Source: Vulcanimicrobiota bacterium
GTDB lineage: Bacteria > Vulcanimicrobiota > Vulcanimicrobiia > Vulcanimicrobiales > Vulcanimicrobiaceae
Length of the DNA: 64,000 nt
Direction: 5' to 3'
Assembly: GCA_963812155.1 (NCBI GenBank)
Contig: CAWETW010000001.1
Coordinates: forward strand, 416,001 to 480,000
Below, in pieces: positions 1-64,000 of the stretch (position 1 is its first letter; each line of letters starts with the position of its first letter). A program made the translations under genes and the position numbers. Below the pieces are notes generated by a model that saw only the letters and a list, made by a program, of their open reading frames with translations, was not told where the DNA came from and did no database searches.

Positions 1-1922
1 GCGCCGTACGAGGCCGCGCGCAGATCCGCGTCGACGTCGCCTTCACCGGTGCCTCCGCGCAGCGCCTGCAACACGGCGTAGAGCGACGGCGCGCTTTGTT
101 CTAGGCGCGTGCGCAGCGCATGTTCGAGCGTTGCAGCCTGCGACGAACGCGTGAACGCTCCGTTCCAGCCGCTTAGCGTCCGGGCAACCTTCGAGACCGC
201 CGGATCCGTGCCGTCGCGCAAGAGCCCGAGCCGCGCGAGACGCGCGAACTCCGCGTCGACCGGAGAAATCGTATCCAACTGCATGCGGGCGAAATAGGCG
301 GCATCGTAACGGCTGCGCGCGCGCAGTAATTGGGCGATGCGATACGCGCGGTACGGCGGATCGAACGCCGGCGCCAGCCGGTATGGGTAGCGGTCGCCGT
401 ACATCCGGTTGTTGGCGCTCACGACGATCGCGTCGCCCGACGGCGCCAATGCGGGAAGCCGCGCGAACGCAACCGAGGGATAGTGCACGCGCGCGTCGCC
501 TGCCGCATGCACGTAGCGCCCCCACGCCGCATCGAGCGGCACGTTGCCGGCCATGTGATAGGCGACGCTTCCGTGCGTGTCGGCGAGGACGAAATTTTCC
601 GCCGTAGCGCGGTAGGTGCGCAGAACCCGCGTCGCAGACGCAATGCCCGGCGCCCGGTCGAGCGCCAAAAACGCCGACACCGCCGACGCGCCTTCGAAGA
701 ACGGCGGCCAGCGCACGAGGACGATCCGGCCGCCGTCGTACGCGTCGGGCACGCCGAACTCTCGCGGCGTGCGGTAGTACGCGCGCTTGACGTCTTTCGA
801 AAAGCGGACGTGGAACGTTTCGCGCACCCAGAAACGCGCGTCGAGCGAGCGCGTGCGAAACAACGTCATCGCCGACGTATCGGCATTGGTTGCGCCCCAG
901 GCAATGCGTTCGTTGTGGCCGAGCAGCACGCCCGGCGCTCCCGGGATCGACGCACCCGCGACGTGAATGCCGGGCGCGCGCAAATCTTCGACGTACCACA
1001 GACCCGGGATCGTCAAATCGAGGTGCGGATCGTTCGCGAGCAGCGCGCGGCCCGATAGCGTGCGTGCGCCGCCCGCCGCCCACGCATTACTTCCGGCTCG
1101 AACCGCAACCGGTGGAGCGTGTAGCGCGAGCGTCCGCAACGTTCGCCGCGCGAGGCGTTCGCCGGCTTCGAAAGATGCGGCATGCAGCGGCCTGCCTCGC
1201 AACGAGACGTCGTACCGGTCGTCGCTCAGCGGGAAATACTCGGTAAAGCCCGCGGCTCCGTAGTGCCGCCATACATCGTCGCGAGCGAGCACGTCGTGCC
1301 ACGAATCGGCCAGCGCGATCGAAACCGCCAGCGACACGGCGAGCGAGTCCTGCGGCGTCCAGGGCCGCGGCCGGTACATCAACAGCCGGAACTCGACCGG
1401 AAGCGGTTGCGAGCGCATCGCCGCGTTGACCCCGTCGCTAAACGCGCACAGCGCCGCGCGATCGTGAGGCGCCATCGTCCGCCACTGACGGACGGCGACG
1501 TCGCGTACATCGTAATAGCGCTGTTCCTCGTCCATCGGCAACGCCCGCGGACCGAGCACCTCGGAAAGCGTGCCGGCGGCATAACGGCGCGTGAGCTCCA
1601 TCTGAAAAAGCCGATCGGAGCCTTCGATGAATCCCTGGGCGAAAAACACGTCGTGTTCGGACGAAGCGACGACGTGGGGCACGTTGCGCTCGTCGCGCGC
1701 GACGAGCACCGCGGCCCGCAACGACGGTTCGGTGATTCGTCCGCTCTCCGTCGCGCGCGCATTGAAGCCGAACGTGACGTTCAGCGCGTACGCCGCCGCC
1801 GATATCGCCACGACGAGCGCAAACGCCAATCCGTCGCGGTACGCGCGCCGCGCGACCGCGTCGAAGGTCGAGACGGGCCGGCAGAGATCGCGTACGAGAT
1901 CCTCTCGCCGGCGCGCCGTCAA
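1..1922 (-). CDS. Penicillin acylase family protein (Ntn-hydrolase), 3' end runs off window
   Basis: Not in ORF track (no stop in window). Manual translation gives RDERNVPHVVASSEHDVFFAQGFIEGSDRLFQMELTRRYAAGTLSEVLG and GSNAWAAGGARTLSGRALLANDPHL (Ser nucleophile codon 1089-1091). TTG start at 1922 tentative. Confidence 0.9.
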   Translation of the reverse strand, partial: MTARRREDLVRDLCRPVSTFDAVARRAYRDGLAFALVVAISAAAYALNVTFGFNARATESGRITEPSLRAAVLVARDERNVPHVVASSEHDVFFAQGFIEGSDRLFQMELTRRYAAGTLSEVLGPRALPMDEEQRYYDVRDVAVRQWRTMAPHDRAALCAFSDGVNAAMRSQPLPVEFRLLMYRPRPWTPQDSLAVSLAVSIALADSWHDVLARDDVWRHYGAAGFTEYFPLSDDRYDVSLRGRPLHAASFEAGERLARRTLRTLALHAPPVAVRAGSNAWAAGGARTLSGRALLANDPHLDLTIPGLWYVEDLRAPGIHVAGASIPGAPGVLLGHNERIAWGATNADTSAMTLFRTRSLDARFWVRETFHVRFSKDVKRAYYRTPREFGVPDAYDGGRIVLVRWPPFFEGASAVSAFLALDRAPGIASATRVLRTYRATAENFVLADTHGSVAYHMAGNVPLDAAWGRYVHAAGDARVHYPSVAFARLPALAPSGDAIVVSANNRMYGDRYPYRLAPAFDPPYRAYRIAQLLRARSRYDAAYFARMQLDTISPVDAEFARLARLGLLRDGTDPAVSKVARTLSGWNGAFTRSSQAATLEHALRTRLEQSAPSLYAVLQALRGGTGEGDVDADLRAASYG

Positions 1923-1947
1923 TGGAAGCCGATGGTCGCTCGTGTCG

Positions 1948-2664
1948 TTAGGTCTTTTCCGCCAAAAGTTGCGAGTAAATTAATCCCGCGATTGCGGCGC
2001 CGACGATCGGTGCGACCCAGAAGAGCCACAGTTGTCCGACCGCCCAACCGCCTTGTGCGAATAGCGCGGGCCCGAGACTGCGCGCCGGATTCACCGACGT
2101 GTTGGTAATCGGAATGCTGACGAGATGGATGAGCGTCAAGCACAGACCAATGGCGAGCCCGGCGAAGCCCGCCGGAGCGCGCTTGTCGGTCGCCCCGAGA
2201 ATGACCGCCAGGAAGAAAAACGTCAGCACTGCCTCTGCAACGAACGCCGACATCAAACTGTAATGGCCGGGGGAGTGGTCGCCGTAGCCGTTGGCGGCAA
2301 AATCGCCGGTGCCGGTGAAGCCGGCGCGGCCCGACATGATGAGGTAGAGCACCGCGGCGGCAGCAATCGCGGCGACGCACTGCACGATGATGTAGGGAAT
2401 CACGTCCTTCGCCTCAAAGCGCCGGCCGAGCCAAAGACCGACCGTTACGGCGGGGTTGAAGTGGCCGCCCGAAATAGGACCGAGCGCATAGACGCCGGTG
2501 AGCACCGTCAATCCGAATGCGAGCGCCACGCCCGCGAAGCCGATACCGAGCTGTACGTTGTTCGCCGATGGAAACGTAGCGGCGAAGATCGCCGCACCGC
2601 AGCCGCCGAAAACGAGCCAAAACGTTCCGAGGAACTCCGCCGCGAGGCGCTTAGCAATGGGCAT
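1948..2664 (-). CDS. aqpZ: Aquaporin Z
   Basis: [24 protein letters not shown] and [13 protein letters not shown] motifs. Confidence 0.95.
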
Positions 2665-2705
2665 GTAGGCCCCTCCTTCTGCGGCGATTGTACCGGCTGC
2701 GGCAC

Positions 2706-2742
2706 AAAAAAGGAACCGCCCGGCTGCACGAGCCGGGCGGTT
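2706..2742 (-). terminator. Rho-independent terminator
   Basis: Hairpin aaccgcccggct/agccgggcggtt followed by T-tract on minus strand, just downstream of 2767..3141. Confidence 0.8.
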
Positions 2743-2766
2743 TGCTACCCCTTGTTCTCTAGAAGG

Positions 2767-3141
2767 TTACTTAGCGGGAACGGGCTTCGGGCCGACGACC
2801 ATGCCGTTTTGCGACGTCTGAACGCTCGCGGCAGCCTGCTTCACGGTGGCCTCGGCTTGCTTCTGCGTCTCGACGAGCATCTCGGCGAGCTTCAGCGTGT
2901 ACTGCTTGCGAAGTTCGAGCATCTGTGCGGCGAAACCGAAAGACATTTCGACGAACTGCGTCGGCGACGGCATGTTCTCGAAGGTCGGGAGCGTGCCCGG
3001 CTTCTCGGCGAACTCTTTGCCGAAGGCGCGGAACTGATCGAACGCCCGAAGGCTCGCATCCTGACCCTGCTTCATGGCGGCCAGGCTCTCTTGCTGCATC
3101 TTGCTGACGAAGTCTACGACATTGACGGACATGTTTTCCAA
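2767..3141 (-). CDS. Small helical protein, putative phasin-like PHA granule protein
   Basis: 124 aa, Ala/Gln/Lys/Glu-rich amphipathic-looking helices; GAGGAG RBS; own promoter and terminator; near phaC. Start TTG 3141 or ATG 3132. Confidence 0.55.
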   Translation of the reverse strand: MENMSVNVVDFVSKMQQESLAAMKQGQDASLRAFDQFRAFGKEFAEKPGTLPTFENMPSPTQFVEMSFGFAAQMLELRKQYTLKLAEMLVETQKQAEATVKQAAASVQTSQNGMVVGPKPVPAK

Positions 3142-3169
3142 TACTCTCCTCGGTGGGTTGTGAATCGTG

Positions 3170-3204
3170 TGCTAAGTATACCAAGCAGCTGGGGCATATG
3201 TCAA
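3170..3204 (-). promoter_or_regulatory. Sigma70-type promoter with overlapping palindrome
   Basis: Minus strand TTGACA (3204-3199), 18 bp spacer, TGg-TATACT (3180-3175); imperfect palindrome tgctaagtataccaagca (3170-3187) covers the -10. Confidence 0.7.
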
Positions 3205-3224
3205 TCGAGGCAAGGATGCCACTT

Positions 3225-4343
3225 TTATCGCACAGGAGCAAAAACGGCTTGGTGGGCCGCCACGATGCGCGCCTGCGTCGCCGGGTCCACGGCGGTCGAC
3301 CAGTTTCCGGGTTCGAAGGTTCCCCCGAGCACGATGCCGTCCGTACGCGGAAACATATAAATGTTCGAGGCGAGGTACGTGTACTCCACGTCGGGCTGCG
3401 GCTCGAGAATTGAGAGCTGTCCGCGCACCGGCTGAAGGTCGCCGTCGGAAAATAGCGCGCGCGAGCCCAAACCGGTGCAGTTGAAGACGACGGGTTCTTG
3501 CAGCGATGCCACGTCGGCCGGCGTTGCAAACCTGCGCACGACGATGTGGCCGCCGCGCAGCAGAAAGTCGCGCTGGACCGCCGGCAAGAACGTATTCGGT
3601 TCCATCAGCATCGTCGTGAAGCGGCGCACGCTCTTGAATCCGACGAACGGCAGCGTCGCGGGATCGATCGTCTCGACGTCGGCGTAGAGATCGAGGATGC
3701 CGGCTCGTTCGGCATAGTCGAGTTCGCCGCCAGGCGTCTGCGGATCGTGTTTGAGGTCGTAGTTGTCGAGCCAGCGCACGCCGTACAAGGGACCGGCCAT
3801 TAACTGAAAGCGCCGGTTGGCGATGCGTGCCGCGCGGCGAAACGTCTCCATGAACGCCGGCGTCGCGGCGTTACGATCGAACAGCAGCGTCGGCGTCCAT
3901 TGCGCGCCCGCGACGTTCGACGTGGTATCCGGCGGAAGATTCGCCGCATAAATCGTCACTTGCCATCCGCGGTCTTGCAGCACGCGCGCCGTCGTCAGGC
4001 CGACGACGCCGCAGCCCATGACCGCAGCGTGCGAAGGCGATCGATCTTTCACGAAATCGGCCGCAAGTTCGGCACAACCCCACGAGAGGCTGAATCCGCC
4101 TCCTCCGTGCCCGTAGTTGTGCACGAGCACCTTCGACGAAAACCGCTGCGCGCGCAGCACGAACCCCGGTGCGCGAAACGGCCGCAGGCCGGCGATGGTG
4201 CGAATCACGCGATCCAGCTCGACCCGAACGGGGACGACCGGCCGATCCGGGGGTGTCGCGCCCAGTGCCCTCGCCGAGAGACGCGTCGCCGCGATCGCCG
4301 AGATGCTCAGCGTCGATCCGATAAACGCGCCGCGCGAAAGCAC
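3225..4343 (-). CDS. FAD-dependent oxidoreductase, D-amino-acid oxidase family, circularly permuted, Tat-like signal
   Basis: GLRP and HNYGHGGGGFSLSWG motifs precede VMGCGVVGLTTA Rossmann motif; VFNCTGLGSR, PVRGQ, YMFPR. Confidence 0.85.
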   Translation of the reverse strand: MLSRGAFIGSTLSISAIAATRLSARALGATPPDRPVVPVRVELDRVIRTIAGLRPFRAPGFVLRAQRFSSKVLVHNYGHGGGGFSLSWGCAELAADFVKDRSPSHAAVMGCGVVGLTTARVLQDRGWQVTIYAANLPPDTTSNVAGAQWTPTLLFDRNAATPAFMETFRRAARIANRRFQLMAGPLYGVRWLDNYDLKHDPQTPGGELDYAERAGILDLYADVETIDPATLPFVGFKSVRRFTTMLMEPNTFLPAVQRDFLLRGGHIVVRRFATPADVASLQEPVVFNCTGLGSRALFSDGDLQPVRGQLSILEPQPDVEYTYLASNIYMFPRTDGIVLGGTFEPGNWSTAVDPATQARIVAAHQAVFAPVR

Positions 4344-4355
4344 GCTCGTGTCCCG

Positions 4356-4724
4356 TTAGGCCGTGCCGGTGAAGCTGCGATAAATGCGGATCAGTGCTTC
4401 TTTTTGGTCGACCGTCAGACGCGGGTCGAGTTTGATCGCGTTTTCGACGCCGTGCGGACTGTCGCCGCCCGAGGTATCGTCGAGCAAGCCGGCTTGCGCG
4501 TACATCGTTTCGGCGGAGAGATGCAGCGCGTTCGCGATTTGCTTGAGCACGTCGGCCGAAGGCTTATAGAGTCCGCGCTCGACTTGGCTCAAATACGGAT
4601 TGGAGATTTTCGCAATTTCGGCGAGTTGACGCATCGAAAGATTCGCCAGTTCGCGCTGACCGCGAATGAAGTCTCCGAGACTGCGCCAGGAGCTCGCGCC
4701 CCGGTCGTCGTCGGAATCGCTCAC
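4356..4724 (-). CDS. XRE-family HTH regulator (Rv0474/MLDSR-like)
   Basis: LGDFIRGQRELANLSMRQLAEIAKISNPYLSQVERGLYKPSADVLKQIA; GTG start overlaps phaC stop (GTGA). Confidence 0.85.
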   Translation of the reverse strand: MSDSDDDRGASSWRSLGDFIRGQRELANLSMRQLAEIAKISNPYLSQVERGLYKPSADVLKQIANALHLSAETMYAQAGLLDDTSGGDSPHGVENAIKLDPRLTVDQKEALIRIYRSFTGTA

Positions 4725-6478
4725 GCTTTGCGCTTCCGTTCGGGAGGCCGGAACGGCGTGCCGCCTTCGTTGCGAACGTAACCGCCCGGAGCCGGTTCGC
4801 CGTCCGGCAGTGCGTACGGCGCGACCATCTCGCCGCCGTGCGACTGCGCCCACGCCGCCCAGTCTTCCCACCAACTCCCGGGACGGCGTTCGGCCGTTTC
4901 GAGCCACTCTTCGGCGCTCTCGCCGCGCAGCGCCCGCTCCTTCGTGTAGTACAGACTCTTCTTGCCGCCCGGCGGATTGACGATGCCGGCGATGTGGCCC
5001 GAGTTCGAGAGCGTAAACTTCGCCGGGCCGCCGACGTTTTGCGTCGTAAGATAGGTGGCGCGCCACGGTGCGATGTGATCGCTTTCGGCGCCCAACACGT
5101 AGAGCGGCGACGCGATGTTGTTTAAATCGATCGGCGTATCGTCGATCGTGAACGCGTTCGGCTTCACGATAGCGTTGTTGAGATAGCAGGCGCGCAGGTA
5201 TTGCGAATGCATCTCCACCGGCATCCGCGTCGAGTCGCTGTTCCAGGCGAGAATGTCGAACGCGGGCGGCTGCTTGCCCTTGAACCAGCTATTGACCACG
5301 TAGCTCCAGATCAGGTCGTGCGAGCGCATCCAGTCGAACGTCTTTGCCATCTCGGCGGATTCCAAATAGCCGCGCTCGCGCATGCGCCGTTCCAGGCGCA
5401 CGATCGTATCTTCGTCGGTGAAGATGCCGAGATCGCCGGGAAGGCTGAAGTCGATCAGGGTATTGGTGACGGTCGTAGCGTGCACGCGGCCCGATTGGCC
5501 GTGCGCGGCGAGGTATGCAAGCGCGATCAGCGCGAGCGTTCCGCCGAGGCACAGCGCCGCAATGTTGACTTCCTTTGCGCCGGTAATCCCCTGCACCGTG
5601 TCGAGTGCCGCCAGCACGCCGGATCGCAAGTAGTCGTCCATCTTGTAGTGCGACATCGACGCGTCGGGATTGCGGTAACTGATCATGAAGACTTGATGGC
5701 CGTGCTGCACCGCCCATTCGACGAAGGAGCGTCCCGGCGCCAAATCCATGATGTAGTATTTGTTGATCCACGGCGGGCTGCACAGAAGCGGGCGCGCGTG
5801 GACCTTCGTCGTCTGCGGCTCGTACGCGATTAATTCGATTAGGTCGTTGCGCATCACGACGCGCCCGGGCGTCGCGGCGATGTTCTTGCCGAGCTCGAAG
5901 CCCGACTTGTCGACCTGGCGCGGATAGCCGCCGTTGTTCTGGACGTCGTCGAGGAAGTTGCGCATGCCTTGGACGAGGCTCATCCCGCCGCTGTTCATCG
6001 CTTCTTTCAGGACGCCGGGATTGAGCCACGGCACGTTGCTCGGCGCGACGGCGTCGAGCATGAGTTGCATGGCGAAGCGCGCCTTGCGTTTTGTCGCTTC
6101 GGGCAAGCGCGTCGACTCGACGAGCTGCATCGCTGCTTCGCAGCGCACGCGGTAGTCCTCAACGATTCCCGCGAGCATGGGATTTGCCGACCACTCGGGT
6201 TCGCTAAAGCGTTTGTCCGGCGCGGCGTCGCGCTGACCAGCCGATGCGACGGGTTCTTGGCCGCCCAGGCGTCGCATCATGTTCAAACCGACGTTTTGTT
6301 CGGCGAGCGCGAAGCCCGAAAGCCAGGTGCTCATGCGCATCGGATCGGCCATCGCATCCGCCATGACGGCTTTCAGTGCATCGTTGAGCGAGGCGGGATC
6401 CAGCCCGGTGACGTCGATGCCGTAACTCAAGTCGTCGGCGGTCATCTGGAGGGTTGGCGATTCGAAAAGCGCGGTCAC
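4721..6478 (-). CDS. phaC: Polyhydroxyalkanoate synthase (class I/II-like)
   Basis: DKRFSEPEW, ATPGRVV, PPWINKYYIMDL, ISYRNPD, lipase-box variant ALCLGG, DHIAPW, SGHIAGIVNPP; GTG start overlaps phaB stop. Confidence 0.95.
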   Translation of the reverse strand: MTALFESPTLQMTADDLSYGIDVTGLDPASLNDALKAVMADAMADPMRMSTWLSGFALAEQNVGLNMMRRLGGQEPVASAGQRDAAPDKRFSEPEWSANPMLAGIVEDYRVRCEAAMQLVESTRLPEATKRKARFAMQLMLDAVAPSNVPWLNPGVLKEAMNSGGMSLVQGMRNFLDDVQNNGGYPRQVDKSGFELGKNIAATPGRVVMRNDLIELIAYEPQTTKVHARPLLCSPPWINKYYIMDLAPGRSFVEWAVQHGHQVFMISYRNPDASMSHYKMDDYLRSGVLAALDTVQGITGAKEVNIAALCLGGTLALIALAYLAAHGQSGRVHATTVTNTLIDFSLPGDLGIFTDEDTIVRLERRMRERGYLESAEMAKTFDWMRSHDLIWSYVVNSWFKGKQPPAFDILAWNSDSTRMPVEMHSQYLRACYLNNAIVKPNAFTIDDTPIDLNNIASPLYVLGAESDHIAPWRATYLTTQNVGGPAKFTLSNSGHIAGIVNPPGGKKSLYYTKERALRGESAEEWLETAERRPGSWWEDWAAWAQSHGGEMVAPYALPDGEPAPGGYVRNEGGTPFRPPERKRKA

Positions 6479-7230
6479 ATGTACCATCCGCCGTTGACGT
6501 TGTATACGGCGCCGGTGATGTACGCGGAGCGTTCGTCGACGAGAAAGCGCACGAGGTGCGCGACCTCTTCGGGCTGTCCGAGACGGCGCTTCGGCGTCTG
6601 TGAAATCGCGGCTTCGATGGCCGCGCTCGGCATGGCTTTCGTCATCTCGGTATCGATGAAGCCGGGGGCGACCGCGTTGACGGTGATGTGGTTCTTGGCG
6701 ACCTCGAGCGCAACGGTCTTGGTGAGACCGAGGAGCCCCGCCTTCGCTGCCGAGTAGTTCGCCTGGCCGAAGTTGCCGCTCTCGCCGACGACCGAGCTGA
6801 TGTTCACGATCCGGCCGAAGTCCTGTGCGATCATCGTTTCGATGACCGCCTTGGTCATAAAAAACGGTCCCGAAAGATTTACTTGCAGAACCGCTTGCCA
6901 TTCCTCGACCGTCATTTTGCGGACGGTGTGATCGCGCGTGATGCCGGCGTTGTTGATGAGGTAGTCGATGCGTCCGTGTTCCTCGACGATGCCTTCGACG
7001 ACGCGCCGGCAGTCGGCGTAGATGCCGACGTCCCCCTCGTAAAAGTGAATCCGGGAGGCACTCCCGTTGAGGCGAATGCGGAGTTTCTCGGTGCGTTCCC
7101 GGTCGACCGGAAGCCCCAAGATGGCGACGGTTGCTCCGTCCTGGGCAAGGAGGCGGCTGATCGCCCCTCCGATGCCACCGGCGCCTCCGGTGACGAGTGC
7201 GACTCTTTTTTCAAGCGGTAGACTGCTCAC
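6475..7230 (-). CDS. phaB: Acetoacetyl-CoA reductase (SDR)
   Basis: TGGAGGIG, NNAGITRD, GQANYSAAK, PGFIDTEM, YNVNGGWYM; coupled to phaC. Confidence 0.85.
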   Translation of the reverse strand: MSSLPLEKRVALVTGGAGGIGGAISRLLAQDGATVAILGLPVDRERTEKLRIRLNGSASRIHFYEGDVGIYADCRRVVEGIVEEHGRIDYLINNAGITRDHTVRKMTVEEWQAVLQVNLSGPFFMTKAVIETMIAQDFGRIVNISSVVGESGNFGQANYSAAKAGLLGLTKTVALEVAKNHITVNAVAPGFIDTEMTKAMPSAAIEAAISQTPKRRLGQPEEVAHLVRFLVDERSAYITGAVYNVNGGWYM

Positions 7231-7231
7231 G

Positions 7232-7249
7232 CGCTAGATTTACGCAGCA
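7232..7249. promoter_or_regulatory. Putative operator shared with phasin-like gene promoter
   Basis: cgctagatttacgcagca matches tgctaagtataccaagca (3170-3187) at 12/18 positions; directly upstream of phaB start. Confidence 0.4.
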
Positions 7250-7280
7250 CTTCCTCAGGTTACCTTTTCCGCGAGAGCCG

Positions 7281-8150
7281 CTACTTCCAGACGCCTTGGA
7301 TGACGGGTGTGCGGCACGCGCGAGCGGTGCAGGCCGCTCCCAGAGCCTCTTCGATCGTGTGAAGCACCGAATAATGCGTGACGGCCTGCGAATACGAGCC
7401 GGGAACGACCGCCGGCCCGATCAGCAGGGTCGCGACGTGATTGGTGCCGCTGCGGTCGGGATCGGCCTCGTCCCAGGTAAGGATCAACAGACCGTCATGC
7501 GTGGCGTTGTATTCCAGCACCGCGGGAAGATGTGCCCTGAGCCAGTTGTCGCCGGTTCGCGTGCTGCAATCGTGCATGTCGTTGCAGAGGTTCGGCGCGA
7601 TGATTGCGAGCTGCGGCGGCGACGCTGGAAAGCCGTCATAAACGAGATTCGAAGACGCCGGGACGCCGCTGAAGTCGACCCACGGGTTGTGCTTGCGCGC
7701 GTACTTCCCGGAGAAGCAAGCGGTAGAGCCGCTGCCCGGCATCGACTCGGAGTACCCGGCGAAGCTTTTTCCCGCCGCAAGCAGCGCGGCGCCCACGTTC
7801 GTGCTCGAAAACGTGTGGGGACAGGAATCATCGATCACGCCCTGGGTCGAGCCGGAAAAGAGCGCAAGATAGTTAGGCAGGCTGGGATGCGTGACCGCAT
7901 GACTGTTGGTCATCAATGCCGCTTCGGGTACCAGCGTGCCGTTGATATACGGCGCTTGCGGGCTTCCGATGATGAGGCTATAGTCGCGGTTTTCCATGAT
8001 GACGACGACGACGTTGCCCGCATGAGGGCGCGACGCCGCTGCGACCGGCCGCGCAGACGCCGGAACGGCCCCGGCAACCGAGCCCCGCGCCCATCCGGCG
8101 AACGACAGCGCGAAAAATGCCGCGAAGGCGACCACATTCGAACGATTCAC
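7281..8150 (-). CDS. Secreted acid phosphatase / phosphoesterase (SapM-like)
   Basis: Signal peptide; [40 protein letters not shown]. Confidence 0.85.
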
Positions 8151-8278
8151 GTACGTCCTCCGTTGCGAAAGTAGCGCATTTTTCTGCGGTGCGATTCCCG
8201 TTCACTGCCGAGGAGCGCGGCTTCGCGTCCCCGAAATTTTGGCAATTCTTCCTTCACATTACGAGGTCCGACCAATTC

Positions 8279-9598
8279 ATGAAAAAATGGCCCGCGTTTC
8301 TAGTTGCGGCCGCGCTGGCGGCGTGCAACGGTATCGTGAGTCCGGCGCCGCAGGGTGCGCCGTACGCAACCCACGCCGCCGGCATCTCCGGCGGAAAAAT
8401 CAAACATGTCGTTTTCATCATTCAAGAGAACCGCAGTTTCGATAATCTCTTTCAAGGCTATCCCGGCGCGAACACCGTCTCGAGCGGTAAGAACTCCAAA
8501 GGCCAGACGATCGAACTGCAGCCGGTGAGTTTGGCGAAACAATACGTCATCGACCACTCGCTGGCCGCCTTCATCTCCGCCTGCGACGGGACGGGCAAAC
8601 TTCTGGGGACGCAATGCCGCGATGACGGATTCGATCAGGAAAGTTCTGTGGGCGGACCGACGAATCCCGAGTACGTTTACGTGCCGCGCAAGGAATCGAA
8701 ACCCTACTGGGACATGGCGCACGAGTGGGTTGTCGGCGACGCGATGCATCAGTCGCATCTCGACGAGAGTTTCGTCTCCCACCAATACGTCATTGCCGGT
8801 CAGGCGCACTCAAGCGTCGATCTCCCCGGCTGGTATTGGGGCTGCGACGGCGGCCGGAGCGACAAGGTCGCCACGATCACCACGGAACGGAAAGTCGGCC
8901 CGGAGCAAACGGCCTGCTTCGACTACAAGACGCTCGGCGACGAACTCGACAGCGCCGGGCTTACCTGGCGTTTCTATACGAGCGACATCCAGGATTTCGG
9001 CGATTACGTCTGGTCCGGGTATCAGGCGGTTCGCCACATTCGCGACGGCCCCGACTGGGGAAAAGACATTATTACGCCGCAAAAGAACTTCATTACCGAC
9101 GTCGCCAAAGGTACGCTCGCAAACGTCACCTGGATCACGCCGACGTGCGAGGAATCCGACCACGTGAACTGCGGCGGGGGCTACGGACCTTCGTGGGTTT
9201 CGGCACTCGTCAACGCCGTTGGTAAGAGTAATTTTTGGGATTCCACCGTGATCTTCGTCATGTGGGATGACTGGGGCGGCCTCTACGACCACGTTGCGCC
9301 GCCGCACGTCGATTACGACGGGCTCGGCTTCCGCGTACCGTTGCTGGTCATTTCACCATACGCGAAAAAAGACTACGTTTCGCACGTGCGCTACGAAACG
9401 GGCAGCCTCTTACGCTTTGCGGAAGATAACTTCGGGCTCGCTCAACTCGCAGCCAGCGATAGGCGTGCGGCCGATCCCGCCGGCGATTGCCTCGATTTCA
9501 CGCAGCTGCCGCGCAAGTTCACTGCGATACAGGCACCCAAACCACCGAGCTTCTTCCTCACCCGCGCGCCCGACACGCGCCCGCCCGACGACGACTGA
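8279..9598 (+). CDS. Phosphoesterase / phospholipase C family lipoprotein
   Basis: Lipobox [45 protein letters not shown]. Confidence 0.9.
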
Positions 9599-9605
9599 AT
9601 CTTAG

Positions 9606-9706
9606 GGAAGCCCCGATTTATCTCAAATCTAGGAAACGAAGGCCGAAGTTTACTATGGTAAACGAGGCTCCGAGTTGACAACGAGTTGAGGTAAATCAGG
9701 GCTTCC
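9606..9706. mobile_element. Putative MITE (101 bp, 21-bp imperfect terminal inverted repeats)
   Basis: ggaagccccgatttatctcaa (9606-9626) vs ttgaggtaaatcagggcttcc (9686-9706), 19/21 complementary; AT-richer interior; no clean target duplication. Confidence 0.5.
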
Positions 9707-9707
9707 A

Positions 9708-10448
9708 CTACATGTCTAGGCCGCCGTTGACGTTAAAGACGGCGCCCGTAATGTAACTGGCGTCGTCTTCGAGCAGAAATCGGACGACGCGCGCCACTTC
9801 CTCCGGCTTGCCCAGACGGCGCTGCGGGATGCGTTCGATTACTTTGTTCAGCGCGGCTTCGGGAATCGCGGAGACCATTTCGGTGGCGATGAAGCCGGGC
9901 GCGACGCAGTTGACGGTGATGCCCTTCTGCGCCATCTCGAGCGCCAGGCTCTTGGTAAATCCGAAAAGACCCGCTTTCGAGGCGGCATAGTTGGCTTGCC
10001 CGATGTTGCCCGTTTCGCCGATGACCGAGCTGATCATAACGATCCGGCCCGAACCGCGTTCGATCATGTGCTCGAGCACCGCTTTAGTCATTTGAAACGC
10101 GCCAGAAAGATTGACGTTGATGACTTGGCGCCAATCGTCGGGCGTCATCTTCCGCATCGTCTTATCGATCGTGATGCCGGCGTTATTTACCAAATAATCC
10201 ACGCGCCCGAAGGCGTCGATCGCCTCCTCGAACACGCGGTTGCAATCGTCAACGTCGTCGACGCGCCCCTGATGGATCGACACCTTTGCGCCCGTGCCGG
10301 TCATCTCGTCGCGGAAGCGCTCGGCGCTGTCCTTGCCGCGACTGTAACCTGCCGCTACCGACGCGCCATGACCGGTGAGCATCCGAGTGATCGCCCCACC
10401 GATGCCGCGCGTACCGCCCGTAACGATTGCAACCCGTCCTTCAAACAC
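9708..10448 (-). CDS. phaB: Acetoacetyl-CoA reductase / FabG-like SDR (second phaB)
   Basis: TGGTRGIG, NNAGITID, GQANYAASK, PGFIATEM, FNVNGGLDM; paralog of 6475..7230. Confidence 0.75.
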   Translation of the reverse strand: MFEGRVAIVTGGTRGIGGAITRMLTGHGASVAAGYSRGKDSAERFRDEMTGTGAKVSIHQGRVDDVDDCNRVFEEAIDAFGRVDYLVNNAGITIDKTMRKMTPDDWRQVINVNLSGAFQMTKAVLEHMIERGSGRIVMISSVIGETGNIGQANYAASKAGLFGFTKSLALEMAQKGITVNCVAPGFIATEMVSAIPEAALNKVIERIPQRRLGKPEEVARVVRFLLEDDASYITGAVFNVNGGLDM

Positions 10449-10509
10449 CGCAAAACCTCCCTACGTGAGACTCGCGACGTTCGGCGAGGACGCCTCCGCC
10501 GCCCTCTCT

Positions 10510-10553
10510 CCTTCGACTACGCGCGGCTTCGCCGCGCTGCGCTCAGGATGACA
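10510..10553. repeat. REP-like palindromic element, copy 1
   Basis: ccttcgact-cgc[hairpin]cgctcaggatgaca; same termini recur at 36118-36159. Confidence 0.7.
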
Positions 10554-10562
10554 CGGTTAGTG

Positions 10563-11549
10563 TTAGTGCGGCGGAATCACGCTGATCGCGGCACCGATCA
10601 ATTCGGTTGCGCCGATGCCGTCGAAGGATGCGGTCGGCTTTCCGCCGTCCGGATACTTCCATAGCCCGATCTTCTTGACGCTCCGCAGCGACCCGCCGTA
10701 CGGCACGACGATCGTGCTGCCCTGCAGCCAAAATTGGACGACGAGATGGCTGCGCGCGCTCAAATGCACCGTTCCGGCCGTCGTGCCGGCCGAACCCGCG
10801 AAATTCACGCGGTAGATCGTGTCCTTCATGTCGTCTTCGATCGCCATGTACTTCCCGTCCCACTGTATCCCGCCGGGAAAGCCGATCGTCTGGTCCACGG
10901 TGAGGTTCTTCAACGACTTACCACCCTTGGGCAATTCGGCAAACAGCGACTGCGTCGTCCCGTTGTCCACGCCGTCGATGAACAGATTTCCCTTGGCGTC
11001 GTAACCAGCGAACAAATACTCCATGAAATCCTTGGCGGTGTAATAGGTCGGATTACCCTGGGCGTTCGCGTAGACGGCAACGTTTCCGGGCCCTTGCGAC
11101 GGACTCGTCGCGAAGTTCGTGACGGCGAGATCTCCACTCAACGGGTCGACCGCGCAACCGTTGGGGAACGCGCCGAATTCCAAGAACGTCGCGATCGGCT
11201 TCGTGCCGCCGTGCGCGTATTCGAGGACGACTTCGCCGTTGGTGTTGGTCACGAAGACGTCGCCCTTGGTATCGGCGCACAGACCCGACGATCCCTCGAA
11301 GCCTCCCAGCGTGCCGACCAGTTTCCCGTTCGGATACTGAAACACGTAGACGAAGCCGCTGTTGTCGGACACGTAGAGGAGGTTGTGGCGGTGCGCGTCG
11401 GGCGACATCCAGGTACGGACCGCTCGCGCCGGCATCGCCGTACCGGATGCAGCGCCGAGCGGAAGTGCCTGTGATGACTGCGCTCCGCTGCATCCCGCGA
11501 GCAGAGCGGATGCGGCGCAGCACGCCGAGAGGAAGTTGAACGCTTTCAT
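10563..11549 (-). CDS. Beta-propeller (NHL/SMP-30-like) lipoprotein
   Basis: Lipobox LAGC; LLYVSD, GLCAD..GDVFV, CAVDPLSGDLAV, GYDAKGNLFIDG, WDGKY. Confidence 0.75.
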   Translation of the reverse strand: MKAFNFLSACCAASALLAGCSGAQSSQALPLGAASGTAMPARAVRTWMSPDAHRHNLLYVSDNSGFVYVFQYPNGKLVGTLGGFEGSSGLCADTKGDVFVTNTNGEVVLEYAHGGTKPIATFLEFGAFPNGCAVDPLSGDLAVTNFATSPSQGPGNVAVYANAQGNPTYYTAKDFMEYLFAGYDAKGNLFIDGVDNGTTQSLFAELPKGGKSLKNLTVDQTIGFPGGIQWDGKYMAIEDDMKDTIYRVNFAGSAGTTAGTVHLSARSHLVVQFWLQGSTIVVPYGGSLRSVKKIGLWKYPDGGKPTASFDGIGATELIGAAISVIPPH

Positions 11550-11574
11550 TGTTGTCCTTTCGCCGGCTGCGCTC

Positions 11575-13146
11575 TTAGATTGCCTGGATTTTCGCCATCA
11601 TCCCACCATCTTCATGATCGAGAATGTGGCAGTGGAAAACGAACGTTCCCTTGATGACGGGGTCGCGGAAGTTCATCAAGAGATCGATCGAACCGGGCGT
11701 TCCGTTACCGCGCAGATGCGGAATGACGACGCTATCGGCCCAATACGGATGCGCTAACTTGACGCCGTCGATTTTCTCCACCAAGAAGTGAATCTGATGA
11801 ATGTGAAAGTCGTGGACTTCCGTGGTAGTGTTGGCGATGTGCCACTCCTCGACCGTGCCGGTATGCACGACGAACTCCGGGGGCGAGTTAATGTTGAACA
11901 CTTTATGGTCGATGAGAAAGTGCCGCGGGCCTTCGCTGAAGACGACGGTGCGCTTGGTCGTGGCGGCCGGCAACGGCGTCGTGTAGTAGTTCGAAGGAAG
12001 CGGTGCGCCCACTTTCAGCGGCTTGGGCTGTTCGAAACGCACGTCCCCGTGATGCGCCGGCGGCGCGATCTTCGCCAGGACGACGTTGGGATCGCGGTCG
12101 CCGCCCGAACCAGAGTCGTAGCATGCGGTGCGGAACTTCGTCGCGTGGGCTTGCCCCGTCACGACGAACTCGGCGCGTGCAGCCGGCGGCACGATGATGT
12201 AGGGCAGCGTCTCGGTCGGCGGATTCTTCGGATTGGTGTCGAGCGCGAATCCGTCAACCGCGACGAGTTGTAGCGACTCGCCGTCGACGGCGAGTTTCAT
12301 CGTCTTGTGACCGGTCGCGTTGATGACGCGGAAAAACTGCTGCTCTCCCGGAGGGATCGTGATGACCGGCTGCAACGCTCCGTTGACCGAGACGAGCAAT
12401 CCGACCTCAGGTCCGCACGGATCGTTGTTGATGAGATGCGGCTTGCCAACCGGTGCGCCGCCCATGTCCATGCCGTCCATGGAATCTTCTTGCGGGGCCG
12501 GTATGGCGTTGGCTCCGACGCCCGTGTCGCGGACGATGATCAGGCGCTGCTTCATTGCCCCCAGCCCCGGCAGATGGTGCTCGAGGCCGTCGACGACGAT
12601 CGCGCCCGACATGCCGGACTGCCCGACCTGGAAGTTCGTTTGGCCGTGGATGTGAGGATGGTACCAATAGAGTCCGGGTGGCTGATTTTTTGGAATGTGA
12701 ATGCTGTAGCGAACGCTATGTCCCGGCGTTGCAAACATGCCCAGAACGTCGTCGCCCGGAGCCAGCGGCGTCGAACCCATGCCGTGGAAATGGAGATTCA
12801 TGAAACTCGCCATTCCGCCGCGCCGCAGGTTGTCGGCCAGATTGAACACGATCGTCTCGCCCGGTTTGAGATTGATCGTCGGGGCGACGCCGTGCATCCC
12901 ATTGTAGTCGAAACCCGGGAGACCGGTGGCGGGATTGAGATCGGCGATCAGATTCACTTCGGCGACGCCGTGCACGGCATGAATGACCGGCGGCTCGGGA
13001 AGTTCGTTGACGTTGTTCGGCGCGATCGGGGCACCGCCCGCGCCCGGCAGTTGTGCGTTCGGAAGAGCATTCACCGGCGCACTCGATTGGCTGTTGCATC
13101 CCGCGATCAGCGCGCAGATCGCAACGGCGAAAAGTCGACGTAGCAT
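11575..13146 (-). CDS. Multicopper oxidase (lipoprotein)
   Basis: Four Cu motifs: HFHG, WYHPHIHG, HDFHIHQ, HCHILDHEDGGMM; lipobox IAGC. Confidence 0.95.
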   Translation of the reverse strand: MLRRLFAVAICALIAGCNSQSSAPVNALPNAQLPGAGGAPIAPNNVNELPEPPVIHAVHGVAEVNLIADLNPATGLPGFDYNGMHGVAPTINLKPGETIVFNLADNLRRGGMASFMNLHFHGMGSTPLAPGDDVLGMFATPGHSVRYSIHIPKNQPPGLYWYHPHIHGQTNFQVGQSGMSGAIVVDGLEHHLPGLGAMKQRLIIVRDTGVGANAIPAPQEDSMDGMDMGGAPVGKPHLINNDPCGPEVGLLVSVNGALQPVITIPPGEQQFFRVINATGHKTMKLAVDGESLQLVAVDGFALDTNPKNPPTETLPYIIVPPAARAEFVVTGQAHATKFRTACYDSGSGGDRDPNVVLAKIAPPAHHGDVRFEQPKPLKVGAPLPSNYYTTPLPAATTKRTVVFSEGPRHFLIDHKVFNINSPPEFVVHTGTVEEWHIANTTTEVHDFHIHQIHFLVEKIDGVKLAHPYWADSVVIPHLRGNGTPGSIDLLMNFRDPVIKGTFVFHCHILDHEDGGMMAKIQAI

Positions 13147-13155
13147 GGATCTCTC

Positions 13156-14112
13156 CTACTGGGCGGGGCTGACGACAGCCCCGTACGCATGAACGTTGGT
13201 AATCGTAGTCACGGGCGAACCGCCGTCGGGATAATTCCACAGTCCGATCCGGTCGCGCAGTTGATCCGGGCCGACGAGCGTGCTGCCGGTAATCGAGAAA
13301 TCCCGTACGCTCTTGCTGCCGTCCAGCGTCGTCGAGCCGATCTTTTTCAGATGGCCGGTTGGTCCGATAGAAAAGCGATACACCACCGTCGGAGAGACGC
13401 CGGCATCCTCGATTGCAAGGTTGGTGCCGTCCCATTCCATTTGTCCGGGCGTCTTGAACGGTTGCGCGGTCTTCAGTGGTTCGATCCGCGGCCTCGTCGG
13501 ACGCAGTTCCCCCAGCGCGAACGCACCTTGCGCGTCGACGCCGTCGACGAAAAGGTCGCCTGACGCGTCGTACCCGCAGAATCCCGCGGCAGCCATGCCG
13601 GAGTCGAAGTATCGCACCGGCGACCCCCAGCCATGCTGCGTGCGCCGGAAGACCGACACGGTTAAGCCGCTGACGCCGCCGCTCACGGCCAAGTTCCCGT
13701 TCACCGGATTGACCGAGCAGCCGGTCGGGGCGCCGGCAATGTTGAGCGAAACGATCGGTTGCGACTGGCCGTGCGGAAACTCGATAACGTCGTCGCCGCC
13801 GGTATCGGCAATCCAGACGTTGCCGGCGGGGTCGACGCACTCGCTGCGGGGACTGCCAAAACCGCTCAGCGTCCCGACCTGCTCGCCCTGCGGATACGAG
13901 TACACGAAAACGTTGTTCGACTTCACGTCGGACACGTACAGCAACGCACCGGATTGTGCTTTGGACGCCATCCACGAGTGACTGGCGATCCGCGAAAGGA
14001 CGTCGCTTTGAACCGGTGGCGCGCCGGTCGTCGCGACGCTGCCGCATCCGGCAAGCGTCATCACGCCCACACCGCAGGCAAGCGCAAAGCAACGGAAAAC
14101 CGCAAGGCGCAT
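13156..14112 (-). CDS. Beta-propeller lipoprotein (paralog of 10563..11549)
   Basis: Lipobox LAGC; LLYVSD, ECVDPAGNVWI, CSVNPVNGNLAV, GYDASGDLFVDG, WDGTN. Confidence 0.75.
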   Translation of the reverse strand: MRLAVFRCFALACGVGVMTLAGCGSVATTGAPPVQSDVLSRIASHSWMASKAQSGALLYVSDVKSNNVFVYSYPQGEQVGTLSGFGSPRSECVDPAGNVWIADTGGDDVIEFPHGQSQPIVSLNIAGAPTGCSVNPVNGNLAVSGGVSGLTVSVFRRTQHGWGSPVRYFDSGMAAAGFCGYDASGDLFVDGVDAQGAFALGELRPTRPRIEPLKTAQPFKTPGQMEWDGTNLAIEDAGVSPTVVYRFSIGPTGHLKKIGSTTLDGSKSVRDFSITGSTLVGPDQLRDRIGLWNYPDGGSPVTTITNVHAYGAVVSPAQ

Positions 14113-14197
14113 TCGGAAGCTCCTACACAGCTGAAACGAAATGACGGGAGGTCCTGTTCTGGGTCCGCCAGCCATCTCCGCCTGGCCGGGCCGGTGA

Positions 14198-14986
14198 CTA
14201 ACCGAAGCGACCGGTGATGTAGTCCTCGGTGCGGCGGTCGGACGGCTTGGTGAAGATCTTGGTCGTTTCGTCCATTTCGACGAGACGGCCGATGCCGCGT
14301 TCGTCGGAGAGCATGAACGCCGAGTAATCCGATACGCGCGCCGCCTGCTGCATGTTATGCGTGACGACGACGATCGCGTATTCGTCCGCGAGCGACGTCA
14401 TGAGTTCTTCAATGCTCAGCGTCGAGATGGGATCGAGCGACGACGTCGGCTCGTCCATCAGCAGCACGTCGGGCTCGACGGCGAGCGCGCGCGCGATGCA
14501 CAATCGTTGCTGCTGGCCACCCGAGAGCGCGGTTGCCGGCTGGGAAAGTTTGTCTTTGACCTCGTCCCAAAGGGCCGCGCCGCGCAACGCCTTTTCTACC
14601 AGCCGCATTTTCTCGCTCGGGCTTTCGTTGCGGCTTAGTCCGGCACTCACGTTCCCGGCAATGGAGAGCGTCGGGAAGGGATTAGGACGCTGGAACACCA
14701 TGCCCACGCGGCGGCGTAACTCGATGACGCTCATCTGGGAGTCGTAGACGTCCTCGCCGTCGAGCAACACGCGTCCGCGCGCATAGGCTCCGGGTGCAAT
14801 CTCGTGGATTCGATTGAGACAGCGCAGAATCGTCGTCTTTCCACACCCCGACGGGCCCATCAGCGCGGTCACTGCATTTGCACGAAACGCCATCGTCACA
14901 CCCGCCACCGCGCAACGATCCCCATAATACGCACTGAGTTCGCGCACGCTCAACGGTGCCGCCGCAGCGACTGCGCCCGTGCTCAC
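14198..14986 (-). CDS. pstB: Phosphate ABC transporter ATP-binding protein
   Basis: [62 protein letters not shown] overlaps pstA stop. Confidence 0.95.
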
Positions 14987-15849
14987 CGGCGCCCCTTCGG
15001 CGAAAGCACGACCCGTGCCAGCACGTTGAGCACGAGCACGGCGAGGATCAGCAACAGCGCGCCGCCCCAGGCCTGTTGGTGCCAACTCTGGTAGGGCGAG
15101 ATGGCGTAGGTGAACACTTGCAGAGGCAACTGCGCCATCGGCTGTGCCGGATTGAGCTCCCAGAACTGGCTGCCGAAGGCCGTGAAGAGCAGGGGCGCCG
15201 TCTCGCCGGTGACGCGCGCGATTGCCAGCAAGATCCCGGTGATGATGGCGGCTCTCGCGGCCGGAAGCACGATGCGCATCGTCGACGCAAATTCCGAAAG
15301 TCCAAGGGCGAGCGCACCCTCGCGAATCGCCCGCGGCACGCTGCGCACCGCATCTTCCGACGTTCGCAGGATCAGCGGCAGCATGAGGAGCGCGAACGCA
15401 AACGACGCCGAAATGGCCGAGAAATGACGAAACGGCGCAACCAGCAACGTGTAGGCGAAAAGACCGATCGCGATGCTCGGAATTCCGGAGAGCACGTCGG
15501 AGAGAAAGCGCACCGCTTCCGGAAACCAGCCGCGACCGAACAGCGCGAGAAAGAGTCCGCATAACAATCCGAGCGGCGTCGCGATTGCAACCGCGAGACC
15601 GACGGTAATCAGCGTTCCGACGATACCGTTGGCGACGCCGCCGCCGGGCTCGCCGACCGGCACCGGCAGCTGCGTGAGAAAGGCGAAATTGACGGCGCGA
15701 AAACCCTGAAACGCGACGTATCCCAGAATCAGCAGCAGAACGATCGCGCCGACCGAGGCGCAGGCCGCGGTCGCCGCCGTTCCCGCAAGGCTCAACGCGT
15801 GCCGTGCGGCGACGTGATTCTTCGAGCGCGCAACGTCCATCGTCGCCAT
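14983..15849 (-). CDS. pstA: Phosphate ABC transporter permease
   Basis: [30 protein letters not shown]; operon position. Confidence 0.95.
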
Positions 15850-15851
15850 GC

Positions 15852-16781
15852 TTACCTTCGTTCCCGAAGCACTGCCCACAACAACAGCCGCGCCATCGCG
15901 TTGACGACAAAGCTGACGATGAACAGCAGCAAGCCGAGCTCGATGAGCGCGCTCACGTAGACGGCACCGTTAGCTTCGCTGAACTCGTTGGCGATGACGC
16001 TCGCCAACGTGTACGACGGTGCGAAAAGTGACGTCGCGATCTCCGGCCGGTTGCCGATCACCATCGTCGTCGCAATCGTTTCGCCGAGCGCGCGGCCCAG
16101 GGCGAGCACCAGTGCGCCGAAGATGCCGATGCGCGACGCCGGCAGCACGACGCGCGCCACCGTTTCCCATTTGGTCGCGCCGAGGGACATCGACGCCTCG
16201 CGCAAATCCGATCCGATCGCAACGATCACTTCCCGGCTAATCGCGGTGACTGTCGGAAGGATCATCAGCGCTAAGATCAAGCCGGCGGTCAGCATGCCGA
16301 CGCCGCTGATCGTCCCCTGAAAAATCGGCAAGAATCCCAACGTTTTTTGCAAGAACGGCCCGAGTGCGTTGCGCACAAACGGCGCCAGCACGAACAGGCC
16401 CCACAATCCGAAGACGACGCTCGGCACGGCGGCGAGCAGTTCGATGACGAAACCTAACGGGCGCGCGATCCATACCGGCGCAAATTCGGCCAGATAGGCG
16501 GCCGCGAGAATTCCGACCACGCCCGCCAACACGATCGCGACGAGCGAACTGACGATGGTGCCGTAGATGAGCGGCAGCGCGCCGAACTGACCGGTGACCG
16601 GATTCCACTCCGACGTCCACAGAAATTTTAGTTTGAAGGCTTGGATCGAAGGCCACGACCCGTGCACGAGCTCGACGAAGAGCATTGCGACGAGCAGTAC
16701 GAAGAGCGCTGCGGCGGCGTACACTACCCACAGAAAGATCCGATCCGCCGCCGCGACTGCGGCATAGTTTCGAGCCTTCAT
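15852..16781 (-). CDS. pstC: Phosphate ABC transporter permease
   Basis: [44 protein letters not shown]. Confidence 0.95.
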
Positions 16782-16860
16782 AGCCTCAAGCGCGGAGTAT
16801 GAGAAACGCCCCAATACACGATCGAGGCGCTTCCTACCTTCACGTTACTCTCGAAGTCGA

Positions 16861-17889
16861 TCAGACGTGCATTTTAGCGAGCGTCTTGTGCGCGATCTCC
16901 TGAACGTTGTCGGGTAGCGGAACGTAATCCAATCCGCCCGCGATCTTCTGAGCGTCGTCGCCCGCTAGCCACGTCAGAATCTGCTGCAGCGTCTTTCCTT
17001 TGCCTTTGTCCTGCGGACTCTGATAAACGACGACCCAGCTGTAGCCGGCAATCGGATAGCACGTCGCGCACTTCGCGTTGACGATCGAGAAGTTCGCGGG
17101 GGAGAGTTCGGGCTTTGAGGCCGCCGCTGCGCGCACGCCGCCAGGGGCGTCGGACAGATATTTGCCGGCAGCGTTCTGCAGCGTCGCTTGCGGCATCTTG
17201 TTTTGAATCGCGTACGCCAGTTCGACATAACCGATGGCGCCCGGATTGTTGTTCACTTGGCCGGCAACGCCCTCGTTGCCCTTTCCGCCAATCGCGCTCG
17301 CCGCGACCCAGGTAACGCTCTTTCCGGTTCCGACCTTGCTCTTCCACTCGCCCGAGATGTTGCTGAGATAGTCGGTGAAGATGTAGGTCGTACCCGAGCC
17401 GTCGGAGCGATGCACGACGACGATCGGCGTGTTGGGCAGTTTCATTCCGGCGTTGAGTTTGACGATTTGCGGATCGTTCCAGTTAGCAATCTTGCCGAGG
17501 AAGATGTTTGCCAGCACGCCGGGGGTTAAGTGCAGACCGCTGCCGACGCCCGGAAGATTGTACACGATTGATTCGCCGCCTAGGGCGACAGGGATTTGCA
17601 GTACCGGACCGCCGGCGGCTTCGGCCGCTTTGAGTTCGCCGGCGTTCATCGGCACGTCGGTGGCGCCGAAGTCGACCGTGCGCTGCGTAAACTGCGCGAT
17701 GCCGCCGCCGCTGCCGATCGACTGGTAATTCACTTGCACGTCGCCGTGGCTCTTGCTGTACTCGTAGAATGCCTTGGAGAAAAATGGGTAATCGAAGGTC
17801 GACCCGGCTCCGGTGAGCTGCGTCGCGGCAGCTGCGGGTACGACCATGGCAAATAGCGCCGCGAGGGCGACAGTGAAAGTCTTTCGCAT
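16861..17889 (-). CDS. pstS: Phosphate ABC transporter substrate-binding protein
   Basis: Signal peptide; GAGSTF, YQSIGSGGG, DFGATD, RSDGSGTT, GKGNEGV. Confidence 0.95.
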   Translation of the reverse strand: MRKTFTVALAALFAMVVPAAAATQLTGAGSTFDYPFFSKAFYEYSKSHGDVQVNYQSIGSGGGIAQFTQRTVDFGATDVPMNAGELKAAEAAGGPVLQIPVALGGESIVYNLPGVGSGLHLTPGVLANIFLGKIANWNDPQIVKLNAGMKLPNTPIVVVHRSDGSGTTYIFTDYLSNISGEWKSKVGTGKSVTWVAASAIGGKGNEGVAGQVNNNPGAIGYVELAYAIQNKMPQATLQNAAGKYLSDAPGGVRAAAASKPELSPANFSIVNAKCATCYPIAGYSWVVVYQSPQDKGKGKTLQQILTWLAGDDAQKIAGGLDYVPLPDNVQEIAHKTLAKMHV

Positions 17890-17910
17890 GCCTCCATTCT
17901 CAGGTCCAAA

Positions 17911-17952
17911 CGATAAGAACAGATTAAGAAAGCATAGGGAGGGCCTTAAACC
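17911..17952 (-). promoter_or_regulatory. Putative Pho box (about 11-bp periodic direct repeats)
   Basis: Minus-strand units TTTAAGG / CCTATGC / CTTAATC / CTTATCG about 11 bp apart upstream of pstS. Confidence 0.45.
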
Positions 17953-18008
17953 GAAGCGGGAGGTTCGCGAAGGCCCTGGGGCCCGGCGCCGCCGAAAGCG
18001 CCGCTTCA

Positions 18009-19736
18009 ATGTCCGACTCGAAGGTCAAAACTCCGCTCCCCGAGCTGCGCCATACGGCCGCTCACGTGCTTGCCTACGCCGTCCAGGATCTCTTTCCCGA
18101 GGCCAAGCCGACGATCGGGCCGGCCATCGAGAACGGCTTCTACTACGATTTCGACCGGGCCGACCCGTTCACGCCGGACGATCTGTCGCGTCTCGAGGCC
18201 CGGATGGCCGAGATCGTGGCAGCCGATTACCCCATGACCGGCCAGGCGGTCAGCCGCGACGATGCGCTCAGCATTTTCAGGGACAACCCCTATAAGGTAG
18301 AGATTGCCAGCGAAATCCCGGAGGGGGAGCCGATCACGCTCTATACCATCGGCGCTTTTACCGACCTCTGCCGCGGCGGGCACGCCGACTCGACCGGCGA
18401 GATCGGTGCGCTCAAACTCACTAGCGTTGCCGGCGCCTATTGGCGCGGCGACGAGCGGCGCCCTATGCTCCAGCGCATCTACGGGACGGCGTGGTACGAG
18501 CGCGCCGATCTCGACGCCTACCTTTCGCAGCTCGAAGAGGCGCTCAAGCGCGACCATCGCAAACTCGGCGCCGAGCTCGATCTCTATTCCGTCGAGGAAG
18601 ACGCCGGCGCCGGTCTGATTTTCTGGCATCCGAAGGGCGCGATCGTGCGCGGGCTCGTCGAGGATTTCATTCGCCAAGGTTTGCGCGATCGCGGCTATCA
18701 ACCGGTCGTAACGCCCCACGTCGTCAGCGAGCGGCTGTACGAAATCTCCGGGCATCTCGAAAACTTCGGTCAGAACATGTTCGGACCGCTCGAGGTCGAG
18801 GAGCAGCGCTTCCGGCTCAAACCGATGAACTGCCCCGGACACATTCTCATCTATCGCGATCGCGCGCGCAGCTACCGCGAACTGCCGGTGCGCTACAGCG
18901 AGTTCGGCACCGTCTATCGCTACGAACGCTCCGGCGTCGTGCACGGGTTGACGCGCGTGCGCGGATTCACGCAAGACGACGCACACATCTTCTGCACCGC
19001 CGATCAACTGCAGGGCGAGTTCGAACAGACGCTCGACGAAGCGATCCGGCTGATGAACGCGTTCGGCTTCGCGGAGTTCGAGTACGTTCTCTCGACGCGC
19101 GAAGCGCATCTGCGCGGCGAAACCGATCCGGTCGCCGAGGAAGCGATTGGCAAGGCGCTGGCGCGTTTCGAGTTGCCGCACGAGGTGGATCCGGGCGGCG
19201 GCGCGTTTTACGGTCCGAAACTCGACATCAACGTGCGCGACGCCCTCGGGCATACATGGCAGCTCGGTACCGTGCAGGTCGACTTCCTTCTGCCGGTGCG
19301 CTTCGATCTGAAGTATCGCGGCAGCGACGGCCACGACCACACTCCGGTGATGATTCATCGCGCGCTGGCGGGCTCGCTCGAACGCTTTTTCGGAATTCTC
19401 GTCGAGCACTATGGCGGCGCGTTTCCCGCTTGGCTGGCACCAGTGCAAGCGGTCGTCGTACCGATTTCCGAGCATCAACACGAGTACGCGCGCGAGGTGG
19501 GCGCGCGGCTGCGCGGCTTGGGCCACCGCATCGACGTCGACGAAAGCAACGAGAAGCTCGGTTACAAAATACGCCACTGGAAAACGCAGAAAATTCCCTA
19601 CATTCTCGTCGCCGGCAAACAAGAGGCGGCCGAGGGTACGGTGAACGTCAACGAGCGTGGAGTCGAAGCAAAGCGGACGCTCGACGTTGACTCGTTTGCC
19701 GAGGAACTCAACGCGCGTGTCGAGTCGAAAACCTAA
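18009..19736 (+). CDS. thrS: Threonine--tRNA ligase (short form, no N-terminal TGS domain)
   Basis: RHTAAH, GPAIENGFYYDF, DLCRGGH, KPMNCPGH, RVRGFTQDDAH, FYGPKLD, IHRA..GSLERF. Confidence 0.97.
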   Translation: MSDSKVKTPLPELRHTAAHVLAYAVQDLFPEAKPTIGPAIENGFYYDFDRADPFTPDDLSRLEARMAEIVAADYPMTGQAVSRDDALSIFRDNPYKVEIASEIPEGEPITLYTIGAFTDLCRGGHADSTGEIGALKLTSVAGAYWRGDERRPMLQRIYGTAWYERADLDAYLSQLEEALKRDHRKLGAELDLYSVEEDAGAGLIFWHPKGAIVRGLVEDFIRQGLRDRGYQPVVTPHVVSERLYEISGHLENFGQNMFGPLEVEEQRFRLKPMNCPGHILIYRDRARSYRELPVRYSEFGTVYRYERSGVVHGLTRVRGFTQDDAHIFCTADQLQGEFEQTLDEAIRLMNAFGFAEFEYVLSTREAHLRGETDPVAEEAIGKALARFELPHEVDPGGGAFYGPKLDINVRDALGHTWQLGTVQVDFLLPVRFDLKYRGSDGHDHTPVMIHRALAGSLERFFGILVEHYGGAFPAWLAPVQAVVVPISEHQHEYAREVGARLRGLGHRIDVDESNEKLGYKIRHWKTQKIPYILVAGKQEAAEGTVNVNERGVEAKRTLDVDSFAEELNARVESKT

Positions 19737-19737
19737 G

Positions 19738-20641
19738 ATGCGGATGAAGTTCGACGTACGAATCGCGTTCGCAACGGTTGCGCTGCTTCTCGGCGCGTGC
19801 CAGGGCGGGCTCGATAGCGGCGGCGGCATGCCCGGCATGATGGGGCCGCCGGTCCAACAGCCGGGGCCAATGGGCTCGGGCGAAATGCAAGGGCCGACGA
19901 TCGGTGCCAACGGTCAGCCCGAACTGACGTCGCCCGGAGCGACGCTTGCGCCCAATCAGTCGCAGTTTGCTGTCGGTGACGGTCCCAACGGCGTAAAGTG
20001 CCCGCTCTTCCAGCAGTACACGTGCACGCTGAGCTTCAACATACCGACGCCGGCGCCGCCGTCGTCGCCCGGCGCAAACACCGAGACCGACGCCGACGCC
20101 GACGCCCACCCCGGCAGCTACCGCATCGAGCGGCGCCGACGACAGCGACGACTCGGACTCGCCGAACGCACCGCCGACGCCGCCCGGCACGATCACGCTG
20201 CAAATGGAACCGCTGCCGAAGGACATTCCGTCGATGACGAACCCCGATCCGCGGCTGCTGCGCATCACGCCGATGGTTGCGATTCGCCTGCAAAGCGACA
20301 CGGATTTCGCCCTCAACGGTACCGCTGCCGTACAATATACGATTCCGAAGACGCAAGTGTCGACGCGTTCCTTCGCGATTCAGCTGTACAACGAAACCGC
20401 CGTACGAGGAAAACGTACCGACCAGTATCTCGCAACTTACACGAAATACTCGGCCACCGACACGACCGTTTCGTTCAACTTTGCCACGCCGCGCGTGACG
20501 GTCAAGCGCGGACAAATATGGCTGCTGGCGCTCTACGGCTACCAGTATCCACCCGGCTCGACGCCGACCCCCTCGCCGTCGCCCGCGTCGTCGGGCTCGC
20601 CGCCACCGTCGCCCAACCCATCGCCGACCCCATCATCGTAG
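19738..20641 (+). pseudogene. Pro-rich lipoprotein with a +1 frameshift near 20078 (real or sequencing error)
   Basis: Lipobox LGAC ORF continues after ggcgcaaa(c)accg in next frame as PRPTPTPTPTP...MEPLPKD... to stop at 20641. Confidence 0.65.
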
Positions 20642-20646
20642 CACCG

Positions 20647-21096
20647 TCACGGTCTGCGCATCTCCGAACGCGCGCGCAACGCGTCGATTTCGGCGATATC
20701 TTCTTCCTCAACTCGGCGTTGCGCAGCGGTGCACTTTGCCAGATGACGATCGCGCAGCGTTTCGATCGCGCGCCGGTCGCGGGTTGCTTCGACGGCGTCG
20801 CGGCAGGCACGCTCCAAAGGCGCCTGAATGCCGGCGGCTTCGGCGACATGCCGATCGGCGCAGTCGCGCAGCACCGCTAACTGAAACTCACACGCTTGCG
20901 CCTCCGCGATTTTCAGCATTGCGGCGGCGTGTAATGTTTGCAAACATTCTACGGCCGCTCCGTGACAGCGTTCTATGGCACGGTTGTGAGCGCTTTCCAT
21001 GCGGCGGAGTGCGGCCACCACGCGCCCTGCCTCTTCTTCGGCGTGCCTCCGGTAGTCCAGGACCGCCTGCAGGGCGAACCGCCGATTTCTCCGCAT
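20647..21096 (-). CDS. fliJ: FliJ-like flagellar export chaperone
   Basis: RFALQAVLDYRRHAEEEA N-terminus and ATRDRRAIETLRDR...EEEDIAEID C-terminus match FliJ pattern; about 150 aa coiled coil. Confidence 0.6.
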   Translation of the reverse strand: MRRNRRFALQAVLDYRRHAEEEAGRVVAALRRMESAHNRAIERCHGAAVECLQTLHAAAMLKIAEAQACEFQLAVLRDCADRHVAEAAGIQAPLERACRDAVEATRDRRAIETLRDRHLAKCTAAQRRVEEEDIAEIDALRARSEMRRP

Positions 21097-21130
21097 TCTA
21101 TTCTTCGTCCGCGAGTCCAATCACGACGAT

Positions 21131-21499
21131 GTGAGGCAAACGCAAATGAGTGCAACCGCGCGACTGGCGAGCATTCTCGGACTTGCAATGGTGGCCGCGT
21201 GCGGAACGCCGCGAGCGCCGTCGAGTCTTCCGCGCACATCTTCCGTTCGCACGACGAGCAACGGCGGGGATCCGCAGTGCAACGACGGCGGCGGCTGCGG
21301 TACCGTCTTCAAACTCAGTGCAAACGGCGGCAAATGGACGGAGCACATCCTCCACGTCTTCGAAGACGACCCGACTGACGGGGGCATGCCGGGAAGCGCG
21401 CTTCTCCTCGAACCGTCGGGCGATCTGTTCGGCACGACGGAGTTCGGCGGCCCCGGACCGGGCATCGGTGAAGGCAGCGTCTTCGAAATTCGTCGCTAA
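21131..21499 (+). CDS. Short lipoprotein with GloVer-type (choice-of-anchor) repeat
   Basis: VAAC lipobox; GCGTVFKLS..WTEHILHVF..DG..P...L...GDLFGTTEFGG..G.GSVFEI. Confidence 0.6.
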   Translation: MRQTQMSATARLASILGLAMVAACGTPRAPSSLPRTSSVRTTSNGGDPQCNDGGGCGTVFKLSANGGKWTEHILHVFEDDPTDGGMPGSALLLEPSGDLFGTTEFGGPGPGIGEGSVFEIRR

Positions 21500-21527
21500 C
21501 GCTTCGTCGGTCCGCTGTTTCTTGGGC

Positions 21528-22715
21528 TCAGGATGTCATGGAGATGAGTTGGGTGCGTTCGCGACCCACGGAGACCATTTCGATGGGCGTCGCAAGCAAC
21601 TCTTCGACGCGGGCAACGTAGCGGCGAGCGGCGGCCGGTAAATCTTCGATCCGCCGGCAATCGTGGAGCGGCTCGCTCCAGCCGGGTAACTCTTCCACGT
21701 CGAGTTCCAAGTTGGCATCGTCTGCGCCGATGGCGCTGAAACCGGCCGGCTTGCCGTTGCGGCGGTATCCGGTGACGATACCCAGCGTATCGAAGCCGGT
21801 CAGCACGTCGAGCTTCGTCATCACGGCGACCGTGAGCCCATTGATTGCCACCGCGTAGCGCCCCGCGACGGCGTCGAACCAGCCGCAGCGACGCGGCCGT
21901 CCGGTGACGGTACCAAACTCACGGCCCTGTCGTCGAAGCCGCTCGCCTCGCTCGTCGTGTAGCTCCGACGGAAACGGACCGCCGCCGACGCGCGTGCAGT
22001 ACGCTTTCACGACCCCGGTCACGCGACCGATCGACGTCGGACCGATCCCCAGGCCGATGCACGCGCTTCCGGCGATCGTGTGCGAACTCGTGACGTAGGG
22101 ATACGTGCCGTATCCGACGTCGAGCAGCGAGCCTTGCGCGCCTTCGAGCAGCACGCGTTTACCGCCGGCCAGCTTTTGGTGGATGTAGGTGACGCCGTCA
22201 ACGACGTGCGGCGCGAGCCGTCGTGCGGTCTCGTCGCCGCCTTCGCGCGCGTAGTCGCCGAACAGCAGCCCGGTGCGAGCCACTTTATCGACGTAGGCAG
22301 GCCCGATTCCGCGTCCCGTCGTCCCAATCGCCCCGGTTCCACGCGCCTCCTCCGCAGCCCGATCGGCAGCAGCGTGGCGCGGCAGCACGACGTGCGCGCG
22401 ATCTGAAATCTTTATCCGCGACGTGTCGACGCCGAGCGCCGCAAGTTTCTCGATTTCGGCGAGCAGCGTCGCCGGATTGACGACCGTGCCGCCCCCGACG
22501 AACAATTCCGCGTGAGGATTGAGCGCGCCCGACGGAACGATTCGCAGCGCGAGTTCGGTCTCACCCACGACGATCGAGTGGCCGGCGTTGTCGCCGCCGC
22601 CGAAACGAGCCACGACGTCGTACTCGAGGGCGTAAAGGTCGACGATCCGCCCTTTGCCCTCGTCACCCCATTGTATTCCAACGATGACATCGGCTTTGGA
22701 GCCGGAATTACTCAG
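21528..22715 (-). CDS. purA: Adenylosuccinate synthetase, inferred CTG start
   Basis: GIQWGDEGKG (upstream of ORF-track start), RFGGGDNAGH, IGTTGRGIGPAY, EGAQG, GTYPYVTSS, EFGTVTGRPRRCGW. Confidence 0.93.
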   Translation of the reverse strand: MSNSGSKADVIVGIQWGDEGKGRIVDLYALEYDVVARFGGGDNAGHSIVVGETELALRIVPSGALNPHAELFVGGGTVVNPATLLAEIEKLAALGVDTSRIKISDRAHVVLPRHAAADRAAEEARGTGAIGTTGRGIGPAYVDKVARTGLLFGDYAREGGDETARRLAPHVVDGVTYIHQKLAGGKRVLLEGAQGSLLDVGYGTYPYVTSSHTIAGSACIGLGIGPTSIGRVTGVVKAYCTRVGGGPFPSELHDERGERLRRQGREFGTVTGRPRRCGWFDAVAGRYAVAINGLTVAVMTKLDVLTGFDTLGIVTGYRRNGKPAGFSAIGADDANLELDVEELPGWSEPLHDCRRIEDLPAAARRYVARVEELLATPIEMVSVGRERTQLISMTS

Positions 22716-24027
22716 AACGGAACTCCAAGTCGCCGGTATCGCCCATCGGAATTTGGGCGACGCCTTGGAACTGCGTCATGACGAACTCCGAAAACAGTGC
22801 GTTGGGCCAGCCGAAATCTTGGCGCGTAAACTGGTGCGGGTCGTTTGGATTGAACGATTCGTGCAGCAGATGGTCGCCGGGATCGCTGGCCAGCAACTGC
22901 GTGAGCACATCTTGCTTCTCGGCGGCCGTCGTCGCCGTCATGCCTTGCACGATCAGCGCCAGCGGCCAGACCCAATGGTCGGGCGTGTGATAGCTGCCGA
23001 TGCCGCGCGCGCGCTGACCCTGGTAGAACGACGGGTTGTCTTGCGAGAGCAGAAAGCGCCGCGTGTTGTCGTAATACTTGTCGCCGGCCAGCGTGTAGCC
23101 GATGTACGGGGCCGAGAGCAAGCTCGGAATGTTGGCATCGTCGGTGAGGATGGCGTGCCCGAGACCGTCGACCTCGTATGCGTAGACGTATCCGTATTTC
23201 GGGACGAGCACCAAACCGTAGGTTTGGATTCCGCGCTGAACCTCGTCGCGCAATGCCTTCGCTTCGCGCGCTTTGACCACGTTGTGATAGACGTCGCGCT
23301 CGATTTCCGACATATCGCCGAGCGCGACGACCGCAAACATCTCGGACGGTATGAGGAAGTTGTAGTAGCAGGCGTCGTCGGACGGACGGAAGCCGGTCCA
23401 AATCATTCCGGTATAGCCCACCGGGCGACCCTTGCCGTCGTTCGCGAGCTCCTTATGCGTGTAACTGGAATTGCGTGGATGATCTTGCTCGCGCTGCATC
23501 GTGGCCAGCACGGAGTCGAGCATTTTTGAAAAATCGGGCGTAAAGATCGACGAATCGTGGGTGGTTTTCCAGTAACTCCATGCGAGCGTCGTCGGATAGG
23601 CCAGCGAATCGAGCTCGAACTTCTGCTCCCAGACGCGGTAGTCGAGCGTGTAGGCGTTGGCGTAGGGATCGATCTGAACGTATTTTGTCATGCGCGCGAC
23701 GATGGCTTGCAGCAGACGGCGCACGTCGGAATCGTCCTTGGCGAAATAGAGATACGGCCGCGATTGCGCCGACGCGTCGCGCAGCCACTCGGCCGGAATG
23801 TCGCCGGTCTTCACGTAGGCCGTTCCGTCCGGCGCGTACTCGGCGAGTTTCCCCGTGTCGAGCAGCGCCGACCGGAACATATCTTGCAACTGTTCGTTCG
23901 AATTGCGATAATCGGCCGCCGCCTGCTCGATCGAATGCAGCTCCAGTGCCGGAGCCCGCAATGGAAGCGCGGCGAACAGCATCGCGACCAGCGCCGCAAT
24001 CGAAATACAACGGTGCCGCAAGTTCAT
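22708..24027 (-). CDS. Glycoside hydrolase family 125 (exo-alpha-1,6-mannosidase-like), secreted
   Basis: TGDIPAEWLRD, WEQKFELDSL, FRPSDDAC, DDANIPSLLS, HESF..FTRQDFGWPN; signal peptide. Confidence 0.9.
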   Translation of the reverse strand: MNLRHRCISIAALVAMLFAALPLRAPALELHSIEQAAADYRNSNEQLQDMFRSALLDTGKLAEYAPDGTAYVKTGDIPAEWLRDASAQSRPYLYFAKDDSDVRRLLQAIVARMTKYVQIDPYANAYTLDYRVWEQKFELDSLAYPTTLAWSYWKTTHDSSIFTPDFSKMLDSVLATMQREQDHPRNSSYTHKELANDGKGRPVGYTGMIWTGFRPSDDACYYNFLIPSEMFAVVALGDMSEIERDVYHNVVKAREAKALRDEVQRGIQTYGLVLVPKYGYVYAYEVDGLGHAILTDDANIPSLLSAPYIGYTLAGDKYYDNTRRFLLSQDNPSFYQGQRARGIGSYHTPDHWVWPLALIVQGMTATTAAEKQDVLTQLLASDPGDHLLHESFNPNDPHQFTRQDFGWPNALFSEFVMTQFQGVAQIPMGDTGDLEFRSE

Positions 24028-24536
24028 CGCGGCCACGTTTCGTGGCCGTAGAGCGCGGGCAGTTCGCGGTAGCGTCCACCGTATCCCAAACCGTATCCGA
24101 CGACGTAGACGTCCGGCGCCTCGAAACCTCGATAGCGCAGTTCGACGTGCGCGATCCGGCGGTGCGGACGGTCGAGCAGCGCGCAGACCGCCAGCGACGC
24201 GGGGCGGCGCTCGAGCAGCCGCTTGACGACGAACCGCAACGTCAGCCCGGTGTCGATCGTATCGTCGACGACGATCACGTCGCGACCCTCAACGGAAATG
24301 ACGGCGTCCTTGGCAAGTTCAATGCCTGGGCCGTCGCCATAGCGATTGACGGCAATCGTGTCGAGCTGGCATGGAATGGAGACGGCTTTCGCCAGATCCG
24401 TGAAAAACGGCGCGGGCGGCCGGGCGACGCCCAGCAGCAGCGGAATGCGACCCGCGTAGTCCTCTGAGATCGCGGCGCCGAGTTCGAGGACCCGCGCCGC
24501 TATGGCATTCGCGTCGAAGAGCGGTTCGCCGATCAT
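24024..24536 (-). CDS. Hypoxanthine phosphoribosyltransferase-like protein (divergent)
   Basis: IAARVLELGAAISEDY, VVDDTIDTGLTL PRPP loop, VVGYGL, YRELP; several canonical residues replaced. Confidence 0.8.
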   Translation of the reverse strand: MIGEPLFDANAIAARVLELGAAISEDYAGRIPLLLGVARPPAPFFTDLAKAVSIPCQLDTIAVNRYGDGPGIELAKDAVISVEGRDVIVVDDTIDTGLTLRFVVKRLLERRPASLAVCALLDRPHRRIAHVELRYRGFEAPDVYVVGYGLGYGGRYRELPALYGHETWPR

Positions 24537-24922
24537 CCGGCCGCCGCCCGCGGACGCGCGAGCACGCGTTCGACGTCGCGCCGCGTAAAGAGCTTGACGT
24601 TGACGTGCGGATAGTTCGAGCGCAGTAAGCGCATCTTCCGGTTCTTTCGCGAGTTTCGAATCGGTTTTGCGACGGTGACTTCAATATAGAGATCGTACTC
24701 CGGAAGATAAAAATCCGGTGTGAAGAACTCGACGGGCTCGCCGCGGCCGTTCCAGCAAATCGGAAACGTACGGGGTTCATACTGCCACGGAATTCGGTAG
24801 AAGTCGAATACTCGTGCGAACTCCGCTTCGCTCGCGTGCGCGAATGGGCCCCGTGACGTAGCCACGGGCTGATACCTACGACGTGAGGCGCCCCCCCTCC
24901 CGCCGCCTTCCCGTTGCGGCAT
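24533..24922 (-). CDS. Hypothetical protein, PD-(D/E)XK nuclease-like
   Basis: FAHASEAEFARVFDFYRIPWQYEP...FTPDFYLPEYDLYIEVT; stop overlaps HPRT-like start (ATGA). Confidence 0.6.
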   Translation of the reverse strand: MPQREGGGRGGASRRRYQPVATSRGPFAHASEAEFARVFDFYRIPWQYEPRTFPICWNGRGEPVEFFTPDFYLPEYDLYIEVTVAKPIRNSRKNRKMRLLRSNYPHVNVKLFTRRDVERVLARPRAAAG

Positions 24923-24994
24923 CCGGGGGCTTCGTTGCCGAAAGCAGGCGGCGCGCAGGGCCACGCGCACCGCCGCTTCCTTCAACCCTTAAGG

Positions 24995-25672
24995 CTACGC
25001 GTTGAGCGAACGCTGCCCGACGACGCGGCCGGCCGGCTTCGTGGTATCGGCGCCGTTGCCCCAAATGCCGTTGTAACTGTTATTGTCGCCGTTGAACCAG
25101 AACGAGTACCAGCCTTTTCCGGTCGGCCCGGTCCAGTTTGCACGCACCTTGTCCTTCGTCCGGAACTTCCCGTTGATGATGTATGGCCCGACGTGGCAGA
25201 CGACGGTCGGGCCGGATTGCGTGCACTTCATCGTGCCAGCGAATCCGCCCTCACCGCCGGCACCCTTGACGTTCCACGTGCCCGCGGCGCTGATCGGCGA
25301 CGGCGGCAGGAATTTATTGCCGACGAAGGAGCCGTTGGCCGGGCGTCCGTTGTAGCCCCACGTGCCGTTGAAACTGTGACCGTTCGGACTGGCGTAAACG
25401 GTGAGCCACCCGGCGCCGGTCGGGCCGTGCCATTTGCCGTTGATCTGCGTGTCGTTGACGAACTCTCCGGTGAAGCCGGTGCCGTTCGAGGACGTGCCCA
25501 CGAGGCCCATGCCCGACTGCGTGAGCTTCACGGTGGCCGTCGTGTTGCCGTTGAGGCCGGTTTGCTCCACGTTCCACGTGCCGGACATGTTCGGCGACGC
25601 AGCCTGCGCGGCGAACCCGGACGATACGGCGATTGCGCAACCGGCCACCACCGCTAAAACGAGACGTTTCAT
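24995..25672 (-). CDS. Secreted protein with two tandem beta-rich repeats
   Basis: Signal peptide; SGTWNV...GKW.GPTG.GW...SFNGTWG repeated as AGTWNV...ANWTGPTGKGW...SYNGIWG. Confidence 0.7.
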   Translation of the reverse strand: MKRLVLAVVAGCAIAVSSGFAAQAASPNMSGTWNVEQTGLNGNTTATVKLTQSGMGLVGTSSNGTGFTGEFVNDTQINGKWHGPTGAGWLTVYASPNGHSFNGTWGYNGRPANGSFVGNKFLPPSPISAAGTWNVKGAGGEGGFAGTMKCTQSGPTVVCHVGPYIINGKFRTKDKVRANWTGPTGKGWYSFWFNGDNNSYNGIWGNGADTTKPAGRVVGQRSLNA

Positions 25673-25719
25673 TGAAAACTCCTTCTGAACGAACATGCAA
25701 AGGTATGTCTAGTCACCGA

Positions 25720-26616
25720 CTAGAGCTGGAACGTATAGCCTAAGAGAGGGCCGTACATCGCTAGTTTCTGTACCGGCGAGTTCTGGGGAAACGTGTTGTA
25801 GTTGAGGGTGCGATAGGCTAGTACGATCGTTTGGCCGTGATCGAACATGTAGCCGGGTCCCCCCAGTACCTGCCACGTCTGATTGGTGGCGCCGACGCCG
25901 GCGTCTCCGTAATACGTGACGTAAAAATGATCGCCGAAAAACGCCTTGCCGCGTAACCCGAAGATCACGTCGTTGGTCACCGGATTTTCGACGACGGTTC
26001 CAGCGGGCTGCACGATGCCTTTTTTGCCGATGACGGCGTTGTAGTTCAACGTGAGATTGAGTGGGTACTGGCGCCATCCGGCAAAGATGTTGGCGTCGGC
26101 GTTATTGCCGTGCGCCACGGAGAAGCCCGCGGCGATTTCCCAGATTGAAGTGGCGAGCCGGCTATTCGTCGTCAACGTTATGGGAATCTTAACGTGTCCG
26201 AGCGGACCGCCGACCGTCGTCATCGCCGTCGCCGACGTGGAAACGTTCGCATAGATGTAGTCGCCGAACAGATCCAGCGCGCCTTTGCGCACCTCGAACG
26301 CGAACATCGCAGCGGAATTGATGCTCGAGATATAGTCGCTCGGGCCGACGGCGACCGAACTCTGGATAGGAACGCCGCCGTGCTGCGAAAGCGTCGGGAT
26401 CGAATATTGCACGTTTTGGCGCAGCGTGGGCAGCCAAACGTAGGGCGCCAGCGTGACGTGCAGTTGGCCGTCGTATTGGCGCTGCATGGGTGTCAGCGGA
26501 GTGCTCGGAGCAACGGTCGCGGCGGGGGCCGGCGTCTCCTGTGCCGGGGCGGGCGACGCCGTCGCGGCCGCGCATGCCAAAATACCCGCAGCCAGAAACG
26601 AAAATGAGCGCATCAT
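25720..26616 (-). CDS. Putative outer-membrane beta-barrel protein
   Basis: Signal peptide, TLAPYVWLP, amphipathic strands, C-terminal YGPLLGYTFQL. Confidence 0.6.
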   Translation of the reverse strand: MMRSFSFLAAGILACAAATASPAPAQETPAPAATVAPSTPLTPMQRQYDGQLHVTLAPYVWLPTLRQNVQYSIPTLSQHGGVPIQSSVAVGPSDYISSINSAAMFAFEVRKGALDLFGDYIYANVSTSATAMTTVGGPLGHVKIPITLTTNSRLATSIWEIAAGFSVAHGNNADANIFAGWRQYPLNLTLNYNAVIGKKGIVQPAGTVVENPVTNDVIFGLRGKAFFGDHFYVTYYGDAGVGATNQTWQVLGGPGYMFDHGQTIVLAYRTLNYNTFPQNSPVQKLAMYGPLLGYTFQL

Positions 26617-26699
26617 GGTGCGTTATGCTTCAATTCCCAGGCGGCAGTTCCCCGCTTGCGGAGCGTCCAAGCATTCAGACTTTTACGCTCTTGAGACTT

Positions 26700-26855
26700 T
26701 TACGTCATCAAGATGTTTTGCATCATGCCGGTGTCTTCGTGCGGCAAAGCGTGGCAGTCGAACGTTCAGCGGGCCATTGCGCCCCGTGCGCTTCGGAAGA
26801 ATCTTGTTGACGCTACCAGTTGAAACGTGTTGTCGTGCTAGCGGAACGGTTGCAT
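26700..26855 (-). pseudogene. Decayed multicopper-oxidase C-terminal remnant
   Basis: Reads MQPFR*HDNTFQLV (like HPFHIHVNPFQV) and, after deletion/frameshift, FDCHALPHEDTGMMQNILMT* (like HCHILxHEDxGMM). Confidence 0.6.
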
Positions 26856-26882
26856 CACTCAGTCGGAATGTCCACGCCGTTC

Positions 26883-27362
26883 CTAGCCTCTGGTCCAGCG
26901 CTCGATCAAAGCGCGGTGCTGTGGAAAGGTGTTCGCCAACGCTTCGCGAGCCGCGATTTCAAAGTCGGCGAAATCGAAGCCGGGACCCACATCGCACCCG
27001 ACCAGCGCGTACGCATTCTCGACCGGCACGTGCGCCGCAAACCACGATCCCGTGCGGATTGCGGCTTGCCAGCGGTTGTGCTTTCCGATGACCATCCGTT
27101 CGTGCCGGCCGCCGGGCTCAATGACGTCGATCGCAACTGGCGCGCCGCGGTAGTGATGCCAGATCTCATCCGAACGAAGGCGATGGAACGACGAGAACTC
27201 GTCTCCGGAAAGCATAAAGTGAATCGACGTGATCGCCGGCCGCACCGCCCAGGGCGCCGTCACGTCGATTTCGCTCCGGAACGTTTGAACGTAAAAGCCG
27301 CCCTCCGGATGCGGTTTCAACGAGAGGCCGGAAATCAAGCGCATCGCTTCGTCCCGAAGCAT
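26883..27362 (-). CDS. Cupin domain protein (DUF985/Cupin_5)
   Basis: LKPHPEGGFY..TFRS, TSIHFML, FHRLRSDEIWHHYRG, LVGCDVGPGFDFADFE. Confidence 0.9.
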   Translation of the reverse strand: MLRDEAMRLISGLSLKPHPEGGFYVQTFRSEIDVTAPWAVRPAITSIHFMLSGDEFSSFHRLRSDEIWHHYRGAPVAIDVIEPGGRHERMVIGKHNRWQAAIRTGSWFAAHVPVENAYALVGCDVGPGFDFADFEIAAREALANTFPQHRALIERWTRG

Positions 27363-27440
27363 CGGCTTTAGGCTTGAGCGAGTGGGGACATTTTCCTTCC
27401 GCGCGCAGGATGTACGAATGGGATTGCGCGGCGCGAGCGC

Positions 27441-27923
27441 GTGTGGCATTATCGCGTAGTGAGAACACCTCCGACGACGGCCGGCGCCCTTATGGCCCTT
27501 GCCGCACTGTCGTTCCCGATAGCGATGGTTTGCAGTCCGGCAGACGCGACGGGCACCGTTACCATCGCGCAACACGACGGCACGACGAAAACCTATCGCG
27601 ACGTGGGCATCCACATTCGAAACGCGGAGCTCGTCGTAACGACCGCCGACGGGCAAGGCACCCTCGTAATCGGCAAGGCGGCTTGCACGCGCGAAAACGC
27701 TCTCGTAAAATGCCTGCCCTACGACGCCACACTCTATCAAAACGGCGGAAAGTTTCGCGTTGCGCTGACGTCGGGCACGGTCTGGCTGAACCCCTCGACG
27801 GCGCTGCAGCCCCTCTCCTTCTCGTCCGCGCACCTGCAACCGCACGGCGTGCTGATGTCGGTAACGACGGCGAAGGGAACGTCCGTGTCGCTCACCGGCA
27901 CGATCGACGGAGTCGAACGATGA
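27441..27923 (+). CDS. Hypothetical secreted protein
   Basis: Signal-like N-terminus, beta-rich body with a Cys pair; stop overlaps next ATG; start uncertain. Confidence 0.6.
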   Translation: MWHYRVVRTPPTTAGALMALAALSFPIAMVCSPADATGTVTIAQHDGTTKTYRDVGIHIRNAELVVTTADGQGTLVIGKAACTRENALVKCLPYDATLYQNGGKFRVALTSGTVWLNPSTALQPLSFSSAHLQPHGVLMSVTTAKGTSVSLTGTIDGVER

Positions 27924-28855
27924 ACGCAAGACACGCTCTAATCTGCGCGATCGCCGTCGCACTCGTCCCCGGCGCGGCCGTCGCCGGCCGCTTCGGCGGT
28001 GGCGGCGGATTCTCACGTCCAGCCGGCGGGTTCGATCTTCATAACGACGCCGCGGCGTCCCATCCCCCGCAGGGCGGGACTCACTCGAGCACAGGACCGT
28101 ACGGGACAAATCGCACCACGTCCGTCTCGAATACGGGTGGCGGCTACAACCGGACGACGACGGCGCAGAACGGTTCCTATAGTCGAACCAGCAGCGGCAG
28201 CGCCAATCAGAACGGGAACTTCTCGCACAGCACTAGCGCCTCGAGCCCGTACGGAAGCCGCAGCGGCAGCACGAGCGGAAACGTGAATAGCGGGAACTAC
28301 TCGCACAATGGAAGCGGGAGCAACGAATACGGCGGCTCGTATAGCAACTCGGGATCCGGTAACTTCAACAATCACACCTACAGCGGATCCGGCACCGCCA
28401 CCAACGCGTGGGGCGAAACCTACCATACCGGCACCTACGTCAACAACGGCTACGCCTATCACGGCGCCTACGTTACCAATCCGGTGTACGGCAGCTATCC
28501 GGTGTGGGGCTGGAACGGCGGAGTCGCGTGGTGGCCGGCGCCGTACTACTGGGGCGGCGGCTTTTGGGGCGCATTCGCGATCGGGGCGACGACTGCCGCG
28601 GTGTACGGCTCGATCGTGGCGGCCAACAACGTGACGTACACGTCGTACGAAGTGCAGCCGAGCAGTCCAGGCGCAAAACTTCTGTCCAGTTATCACCTCA
28701 CGCAGACGCAATGCGGGGCGCCTAACCTCGTCGTGATTTACGGTCCGAACAATAGCGTCATCTGCGCGAATCCGAACGACCTGGTTGCCGCCGGCACCTA
28801 TTCGCTCGACCAGCAAACGCTTACCATCGTTTCGCAGAAGCCTGCCGGGCCGTAA
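27920..28855 (+). CDS. Secreted Gly/Ser/Asn/Tyr-rich low-complexity protein
   Basis: Signal peptide MNARHALICAIAVALVPGAAVA; long G/S/N/T tract; WPAPYYWGGGFWGAFAIG; C-terminal Cys pair. Confidence 0.75.
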   Translation: MNARHALICAIAVALVPGAAVAGRFGGGGGFSRPAGGFDLHNDAAASHPPQGGTHSSTGPYGTNRTTSVSNTGGGYNRTTTAQNGSYSRTSSGSANQNGNFSHSTSASSPYGSRSGSTSGNVNSGNYSHNGSGSNEYGGSYSNSGSGNFNNHTYSGSGTATNAWGETYHTGTYVNNGYAYHGAYVTNPVYGSYPVWGWNGGVAWWPAPYYWGGGFWGAFAIGATTAAVYGSIVAANNVTYTSYEVQPSSPGAKLLSSYHLTQTQCGAPNLVVIYGPNNSVICANPNDLVAAGTYSLDQQTLTIVSQKPAGP

Positions 28856-28876
28856 GTCTTCACAGCTAGCCTCAAC

Positions 28877-30010
28877 TCACGCGCCGGCGTCGCCGGGCGT
28901 GGTTGCAGTGATCTCCTGCGCCGCCGGCAACCGTAAGACGAAGCGCGCGCCGCCGAGTGGCGACACCAGGGCACGGACGTCGCCACCGGCGCGCTCCGCG
29001 ATCGCCTTGACGACTGCAAGCCCGATTCCGTTTCCGCTGCGCGACGTTTCTGCGCGCACGCCCAGTTCGAAGATGGCGTCGCTGTCGTCGCGCGCAATAC
29101 CGGGCCCATCGTCGTCAACGATGACGACGGCGAATCCGCCGTCGCGGCGGCAGGCGACTTCGACGTTTCCCCTCTCTTCGCAATATTTTACGGCGTTTTC
29201 GACGAGGTTCAGCAGGGCGTGCATGCACAGATCGCCGTCGAGGCGCGTCCAAACCGGCACCGGCACGGAGGCGTGCATCGTGACGCCGCGTTCGCGCGCC
29301 GCCGGCAGAGCGGTTTCGAGCGCCGCACGCACGCAGTGCGCAGCGTCGCAGACGGCGCCGTGCGCCCGCGCCGAAAGATCGAGCATCGAAAACTCGAGCA
29401 TGCCTTCGACGAGACGTCCGAGACGCAGGGCTTCGCGTCGCGCCGTTTCCAGAAAGCGCCGCGCCGTCGCCGCATCGACGTCGCCCGAGAGCAGCGTTTC
29501 GATGTAGCCCCGAATCGAGGTCAAAGGCGTGCGCAGTTCGTGGCCTACCGTCGCGAGCATCCGGCCGTGGCGGCGTTCCCGCGCACCGCGTTCGAGTGCC
29601 GCGTCGAGCGTGTCTGCAAGTGCGGCGATTTCTTCGGGACGCTCCACCCGCCACCAACCGGTTTCCATCGGGCGTCCGGTCAGCATCGCGGTCGCCGCGG
29701 CGGTGCGCTCCAAGGCCGCGCGGACGTCGCGCGCTTCCGGCGCGCGTCCGCTGCGCGACGGTTCGACCAACGCGACGGCGAAACGGTCGCAGCCGTCATC
29801 GTGCGCGAGAAGGTCGTCGCGCCGAACCACGCGCCGTGCCGCCAACGCAAAGGCCGTCGCCGTCCGGCGCTCGAGGCTGCGCGCGCTGCGTCGCCCGGAA
29901 CGCCACGCAAGCTGCTCGAACTCGGGCATGCGAAAAACGAGCACGGGGACGCTGCTTCCGGACTGCAGGTGCACGCCAACCGCACGAGCCAGCGCGTCGA
30001 ACGAGAGCAT
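28877..30010 (-). CDS. Cytoplasmic sensor histidine kinase with degenerate GGDEF-like N-terminal domain
   Basis: HELRTPLTSIRGYIETLL (HisKA), NLVENAVKY, DDDGPGI, GNGIGLAVVK; no TM segment; start ATG 30010 or TTG 30028. Confidence 0.85.
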   Translation of the reverse strand: MLSFDALARAVGVHLQSGSSVPVLVFRMPEFEQLAWRSGRRSARSLERRTATAFALAARRVVRRDDLLAHDDGCDRFAVALVEPSRSGRAPEARDVRAALERTAAATAMLTGRPMETGWWRVERPEEIAALADTLDAALERGARERRHGRMLATVGHELRTPLTSIRGYIETLLSGDVDAATARRFLETARREALRLGRLVEGMLEFSMLDLSARAHGAVCDAAHCVRAALETALPAARERGVTMHASVPVPVWTRLDGDLCMHALLNLVENAVKYCEERGNVEVACRRDGGFAVVIVDDDGPGIARDDSDAIFELGVRAETSRSGNGIGLAVVKAIAERAGGDVRALVSPLGGARFVLRLPAAQEITATTPGDAGA

Positions 30011-30028
30011 CGCCGGCACGGCGCCCAA

Positions 30029-30718
30029 CTACGGATACTGAAACTTGTACCCGAAGCCGTGCACGGTCCGCACCATGTGCGGAAGGTGCCACGCACATTC
30101 GGTCTTCAGGCGCACGCGATGGACGTGCACGTCGACTGTGCGCTCGTCGCCGTCAAAATCAAAACCCCACACCTTCTGCAGCAGCCGCTCGCGCGACAGC
30201 GCCACGCCTTGATTGCTGGCCAGTTCCATGAGCAGCGCGAACTCGCGAGGCTTGAGACACACGTCGGTTCCGTCAACGCGGGCTTCGCGCGCGCGTTCGT
30301 CGATTTCCAACCGTCCGAAGGTAAGGGTCGCGCGAGCGCGCTCGTCGGCGTGACCGTCGCGGCGCAGCACCGCTTTGACGCGCGCGACGAGTTCGCGGGG
30401 AGAGAACGGCTTGCACACGTAATCGTCGGCACCGAGTTCGAAGCCGACGACGCGGTCGACCTCGTCGGTGCGCGCGGTAAGCATGACGATCGGCACGGCA
30501 TGGCGTTCTCGCCGCAGCGTCCGAGCGACGTCGAATCCGTCGATGCCCGGCAAACCAACGTCGAGTACCACGAGGTCGGCGACGCCACGAGCCCGCCGCA
30601 GCGCCGCTTGTCCGTCCGACACCCCTACCACGGCGAACCCCTCGCGCTCGAGATGGTGCGTGACGAGGTCGCGAATTGCGGCGTCGTCCTCAGCGACGAG
30701 GATAGTCTGCACGGGCAT
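30029..30718 (-). CDS. OmpR/PhoB-family response regulator
   Basis: LVAEDD, VLDVGLPGIDG, GADDYVCKPFSPREL, RTVDVHVHRVR, TVHGFGYKF. Confidence 0.95.
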   Translation of the reverse strand: MPVQTILVAEDDAAIRDLVTHHLEREGFAVVGVSDGQAALRRARGVADLVVLDVGLPGIDGFDVARTLRRERHAVPIVMLTARTDEVDRVVGFELGADDYVCKPFSPRELVARVKAVLRRDGHADERARATLTFGRLEIDERAREARVDGTDVCLKPREFALLMELASNQGVALSRERLLQKVWGFDFDGDERTVDVHVHRVRLKTECAWHLPHMVRTVHGFGYKFQYP

Positions 30719-30757
30719 GCTGGGAGGAGTGCCCGCGCGTACTCCGCTGGAGGACCC

Positions 30758-31240
30758 TTAGTGGACGGACGAAGAGGGATTCGCCGCCGGCGAGGATCGC
30801 GGCGCCGCACGTTTCGGCGGCGGACAATCGGCGTCGGCTCGAGCCTTCGCCGCGACGTACGACACGATGCGGTAAACGGAGTTGACGTTCACGTCATAAC
30901 CGCTGCTGGCGTCGTGGATGGTCGCCGGGCCGAGCTCGATTGCTCCGGTGAAGTGGTCGCCGGTGTGGAAGTATGCATTGTCGTCGTTGGGACCGCTCTT
31001 CACGTGCTTGACGATGACGACACGATAGCTTTTCGCATCGGGAGCGGACGCGAAGATGAAGGTGTGGCACTCGCGCGCGAGCGGGACCACGATGGCGGGC
31101 TCGTTGGGGATGTACCAGAGCGTCCACTGTTCCGGAGCGGAGTTGCCGGCGCAACTCGGGAGCACCAACGCGCAGAGACCCAACAGAAGGGCGAGTGACC
31201 GTGACCGGCCGGTTAGCAAGCAGAATAATTCCGAGGCCAT
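30758..31240 (-). CDS. Hypothetical lipoprotein
   Basis: Hydrophobic stretch ending LPSC; fills gap between recX and the response regulator. Confidence 0.55.
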   Translation of the reverse strand: MASELFCLLTGRSRSLALLLGLCALVLPSCAGNSAPEQWTLWYIPNEPAIVVPLARECHTFIFASAPDAKSYRVVIVKHVKSGPNDDNAYFHTGDHFTGAIELGPATIHDASSGYDVNVNSVYRIVSYVAAKARADADCPPPKRAAPRSSPAANPSSSVH

Positions 31241-31275
31241 TCGCCGGGCTTATTCAGAGCCGACCGAAACCTTCC

Positions 31276-31734
31276 CTATTCGACCGCCACTCCAGCAAAC
31301 GGGCCAAAGGCGGCCGCATGTTCGCGAAGCACGCGGTAGATCGTCGCCGCCGGAAAACCGAGCCGCTCCAGCCTCCGTGCCGCCGAGGCGTATGCGACCT
31401 CCGGGGCCTTGGCAGCTAACGCTTGGAAGGCTGCCGAGCAACGCTCTCGCTCGCCACGGTCGAGGTCGCGCACGGCTTGCGTGGCCGCCGCAGCGTCGAT
31501 GCCTTTGCGCACGAGTTCGCCGACGAGTCGCGCATCACCAACGGCCTTGCGCTTCCCTTCCACGTAGAGTCTCGCGTAGAGGCGATCGTCCACGAAACCT
31601 TGCCGTTTCGCGCGCTCGACCGCCTCGCGTATTTCCGCATCGGTGTAGGGCTTGCGCTCCAAACGTTGCCACAACTGTGCTTCGGTGAGACGCTGGCGCG
31701 CCAGCATCCGCAACGCTGCGGCGTACGCGGTCAC
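31276..31734 (-). CDS. recX: Regulatory protein RecX
   Basis: [38 protein letters not shown]; overlaps recA stop. Confidence 0.9.
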
Positions 31735-32771
31735 TCCTTTACCGCACCGACCACGACCGAGCCGTTGCGTGATACCGTCTTACCAAGCGCTTCGCGGATC
31801 TTGGCTTCGATCTCGCCCGCCAGCTCGGAATGCTCCTCGAGAAACGCCTTGGCATTTTCGCGGCCTTGTCCGATGCGCTGCTCGGAGTACGTATACCACG
31901 AACCACTCTTTCCGACGATGTTCTGCTCGAGCGCGACGTCGAGAATCGAGCCCATTCTCGAGATGCCGTGACCATAGGTAATGTCGAACTCGGCTTGCCG
32001 GAACGGCGGGGCGACCTTGTTCTTTACCACCTTTACGCGGGTGCGCGTTCCCACGACGTCTTGCCCGATTTTAATCGTTTCGAGTTTGCGTACGTCGAGG
32101 CGAACGGAGGCGTAGAACTTGAGGGCGCGGCCACCCGACGTCGTCTCCGGGTTTCCGAACATCACGCCGACTTTTTCACGAAGCTGATTGATGAAGATCA
32201 TCACCGCCTTGCTGCGTGAAATTGCGGCGGTCAATTTTCGCAGTGCCTGCGACATGAGGCGCGCTTGCAGACCGACGTGAGCATCGCCCATGTCGCCTTC
32301 GAGCTCGGCTTTGGTGACGAGCGCGGCCACGGAGTCGACGACGATCACGTCGACGGCATTGCTCCGCGTCAGCATTTCGGCGATTTCTAGTGCCTGTTCG
32401 CCCGTGTCGGGCTGCGAAACGAGGAGGTTCTCCAAATCCACGCCCAGCGCGGCAGCGTAGGTCGGATCGAGCGCGTGTTCCACGTCGACGAAGGCCGCCG
32501 TGCCGCCCATTTTCTGCGCTTCCGCAATGGCGTGCAGCGCGAGCGTCGTCTTGCCGCTGGCTTCCGGACCGTAGATCTCGACGATGCGTCCGCGCGGCAA
32601 ACCGCCCACGCCGAGCGCGAGATCGAGCGCGATCGATCCGGTTGGAACGATCTCGAACGACATGCGTTCTTGAAAATCGCCCATTCGCATAATCGAGCCT
32701 TTACCGAACTGACGCTCGATCTGAGCGAGAGCGGTATTGAGGGCGAGTTGCCGTTCGTCTTGAGCCGCCAT
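31731..32771 (-). CDS. recA: Recombinase A
   Basis: [52 protein letters not shown]. Confidence 0.99.
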
Positions 32772-32805
32772 GCGTGTTCCTCTCCTTAGTGCGTGATGGT
32801 GCGGG

Positions 32806-33774
32806 TCACCGGTTCCATGCGACGTTCTCAGGTGAGCGTGCCACCTGGTTGGCATTCTTCTCGGGCGATTCGTCGAAAAGTGCTTCGATAAACTCGGACG
32901 GCACGAACGGCTGCAGTGCATCGGGCGTCTCGCCTAGTCCGACCAGCTTCACCGGCACTTCCAATTCGTCGACGATTGCGACGAGCACGCCGCCCTTGGC
33001 GGTAGAATCGAGCTTCGTAACCACGATTCCGGTCAGCTCGGCCGCGGCGTTGAATAGCTTTGCTTGCGAGATCGCGTTCTGACCGGTCGTTCCGTCGACG
33101 ACGAGCAGCGTTTCCGCGGGCGGTTCGCCGAGCTCGCGCTCCACGACGCGCCGGATCTTCTTCAGTTCTTCCATAAGGTTGATCTTGGTTTGCAGCCGTC
33201 CGGCGGTGTCGATGAGAATCGCGTCGGCATCGCGCGCTTTGCCGGCGCGCAATGCGTCGAAGACCACCGATGCCGGGTCGGCGCCTTCGGCGCCGCGGAT
33301 CAATTCGCTGCCGCTGCGCGCCGCCCAAATACCTAACTGCTCGGCCGCGGCCGCGCGGAAAGTGTCGGCTGCCACGAGCACGACGCGTTTGCGCCGTTCG
33401 CGCAGCCGCATCGCCAATTTCCCGGCAGTCGTCGTCTTGCCGCTTCCGTTGACGCCGACGAACAGCACCACCGCCGGACGGCGGTCGAAGTGCAACTCGG
33501 CATTCGGAAGGGTGAGGAAACGTTCGACGTCTTTACGGAAACGCGCGACGGCCTGGTCGGTCGTCGTCCAGGCCTCTTGTTTCGAGACGGTCTGAAGTCC
33601 CGAGACGATCTTCTGCGTCGTCGGAACGCCGAAATCGGCGAGGATCAGCGTCTCTTCGAGCTCGTCCCAGAATTCCGCGGTCAGGGGCACGCCGGGGCGG
33701 CCCAAACGCGTGACCGCCGAGAATGCCTCCCGGGCTTTTCCGAGGGACGCGCGCAGCCGGACAAACCAACTCAC
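32806..33774 (-). CDS. ftsY: SRP receptor FtsY
   Basis: [40 protein letters not shown]. Confidence 0.97.
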
Positions 33775-33800
33775 GGATGGAGTTCTTCCCGGTGCACTAT

Positions 33801-33814
33801 CGAACTCCTGTTCG
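33801..33814. promoter_or_regulatory. LexA (SOS/Cheo) box
   Basis: Perfect CGAAC-TCCT-GTTCG in the 55-bp gap upstream of ftsY-recA-recX. Confidence 0.7.
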
Positions 33815-33829
33815 CTATTCCGGGCCTTT

Positions 33830-35053
33830 TCAGCCGGTCGCGGAACGCAGGGCGAAACGCGCCGCCTGACCGTACAGATAGAGCCGATCGCCGAGCGTCC
33901 GCTCGAAGTCTTCCTTCTGAAGCACGTCGGCGAATCGTGGACTGCGCGCCAGCAAATCGAAGAGCATAGCGAAACGCGCCGGGCGGCGTTCGAGAAACCG
34001 CATGAGCTTTACCCGGTGCATCAGCCGGCGCGCGAACCGTGCGCCCACCGCGCCGGCGTAGCGCGCGGCCGCGCCTGCCGGACGATCGCGCTCGGCGGCG
34101 ACGGCCTCTGCCGCCATCCGGCCACTCATTGCCGCCTCGAAAATTCCCTCGCCGTTGGTCGCGTCCACCAGACCGGCAGCCGTTCCGCCGAGCATCACCG
34201 CATCGTCGGAGAACGCCGCCCTCGGCGTACCGCCGTAGAGCAGATGCCCTTCTTGCTTCACACGTAACACGCTCACCGACGGATACAAGCGCTGACGAAT
34301 GCGCTCGGTGAAGCGTTCGAGCTCCTCCCGCAGTTGCGCGCCGGGCATCTTTCCCATCACGCCGAGCCCGATCGCAAGATGGTCGCGCTTTGGAAACATC
34401 CACGCCACGACTTGACGGGCCGCGCTCGTGAGATAGTAATGCATCTCCATCGTTTGGTACGCTATTTCGTCTGCCCGCCCGTCGAGATAGACGCGGTATT
34501 GCAGCGTCGTAATCAATCCGTCGCGCCACGGCGCGTACTGTAACCGTGAAGACGCCGTCTCGCCCTGCGTGCGCACGTTGTCGGCGTTGAACGTGGCGCC
34601 GGACGCAAGAAAAACGTTGCGGGCGGCGATACGTTTTCGATTTCCCGCGACGAGGTCGGCGTACTCGACGATCGTCCGGCCGTCGCCGCCGCTTTCCACG
34701 CCGCGAAAGAGCGCTTGCGTTCGAACTTGGGCGCCTTCGCGGCGCGCCATGGTTCCCATCGTCCCGTCGAGTTCTTCGCGCGTCGTCGTGTGCCCGGGAC
34801 CGTAAAAAACCGCGTGCTCGGCGCCGGTGATATCGAAGAGCGCGACGCGCGGCGTGTCGCAGTGCACGATCTCGCGCGGCAAATCGAACGTCCGGCAGAA
34901 TCCGGGACGCAACCCGGCCGCACAAACGCGCTTCGCACCAACGACCGGGTCTTTTTCGAGCACGACCGTTTCAACGCCGGCCCGCGACGCTTCTCGCGCG
35001 GCCGTCGCACCAGCCGGCCCGCATCCGACGACGACGAAATCCGTGGTTTCCAT
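33830..35053 (-). CDS. Geranylgeranyl-reductase-family NAD(P)/FAD oxidoreductase
   Basis: VVGCGPAGA, KRVCAAG, WMFPK, GGTAAGLVDATNGEGIFEAAMSG. Confidence 0.85.
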   Translation of the reverse strand: METTDFVVVGCGPAGATAAREASRAGVETVVLEKDPVVGAKRVCAAGLRPGFCRTFDLPREIVHCDTPRVALFDITGAEHAVFYGPGHTTTREELDGTMGTMARREGAQVRTQALFRGVESGGDGRTIVEYADLVAGNRKRIAARNVFLASGATFNADNVRTQGETASSRLQYAPWRDGLITTLQYRVYLDGRADEIAYQTMEMHYYLTSAARQVVAWMFPKRDHLAIGLGVMGKMPGAQLREELERFTERIRQRLYPSVSVLRVKQEGHLLYGGTPRAAFSDDAVMLGGTAAGLVDATNGEGIFEAAMSGRMAAEAVAAERDRPAGAAARYAGAVGARFARRLMHRVKLMRFLERRPARFAMLFDLLARSPRFADVLQKEDFERTLGDRLYLYGQAARFALRSATG

Positions 35054-35182
35054 TCTACGCGTATTTCGCTTCGGCGCGCCGTTCGCTTGCTGCTGCAACC
35101 AAAGCAAGAGGGCCGGGAGGCAGGCTCCCCGCGAGCGTCGCATTTCCGTTCAACTCCCCAAGCCGCAATTGGAGCATCGAGC

Positions 35183-36109
35183 ATGAGCGCGACGACATCG
35201 CGATTTCTCTTTGGCTGTACGCTGACGGCGCTGCTGGCAGGCTGCGCAACACCCGGCCAGCACTTCTCGCCGCCCGGCGTGGCCGCACCCGGCGCCCTAA
35301 CGCAGGCGATGGACGTTCCGAACGCATCGGCGCTGCTGTACGTTTCGGATCCGGAAGGCAACGACATAGCGACCTACACGTTTCCCGACGGCAAACCGGT
35401 CGCGACCATCCCGTTCGATCAGCCCGCCGGCATGTGCGTCTCCAAATCCGGAAACGTCTTCATCGGCGATCCAAACGACGCGCAAGTGCGCGTTTTTGCG
35501 CACGGTGGAACCAAGCCGCTTCGCTCGCTGAACGATCCGGGTTACAATCCGCTGAGCTGCGCGATCGATCAAAAGAGCGGGAACCTGGCCGTCACGAGTT
35601 TTATCGGCTCCAAAGGACACGGCAGCCTAGCAATCTACTCGCATGCGATCGGCGCGCCGAAGGTCTACTCCGACGCGAACATTCCGCACATGTTCTACGC
35701 CGGCTACGACGGTGCCGGGAATCTATTCGTCGACGGTACGACGTCGTCACGCAAAGTGGTCGTCGCCGAACTCGCCAAAGGGAGCACGCACATCGTTGCG
35801 ATTCCGCTGAATCAAACCATCGCTACGGCGGGCGGCGTCGCGTGGGACGGCACGTATCTCGACGTCGCCGACGTCAACGCTTCCGTGATCTACCGCTTTA
35901 AGATCGCGGCCGGCAAGGGAACGAAGGCGGGCTCGATTCCGCTCAAAGGTTCGGCCTACGTCGACGAGTTCTCGATTCAAGGGTCGCAAGTGGTCGTTCC
36001 GGACTACATCAACGGGAAGGTCCATTACTACAAATTCCCGGGTGGCGGAACGCCGGTCAAGACGATCGACGGCCTTACGTCGCCGCTCGCAACGGTGGTA
36101 AGCAACTAG
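35183..36109 (+). CDS. Beta-propeller lipoprotein (third paralog)
   Basis: Lipobox LAGC; LLYVSD, GMCVSKSGNVFI, CAIDQKSGNLAV, GYDGAGNLFVDG, WDGTY. Confidence 0.75.
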   Translation: MSATTSRFLFGCTLTALLAGCATPGQHFSPPGVAAPGALTQAMDVPNASALLYVSDPEGNDIATYTFPDGKPVATIPFDQPAGMCVSKSGNVFIGDPNDAQVRVFAHGGTKPLRSLNDPGYNPLSCAIDQKSGNLAVTSFIGSKGHGSLAIYSHAIGAPKVYSDANIPHMFYAGYDGAGNLFVDGTTSSRKVVVAELAKGSTHIVAIPLNQTIATAGGVAWDGTYLDVADVNASVIYRFKIAAGKGTKAGSIPLKGSAYVDEFSIQGSQVVVPDYINGKVHYYKFPGGGTPVKTIDGLTSPLATVVSN

Positions 36110-36117
36110 CCCTTCGT

Positions 36118-36224
36118 CCTTCGACTTCGCCTGCTGCGCAGGCTTCGCTCAGGATGACACCGTTCGCGCTCGGGGTGACACAGCGACGGCATGTTTTGCA
36201 TGCCTTCGCTCAGGGTGACACAGC
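36118..36224. repeat. Cluster of REP-like elements
   Basis: ccttcgacttcgc[hairpin]cgctcaggatgaca plus variants gctcggggtgaca and gctcagggtgaca. Confidence 0.7.
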
Positions 36225-36325
36225 GGGGCGAAGCAGGACGGCCGAGCGGACACGCTGTATACCGGCCGGTCGGCCCTTCTGCGGGCCTTGTTTCCTACTA
36301 CCCTATTGAGACGAGAAGGATTGGA

Positions 36326-38434
<2,109 letters not shown>

Positions 38435-38444
38435 CGACACTTCG

Positions 38445-39356
38445 TTACCACAACTGGACGACGAGTCCGGCCCCGACGTAGCGAAACGCGAGGCCCGGAT
38501 CGCCGATCAGCGAGTGCCCGTACTCCACGTCGATTTCCGTGCGCGTGCCAAGCAGCTTTTGCACGCCGCCGTCGAGGAACGCGCGTCCTCCGAGGTTGGG
38601 CGCGAGCTTCGACACGTAGACGTATTCGGCGTAAAACTGATAGTAGTGCGGGATCTGCGTCGTCAGCACGACCGACGGCGTCGTTACGCCGTAACGTGCG
38701 TGAACGCCGTCGGGTGTAAAGCCGCCCGTTGACGACACGGCGATCGTGGTACCGATGCCGGCCGCCGGACTCAACGCATAACTGACGTCGAGGTTCCCGG
38801 TAAGCGTCGCGTTGCCGGCAGAAAGGAAGCGCGATCCGTTCGGCGGCAGGTCGAGCGCGTCGATCGCGAAGAGCCATCTTCCAGCCGGGGCAAACTCGTA
38901 CTTCGCACCTAATCCGGAATCCGTAACGCCGTTGGTCACGCTGCCCGTCTCGCTGGGCGCGTATTGCCGCGTTGCGACGTAGTTCGGCCCGGTGACGTCA
39001 AGCTCGAACCGCGGCGCGACGCCGACGCGCAGAAAATTTTGCGGCACCTGGCTTTGCACCGAACCGTTCGAGGGCGTACCGTTCACTTGATTCTGATAGC
39101 CCAACTCGAAGACGGTGGTGTGCGGCGCGACCGCGCACGCGCTGTAGCCGACGGTCGGACGGTTTGCGGTTGCAAGGAGACGTCCAGGGCCGCCGCACGG
39201 ATCGAAGGGCGTAGGCGACGGGGACGGCGACGCGTAGCCCGCCGCCGGCGAGATCGTTTGGGACCGGACGTACGCCGGTAAAACTGCGAGCGCGCCGCAC
39301 GCGCACGCCGCCGGCATGCGCCGGAGGAAGCGCAGCACGGAGTCGCGTTCAATCAC
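38445..39356 (-). CDS. Putative outer-membrane transporter (beta-barrel)
   Basis: NRPTVGYS N-terminal motif, FELGY, DSGLGAKY, alternating strands, terminal aromatic; start uncertain. Confidence 0.6.
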   Translation of the reverse strand: MIERDSVLRFLRRMPAACACGALAVLPAYVRSQTISPAAGYASPSPSPTPFDPCGGPGRLLATANRPTVGYSACAVAPHTTVFELGYQNQVNGTPSNGSVQSQVPQNFLRVGVAPRFELDVTGPNYVATRQYAPSETGSVTNGVTDSGLGAKYEFAPAGRWLFAIDALDLPPNGSRFLSAGNATLTGNLDVSYALSPAAGIGTTIAVSSTGGFTPDGVHARYGVTTPSVVLTTQIPHYYQFYAEYVYVSKLAPNLGGRAFLDGGVQKLLGTRTEIDVEYGHSLIGDPGLAFRYVGAGLVVQLW

Positions 39357-39365
39357 GACGAGCGC

Positions 39366-39872
39366 TTACGCTGCGCGCGCGGCGAGTTCGGCCTCGTACT
39401 TGCGGTAGATGAAGTAGTAACTCGAGGCGATGAAGGCAATGGCGAAGCCGAGCAGCGCGTCGCCGATTGCAATTGAGAGACTGCCGCGGTGCGGCATGAG
39501 CGCGCGCACGCCCGCCCTCAATCCGAATGCAACCAGAAAAATTACGATGGTCACCCACGACGAACCGAGATACATGACGCCGGGTTTGTCGGTCGGACGC
39601 ACGTCGGTATGCATGCCGCGGAGCACGCCGAACGGGATCCCGATGATTGCGCCCGCAACGACGCCTGCGGCAATTTCCCACGCGGCAATCGGGTCGAGAC
39701 GTTGCGTCGCGTAGATTCCCCATCCGGTTATGGCGATGAGGATGAGCGGGCCCACCCACATGCGCGTCACGCTGATGCGCTGCGGCCGGAAAAACCGGAC
39801 CGCCAGAATTCCGACGACGACCACGAGCGGCAGCAGCTGCGTCCACCAGGGAACGCTCGGACTATGGCCCAT
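39366..39872 (-). CDS. CcdC/DUF1453-like membrane protein
   Basis: About 5 hydrophobic segments; RPQRISVTRMWVGP. Confidence 0.6.
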   Translation of the reverse strand: MGHSPSVPWWTQLLPLVVVVGILAVRFFRPQRISVTRMWVGPLILIAITGWGIYATQRLDPIAAWEIAAGVVAGAIIGIPFGVLRGMHTDVRPTDKPGVMYLGSSWVTIVIFLVAFGLRAGVRALMPHRGSLSIAIGDALLGFAIAFIASSYYFIYRKYEAELAARAA

Positions 39873-39919
39873 AGCTCGCGGCTTTCAGCGTGACGCGGAC
39901 GAGAGCGGCGCCGCGCGCG

Positions 39920-40288
39920 TTACTTGATTTCGACCTTGGCGCCGGCTTCTTCGAGCTTCTTCTTGACTTGCTCGGCTTCGTCTTTGGTGACGCCTTCTTT
40001 TACCGGCTTAGGCGCGCTTTCGACGAACGCTTTGGCTTCGGTCAAACCGAGGCTCGTGAGTTCGCGAACGGCCTTGATCACCTTGATTTTCTCAGGTCCG
40101 GCTTCGGCGAGAATCACGTCGAATTCGGTTTGCTCGGCGGCCGGCGCGGCTGCGGCAGCGGGTGCGGCCATCATCGCAGCGGGCGCGGCGGCGGAAACGC
40201 CGTACTTCTCCTCGAGCTGCTTCACGAGGTCGGCGAGTTCCAGAACGGTGAGTTTGTCGATTTGGTCGATAAGTTCGGCGAGAGCCAT
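39920..40288 (-). CDS. rplL: 50S ribosomal protein L7/L12
   Basis: [42 protein letters not shown]. Confidence 0.99.
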
Positions 40289-40305
40289 GATACGAGTCAA
40301 TCTCC

Positions 40306-40836
40306 TTAAGCGTTGGGTGCCGCGGCTTCTTTTTGCTCGCGGATTGCGTTGAGAACGCGGACGAGTCCGCTTTGATTGCCGGAAAGCACGGTAACGAGAC
40401 CGCGTAACGGGCTCGCCAGCGAACCCACGAGCCGGGCGATGAGTTCGATTTTGGGCGGCAGCTTCGCCAGCACGTTGACCTGCGCCGCATCGACGACGTC
40501 GCCGTCGATGAATGCCGCCTTGATGCCCAGTTTCTTGGTGGAATCGCTAAACGTTTTCAGCGCTTTGGCCGGAGCAACCGGATCGACGCCAGCAAAGACG
40601 ATGCCGGTGGGACCGCTGAGAAACTCTTCGAGGCGGGTGGCGACCTCGCCGCCGGCGATACGAAAGAGCGTATTCTTTACGACGGAATACGTGCTGCCGT
40701 CTTTGCGAAGTTCGCCGCGCAGTTTCGTAATCTCGTCGACGGTCAAACCTTGGTAATCGGTCAAGAAAAGATTCTTTGCGGCGGCAAGCCGGTCGCGCAA
40801 CTTCTGAACGGCCGATTCTTTGCGTGCGGTTGGCAT
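40306..40836 (-). CDS. rplJ: 50S ribosomal protein L10
   Basis: DYQGLTV, LRGELR, VVKNTL, GPTGIVF, LAKLP. Confidence 0.97.
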
Positions 40837-40884
40837 GTGGTACGTACTCTTTTCTGCGGCGCCGACGATGCGAAGGGTCCCGAT

Positions 40885-41008
40885 AAAAAACGAAAGCGCC
40901 CATCCGACCGGAGGGCGCACCAATGCGTCGCAAAGCTTCGCGGGTCGCATCCTCGGCAGGTCATTTCGATTAAGGCCAAAACAGGCCGCCTACGGTCTTC
41001 GGAGCCTG
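40885..41008 (-). ncRNA. L10 leader with attenuator
   Basis: CCGAAGACCGUAGG...UUAA...CCUGCCGAGG core, then GC hairpin and U-tract upstream of rplJ. Confidence 0.8.
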
Positions 41009-41062
41009 TGGTAGATTACCACAGGTCCGCACGCGCTGCAAGCCCGGTGGAGGACGGCATCA

Positions 41063-41803
41063 ATGGCATCGGCTCCCGAAAACATCGATCGCACCCGCTT
41101 TCTCGGCACCGCGGGCCTCGGCTTGGCGGCAATAGTCGCGTCGGGTGGCGGCAACGCCCTCGCGTCCGGTGGTCCCGCGGCAAAGGCCGACACCCCACTC
41201 GAGGCCATCCACCTGCTGCAAGCCGGCAACGACCGTTTCATCAAAGGCCAAACTGTTTGCGAATCGCTCACCGCACGGCGCCTTGAGCTGACCGCCGGTC
41301 AAAAGCCGTTCGCGACGATCCTCAGTTGTTCCGATTCGCGCGTCCCGCTCGAGACACTCTTCGATCAGGAGCCCGGAAATCTGTTCGGGATCCGCGTCGC
41401 AGGCAATTTCGTCACGGACTTCGGCCTGGGAACGATCGAGTACGGTGTCGCGATGCTGGGCACACCGTTGATCGTCGTGATGGGGCACAGCAACTGTGGT
41501 GCCGTCGACGCTGGCATCAAATACGTCGCCAACGGCACGACGCAACCCGGCCACATCATGGATCTCGTCAAGAAAATCGAGCCGGCGGCCAAGGCTACCA
41601 AAGAGCAGCCGGGGAGCTGGCTACACAACGCGATCGTTCAGAACGTCCGCAATAACGTCGAAGCCATCTCCAAAGGCTCGACAATCGTGGCCGATGCCGT
41701 CAAGGCCGGGAAGCTGTTGGTCACCGGCGGCGTCTACGACCTGTATTCGGGGCGCATCAGCCCCCTGATGACGCTCGAGAAGCTTAAGAAACCGTCGCCT
41801 TGA
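41063..41803 (+). CDS. Beta-class carbonic anhydrase with Tat-like signal
   Basis: GNDRF, CSDSRVP, RVAGN, GHSNCGAV; DRTRFLG + hydrophobic signal. Confidence 0.93.
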   Translation: MASAPENIDRTRFLGTAGLGLAAIVASGGGNALASGGPAAKADTPLEAIHLLQAGNDRFIKGQTVCESLTARRLELTAGQKPFATILSCSDSRVPLETLFDQEPGNLFGIRVAGNFVTDFGLGTIEYGVAMLGTPLIVVMGHSNCGAVDAGIKYVANGTTQPGHIMDLVKKIEPAAKATKEQPGSWLHNAIVQNVRNNVEAISKGSTIVADAVKAGKLLVTGGVYDLYSGRISPLMTLEKLKKPSP

Positions 41804-42488
41804 TCCGGTTTGGATCGACCTTCACACCCGGCCCCATCGTGCTCGTGAGCGTGACGCTGCGGAGATAGGTTCCCTTCGCGGCGGACGGCTTCGCGCGAAC
41901 GATCGCGTCGAGCAGCGTCGCGACGTTTTCCGACAGATGCTGTTCGTCGAACGTCGCTTTGCCGACGATCGTGTGAATGATGCCCGTCTTGTCGAGGCGG
42001 AATTCGACCTTGCCGGCTTTGATATCGCGAATGGCGGCAGCGATGTTGGGCGTGACGGTTCCGGCCTTCGGATTGGGCATTTTTTGTGCCAAGATGCGTC
42101 CCAGTTCCTTACCAACTTGCGCCATCATGTCGGGCGTCGCGACCGCGACGTCGAACTCCGTGAAGCCGCCTTTGACGCGATCGATCAAATCCTGATCGCC
42201 GACGATGTCGGCGCCGGCTTCCTGCGCAGATTTGGCGTTGTCGCCCTTCGCGAACGCGATCACGCGAACCGTGCGGCCCGTCCCGTGCGGTAACAGCACG
42301 GTTCCGCGCACGTTCTGATCGCTCTTCTTCGGATCGACCCCGAGACGAATGTGCGCCTCGACCGTTTCGGCAAACTTCGCGTTGGCGTTCTTCTTCACGA
42401 GCGCGATCGCTTCGGGCGGCGTGAAGAGTTGGCGCCGGTCGTACTCGGCGGTCAGTTTCTTAAAGCGCTTTCCGTGATGTTGCGGCAT
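41784..42488 (-). CDS. rplA: 50S ribosomal protein L1
   Basis: KFAETVE, DQNVRGTVLLPHGTG, MPNPKAGTV, STMGPG. Confidence 0.99.
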   Translation of the reverse strand: MPQHHGKRFKKLTAEYDRRQLFTPPEAIALVKKNANAKFAETVEAHIRLGVDPKKSDQNVRGTVLLPHGTGRTVRVIAFAKGDNAKSAQEAGADIVGDQDLIDRVKGGFTEFDVAVATPDMMAQVGKELGRILAQKMPNPKAGTVTPNIAAAIRDIKAGKVEFRLDKTGIIHTIVGKATFDEQHLSENVATLLDAIVRAKPSAAKGTYLRSVTLTSTMGPGVKVDPNRIKATVS

Positions 42489-42913
42489 TATGCTTCTACC
42501 TCGACGCCCATCGAACGCGCCGTTCCTGCGACGATCTTCTTAGCGGCATCCATGTCGTTCGCATTGATGTCGGGCATTTTCACCTTGGCGATCGATTCGA
42601 GCTGCGATTGCGTCAGTTTGCCAACCTTGTTGCGATTGGGTTCCTTACTGCCCGATTCGATCTTCAGCGCCTGTTTGATGAGGAATGAAGCCGGCGGCGT
42701 CTTCGTGATGAACGTGAACGTACGGTCTTCGAAGACCGTAATCTCGACCGGAATGATCATGCCCGCCTGCGATGCCGTACGCTCGTTGTACTGCTTGCAG
42801 AAGTCCATGATGTTGAGCGAATAGGGTCCGAGCGCCGGCCCGATCGGGGGCGCGGGAGTCGCTTTTCCGGCGGGAATTTGCAGGCCGATTTTGCCGACGA
42901 TTTTTTTAGCCAC
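42488..42913 (-). CDS. rplK: 50S ribosomal protein L11
   Basis: [32 protein letters not shown]. Confidence 0.99.
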
Positions 42914-42997
42914 GATACTCTCCTTAACGATGCATCGTTACGCGATGCTTCTGCCCCTCGTAAGACCTCACGCACCGGGGTCGCTTGCGTGAGAATG

Positions 42998-43037
42998 CTT
43001 CGACCGCGCGCCCTACGGGCGCTCCGCTGCGAATGAC
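42998..43037. repeat. Degenerate REP-like element
   Basis: cttcgacc-gcgcgccc tac gggcgc-tccgctgcgaatgac resembles copies at 10510 and 36118. Confidence 0.45.
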
Positions 43038-43041
43038 GCGG

Positions 43042-43905
43042 TTAGACTTTTTCCACCTGGAAGAATTCGAGTTCGACCGGCGTTTCGCGTCCGAAGATCG
43101 AAATGAGCGCCCGCAGGCGTTCCTTCTCCGGTGCGATCTCGTCGACGATGCCGGTGAAATCGAAGAACGGGCCCGACGTCACCTTCACGCGATCGCCCTT
43201 CTTGAAATCGATCTTCAACTTGGGCGCCTCGATGCCCATCTGTTTGAGAATCGTCTTGACTTCTTTTTCTTGCAGCGGCACGGGCTTCTCTCCCGGTCCG
43301 GGGCTGCCGACGAAGCCGGTGACGCCTTGCGTATTGCGCACGACGTACCACGACTGATCGTCCATGATCATCTCGACGAGGACGTAACCGGGAAAAACTT
43401 TCTTGGGCGTGATCTTGCGCTTACCGTCTTTGAACTCGACCTCGTCTTCCATGGGCACGAGCACGCGGAAGATCTTGTCCTGCATTCCCATCGAGTGAAT
43501 GCGGCGCTCGAGATTCGCCTTCACCTTGTTCTCGTAACCCGAGTAGGTATGAACGACGAACCAGTTGCGGTTGTCTTTGCGCGGCGCGGTTTCGACCGCC
43601 TCGAGCGTTTCTTCGGCCGCACCGAAGCCTTCGTTCGCGACCGCAGATTCCACTTCGGAGGCTTGGTTCTCGAGGTCTTCGGTTTCGCGCACGACCGTTT
43701 CGAGCGCATCCTCTTCGGGTGCAGCTATTTCGGGCGCTGCGGCGTGGGGCGCTTCCGTCCCGGGCGTTTCCGTGTCGGGCGCTTCCGTTTCCGGCGTATC
43801 TGCGCCGGCGTAAGGCGCTTCAACGCCGGTTTCGTGCGCGGGCGTCTCCGGCGCGGTGGATTCGGGCGGCAACTGGCCGCCGATTCCCGACATCGTTTCG
43901 TGCAT
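43042..43905 (-). CDS. nusG: Transcription factor NusG with long acidic N-terminal extension
   Basis: WFVVHTYSGYENKVK, FPGYVLVEM, VTGFVG, GPFFDFTG, IFGRETPVEL. Confidence 0.97.
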   Translation of the reverse strand: MHETMSGIGGQLPPESTAPETPAHETGVEAPYAGADTPETEAPDTETPGTEAPHAAAPEIAAPEEDALETVVRETEDLENQASEVESAVANEGFGAAEETLEAVETAPRKDNRNWFVVHTYSGYENKVKANLERRIHSMGMQDKIFRVLVPMEDEVEFKDGKRKITPKKVFPGYVLVEMIMDDQSWYVVRNTQGVTGFVGSPGPGEKPVPLQEKEVKTILKQMGIEAPKLKIDFKKGDRVKVTSGPFFDFTGIVDEIAPEKERLRALISIFGRETPVELEFFQVEKV

Positions 43906-43907
43906 GA

Positions 43908-44129
43908 TTATCCGGTGACCGGATGGATCAAACTGAAGAGCCATCCGAAAAGTTGATCGAGAACGAACGTGAACAAGCCGACTCCAACGACCAGGACGAT
44001 CGTTAAAATCGTGGCCGACATCCACTCCTCGCGCGTGGGCCACGTGACGCGCCGCATTTCGGCGATCACGCCTCGGACGAAGTCCTGGCCGACGACTCGC
44101 TGGGCGGTTTTCTTTTGCTCGTTCACCAA
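43908..44129 (-). CDS. secE: Preprotein translocase SecE
   Basis: EMRRVTWPTREE plus one TM helix; between tRNA-Trp and nusG. Confidence 0.95.
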   Translation of the reverse strand: MVNEQKKTAQRVVGQDFVRGVIAEMRRVTWPTREEWMSATILTIVLVVGVGLFTFVLDQLFGWLFSLIHPVTG

Positions 44130-44148
44130 AGATTCTCTCTAGGGAAAT

Positions 44149-44224
44149 TGGCAGGGCGGACAGGACTCGAACCTGCAACCAACGGTTTTGGAGACCGTTG
44201 CGCTACCAATTGCGCCACCGCCCT
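44149..44224 (-). tRNA. tRNA-Trp (CCA)
   Basis: AGGGCGG...ACGGT CTCCAAA ACCGT...GGTTCGAGTCC...CCGCCCT GCCA; complete cloverleaf. Confidence 0.97.
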
Positions 44225-44228
44225 ATAC

Positions 44229-44393
44229 CTACTTGGTTTCGCGGTGGGACCGGTGACAGCGGCACCAACGGCAGTACTTGCTGCGCTCCAGCCGCTCGGT
44301 CGTCTTCTGCTTATTTTTCTGCGTATTATAGTTCCGGCGTTTGCACTCGGTGCACGCCATCACGATCATTACGCGCGTTTCTTTCTTTGCCAT
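44229..44393 (-). CDS. rpmG: 50S ribosomal protein L33 (Zn-binding form)
   Basis: [16 protein letters not shown]...[16 protein letters not shown]. Confidence 0.97.
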
Positions 44394-44537
44394 TAGCCTA
44401 TCACGACATGAAGAAAACGGACCCGGGGTCCGTTCGAACTCCCATGCTAGCATACCGCAGCGGCACTCGCAAGGCTACGGCCCCCAGCGTTCTTTTTGGC
44501 CGGGAAGCGACCTTACGACCGCCTGCTGTTTTAACCC

Positions 44538-44612
44538 TGCGCCCGGCCAGAATCGAACTGGCAACCTTGGGCTTAGGAGTCCCCTGCTCTATCCAGTTTG
44601 AGCTACGGGCGC
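44538..44612 (-). tRNA. tRNA-Arg (CCT) with two mismatches in anticodon stem, no encoded CCA
   Basis: GCGCCCG TA GCTC AAACTGGATA GAGC A GGGGA CTCCTAA GCCCA AGGTT GCCAG TTCGATT CTGGC CGGGCGC A. Confidence 0.85.
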
Positions 44613-44734
44613 GCAGTGGATTCGCCTTATTTCATGCGGGTTTGCGCCGCATCGACCTCGTGAACGATCGCCCTCGAAACGCCCGCGGTTGCCAAACGGT
44701 TGCCGTGCGCTGCCAGGCATCTCTCGCCGAAGCA

Positions 44735-44900
44735 TCAATTCTGACCGGTCGCACGGCGCGCCTCTGCTGCTGCGATCGCGTTGTCGATACCGGCGACCGC
44801 CCGCTGCCCGCGACGACGTGCCCGTAGACGTTCAAGGTTGTCGAGGCCGAGGAGTGCCCGAGCAACGCGGCGACCGTCCGAACGTCGATTCCGCCTCCTT
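44735..44900 (-). pseudogene. Tyrosine integrase C-terminal remnant
   Basis: GIDVRTVAALLGHSSASTTLNVYGH (box II, catalytic Tyr), then frameshifted QRAVAGIDNAIAAAEARRATGQN*; N-terminal part absent. Confidence 0.8.
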
Positions 44901-44939
44901 GCGCACTCTTACGGCGATAGACGCTTCCCTGACCTAGCA

Positions 44940-44985
44940 CAAAAGAGGAGCCGCCCGTAATATTTGCGAGCGGCTCGATTTTTTT
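44940..44985. terminator. Bidirectional rho-independent terminator
   Basis: aaaa-gagccgc...gcggctc-ttttttt. Confidence 0.6.
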
Positions 44986-45028
44986 GCGACGCGAGCGATG
45001 AGAGCTTATTTGGTGCTAGTGCCAACCG

Positions 45029-46268
45029 TCACGGCGAAAGCGAGTAGACGGTGCCGATGCCGCCGCTTGAACCACCTGTACCACCAAGTTCGGTCGTGCC
45101 ATAGAGCGTGCCGTTCACGTTGGTGAGGCCGCCAGCCGGGTTCGCGCCGTCGGGGGAGCCGGCGAAGCTATAGAGCACGGTTTCCGTCCCCGAGGTCGTC
45201 ACGCTAAAGACCGCGCCGCTCCCGCTTGCCCCACCGTAATAGGTCGTGCCGTACAACGTATTCCCAACGTTGGTTAGGCCGGCGACCGGAGTTTCGCCAT
45301 CGGGGCTGTTCCCGAAGCTGTAAAGCAGGCTATACGCGCCGGAGGATGCTTTGATGCTGAAGACTGTGCCGAAACCATTTGCACCACCGGACGAGGTCGT
45401 TCCGTAGAGCCTACCGTTCACGTTGTTAAGGCTTCCGTACACTGGGGTCGCACCGTCGGTCGGTCCATCGGCAAAGCTGTGGAGTTGCCTATACATGCCG
45501 GAGGTTGTAATACTAAAGACCGTACCGCATCCCGAACTACCGCACCCTGCACCACCTGATTCGAGTCGTGCCGTACAGCGTGCCGTTTACATTGGTCAGG
45601 CCCGAAGACGGGCCGGCGCCGTCAGTCCCGCCGGCGAAGCTGTAGAGCACGGTTTCCGTGCCTTTCTTGGTGATCTTAAAGACGGTACCGGCTCCGTTCG
45701 CGCCACCTTGGGTGCTCGTGCCATAAAGCGTGCCGCCCACGTTGGTTAGGCCGGAATATGGGACTGCAGCGTCGCTTCCGCCGGCGAAGCTGTAGAGCAC
45801 CCTCGCCGCGCCGGACCCTGTGATCTTATAAACCGTCCCTTCGTTGTGTGTCCCACCTCTGGTAGTTGTGCCGAACAGCGTGACGTTCACGCTGGTCAGG
45901 CCCGCAAATGGGACCTTGGGTTGACCGCTGCCGCCAAAGGTGTGGAGCAGGCTGTACGTTCCGGAGGGCGTGATTGAAAAGACCGTGCCGGTGCCCGAGC
46001 CGCCGAATCTGGTCGTGCCATAGAGCGTTCCGTTTACGTCGGTCATAGTATCCCCTGGGATCGCGCCGTCGGGGCTGTCCGCGAAGCTATACAGCACGGT
46101 TTCCGTCCAGAGTGGACGCGCGTGCCGATTAGGCAGCGCAGGTCGCGATTGCAGCGAGGGCGTGAGCGACCCGGCGCCCGGAGCGAGATTCGATTGAGGC
46201 GTGCCGGAACAGCCCGCAAGAATAATGACCGTAAAGGCGACAACTGCGGCGCCTATTCGTGAGTGCAT
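45029..46268 (-). pseudogene. GloVer-type tandem-repeat lipoprotein, 1-bp frameshift near 45563
   Basis: LAGC lipobox; about 7 repeats ETVLYSFAGxxDGAxPxxGLTNVNGTLYGTTxxGGxxxGTVF; ORFs 45537..46469 and 45029..45496 join if one base is removed (GGC ACG ACT [C] GAA TCA). Confidence 0.8.
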
Positions 46269-46626
46269 GTTTCGTCCGTTTAAGCACAACGACGCCGGGC
46301 CGCTTAAGGGTCCAATTGGGGAAACACGGTACGCTAACGATTTCATGAGATTTCCCTTCGGGGCTGAAGACCCGAGACGCACACGGCCGCAGCGTCCCCC
46401 GCTCATGTATCGATGATGCGGTTTCTGCATGATATCCGGAACGGACACTTGGACAACTGACTTGGACAAGTGGTGCTCTCGCCCGAGCCGACCGAGGCCG
46501 AGCCAGACTAGACTCGTTTACGCCAGCAGGCTCCTCGAACACGCATGCCTCGGTGCAGAAGCTCCCTTTTGAACATCAGGGTTCATCCGCTAACTCTCAA
46601 CTGATGAGACCCCTAAGAAGGTCCCA

Positions 46627-46929
46627 ATGCGCGGGACGCGCGTCCCGGCACGACGGTTAACTTCAACAGAGTTTCAACGCGTTCGCGAGTTCGATGGCGT
46701 TACCGCGACCGACTCGGCCGGCAATGCGTATACCTTTAAAGGCGTTGGCAACGCCCAAGTCGAGGTACCCAACGGCGGTACGCTGCACGGCGCAGGCGTC
46801 GGCAACATGACGATCGTGGGCAGTGGGCCGGACGCAGGCGTTAGCGTGCACTTCAACGCCGACATCAGCGTTGACGGTGGCGGTAATCTCTCCCTAACGT
46901 TCAATAAGCTCGACATCAACTGCCACTAA
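46627..46929 (+). CDS. Hypothetical protein, probably a 5'-truncated gene fragment
   Basis: C-terminal 80 aa look protein-like (beta-rich) and are followed by a terminator; N-terminus does not. Confidence 0.4.
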   Translation: MRGTRVPARRLTSTEFQRVREFDGVTATDSAGNAYTFKGVGNAQVEVPNGGTLHGAGVGNMTIVGSGPDAGVSVHFNADISVDGGGNLSLTFNKLDINCH

Positions 46930-46948
46930 GACACGGGTAGATTCACTG

Positions 46949-46983
46949 AAGGAGGTGCCGAATTCGTTCGGCGCCTCCTTTTT
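46949..46983 (+). terminator. Rho-independent terminator
   Basis: aaggaggtgccgaa/ttcggcgcctcctt + ttt. Confidence 0.85.
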
Positions 46984-47110
46984 GCAACTAGCGGCTTGCG
47001 TCGCACACCGAATCAATCGGGGACGACCGCTTGGCTGCCCGCGGAAAAACCTCTACAATGACGGGACGGCCTGGTGAGGGCCGCTGGAGCATATCGCAGG
47101 AGGTTTACCC

Positions 47111-48148
47111 GTGAAACTTCTCTCCATTGTATTCGCACTAGCCGTGCCGGTCGTTGCCGGCTGTAGCGGGCAGGCGTTGAAGCAGCCGTCGCTTCCCGCG
47201 TTGCCGGTGCCGTCCATCGGCGCCGATGCCGCAGCGAAAATCGGGGCGAACGCAACGTCCCAGAATGTCTACTGGACGCTTTTCTACGCACGCCCGAATC
47301 CGCAGGTAGAGATTGCGAAGTTGCCCTTGAAAGCGACTTCGCAGGTTACGCGGATCGACGGGAATGGCGACAATCAATTCGTTTGCGCGAACGCTATCCG
47401 TTCGGTTGGATCGAAGCTGTGGGTGATGAACCTGTCGCCGTGCCATGCGTCCGACTCGAGCATCGTTCAGGTGTACTCGCTGCCCCTGACGACGCACAGC
47501 AAGCCGACCTTGACGTTCGTCCTCTCCGGCCCCGTCGACGGGGATCACATGACCTTCGACGCGTCGGGAAACCTGTGGGTCTCATCAGAAGGGAACAACA
47601 CCGTATACGAGTACACGGGACCCTTTACGTCGAGCGGTACGTTACAACCGGCAAAAAGGATCACCCTGGGACTCAAAACGCCGCAAGGCTTAGGTTTCGA
47701 TTCCAAAGGACGTCTGTTTGTCGCGAACACGGGAACGACTTCCGGCAAGAACGCGATCGCCATCTTCAAGCCACCGATTTCGAATAGTAACCCGCAGTTT
47801 TTGAAGGGCGTCATCGCGCCGAGCGGACTCATATTCGACCGCGACGGCAACCTCTACGTGTCGTCCAATGGAACGCCTGGTGGGATCGCGCAATACGCGA
47901 GCAATCATCTCACGGCGGGAGACTCCCCCTCCATTGTCGACTCGAAGGGCATCGCGCCCGGTGAGTTCGGAGCGGATCTGAATTTCGATAACGCCGGGAA
48001 TCTCTACGACGCCGATTGCGGCGACAAACCGGGCATTTATTCGTATCCGACGGCGACGAAACCGTTTAGTTCGACGCTGGCTCCCTCGTTCTATACGAAC
48101 AAGAGTATTAAATCAGTAGGCTGCGTCTGGGGAATCAGCATTCACTAA
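47111..48148 (+). CDS. NHL-repeat-like beta-propeller lipoprotein
   Basis: VAGC lipobox; repeats FDASGNLWVS, FDSKGRLFVA, FDRDGNLYVS, FDNAGNLYDA; GGAGG RBS. Confidence 0.8.
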   Translation: MKLLSIVFALAVPVVAGCSGQALKQPSLPALPVPSIGADAAAKIGANATSQNVYWTLFYARPNPQVEIAKLPLKATSQVTRIDGNGDNQFVCANAIRSVGSKLWVMNLSPCHASDSSIVQVYSLPLTTHSKPTLTFVLSGPVDGDHMTFDASGNLWVSSEGNNTVYEYTGPFTSSGTLQPAKRITLGLKTPQGLGFDSKGRLFVANTGTTSGKNAIAIFKPPISNSNPQFLKGVIAPSGLIFDRDGNLYVSSNGTPGGIAQYASNHLTAGDSPSIVDSKGIAPGEFGADLNFDNAGNLYDADCGDKPGIYSYPTATKPFSSTLAPSFYTNKSIKSVGCVWGISIH

Positions 48149-48220
48149 GAACACGGCGGCCATTGCTCCCGCCGCCGAGCCCAAGAGGATCTCGGGTTGT
48201 AAATCGTCGTGAGGAAAGGA

Positions 48221-48841
48221 ATGTTGAGCCCCATGAAGACCGAGAAAATCGCTCTTTTCGATCTCGATGGCAGTCTGGCCGACTTTGACGGTGCCATGCG
48301 GCGGGATTTACGACGAATGCGTTTCCCTGGTGAACCCGAGATCGCCGACGACACCAACTTACACGATCTCGAAGATCGGTTCGCGTATATAAAAGCGCGA
48401 ATGGATTTCATCAAATCGAAGCGTGGCTGGTGGCGCCAGCTCCCCCGCATCGATTCCGGGTTTGACATCGTGAGCAAGGCTCAAAGCATCGGCTACCATA
48501 TAGATATCCTCACGAAAGCCCCTCGTAAGCAGCCTCAAGCCTGGATGGAGAAGGTCGAATGGTGCGAGGTGCAGCCGGAACTAGCTCACGCCGACATTCA
48601 CCTCGCAATGAACAAAGGACTCGTCTACGGCAAGTTGTTGTTCGACGACTATCCGGACTTCATGACCCAATGGCTGCGCCACCGGCCACGCGGGCTCGGT
48701 ATTATGCCGGTGACGCCGTACAACGCCGATTATAGGCATCCGAACGTCGTGAAATTCGACGGCACCAATGTAGGAGCCGTCGTTTCTGCAATGCAGATCG
48801 CGTACGACCGTGACGAAAAAGAGCCGCTGCTCTTGTCGTAA
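48221..48841 (+). CDS. HAD-family 5'(3')-deoxyribonucleotidase-like protein (NT5C type)
   Basis: FDLDGSLADF, ILTK.P, AWMEKVEW, NKGLVYGKLLFDDYP, PYN. Confidence 0.75.
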   Translation: MLSPMKTEKIALFDLDGSLADFDGAMRRDLRRMRFPGEPEIADDTNLHDLEDRFAYIKARMDFIKSKRGWWRQLPRIDSGFDIVSKAQSIGYHIDILTKAPRKQPQAWMEKVEWCEVQPELAHADIHLAMNKGLVYGKLLFDDYPDFMTQWLRHRPRGLGIMPVTPYNADYRHPNVVKFDGTNVGAVVSAMQIAYDRDEKEPLLLS

Positions 48842-48854
48842 AACGGGAGTGCGT

Positions 48855-49466
48855 CTAACAGTTATACGCGCTGAGAAAGGTTTGGAGATCCGAAATTTGC
48901 CCCGCATAGTAGAACGGGATGCGGCCGTAGCGAATGTCGTAGATCTGAAAAGCGCCGCCGTTTCTTAAAAGCAGCAGCGTGACGCTCCTTTTGGCCTGAG
49001 TGCCGCCAAAGGCGAACGTTATGGGGACGAAAGTGACCTCCCGGATCTGAGTCTCCGCCCCGGAGCGGGGCACGCTCAGATGGCCGACCGCCGGGAAGCC
49101 GACGGCAAACGACGTCGCCGGCGATGCGGCGCCCACGTACGGATCGAAGTTCGACATTTTGTCGATGCTTTGGCCGGGCGTCGTGTTGACGTAGAACTGA
49201 TATTTCTCGCCCTCGCTCTTGAAATACGACCCGCTGAGTTCGTCGTAGAGTTCCGGGTCGAAGAGCGTCTTGACTTGAGCGAAGTGTTTCTCGGGATGGC
49301 CGTGCTGCAAGAGATACCATTCGTAAAACTTCACCACGACGGCGGCCGCCCCCGACGTTTGTGGCGCCGCAGGCGCTTGGGCGGCAACCGCCGGCGCAGC
49401 GACACTCAGCAGAGCGGCGCAAACGAGGCTCGCACGACGCCCCGCCGCAATTGGCGAAAGACGCAT
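48855..49466 (-). CDS. Secreted protein, DUF3828/YbjP-like
   Basis: Signal peptide; VVVKFYEWY, LFDPEL, NFDPY, FQIYDI pattern. Confidence 0.5.
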   Translation of the reverse strand: MRLSPIAAGRRASLVCAALLSVAAPAVAAQAPAAPQTSGAAAVVVKFYEWYLLQHGHPEKHFAQVKTLFDPELYDELSGSYFKSEGEKYQFYVNTTPGQSIDKMSNFDPYVGAASPATSFAVGFPAVGHLSVPRSGAETQIREVTFVPITFAFGGTQAKRSVTLLLLRNGGAFQIYDIRYGRIPFYYAGQISDLQTFLSAYNC

Positions 49467-50053
49467 TAGAAGATCGCCACGGCAATCTGCACGCTCGTGA
49501 CGCGTGTTTTGGGCCATTGCACGGTATGCGCCGTCCACGTCGCCGTCGACCGATCCGTCTGGCCGATGATCCATCCGCTGCGGCGGCACGCGTAGTTCAG
49601 CCGTTCACCGTGGACCGCATCGGTCGCGCCGACCACGAAGACGCACGTGTCGCCGCTCGTGAGGCGCAAGCCCCACGGTTCGCCGCTTGGTTGAAGCATT
49701 TTGGCCGTTGGATCTTCCGCAACTTCGAGCGGGCTCTTTAGTGACAGGAGCACGACGGATTTCGAAAACGGGCTGACGGCGCACGCGACCACGCGCGTCT
49801 TCGACGGTCCGAAGCACGGATCGTATATCCCAATGCAGCGCCACGCATCCGGCCGGTCCGACGCGAGCGAGTGCGTCCAACACGAGCCGGCGACTCGCTG
49901 TGAGATCGTGTAGCCGGCCGCGAGCCTGCCTTCCGTCCAAGGACGAAAGACGACGACCGTCGTTCGCGCGGCGGCCGGCGCCGGCGACGACGCCATCAAT
50001 ACGATCGCAATCGAGCAGGCGAAACCGGCTATCCTGGAGACCACCAGCAGCAC
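49466..50053 (-). CDS. Secreted Cys-rich hypothetical protein
   Basis: Signal peptide; GSCW..S....RPDAWRC..IYDPCF..VAC..SPF..PWGLRL.SG..C....GAT.....RLNYAC. Confidence 0.7.
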   Translation of the reverse strand: MLLVVSRIAGFACSIAIVLMASSPAPAAARTTVVVFRPWTEGRLAAGYTISQRVAGSCWTHSLASDRPDAWRCIGIYDPCFGPSKTRVVACAVSPFSKSVVLLSLKSPLEVAEDPTAKMLQPSGEPWGLRLTSGDTCVFVVGATDAVHGERLNYACRRSGWIIGQTDRSTATWTAHTVQWPKTRVTSVQIAVAIF

Positions 50054-50168
50054 CTCCTCAACGCGTTACGGAGCGGCCACGGCAATCGCTGCCGGCCGCT
50101 GATCTCGGATTCTTCGAACGCACGGTTCGTCCTAGACGGCTCGCGGTTTTGACGGTTAGGATTGGCTG

Positions 50169-51833
50169 GTGATTCGCTTGGCCTGCGCCGTCCTCTCCGC
50201 CATTCTCGTGGGAGCGATGCCTGCGACCGGGTTTTCGATCGACAAATCCCGCTACTTCTCCGGTCCGCAGGTCGAGCAGGACTCGCGCGCAGCGGCCATC
50301 GCAGCGGCGCGTGCGTTCACGCGTTCGGCGGCGCCGCGCACGCGGGATGGTTGGTACCAATGGCTGCAACGATACGATGCGCTGCTCGTGGAACTCGAAC
50401 GTCACGACGTCTACGTCTATCTGCGCGCCGAGGAGGACGATCGCGACGTGGCAGGCGCCGATGCCGACGCTGTTCTCGGGAACGTCGAGGAGGCCACGCA
50501 CGCCCGGGTGGTGCGTGCTGCCAAGGAGCTCGGCGCGCAGGGGATCGCGTCGCTCACGGCAAGCCGACGATTAGGACCTTTCCGGTTTCTGCTCGAGCGT
50601 GCACTGGAGGAGTCGAAGCATCGGTTGAGCCCCGCCGACGCGCGAGCCGTCGCAACGGCCGTGACGCCGGTACTCGACGCATCGGCGACGACCTACAAAG
50701 CAATGCGGAAGTCGGGCGATTCGATTGAAAGCCGGCAGGATGCATACGCGGCACTGCTGGTCGCGATCGCGTCGGCGAACAACGGCGTCGCCCGGCTGCG
50801 TGGCTTTGGCGGTGCGCCCGAAGCGTCGTACTTCGACAAAGCACTGTCGGGCGCGTCCGTCGAGCGCGTACTGGCAGCGGTTAAATCGTTGCCTGCCTAT
50901 GCGCGGTACCGTCAAGTGGCGAAAGCCGCGCCCACGCCGGCCTTCAGTCCGCCGCCCGTATCCCCGGCCGACGCCATCCCGCTGATTCTGGCTGCGGAGC
51001 AAGCAATGGGCGACGACTACGCCGGACAGTACGCCGCTTTGCTCGCGCCGGCAAACGGCCGCCTCGAGATCTGCACCGATCCGCATTGCGACCGCACCGG
51101 CTTTTCGATGGGCTTCTCGCGCGTGACGTCGGCGGTGTATTTCGGCAGCTACGACGGGAGCGCCGGCTCGGTGCGAGCGGTAGCGCACGAATCGGGGCAT
51201 GCGGTACACCGGCAGTTCATGAACCTCCATCAGCCGATTGCCGCCTACAACGAAGGCCCGCACTTCATGTTCGAGTCGTTTGCGATCTTCAACGAACTGC
51301 TGTTTTTGGACCATCTCTACCGGACCGCTGCCACGAACGCCGCACGCGCCTACTACCTCGACTATTTCCTCAAAGACGCGACGTTTCAGGTCTACGGATC
51401 GGCCGAGGAGACCGACCTGGAGAGTGCCATCTATCGCGGCGTCGCCGATCGTTCGCTTCGAACGGCCGCAGACTTCGACGCGCTCACGCGCGCCGTCTTT
51501 GCGAAATACGATCCCTCATCCGCGGACGACCCGGCGACCGCACTCTATTGGGCGCGCGACCGGCTTTTTTTCAGCGATCCGCTGTACGACGTCAACTATT
51601 TGTATGCAGGCCTGCTCTCGCTGAAGTATTTCGACGAATACGAGCGTGCGCCGGCGGATTTTTCCCGCCGCTACGTCGCCCTGCTCAAGAACGGATTCAA
51701 CGACACTCCCACGCATCTGGAAAAGCAGTTCCTCGGCATCGACCTCAACGACGAGGCGGGGCTGGTGCACGACGCCGGCCGATTGATCGACACGAAAACG
51801 GAAACGCTGGCGCAACTCTACGGCGTGCGCTAA
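50169..51833 (+). CDS. M3-family (PepF-like) metallopeptidase with signal peptide
   Basis: AHESGHAVH zinc motif, FESFAIFNE, YDVNYLYA. Confidence 0.85.
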   Translation: MIRLACAVLSAILVGAMPATGFSIDKSRYFSGPQVEQDSRAAAIAAARAFTRSAAPRTRDGWYQWLQRYDALLVELERHDVYVYLRAEEDDRDVAGADADAVLGNVEEATHARVVRAAKELGAQGIASLTASRRLGPFRFLLERALEESKHRLSPADARAVATAVTPVLDASATTYKAMRKSGDSIESRQDAYAALLVAIASANNGVARLRGFGGAPEASYFDKALSGASVERVLAAVKSLPAYARYRQVAKAAPTPAFSPPPVSPADAIPLILAAEQAMGDDYAGQYAALLAPANGRLEICTDPHCDRTGFSMGFSRVTSAVYFGSYDGSAGSVRAVAHESGHAVHRQFMNLHQPIAAYNEGPHFMFESFAIFNELLFLDHLYRTAATNAARAYYLDYFLKDATFQVYGSAEETDLESAIYRGVADRSLRTAADFDALTRAVFAKYDPSSADDPATALYWARDRLFFSDPLYDVNYLYAGLLSLKYFDEYERAPADFSRRYVALLKNGFNDTPTHLEKQFLGIDLNDEAGLVHDAGRLIDTKTETLAQLYGVR

Positions 51834-51873
51834 AGCGAAGAGGCGACGCGATGAACGCCTCGCCTCTTCGCTT
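51833..51873. terminator. Hairpin between convergent genes
   Basis: aagcgaagaggcga...tcgcctcttcgctt. Confidence 0.6.
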
Positions 51874-51890
51874 GGAACGGCAGGGTTGAG

Positions 51891-53300
51891 CTACTGGTCG
51901 TCGGGGGAATGGTAGTCGTCGGGCTGATGCAAGAAGTACTGCTTGTCGTACGGCGACTGGAATTGAACGAATTTGCGCGGCGGCTTGGTGAAGTCGAAGG
52001 CATCTTTTGCCGGCGAGATGGCGCGCCGGTCGCTGGCGGCGAGACGCTTCAGGTGAAACTGATCTTCGATAAATCTCAGGATGCTGCCGTGCTCGTAGTG
52101 AACGTGCGAAACGTAGCCCTGCTTGGCGTAAGGCGAGATGATCAGCATCGGAATGCGCATCCCGAGCCCGTCGTAGTCCACGTACTTCGGCGGATCGGGA
52201 TCGAACCAACCGCCATAATCGTCCCAAAAAATAAAGATTGCCGTCGAATTCCAGTATTGGGATTGACCGACCGCGTTGACGACTTGCGTCACCCACGAAG
52301 GACCACTCTTGGAGCCGCTTCCTGCGTGGTCGGAGTTGGCCCACGTCGGCGTTACCCAGCTGACAGTGCGCATGTTCCCATTCGAAACGTCGTTGAGAAA
52401 CTGCGAGGGCGGCGTAATGACGTCGTTTTTCCAGTCGGGCCCGTTACCGTTTTGGTAGATATGGTTAATGGCCTGATAGGCGCTCCAAATGTTTCCGACG
52501 TCGTTGGTGGAGGCGGCATAGAACGCCCAGGAGATCCCCGTCTTGTCGAGTTCGTCGCCGAGCGTCGTTGGATCCCAACAAACGACTTCGCTCCCGTTGG
52601 GGATCTGACGCTGCGGACCGACCTCGGAGATTTTGTCTCCGGAACCGCCGGGGCAGCCCCACGAACTGCTGGGGTAGTTTACGGCGCTCTCCGCCTGCCC
52701 GGAGATAATGTACTGGTGCGAGATGAAACTGCTCGCATCGAAGTTCGACGCGAACATCTTGTCGGCGAGCACGTACTGCCCCGCCATGTCGAAGTACGGC
52801 TGCACCTCGGTTTGCGGGACGTAGCTATACTGAGGGTCGGCGTTGGGACACTTCGGCTCTCCGAAGTGGCCGCAACCCGCATACTCGTTATTGAATCCGT
52901 TCATGCGACAGTTCGTTCCGGGAATGCTTCCGGTACCGTTGCATGCGGCAAAATACGAGTTCGACGAGTGGTCGATGTCCCAGGACGTTTCGAGTCCCAA
53001 GGGTTGAAGCGTAATTTTGTTTCCGTTAGAGTCGTAGCCGAACGTTGCGGTTTTTGCTCCCGGATACCCGTAAAACAAATTATTGAAGCTGCGGTTCTCT
53101 TGAACTACAATAACGATGTGCTGGATCTTGCCGCTGGTGGTGTGAGTGTGCACTCGTTCCGGCAAACCGAAATTCGGAGCCGAGAAAGACGCGGGAATAC
53201 CGGGCGACGAGGTCGAGCCGCCGTTGGCGCTACAGGCGCTCAGCGACAGCGCGGCCGCCGCCACCAGAGACACCCGAATCGCGCCTGAAGACAATCGCAT
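51891..53300 (-). CDS. Phosphoesterase / phospholipase C family lipoprotein
   Basis: LSAC lipobox; IQHIVIVVQENRSFNN, WDDYGGWFD, GMRIPMLIISPYAK. Confidence 0.9.
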   Translation of the reverse strand: MRLSSGAIRVSLVAAAALSLSACSANGGSTSSPGIPASFSAPNFGLPERVHTHTTSGKIQHIVIVVQENRSFNNLFYGYPGAKTATFGYDSNGNKITLQPLGLETSWDIDHSSNSYFAACNGTGSIPGTNCRMNGFNNEYAGCGHFGEPKCPNADPQYSYVPQTEVQPYFDMAGQYVLADKMFASNFDASSFISHQYIISGQAESAVNYPSSSWGCPGGSGDKISEVGPQRQIPNGSEVVCWDPTTLGDELDKTGISWAFYAASTNDVGNIWSAYQAINHIYQNGNGPDWKNDVITPPSQFLNDVSNGNMRTVSWVTPTWANSDHAGSGSKSGPSWVTQVVNAVGQSQYWNSTAIFIFWDDYGGWFDPDPPKYVDYDGLGMRIPMLIISPYAKQGYVSHVHYEHGSILRFIEDQFHLKRLAASDRRAISPAKDAFDFTKPPRKFVQFQSPYDKQYFLHQPDDYHSPDDQ

Positions 53301-53536
53301 AGGTAGACGTTCTCCTCTCGCAGCGTTGCAAGGTGGGTCGTTTATACGGAACCGATACCAAGTCCCATGGCGGAAGAATGACCGGCCGTCTGCTTGCTCG
53401 CTGTAGGCCGGCTTAAGGGAAGGGTCATGGATTTCGTCTGCGCGGCCTCACGCGAAGGCCGGACGGTCCGCGCCGCTTGGGCACACCGCCAAATGTCAGG
53501 AACTCAGAAATAATCGCGGTTCCCTCACGGCGGACT

Positions 53537-54538
53537 TTATTGGATCAACTGTACGTCACCGAACTCGTGATAGCGGTAGCCACTTTCAGCGGCTTTCGCG
53601 TATGCGTCTTGAAGAAGGTCGGCATCGACGAAGGCATGCAGCAGCGAAATATGCGTCGCATTTGCGTCGTGGAAACCGGATAGCAATACATCGACGGCTC
53701 TCGGTCGATACGTTTCGCCGATAACGAGATCGGTCCAACCGCTCGTGGCGACCACGCCCTCGTCCGTCGCGGCACTCTCGAGCGCTCGGACCACGGTTGT
53801 TCCGATCGCGATCACTCGACGGCCGTTTCGTCGTGCGTTTTCAACACGCTCCGCCGTAGCATGCGAGACCGTAAAACGTTCGGGTGCCGGGCGTTCGAAA
53901 GCCTCGAAGCTGGACACTCCGCAGTGCAGCGTGACGCTCGCGATTTCCATGCCGCGAGCGCATAGCTCGGTCACGACGGATTTCGTAAAAGGGCGCGCTG
54001 CGGAGGGCATCTCGGAGGACCCCATCTCACGAGCAAACACAGTTTGATAATCTCGTAGGGGAAAACTCCGGCGGAGATATCCGTAGCTAATCGGCGTTCC
54101 GAACTCGGCGAGGTACGCGTACATCGGGGCATTGAGCCGAAATGTCCCGTACCACAAACGCGGTTGTCGCGGCTCGACCGGCGCAATCATCGCGGCCGTG
54201 GCACCGCCCGGGAGTGTTAGCGTTTCACCAACAGCGACCCGCCCGCGCGGCTCGACCATCCACAGCCGCTCGTCGATCTTCGTGCTCACGTGAAGGGGAA
54301 TTGCGTCGCCGTTGCCTTGCCGCGCGAGGATCGAGGCAGGCAACGTTGCTGAATCGTTGACGACGAGCAGATCTCCGGCGCGCAGCAGCCTCGGCAGATC
54401 GCTAAAATGCGCGTGCGTATGCGAGCGCTTCTTCCGGTCGGTCACGAGCATCCGTACGCCGTCGCGCGCTACGCCCCGGTATTCGGGCGGCTCTGTCGCC
54501 TCAATCAAGCCGCGCGAAAGCATTTGTGCAGCCCTCAC
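53537..54538 (-). CDS. QueA-like protein (non-canonical subfamily)
   Basis: GDLLVVNDSATLPA, YQTVFA, GSSEMPSAARPF, TLHCG, AIGTTVVRALES, YRYHEFGD; departs from canonical QueA motifs (LPPYI, APTAGLHF, NFHLP, FSYGD). Confidence 0.85.
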   Translation of the reverse strand: MRAAQMLSRGLIEATEPPEYRGVARDGVRMLVTDRKKRSHTHAHFSDLPRLLRAGDLLVVNDSATLPASILARQGNGDAIPLHVSTKIDERLWMVEPRGRVAVGETLTLPGGATAAMIAPVEPRQPRLWYGTFRLNAPMYAYLAEFGTPISYGYLRRSFPLRDYQTVFAREMGSSEMPSAARPFTKSVVTELCARGMEIASVTLHCGVSSFEAFERPAPERFTVSHATAERVENARRNGRRVIAIGTTVVRALESAATDEGVVATSGWTDLVIGETYRPRAVDVLLSGFHDANATHISLLHAFVDADLLQDAYAKAAESGYRYHEFGDVQLIQ

Positions 54539-55293
54539 GCCGTCACGAGATCCGAAGCGCGCACGCGCTCGAAGCCACCCTTCATCTCGGCAATGGCGCG
54601 CATCAGCGCGCGGGCCGAATCCGCAGGATCCCGAAGCTCTGACGGATCGGCGTCGGGCATCGCATCTCGATGCATCGCCGTGTTCATGTCGCCCGGATCG
54701 AATACGAGCACGCGAGTCGAACTATTGCCTTTCACCTCGGCTGCCAGCACGCGTGAAACGTGTTCGAGCGCGGATTTGCTTGCGCCGTATCCACCCCACG
54801 CCGGATAAGCTTCCACGCCGGCGTCCGACGTGATGTTGACGATCGTGCCCGGATCGGATCGCGCCATGAGCGGCAACGCGTGTTGGATCAGATGGATCGG
54901 CGCAAAAACGTTGACGTCGAAAACGGCGCGAAACGTCTCGCGGTCGAGTTGATCGATTCTCGGTAAGGGCGTTTGTCCGAGCGTCGAGGCGTTGTTCACG
55001 AGCAGGTCGAGCCGTCCGGCCTGTTTCGCGGCCGCGACGAGCGCATGAACGTGTGCCGGATCCGCGACGTCGCCGGGGATCGCGGTGAGATTGCCGAGCC
55101 GCCCCTCGTCCTTCGACAAGGTACGGGACACGTCGTTGAGGATGGCACGACGGGTGCGTTCGAGCCGGAGCGGATCGCGGCCGTCGATGATGACCGTGAG
55201 TCCCTTACCGAGCAGCTCCCAAGCGAGCGCCTTGCCTAATCCTCGCGACCCTCCCGTGACGATCGCCACGTGTCCTGATTGAAACCATTCCAT
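54535..55293 (-). CDS. Short-chain dehydrogenase/reductase
   Basis: TGGSRGLG, LLVNNAS, NITSDA, YGASK, DPGDMNT; coupled to QueA-like gene (GTGA). Confidence 0.9.
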   Translation of the reverse strand: MEWFQSGHVAIVTGGSRGLGKALAWELLGKGLTVIIDGRDPLRLERTRRAILNDVSRTLSKDEGRLGNLTAIPGDVADPAHVHALVAAAKQAGRLDLLVNNASTLGQTPLPRIDQLDRETFRAVFDVNVFAPIHLIQHALPLMARSDPGTIVNITSDAGVEAYPAWGGYGASKSALEHVSRVLAAEVKGNSSTRVLVFDPGDMNTAMHRDAMPDADPSELRDPADSARALMRAIAEMKGGFERVRASDLVTA

Positions 55294-55303
55294 AACGAGA
55301 ACG

Positions 55304-55334
55304 AGTTTATAACCTCAAGTATAGTTGAGGTCAA
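55304..55334 (-). promoter_or_regulatory. SoxR box within MerR-type 19-bp-spacer promoter
   Basis: Palindrome ACCTCAAgtatagTTGAGGT (55312-55331); minus strand TTGACC-19 bp-TAAACT, 10 nt before SDR ATG. Confidence 0.9.
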
Positions 55335-55341
55335 GATTGAA

Positions 55342-55779
55342 ATGGAACTTCTTACCGTCGGCGAGATCGCCACGCGAAGCGACCTCCCCGTCTCGACGAT
55401 TCACTTCTGGGAATCGAAAGGCTTGATCCGCAGCACGCGCAGCAACGGCAATCAACGGCGGTTTGCGCGAGCGGAACTACGGCGCATCGCCGTAATCAAA
55501 ATTGGTCAGCGCGCAGGTATTCCGTTATCCGAAATCCGCGACGTCCTCGACACGTTGCCGGAAGACCGAGCCGTTTCCGCGAGAAACTGGTCGGCGCTAT
55601 CGAATCGTTGGAAGCGCAGCCTCGACGACCGCATCGCGCGCCTCACCGCGCTACGCAATCAGCTCGGGCAGTGCATCGGCTGCGGTTGTCTTTCGCTCGA
55701 CAAATGCTGGCTTCGCAATCCCGATGACAAGCTTGCGGCGCAAGGGCCCGGCCCGCGTCTGCTCGATTTCAGCCGATAA
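55342..55779 (+). CDS. soxR: Redox-sensitive transcriptional activator SoxR
   Basis: LTVGEIA, SNGNQRRF, [2Fe-2S] motif CIGCGCLSLDKC, GPGPRLL. Confidence 0.97.
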   Translation: MELLTVGEIATRSDLPVSTIHFWESKGLIRSTRSNGNQRRFARAELRRIAVIKIGQRAGIPLSEIRDVLDTLPEDRAVSARNWSALSNRWKRSLDDRIARLTALRNQLGQCIGCGCLSLDKCWLRNPDDKLAAQGPGPRLLDFSR

Positions 55780-55871
55780 GTTGCTCCGACCGAATAGCGG
55801 GCGGCCGAGCGGGAACGGAGTGCGGATCTGGAGTTGCCCAACCGGCGGACGCCGGGGACGACTTGCAATAG

Positions 55872-57233
55872 CTACTCGTAGTCGGGCGGTCGCGGATCGT
55901 CGGGTTGCTGGTAAAGGAAGAAGTTCGGCCCTTTCGGCGCGACGATCGGCACGAACGGGCGCGGCCGCTGCATGAAATCAAAGCAGTCCAACGCCGGCGA
56001 GTTCGACCGCGCGTCGGCGGCGGCGAGCCGTCCCAGCCCGAAGACGTCTTCGGCGAACTTCAATATGCTGCCCGTTTCGTAGTGCACGTGCGAAACGTAG
56101 TCGTGTTTTGCGAACGGCGAGATGACCAGCAGCGGGACGCGGAAACCAAGTCCGTCGTAGTCGAGGTGCTCGGGCGGCTCGTGGTCGTAGAGACCGCCCC
56201 AATCGTCCCACGTGACGAAGATGGCCGTGTTATTCCAAAAGCGGCTTCGCCCGACCGCGTTGACCAGCGAGGTCACCCACGACGGACCGAATCCACCGCC
56301 GCAGTTCACGTGATCGGAGTTGGCGCAGATCGGCGTGATCCACGTGACGTTCGCCAATATTCCTTTGCCGACGTCGCTGATGAACCGCTTCTGCGGTGTA
56401 ATTAAATCCTTCTTCCAATCCGGGCCGTAGCGAATGTGCCGGACGGCCTGGTAGCCCGACCACTCCCCGCCGTCGCGAAAGACCGTGCTCGTATAGAATC
56501 GCCACGAGCGGCGCGCTTGGTCGAGCTCGTCGCCGAGCGTCGTGTAATCGAAGCACGTAGGCTGAGTCTTGCCGTACGTCCGCTGTTGGGTCACGGTCTG
56601 CACGACGTCTTGATCGCCGCCTTCGCAGCCCCAATCGCCGTACGGGAGATCGACGCTGCCATGAGCTTGTGCCGCGATGATGTACTGATGCGAGACGAAA
56701 CTTTCGTCCAAGTGCGACTGATGCATGTGGTCGGCCAGCACCCATTCGTGCGCCATGTCGAAGTACGGTTTCGAATCGGAATGCGGTACGTAGACGTACT
56801 CAGGATTTTTGGGGCCGCCCCAGTTCGAATCGAGATTGAATCCATCCATCCGGCAGCTGGTTCCCGGCAACTTTCCCGTTCCGCGGCACTCTCGAATCAT
56901 AGCGTGCATCGAATGATCGAGCACGTATTGCGTCGCCAAACTCACCGGTTGCAGCCGGATCGTCTCGCCAAAGGAGTTTTTGCCGCTGGAAACGGTATCG
57001 GCGTGCGGGTAGCCCTGGAACAGGTTGTCGAAACTGCGGTTCTCTTGGTAAATGATGACGACGTGAAAGATCTTGCCGGCGCCGCTCCCGGAATCGGGCA
57101 AAAGACCGCCGCTGCCCGCGGCCGGCACGAATGCGCCTTCGCCCGCCGATTGACGCGACGCACTCGAGCACGCCGCGAACGCAACCGCCGCAATGGCGGC
57201 CGCTACGGCAATGGCCGCACGCCCAATGTTCAC
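55872..57233 (-). CDS. Phosphoesterase / phospholipase C family lipoprotein
   Basis: FAAC lipobox; [39 protein letters not shown]; close paralog of 8279..9598. Confidence 0.9.
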   Translation of the reverse strand: MNIGRAAIAVAAAIAAVAFAACSSASRQSAGEGAFVPAAGSGGLLPDSGSGAGKIFHVVIIYQENRSFDNLFQGYPHADTVSSGKNSFGETIRLQPVSLATQYVLDHSMHAMIRECRGTGKLPGTSCRMDGFNLDSNWGGPKNPEYVYVPHSDSKPYFDMAHEWVLADHMHQSHLDESFVSHQYIIAAQAHGSVDLPYGDWGCEGGDQDVVQTVTQQRTYGKTQPTCFDYTTLGDELDQARRSWRFYTSTVFRDGGEWSGYQAVRHIRYGPDWKKDLITPQKRFISDVGKGILANVTWITPICANSDHVNCGGGFGPSWVTSLVNAVGRSRFWNNTAIFVTWDDWGGLYDHEPPEHLDYDGLGFRVPLLVISPFAKHDYVSHVHYETGSILKFAEDVFGLGRLAAADARSNSPALDCFDFMQRPRPFVPIVAPKGPNFFLYQQPDDPRPPDYE

Positions 57234-57297
57234 GTAGCGAGCATGCTACCCGCCGTGCGGCGCGGAATCCTCGCTCCGTGATGCGAAAGACGGACGA

Positions 57298-59964
57298 ATG
57301 CTCTCCACCGCAGCGCTAGCAGGCGATGGGTTCGTCGGCCGTCACGACGAGCTGGCATTTTTGCGCGAATCGTTTGTGCGCGCGCGCGATTCCGGCGCGC
57401 GTTTCGTTCCCGTTGAAGGCGACGCCGGCATCGGCAAATCGAGCCTGATTGCGGAGTTTGCCGCGTCGGTTTCCAGCGAAGCGCTGGTCGCGCGCGGCGA
57501 CTGCAGCGAGCACGTGCGCGATCCTTACGGACCGTTCTGGCCGATTTTCGACCGCATCGGAACGCGCGGGCTGCACCGGCCCTACCGCGCACGCGGACAA
57601 CGTCCCAACGCTGCCGAGAAGGCCGCCTTCTTCGACGCCGCGCTGCGCGCGCTGGAACGTTCGGCGTTGCGCAAGCCGCTGGTTGCCGTCATCGAAGATT
57701 TGCAGTGGGCCGATTCGGCGACGCTCGAACTGCTCAAGCACCTCATGGCGCATCTTTCCGGCGCGCGCGTCATGTTGGTCGCGGCATTGCGCGTCGACGA
57801 CGCCGTCAATCCGCCGTTGGCCGCGTTTCGCCATTTCGTCGCGCGCCGTCGCGTCGACGGCATTCGCCTGCGCGGATTGCATCGCAACGAAATCCGGGCG
57901 ATCGTTGCACGCCATGCGACCGGCATCGCGATTGCGCCGGCCACGCTGTCGCGTATCGAAGTGCTCTCCGAAGGCAACCCGCTTTTCGCCGAGGAGCTGG
58001 CGCGCATCGCGGCCGAGACCGGCGGCGTGAACTTGGCGACGCACGCGCCCTTATCGCTGCAAGCCACGCTCGGCGAGCGCACGATCCGGCTCGACGCGCA
58101 CGAACACGCCGTGCTGGTGCGCGCCGCCATTCTCGGCCAGCGCTTCGATGCGGCCTTTCTCGGAAGTATTCTCGACGAGCCGGCGCACAGCGTCCTGCGC
58201 GCCGTGCAGCGCGCCGTGGAAGCGGGCATTCTCGTCGAAGTGCCGCCGAGCCCGTACGCGTTTGCGTTCCGGCATGCGATGTTTCGCCAGGCCTTTGCCG
58301 ACCAGATGATCGTCGGGCTCGCGGCGCCGCTGCACGCTCGCATCGCGCGCGAGCTCGAGACGGCCGACGATTGCGAGACGCACGTCGCCGAACTCGCCTA
58401 TCATTGGTCGGAAGCGCGCGACGCGGCACGCGCCCGGCACTATAACGAACGTGCCGCGGAGTCGGCGTGGAGCCTTTACGCCTACCGCGACGCGATCGGG
58501 TTTTACGGCACCGCATTGCGATGGGAGTACCCGCCGGGTGCGGCGCGCGCGGCGCTCTACGAACGCATGGGCACGCTGCTTTCGATCGAAGGGTGCGGCG
58601 AAGAGCCGACCGAGTGGTTCGAAAAGAGCCGCGCCGAGTACGCGCGCATCGGCGACGTCGAAGGCGCCTCGCGCGCGCTGCTGCGCCTGGCGGACCAGTA
58701 TTGGGTGGATGCACGGACCTCCGAAAGTTACACCGCCGCAGCCCAAGCGGCAACGGCGGCAGGCGCGCTGGCCAAGCCCGCGATTCGCGCCGAAGCCGAA
58801 CTGACGCTCGCGCGGTATGCGATTACGCTCGGCGATCCGGCGCTGGCGCAACGTCACTTGGACGCCGCCGGGGCGTTGCGCGCGCACTTCAACCCGGAGC
58901 TACGCGCCTGTTTTCACGAGGTCCGGGCCGAAACGCGCACCGCGCTCGGACTCACACAGGCCGCGTTGCGCGACTGCCGCCGCGCATCGGCGATCGCGCA
59001 CGAAACCCAGTCCGGCGAACTCATCGCCCAAATCGAGAATAACTACGCGCTCGTCGCGTTCGATCTCAGCGAGCTCGACCTGGCGATCGAGCGCCATGGA
59101 ATCGCCCTCGCGGAGGCGCGGCGCACGTCCATGAACTGGCGCGTGGCGTACTCGGCACTCAACTTTGCCAACACGCTCACCTTCACCGGCGAACTCGAAC
59201 GAGCGCGCGCGCTGGTGCGCGAAGCGCTCGAGAGCGGCGTCACGACGGCGACGTTTAAAACGAAAGCAGCCGCCGTGGGAGTCCCGCTGGCGCTGCGGCT
59301 CGACGACCGCCATCTGCTCGAGGCCTGCGCCGACGACGATGCCCTCGCGCTCGCCACGCGCTCGGCAGAGCCGCAACGCATCGCATCGGTATCGGCGGCC
59401 TTCGCCGAGCTCCGCCGCGCGCAACGAGCCCCCGAAGCAGCGCGTGCCCTGCTCGGCGAGGCGCTCGCGGCACTCCGGCAGCCGCACCGGTGCACGAGTT
59501 TGGCGCTACAGGCCGGCGCCTGCCATGACGACAGCATGCAAACCGCAGCGCAACGCCTCCTCGCGGGCGCCCCGCTGCGCCCGCGGATCCGGCGGGCCTG
59601 CCGGCTCCTTATCGCGCTCGCGCAGGCCGGCGGGAGCGGCGATCGGAGGCGACGCGTCGGCGCGGCTGCTGCGACCGCGTGCGCACACGCCGGCTGGCGC
59701 CTCCATCAAGCGCGTGCGCTGGAAGCAGCGCGTTCGACCGGCGGCACTCCCGCCCCTGAGACCGCCGGCGCCCTCGCGTTGAGCCCGCGCCAAACCGAAG
59801 TGGCGCGTCTGGTCGCCGATGGCGCGACCAATCGCGCGATCGCCGAACGCCTTCACATCAGCGAGCACACCGTCGAGCACCACCTATCGACGATCTTCAC
59901 TCGTCTCGGTTTGCATTCGCGATCGGCTCTCGCGGCTCACGTGGAGCGTTCGCTCACCGCATAG
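57298..59964 (+). CDS. LAL-type regulator (AAA ATPase + TPR-like + LuxR HTH)
   Basis: FVGRHDEL, Walker A GDAGIGKS, IEDLQWAD, GNPLFAEE, LSPRQTEVARLVADGATNRAIAERLHISEHTVEHH. Confidence 0.93.
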   Translation: MLSTAALAGDGFVGRHDELAFLRESFVRARDSGARFVPVEGDAGIGKSSLIAEFAASVSSEALVARGDCSEHVRDPYGPFWPIFDRIGTRGLHRPYRARGQRPNAAEKAAFFDAALRALERSALRKPLVAVIEDLQWADSATLELLKHLMAHLSGARVMLVAALRVDDAVNPPLAAFRHFVARRRVDGIRLRGLHRNEIRAIVARHATGIAIAPATLSRIEVLSEGNPLFAEELARIAAETGGVNLATHAPLSLQATLGERTIRLDAHEHAVLVRAAILGQRFDAAFLGSILDEPAHSVLRAVQRAVEAGILVEVPPSPYAFAFRHAMFRQAFADQMIVGLAAPLHARIARELETADDCETHVAELAYHWSEARDAARARHYNERAAESAWSLYAYRDAIGFYGTALRWEYPPGAARAALYERMGTLLSIEGCGEEPTEWFEKSRAEYARIGDVEGASRALLRLADQYWVDARTSESYTAAAQAATAAGALAKPAIRAEAELTLARYAITLGDPALAQRHLDAAGALRAHFNPELRACFHEVRAETRTALGLTQAALRDCRRASAIAHETQSGELIAQIENNYALVAFDLSELDLAIERHGIALAEARRTSMNWRVAYSALNFANTLTFTGELERARALVREALESGVTTATFKTKAAAVGVPLALRLDDRHLLEACADDDALALATRSAEPQRIASVSAAFAELRRAQRAPEAARALLGEALAALRQPHRCTSLALQAGACHDDSMQTAAQRLLAGAPLRPRIRRACRLLIALAQAGGSGDRRRRVGAAAATACAHAGWRLHQARALEAARSTGGTPAPETAGALALSPRQTEVARLVADGATNRAIAERLHISEHTVEHHLSTIFTRLGLHSRSALAAHVERSLTA

Positions 59965-60041
59965 CGGGAATCCAGGATACCGGTGTTTCGGGGTCCTCCG
60001 TATAATCCGACGTAAGGGATCTTTACTCGGAGGAACGCAGG

Positions 60042-63000
60042 ATGATTGGAGCTCGTCCGTTACGCCGCTGGTTCGCCGTTGCAACCATCGCATCGCTCGC
60101 CGTCATTGCCCGGCCCACGCTGGCCGGAACGACCGGCAGCCTCGCGGGCACGGTGGTTGAAACCCCAAGCGGGACGCCCATTGCGAACGCGACCGTGACC
60201 GCCAGCAGCCCGTCGCAGGTTGCCTCGACGCACACCGACGCTCGCGGCGCATTCGTATTGCTCTCGCTCGCGCCCGACACGTACACGATCTCGATCGTGC
60301 GCACGGGTTACGAACCGTTGGCGTCGAGCGGCGTGACCATCTTCGCCGACCAATCGCAGAACTTGACGTTCCGGCTGCAAAAGAGCCTCAAAACGATCGC
60401 GCAAGTGCAATCGCGCTCTTCCCTCAACGAAGTTCGGCCCGGCACGATGACCGACGTTTACTCGGTCAATCCCGCCGTGACGAAGGCCGCGGCGCCGATC
60501 GGCGGAGGGGGCGGCTTGAACAACGTCTATTCCGCAATCGCCGCGATGCCGGGCGCCTACGTTCCCAACGGGCAGATGGGCGTCAATCAAACCGTCTACA
60601 TCCGCGGTGGGTACTACGATCAAATCGGCTACGAGTACGACGGCGTGCCGGTGAACCGCTCGTTCGACAACTATCCGGCGCACTCGGCGTCGACGCTCGG
60701 TCAGCAGGAGCTGCAAATTTACGCCGGCGGCGGCGGCGCGAACGCCAACGCGACCGGCCTCGCCGGCTTCATCAATCAAGTCGTCAAGACCGGCACGTAT
60801 CCCGGATACGCAAGCCTCTCCGGCATGATCGGCACGCCGACGTTCTATCACGACGTTTCCGTCGAGGCCGGCGGTGCCACACCCGACCGGCTGTTCTCCT
60901 ACTACGTCGGCACCAGCGGCTACAATCAGGACTTCCGCTACCTCGATCAATCCAACGGCGGCGATCTCATGAACGTCTTTCCGTACGGCGCCGGGCCGAG
61001 CAACCTGACGACGCTTCTCTCCTTCTATCCGGCCGTCTATCCCACGTGCACCGCCGGTGCGACGTACACAAATCCGGCGACGAAGTTTCTCAGCAACGAT
61101 CCCGGCTGTTTCTCGGCGTTCTTTCCGGCCTACAGCGAAGTTTCGTATATCGCCGGCCGCGAGGTCGTAGCCAACTTCCATTTCGGCGTGCCGCACAAGA
61201 GCGACGGCGGCAAGGATGACGTCCAGCTGCTCTACACGTCGTCGGCGCAGTACCGCCAGTTTTACAGCGGCGTCGACGACGGCGGTCAAGGGTTTACGCA
61301 AAGCCTCTACACGCAAGACTGGGTCAGCAAGCCCGCGCGCTGGCCCGATTTCTACACCTTCCCCGGCAACACGCAGTTCTTGCAAACGGCAAAAACCTCT
61401 CCGATCGCGTATCTCTTTCCCGGATCGCCAACCGATCGCTGTGCCAACGTTTTCGGCGTACCCAACTCTTGCCCCAGCGGCACGTTCGCCGACCTTCCAA
61501 ACGACTATCGCGACGCCCGCTGGGATACGGCCAGCATCGTGAAGCTGCAGTACCAGAAGAACTTCGGCAGCAACGCGTATCTGCGGCTCTTCGGGTACAC
61601 CTTCTACTCGAACACCAACCGCAGCGGCGCCGCGCGGCGCGGCATCGGCAGCGGCTACGGCGCGACCAACTACGACTACGAAGTCGACGGTCACACCCGC
61701 GGCCTGCAAATGGATTTCGGCGATCAAATCAACGCGCAAAACTTGCTCAGCGCGAACGTCAACTACATCACTTCGACGACGCTGCGCGTCAACAACTTCA
61801 ACTATTTGAACACGTCGGGCCAGCAGGTGAGCAATCTCACCAACGGGAGCGACTGCTACGCGTATCGCGGCGGAAACATCGGTAACGAATCGTTCCACGC
61901 CGGCGACCGCGCGCCGTGCAATCTCTTCATCAGCCAGGGTTCGTTCGGGAGTCCGTTCAGCCCGCGCTTCTTTGGTCCCAATCCGTGCGGGACCGGCGCG
62001 TTGCCGGCAGGTTCCGCGGCGTGCCAGGCCGGCGCCACGTTCCGGCTGACGTTCTTGGGCAATCAAGCGCTGATCAACGGCGTGACCCCGGCCTTCACCA
62101 ACATCTCGCTGGGCGACGAATGGCGCCCCAACGACAAGATCGACGTGAGCATCGCCGTGAAATATGCCGACGACCAATTCCAACTCGATGACACCAACAC
62201 GGCCGCTAAGAACTTCTGGTTTGCCGCCGCGCAGCAAGAGTTCTGTTACAATCCGGTGACGTTCGAGCCGGTGCTGCTGCCGACGCGGCCGCAGAACGCC
62301 TCGGTGATCGAACCCTACGTCAGCTTCAACTGCCCGATCGATAACTCGAGCGGCAAGCCGGTGCAGACCGTGCATCCCGACGGCAAAAACGGCCATCTGC
62401 TGCTCTCCAACAACTATCCCTCGAAGTACACGCAGACGTACTGGCAGCCGCGCCTCGGATTCACCTACACGGTGAACCCCGACACCGTGCTGCGAGCGTC
62501 GGCCGGCGTCTACGCGCAAGAACCTCAGAACTACGAGATTCAGTACAACACGGCGGAACCGAATCTCGCCGAACAGATTCTGGGCTTCCTGCCCTTCGGG
62601 TTCACGACGCCGTTCCACAACTCGCAGGCGCAGTTCTCCGACAACTACGACGTGTCGTACGAGCGCCATTTTAAAGGCACCGACATGTCTATGAAGGTGA
62701 CGCCCTACTATCGCTATGCGACCCAGCAGCTCGACGAGGCCGTCTTCATTCCTACGCTGCTCGCATCGCCCGCACTCAACGCCGGCACGGAGTCGAGTTA
62801 CGGCGTCGAACTGCAGTTCACCAAGGGCGACTTCAACCGCAACGGCCTTTCCGGCATCTTCTCCTACACGTATCTCAACTCGACGGAGAAGTGGAACAAC
62901 TTTCAGGGCGTCGGCGTCAACGCGGTGAGTCCGTACAATCAGTATATCCAAGAGTACAACGCATTGACCAAGGCGGGTGGCGGCGCGCCCTGTTACTCCG

Positions 63001-63752
63001 ACCGGGCCAACACGCGTCCGCGTCCTGGCTGCGGCAAGAATGCGATCCTCAATCCGTATTACAACGCACCGCTGCAGCCGCTGCTCGACCCGAACGCGTG
63101 GTACGTGACGGGCCTCGATTTTCCGTACACGTCGCCCAACGTGTTCGCGCTGGTGCTCAACTACAAACACGACCGGTTTTCGATTACGCCGGCGCTGACG
63201 CTCAATGAGGGCGCCGCGTACGGGAACCCCTCCGACTTCCAAGGCCTCGACCCGCGCGTCTGCACGGCCAATCAGGGAAGCGTCGGTATCGCCAACTCGA
63301 ACCCGCACACGGCCGACTACACCTCGTGCACGCTGGCGGCAACGCCTAGCGGTTCGCTCTACATTCCCAATCCCGAGACGGGGAAGTTCGATACGTTCGG
63401 CCAGTTCACGCAGCCGTGGCAGTTCAACATGGGCTTGCAGATGCACTACGACATCAGCCCGCAGGTGTCGGCGAACCTCACGGTCGCAAATCTCGTCAAC
63501 GCGTGCTTCGGCGGTTCGAACACGGCGTGGAGCCGGCAGTTCCCGCCCAGCAACACGGTCTGCGGCTACTCGCCGAACCTCTTCTACATCAGCAACTTCT
63601 ACAACGGGACGGGTCCGAATGACGTCAAGGCGAACGGCGTACCGCTCAATCCGTTCTTCCAAAACGGTTTTAGCCCGTCGTACGGCGACGTGAACTCGTT
63701 CAACTATCCGCTGCCGATCAATTTCTACATTCAACTGCAGGTCAAGCTGTGA
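60042..63752 (+). CDS. TonB-dependent receptor with carboxypeptidase-regulatory-like N-domain, Cys-rich
   Basis: Signal peptide, GTTGSLAGTV, plug YIRGG..DQ.GYEYDGVP, barrel QPRLGFTY, C-terminal FYIQLQVKL. Confidence 0.9.
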   Translation: MIGARPLRRWFAVATIASLAVIARPTLAGTTGSLAGTVVETPSGTPIANATVTASSPSQVASTHTDARGAFVLLSLAPDTYTISIVRTGYEPLASSGVTIFADQSQNLTFRLQKSLKTIAQVQSRSSLNEVRPGTMTDVYSVNPAVTKAAAPIGGGGGLNNVYSAIAAMPGAYVPNGQMGVNQTVYIRGGYYDQIGYEYDGVPVNRSFDNYPAHSASTLGQQELQIYAGGGGANANATGLAGFINQVVKTGTYPGYASLSGMIGTPTFYHDVSVEAGGATPDRLFSYYVGTSGYNQDFRYLDQSNGGDLMNVFPYGAGPSNLTTLLSFYPAVYPTCTAGATYTNPATKFLSNDPGCFSAFFPAYSEVSYIAGREVVANFHFGVPHKSDGGKDDVQLLYTSSAQYRQFYSGVDDGGQGFTQSLYTQDWVSKPARWPDFYTFPGNTQFLQTAKTSPIAYLFPGSPTDRCANVFGVPNSCPSGTFADLPNDYRDARWDTASIVKLQYQKNFGSNAYLRLFGYTFYSNTNRSGAARRGIGSGYGATNYDYEVDGHTRGLQMDFGDQINAQNLLSANVNYITSTTLRVNNFNYLNTSGQQVSNLTNGSDCYAYRGGNIGNESFHAGDRAPCNLFISQGSFGSPFSPRFFGPNPCGTGALPAGSAACQAGATFRLTFLGNQALINGVTPAFTNISLGDEWRPNDKIDVSIAVKYADDQFQLDDTNTAAKNFWFAAAQQEFCYNPVTFEPVLLPTRPQNASVIEPYVSFNCPIDNSSGKPVQTVHPDGKNGHLLLSNNYPSKYTQTYWQPRLGFTYTVNPDTVLRASAGVYAQEPQNYEIQYNTAEPNLAEQILGFLPFGFTTPFHNSQAQFSDNYDVSYERHFKGTDMSMKVTPYYRYATQQLDEAVFIPTLLASPALNAGTESSYGVELQFTKGDFNRNGLSGIFSYTYLNSTEKWNNFQGVGVNAVSPYNQYIQEYNALTKAGGGAPCYSDRANTRPRPGCGKNAILNPYYNAPLQPLLDPNAWYVTGLDFPYTSPNVFALVLNYKHDRFSITPALTLNEGAAYGNPSDFQGLDPRVCTANQGSVGIANSNPHTADYTSCTLAATPSGSLYIPNPETGKFDTFGQFTQPWQFNMGLQMHYDISPQVSANLTVANLVNACFGGSNTAWSRQFPPSNTVCGYSPNLFYISNFYNGTGPNDVKANGVPLNPFFQNGFSPSYGDVNSFNYPLPINFYIQLQVKL

Positions 63753-64000
63753 TCGCGACGGCGCTCGCGCTCGCATGCACCATTACCGTCTTTCCGCCGT
63801 TTGGCACGTACGCGGCGAGCGGACGCCTTCACGGCCCCGGATTGATCCTGGCCGGCGGCGGCGAAGAGGAGGCACCGGCAGCAGCGTTCGCCTGGGTGCA
63901 TCGCCGCCTCGGCGGCGGCTCGCGGCCGTTCGGCAATCTCGTCGTGCTGCGCGCATCCGGATCCGATCTCTACGACAAGGGCATCTTGCGCGAAGGCAAC
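63749..64000 (+). CDS. Cyanophycinase-like peptidase S51, partial
   Basis: GTG overlaps receptor stop; GPGLILAGGG...AFAW...GNLVVLRASG; catalytic part lies outside window. Confidence 0.6.
   Translation, partial: MIATALALACTITVFPPFGTYAASGRLHGPGLILAGGGEEEAPAAAFAWVHRRLGGGSRPFGNLVVLRASGSDLYDKGILREGN

Follow-up and report, generated by a model that had tools for sequence, protein, structure and literature searches.

A QueA paralog coupled to a short-chain dehydrogenase/reductase behind a predicted SoxR-type switch in Vulcanimicrobiota

A two-gene unit in which a classical short-chain dehydrogenase/reductase (SDR) is coupled to a paralog of the tRNA-modifying enzyme QueA lies opposite soxR in the stretch of DNA analysed here. 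This stretch, the window, comprises the 64,000 nucleotides at positions 416001-480000 of contig 1 (G000:C1) of a 2.96 Mb assembly that is 83.85% complete, and the closest named proteins are from Candidatus Cybelea / Eremiobacterota. The SDR-paralog unit is real, conserved and uncharacterised, and it recurs across soil bacteria. The SoxR switch itself is ordinary, and the finding lies in its cargo and in the repeated rewiring of that cargo to cofactor-based sensors. As a tentative best reading, the pair is induced by redox/O2/NO signals and would convert a small molecule in two steps, with SAM and without Tgt. No description of the paralog family was found in the literature searched; subscription papers and most supplements lay outside the search, and an earlier mention may exist.

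The locus and its promoter

An earlier note on this DNA had placed soxR divergent from a coupled SDR and queA-like pair, and the gene calls and profile scores agree with it. The soxR product matches the SoxR equivalog TIGR01950 with 193.3 bits against a cut-off of 116.9, the SDR matches adh_short with 142 bits, and the paralog matches PF02547 with 254.6 bits. The cysteine spacing C-x2-C-x-C-x5-C, which is the SoxR cluster motif (PMC4601167), is found in the soxR translation. The stop of the SDR and the GTG start of the paralog overlap by 4 bp, and 48 bp separate the pair from soxR (Table 1). The flanking phosphoesterase genes were considered as parts of the system and rejected; they are missing at the other 29 loci of the phylum sample (1.5-kb flanks), and phosphoesterases give 56 matches genome-wide.

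Table 1. Genes and promoter elements of the locus, numbered from the first nucleotide of the window
Feature	Positions	Strand	Remarks
QueA paralog	53537..54538	-	333 aa from GTG; 328 aa from ATG at 54523
SDR (classical short-chain dehydrogenase/reductase)	54535..55293	-	252 aa
-10 hexamer TAAACT	55304..55309	-	10 nt ahead of SDR ATG
sox-box dyad, 18 bp	55313..55330	.	inside 19-bp spacer
-35 hexamer TTGACC	55329..55334	-	2-bp overlap with dyad
soxR	55342..55779	+	145 aa; four-cysteine [2Fe-2S] motif at 55672-55707

The near-perfect sox box that had been described in this gap, within a TTGACC-19-TAAACT promoter ending just ahead of the SDR start codon, was borne out, and its dyad reads CCTCAAG-TATA-GTTGAGG. 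In a scan of the assembly, with its stated completeness, for a general sox-box consensus, no other site comes within one mismatch of the 14 arm positions, and the runner-up has 2. On that consensus scan the SoxR regulon here is apparently a single operon. A stock promoter scan of the gap gave no match because it is limited to spacers of 16-18 nt.

The same architecture is seen across the phylum, where 30 loci including the present one were compared (one, L030, comes from the unpublished genome G117). All 30 have the SDR ahead of the paralog, and in 20 the pair is faced by soxR with its box. The spacing of -35, 19 bp and -10 is kept in every one of these 20 soxR loci, as expected from the SoxR-type promoter that had been proposed. 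The SDR start lies 6-10 nt past the -10 hexamer in 18 of the 20 (6-7 nt in five relatives), and in the other two the start pattern halted at an earlier GTG. The SDR mRNA is thus inferred to be near-leaderless. Seven of the ten loci in the sample that do not have soxR have a NarL-type regulator directly upstream. A soxR gene elsewhere in box-bearing genomes that have no adjacent copy was also considered as a sign of SoxR control; it was found above the cut-off in 9 of 11, a count that does not discriminate because most kinase-type actinomycetes have soxR too. It is highly probable that the operon is induced by a SoxR-type switch.

A family distinct from canonical QueA

Databases label the paralog family QueA, and the fold is that of QueA. 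The AlphaFold model of the paralog has a pLDDT of 95.3 and its structure matches are to QueA only, with a Z of 28.6 over 273 aligned residues and an rmsd of 8.8; both QueA domains appear to be kept in the model. A re-orientation of the domains as a trait of the paralog was rejected. The model of the paralog differs from QueA crystals by 8.6-9.5 A, and the model of the canonical QueA of the same genome, used as a control, fits equally poorly at 7.8-9.5 A. The identity between these two proteins is 32%. The paralog falls below both QueA cut-offs (NF001140, 199.5 vs 324; TIGR00113, 165 vs 267.45), and it does not contain the invariant QueA motifs AAPTAGLHF, TFxPV..HxMH, TNFH and FxSxGD. The shifted motifs that had been listed for it, PISYGY, SEMPSAARPF, GFHDANATH and YHEFGD, are all present in the translation.

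An alignment of 177 paralogs with 85 canonical QueAs separates the two groups at about 40 diagnostic columns, and 27 columns are at least 93% identical in both. The QueA core (GTT, RxLE, H290 and GD) is kept in the paralogs as strictly as in QueA, and the canonical R67, H184, H223, N299, PLPP and TFxPV positions are substituted. A signature of E176, R182, H205, E220, G288, H290, H296, H324, E325 and D328 is complete in 168 of the paralogs and in none of the canonical proteins; E176, R182, H296, H324 and E325 are specific to the paralog family. The loop past the LHxG motif has 12 residues in 155 of the 177 paralogs and 19 in 84 of the 85 canonical sequences. Net charge, considered as a possible indicator that tRNA is no longer bound, was uninformative (means of -5.4 vs -4.4). 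A quick tree built from 90 of the 193 rows, 16 of them canonical, places the canonical QueAs on one branch with an SH-aLRT of 100, and a small intermediate group (P0214, P0249 and P0265) adjoins it. By sequence, the family is not QueA, which upholds the view of the earlier note.

The paralog occurs at 47% identity or more in 34 of 151 genomes of the phylum, and all 30 carriers that were fetched have a second, weaker match. Relatives are found in Actinomycetota, Chloroflexota, Acidobacteriota, Deinococcota and Bacillus. Searches of viral contigs gave one locus at 30% identity, those of plasmids gave mostly canonical queA, and the ESM Atlas gave PF02547 clusters only. A metagenome scan yielded 76 canonical loci, 1 paralog and 3 unclassified loci, and the canonical loci serve as the control set below.

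It had been pointed out that no tgt lies near the locus. This is so, and tgt, queG and a separate canonical queA, for which a search had been advised, are present elsewhere in the genome; the paralog is not the only copy. The gene tgt occurs in none of 80 paralog loci compared with 34 of the 76 canonical loci. For 50 carriers, picked from the 80 loci by isolate status or long contigs, tgt was found in 22 and not found in 28, and a canonical QueA above the cut-off was found in 13. Absences from metagenome-assembled genomes are unreliable, as G187 has canonical queA yet no tgt. Neither tgt nor canonical QueA was found in any of the 11 cultured actinomycetes among the 50, and only one of these 11 has queC at full length. 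In a Streptomyces genus sample at least 40 of 61 genomes have a strong match to the paralog (undivided in 34 and split in two in 6), where the best 34 candidates per genome were scored and misses are unsure. Among the matches listed, none of these 40 carriers has tgt, and the single tgt-family match for the 61 genomes belongs to one without the paralog. Judged from these gene contents, Tgt is likely not required by the paralog across the family, and the tRNA substrate of QueA likely often cannot be made in carriers. The 8 genomes among the 50 that combine tgt with the paralog alone count against this.

The reductase partner and the neighbouring sensors

The SDR has the classical motifs TGxxxGxG, NNAS and S-YxxxK with the catalytic S156/Y169/K173 intact, and it has invariant motifs of its own, SDA and YxxWGGYG. 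By sequence and by profile the closest solved relatives are YciK-type proteins, YIR035C and sepiapterin reductases. Basic residues in the nucleotide loop are a sign of NADP(H) preference, and they suggest NADP(H) as the cofactor here. The tight coupling that had been noticed at this locus extends to several phyla. The SDR lies directly upstream of the paralog in 77 of 80 GTDB loci; in two of the other three the contig breaks off, and L060 does not have it. No SDR is found at the 76 canonical queA loci. Fusions of SDR and paralog are present in 3 of 10 long representatives scanned (P0196, P0206 and P0208). Single fusion cases could be frameshift artefacts; P0206 is a Streptomyces cluster of three members. 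It is very likely that the SDR and the paralog belong to one pathway.

Accessory genes are few. In 6 of the 80 loci there is an inserted or fused glyoxalase/VOC gene, two of them joined to the SDR, and a luciferase-like PF17648 gene is present in 3. No RNA-modification or translation gene recurs across the 80 loci, and neither does any methionine- or SAM-cycle gene. There is also no recurrent transporter, in contrast to many SoxR detoxification regulons, and this counts against the best reading. The kind of accessory gene present, with none for RNA modification, was counted for a small-molecule substrate.

The sensor beside the pair varies. SoxR is found at 20 of the 80 loci, a DosS/DosT-GAF-like kinase at 16, an AirS-like kinase at 9 and a SufR-like protein at 6, and 29 loci have none of the four nearby. 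The cluster motif is kept in 19 of the 20 soxR loci, the remaining soxR being truncated. SufR carries an Fe-S cluster. The neighbours assigned to this type match full-length with the three Cys kept and score 94-107 bits against the TIGR02702 cut-off of 178.8, so they are designated SufR-like only. Both kinase types are accompanied by a NarL-type regulator. One DosS-like kinase was compared with solved structures, and its best PDB matches are the GAF domains of DosT/DevS (E 4e-32 to 6e-31). The His-Pro histidine is the haem ligand in GAF domains of the DosS/DosT type, and His-Pro is present at the putative haem-ligand position in 15 of the 16 kinases. DosS/T bind haem and sense O2 and NO, and AirS binds a [2Fe-2S] cluster through C-x7-C-x-C-x17-C (PMC4601167, PMC8774646). 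The 9 AirS-like kinases have C-x-C-x17-19-C in a GAF domain, a comparison that covers the last three Cys of that motif. All four sensor types are predicted to be Fe-S or haem proteins.

No locus has two of these sensor types; about 11 overlapping pairs would be expected under independence, by arithmetic on counts from related and hence non-independent loci. The motif upstream of the SDR differs from class to class, and there are no cross-class matches. The MerR-type motif is present in 18 of the 20 soxR loci, and the other three classes have their own motifs in 12 of 15, 4 of 9 and 4 of 5, within-class rates that are circular as the patterns were chosen by eye from the same sequences. The MerR-type motif is also present in 9 of the 25 unassigned loci for which upstream DNA is available. 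The label of an adjacent soxR changes 9 times on the quick tree, at least 7 of these being forced by well-supported branches, and the close relatives L040 and L044 have the same three-gene unit beside different sensors. The four sensors were not found in the canonical loci at E 1e-15, a loose control drawn mostly from other habitats. As read from gene neighbourhoods, the regulator of the pair is swappable.

The earlier note had proposed a redox-cycling small molecule as substrate, with phenazines and quinones in mind. Nothing examined points to these two. Since other lineages place the pair beside DosS-like, AirS-like and SufR-like sensors, a trigger broader than these compounds, of an O2/NO/Fe-S-redox kind, is suggested.

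Possible reactions and comparison with known systems

QueA is described as the only enzyme known to donate the ribose of SAM, which it transfers and isomerises to an epoxycyclopentanediol; 'ribosylates', the term used earlier for the paralog, was therefore loose wording. In the proposed route adenine is lost from SAM, an amine adds to a vinyl sulfonium, the ring closes and methionine is released. The SAM and substrate sites of QueA have not been located by structure and its mechanism is unsolved (PMC10491745).

We propose that the oxidised iron-sulfur cluster of SoxR switches on the SDR and the paralog, which would act one after the other, with a small molecule in place of preQ1-tRNA as the substrate. 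The paralog would spend the ribose of SAM through QueA-type sulfonium chemistry, and the SDR would reduce a carbonyl with NADPH. The acceptor may be a nucleophile-bearing compound that arises under redox/O2/NO stress, either the redox-active compound itself once reduced or a damaged endogenous metabolite, and the gained His and Glu residues may form a new acceptor or metal site. The same SAM chemistry with a new small acceptor is proposed because the core is kept, the loop and residues are replaced, a reductase is gained and tgt is lost. It is rather probable that the acceptor is a small molecule. The 27 residues common with QueA make the use of SAM by the paralog somewhat favoured, and the loss of several residues that are invariant in QueA counts against it. 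It is conceivable, again tentatively, that a widespread, mis-annotated sister family of QueA, with its own NADPH reductase, carries a second SAM-ribose chemistry in which a five-carbon unit from SAM is built or disposed of on a non-tRNA target, with four unrelated Fe-S/haem sensors wired to it in different phyla as a core redox/O2/NO response.

The pair could instead install a stress-induced RNA or protein modification, the paralog placing a SAM-derived five-carbon unit onto an amine that is not preQ1, to be finished by the SDR. The fold is so far known to act on tRNA alone (PMC10491745), both domains are kept, and the Lys+Arg content is only modestly below that of QueA (10.0% vs 11.8%). However, the shortened loop, the patchy, accessory spread in the phylum and the missing RNA-modification or translation genes, where canonical loci often have tgt, make this unlikely. 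The RNA modification proposed in the earlier note stands only in a Tgt-independent form, as tgt was not found in many carriers. Less likely is a SAM-independent metal enzyme or metal handler tied to Fe-S/haem stress, to which the SDR would supply reduction. The gained E176, H296, H324 and E325 and the kept H205, E220, H290 and D328 are putative iron or metal ligands, their signature separates the paralogs from canonical QueA, and the four sensor types, one of them SufR-like, are all predicted to contain Fe-S or haem; the core, however, is as strict as in QueA.

Less likely again, the paralog would need no acceptor and would split SAM, or a damaged derivative of it, to give back methionine and adenine during oxidative or NO stress, and the SDR and optional glyoxalase would clear the leftover reactive five-carbon carbonyl. 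Methionine synthase is lost under oxidation, the SDR profile is closest to carbonyl reductases (YciK/YIR035C/sepiapterin reductase), and a glyoxalase is found at several loci. The proposed QueA mechanism also frees adenine and methionine via a reactive intermediate (PMC10491745), but methionine- and SAM-cycle genes do not recur in the loci and the literature consulted reports no lyase activity of this kind for the QueA fold. That the paralog is a reserve QueA, induced by stress to form epoxyqueuosine on preQ1-tRNA, has in its favour the database name and 8 of the 50 genomes with tgt and paralog but no canonical QueA. It is very improbable given the scores below the QueA cut-offs, the canonical queA already in this genome, the 11 isolates and 40 Streptomyces carriers in which tgt was not found (the latter among the matches listed) and the existence of some Tgt enzymes that insert queuine directly and require no QueA (PMC12301720).

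If the paralog does work without Tgt, its SAM chemistry would be new, and it would serve as a model of the QueA mechanism with a small substrate. The 'queA' label in Streptomyces, and in many soil bacteria that seemingly cannot make queuosine, would then be corrected, SoxR regulons would gain a new class of enzyme, and SCO1801-1804 of Streptomyces coelicolor would be given a testable role.

The genes SCO1801-SCO1804 encode a NarL-type regulator, a kinase, an oxidoreductase and a 'QueA' (PMC9739842, PMC11272600, PMC4932002), and the product of SCO1804 is filed as QueA (PMC4932002). By annotation and synteny, their order is that of the Streptomyces locus L079, and they are likely the same pair under a DosS-like kinase. 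In actinorhodin-producing cultures of a soxR mutant SCO1803 is up 6-fold (q 0.2) and SCO1804 5-fold (q 0.09) (PMC4146615 Table S2). Neither is among the 13 genes that were retested; complementation failed for those 13, and the authors dismissed them (PMC4146615). The rise is weakly compatible with redox induction. The supplements of PMC5288332 have no entry for SCO1801-1804.

Several known systems resemble parts of the locus. Verified Streptomyces SoxR targets also have an 18-bp dyad over the -35 in a promoter with a 19-bp spacer (PMC4146615, PMC8867992). Non-enteric SoxR regulons such as those of S. coelicolor (ecaA-D, SCO2478, SCO0320ext) and S. avermitilis likewise combine the SoxR equivalog with an oxidoreductase target. 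Unlike them, the regulon here is apparently one operon without a pump or monooxygenase, and it contains a QueA-fold enzyme, which is not among the Streptomyces targets given (PMC4146615, PMC8867992). The SDRs related to YciK and sepiapterin reductase are the best PDB matches and have the catalytic tetrad in common with this SDR; it differs from the YciK-like proteins in its own invariant motifs and scores below their cut-off (NF006509, 112.5 vs 269). QueA itself (PF02547; TIGR00113/NF001140; PDB 1WDI, 1VKY, 1YY3) has its fold in common with the paralog, but QueA is paired with tgt, whereas the paralog is paired with an SDR and is also present where there is no tgt.

Pairing and probable control of the paralog in related loci

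Among the 80 GTDB loci tallied, pairing of the SDR with the QueA paralog has one sole clear exception, L060, where the paralog directly follows a DosS-like kinase and regulator (L060:4065-7017) and the SDR is missing. Another SDR-paralog locus, of metagenomic origin (L195:3-1373) and not counted in this tally, has a SufR-like gene in divergent orientation. Sox-box-like promoters are found upstream of the SDR at eleven loci where soxR is not adjacent (L064, L066, L070, L071, L074, L076, L081, L094, L101, L108 and L113), from hosts that include Amycolatopsis, Actinophytocola and others. Control of these promoters is likely exerted in trans.

Genes surrounding the unit

Phosphoesterase genes flank the soxR-SDR-paralog unit on both sides, and their family is strikingly expanded in the source assembly, with 56 tblastn matches within 3 Mb. 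The Gly/Thr-rich ORFs share one repeat type, have no Pfam match and are possibly a single frameshifted gene. The PF06941 family is common in phages.

Features of the window outside the unit
Feature	Position	Strand	Remark
tRNA-like stretch	near 44130-44210		by eye; beside Gly/Thr-rich ORFs
Short integrase-like remnant	near 44632-44940		by eye; beside Gly/Thr-rich ORFs
Two consecutive Gly/Thr-rich ORFs	45029-46469	-	
NT5C-type 5'-nucleotidase	48209-48841		PF06941
Phosphoesterase	51891-53300		PF04185
Phosphoesterase	55872-57233		PF04185
AAA-ATPase/TPR/LuxR regulator	57298-59964		
TonB-dependent-receptor-like protein	60042-63752		1236 aa; follows the regulator

Intermediate proteins, queC and a tgt-family gene

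The QueA-like proteins P0214, P0249, P0265 and P0218 form a clade intermediate between canonical QueA and the paralog. In its members the loop is still of the longer kind, with HxMYEE and TNFH kept, but E176 and R182 are present and position 296 is Arg. A Streptosporangium without tgt carries a full queC (G152:C9:128726-129349), and one Streptomyces has a divergent tgt-family gene (G240:C42:83531-84601); these two may be deazapurine DNA-modification or natural-product genes.
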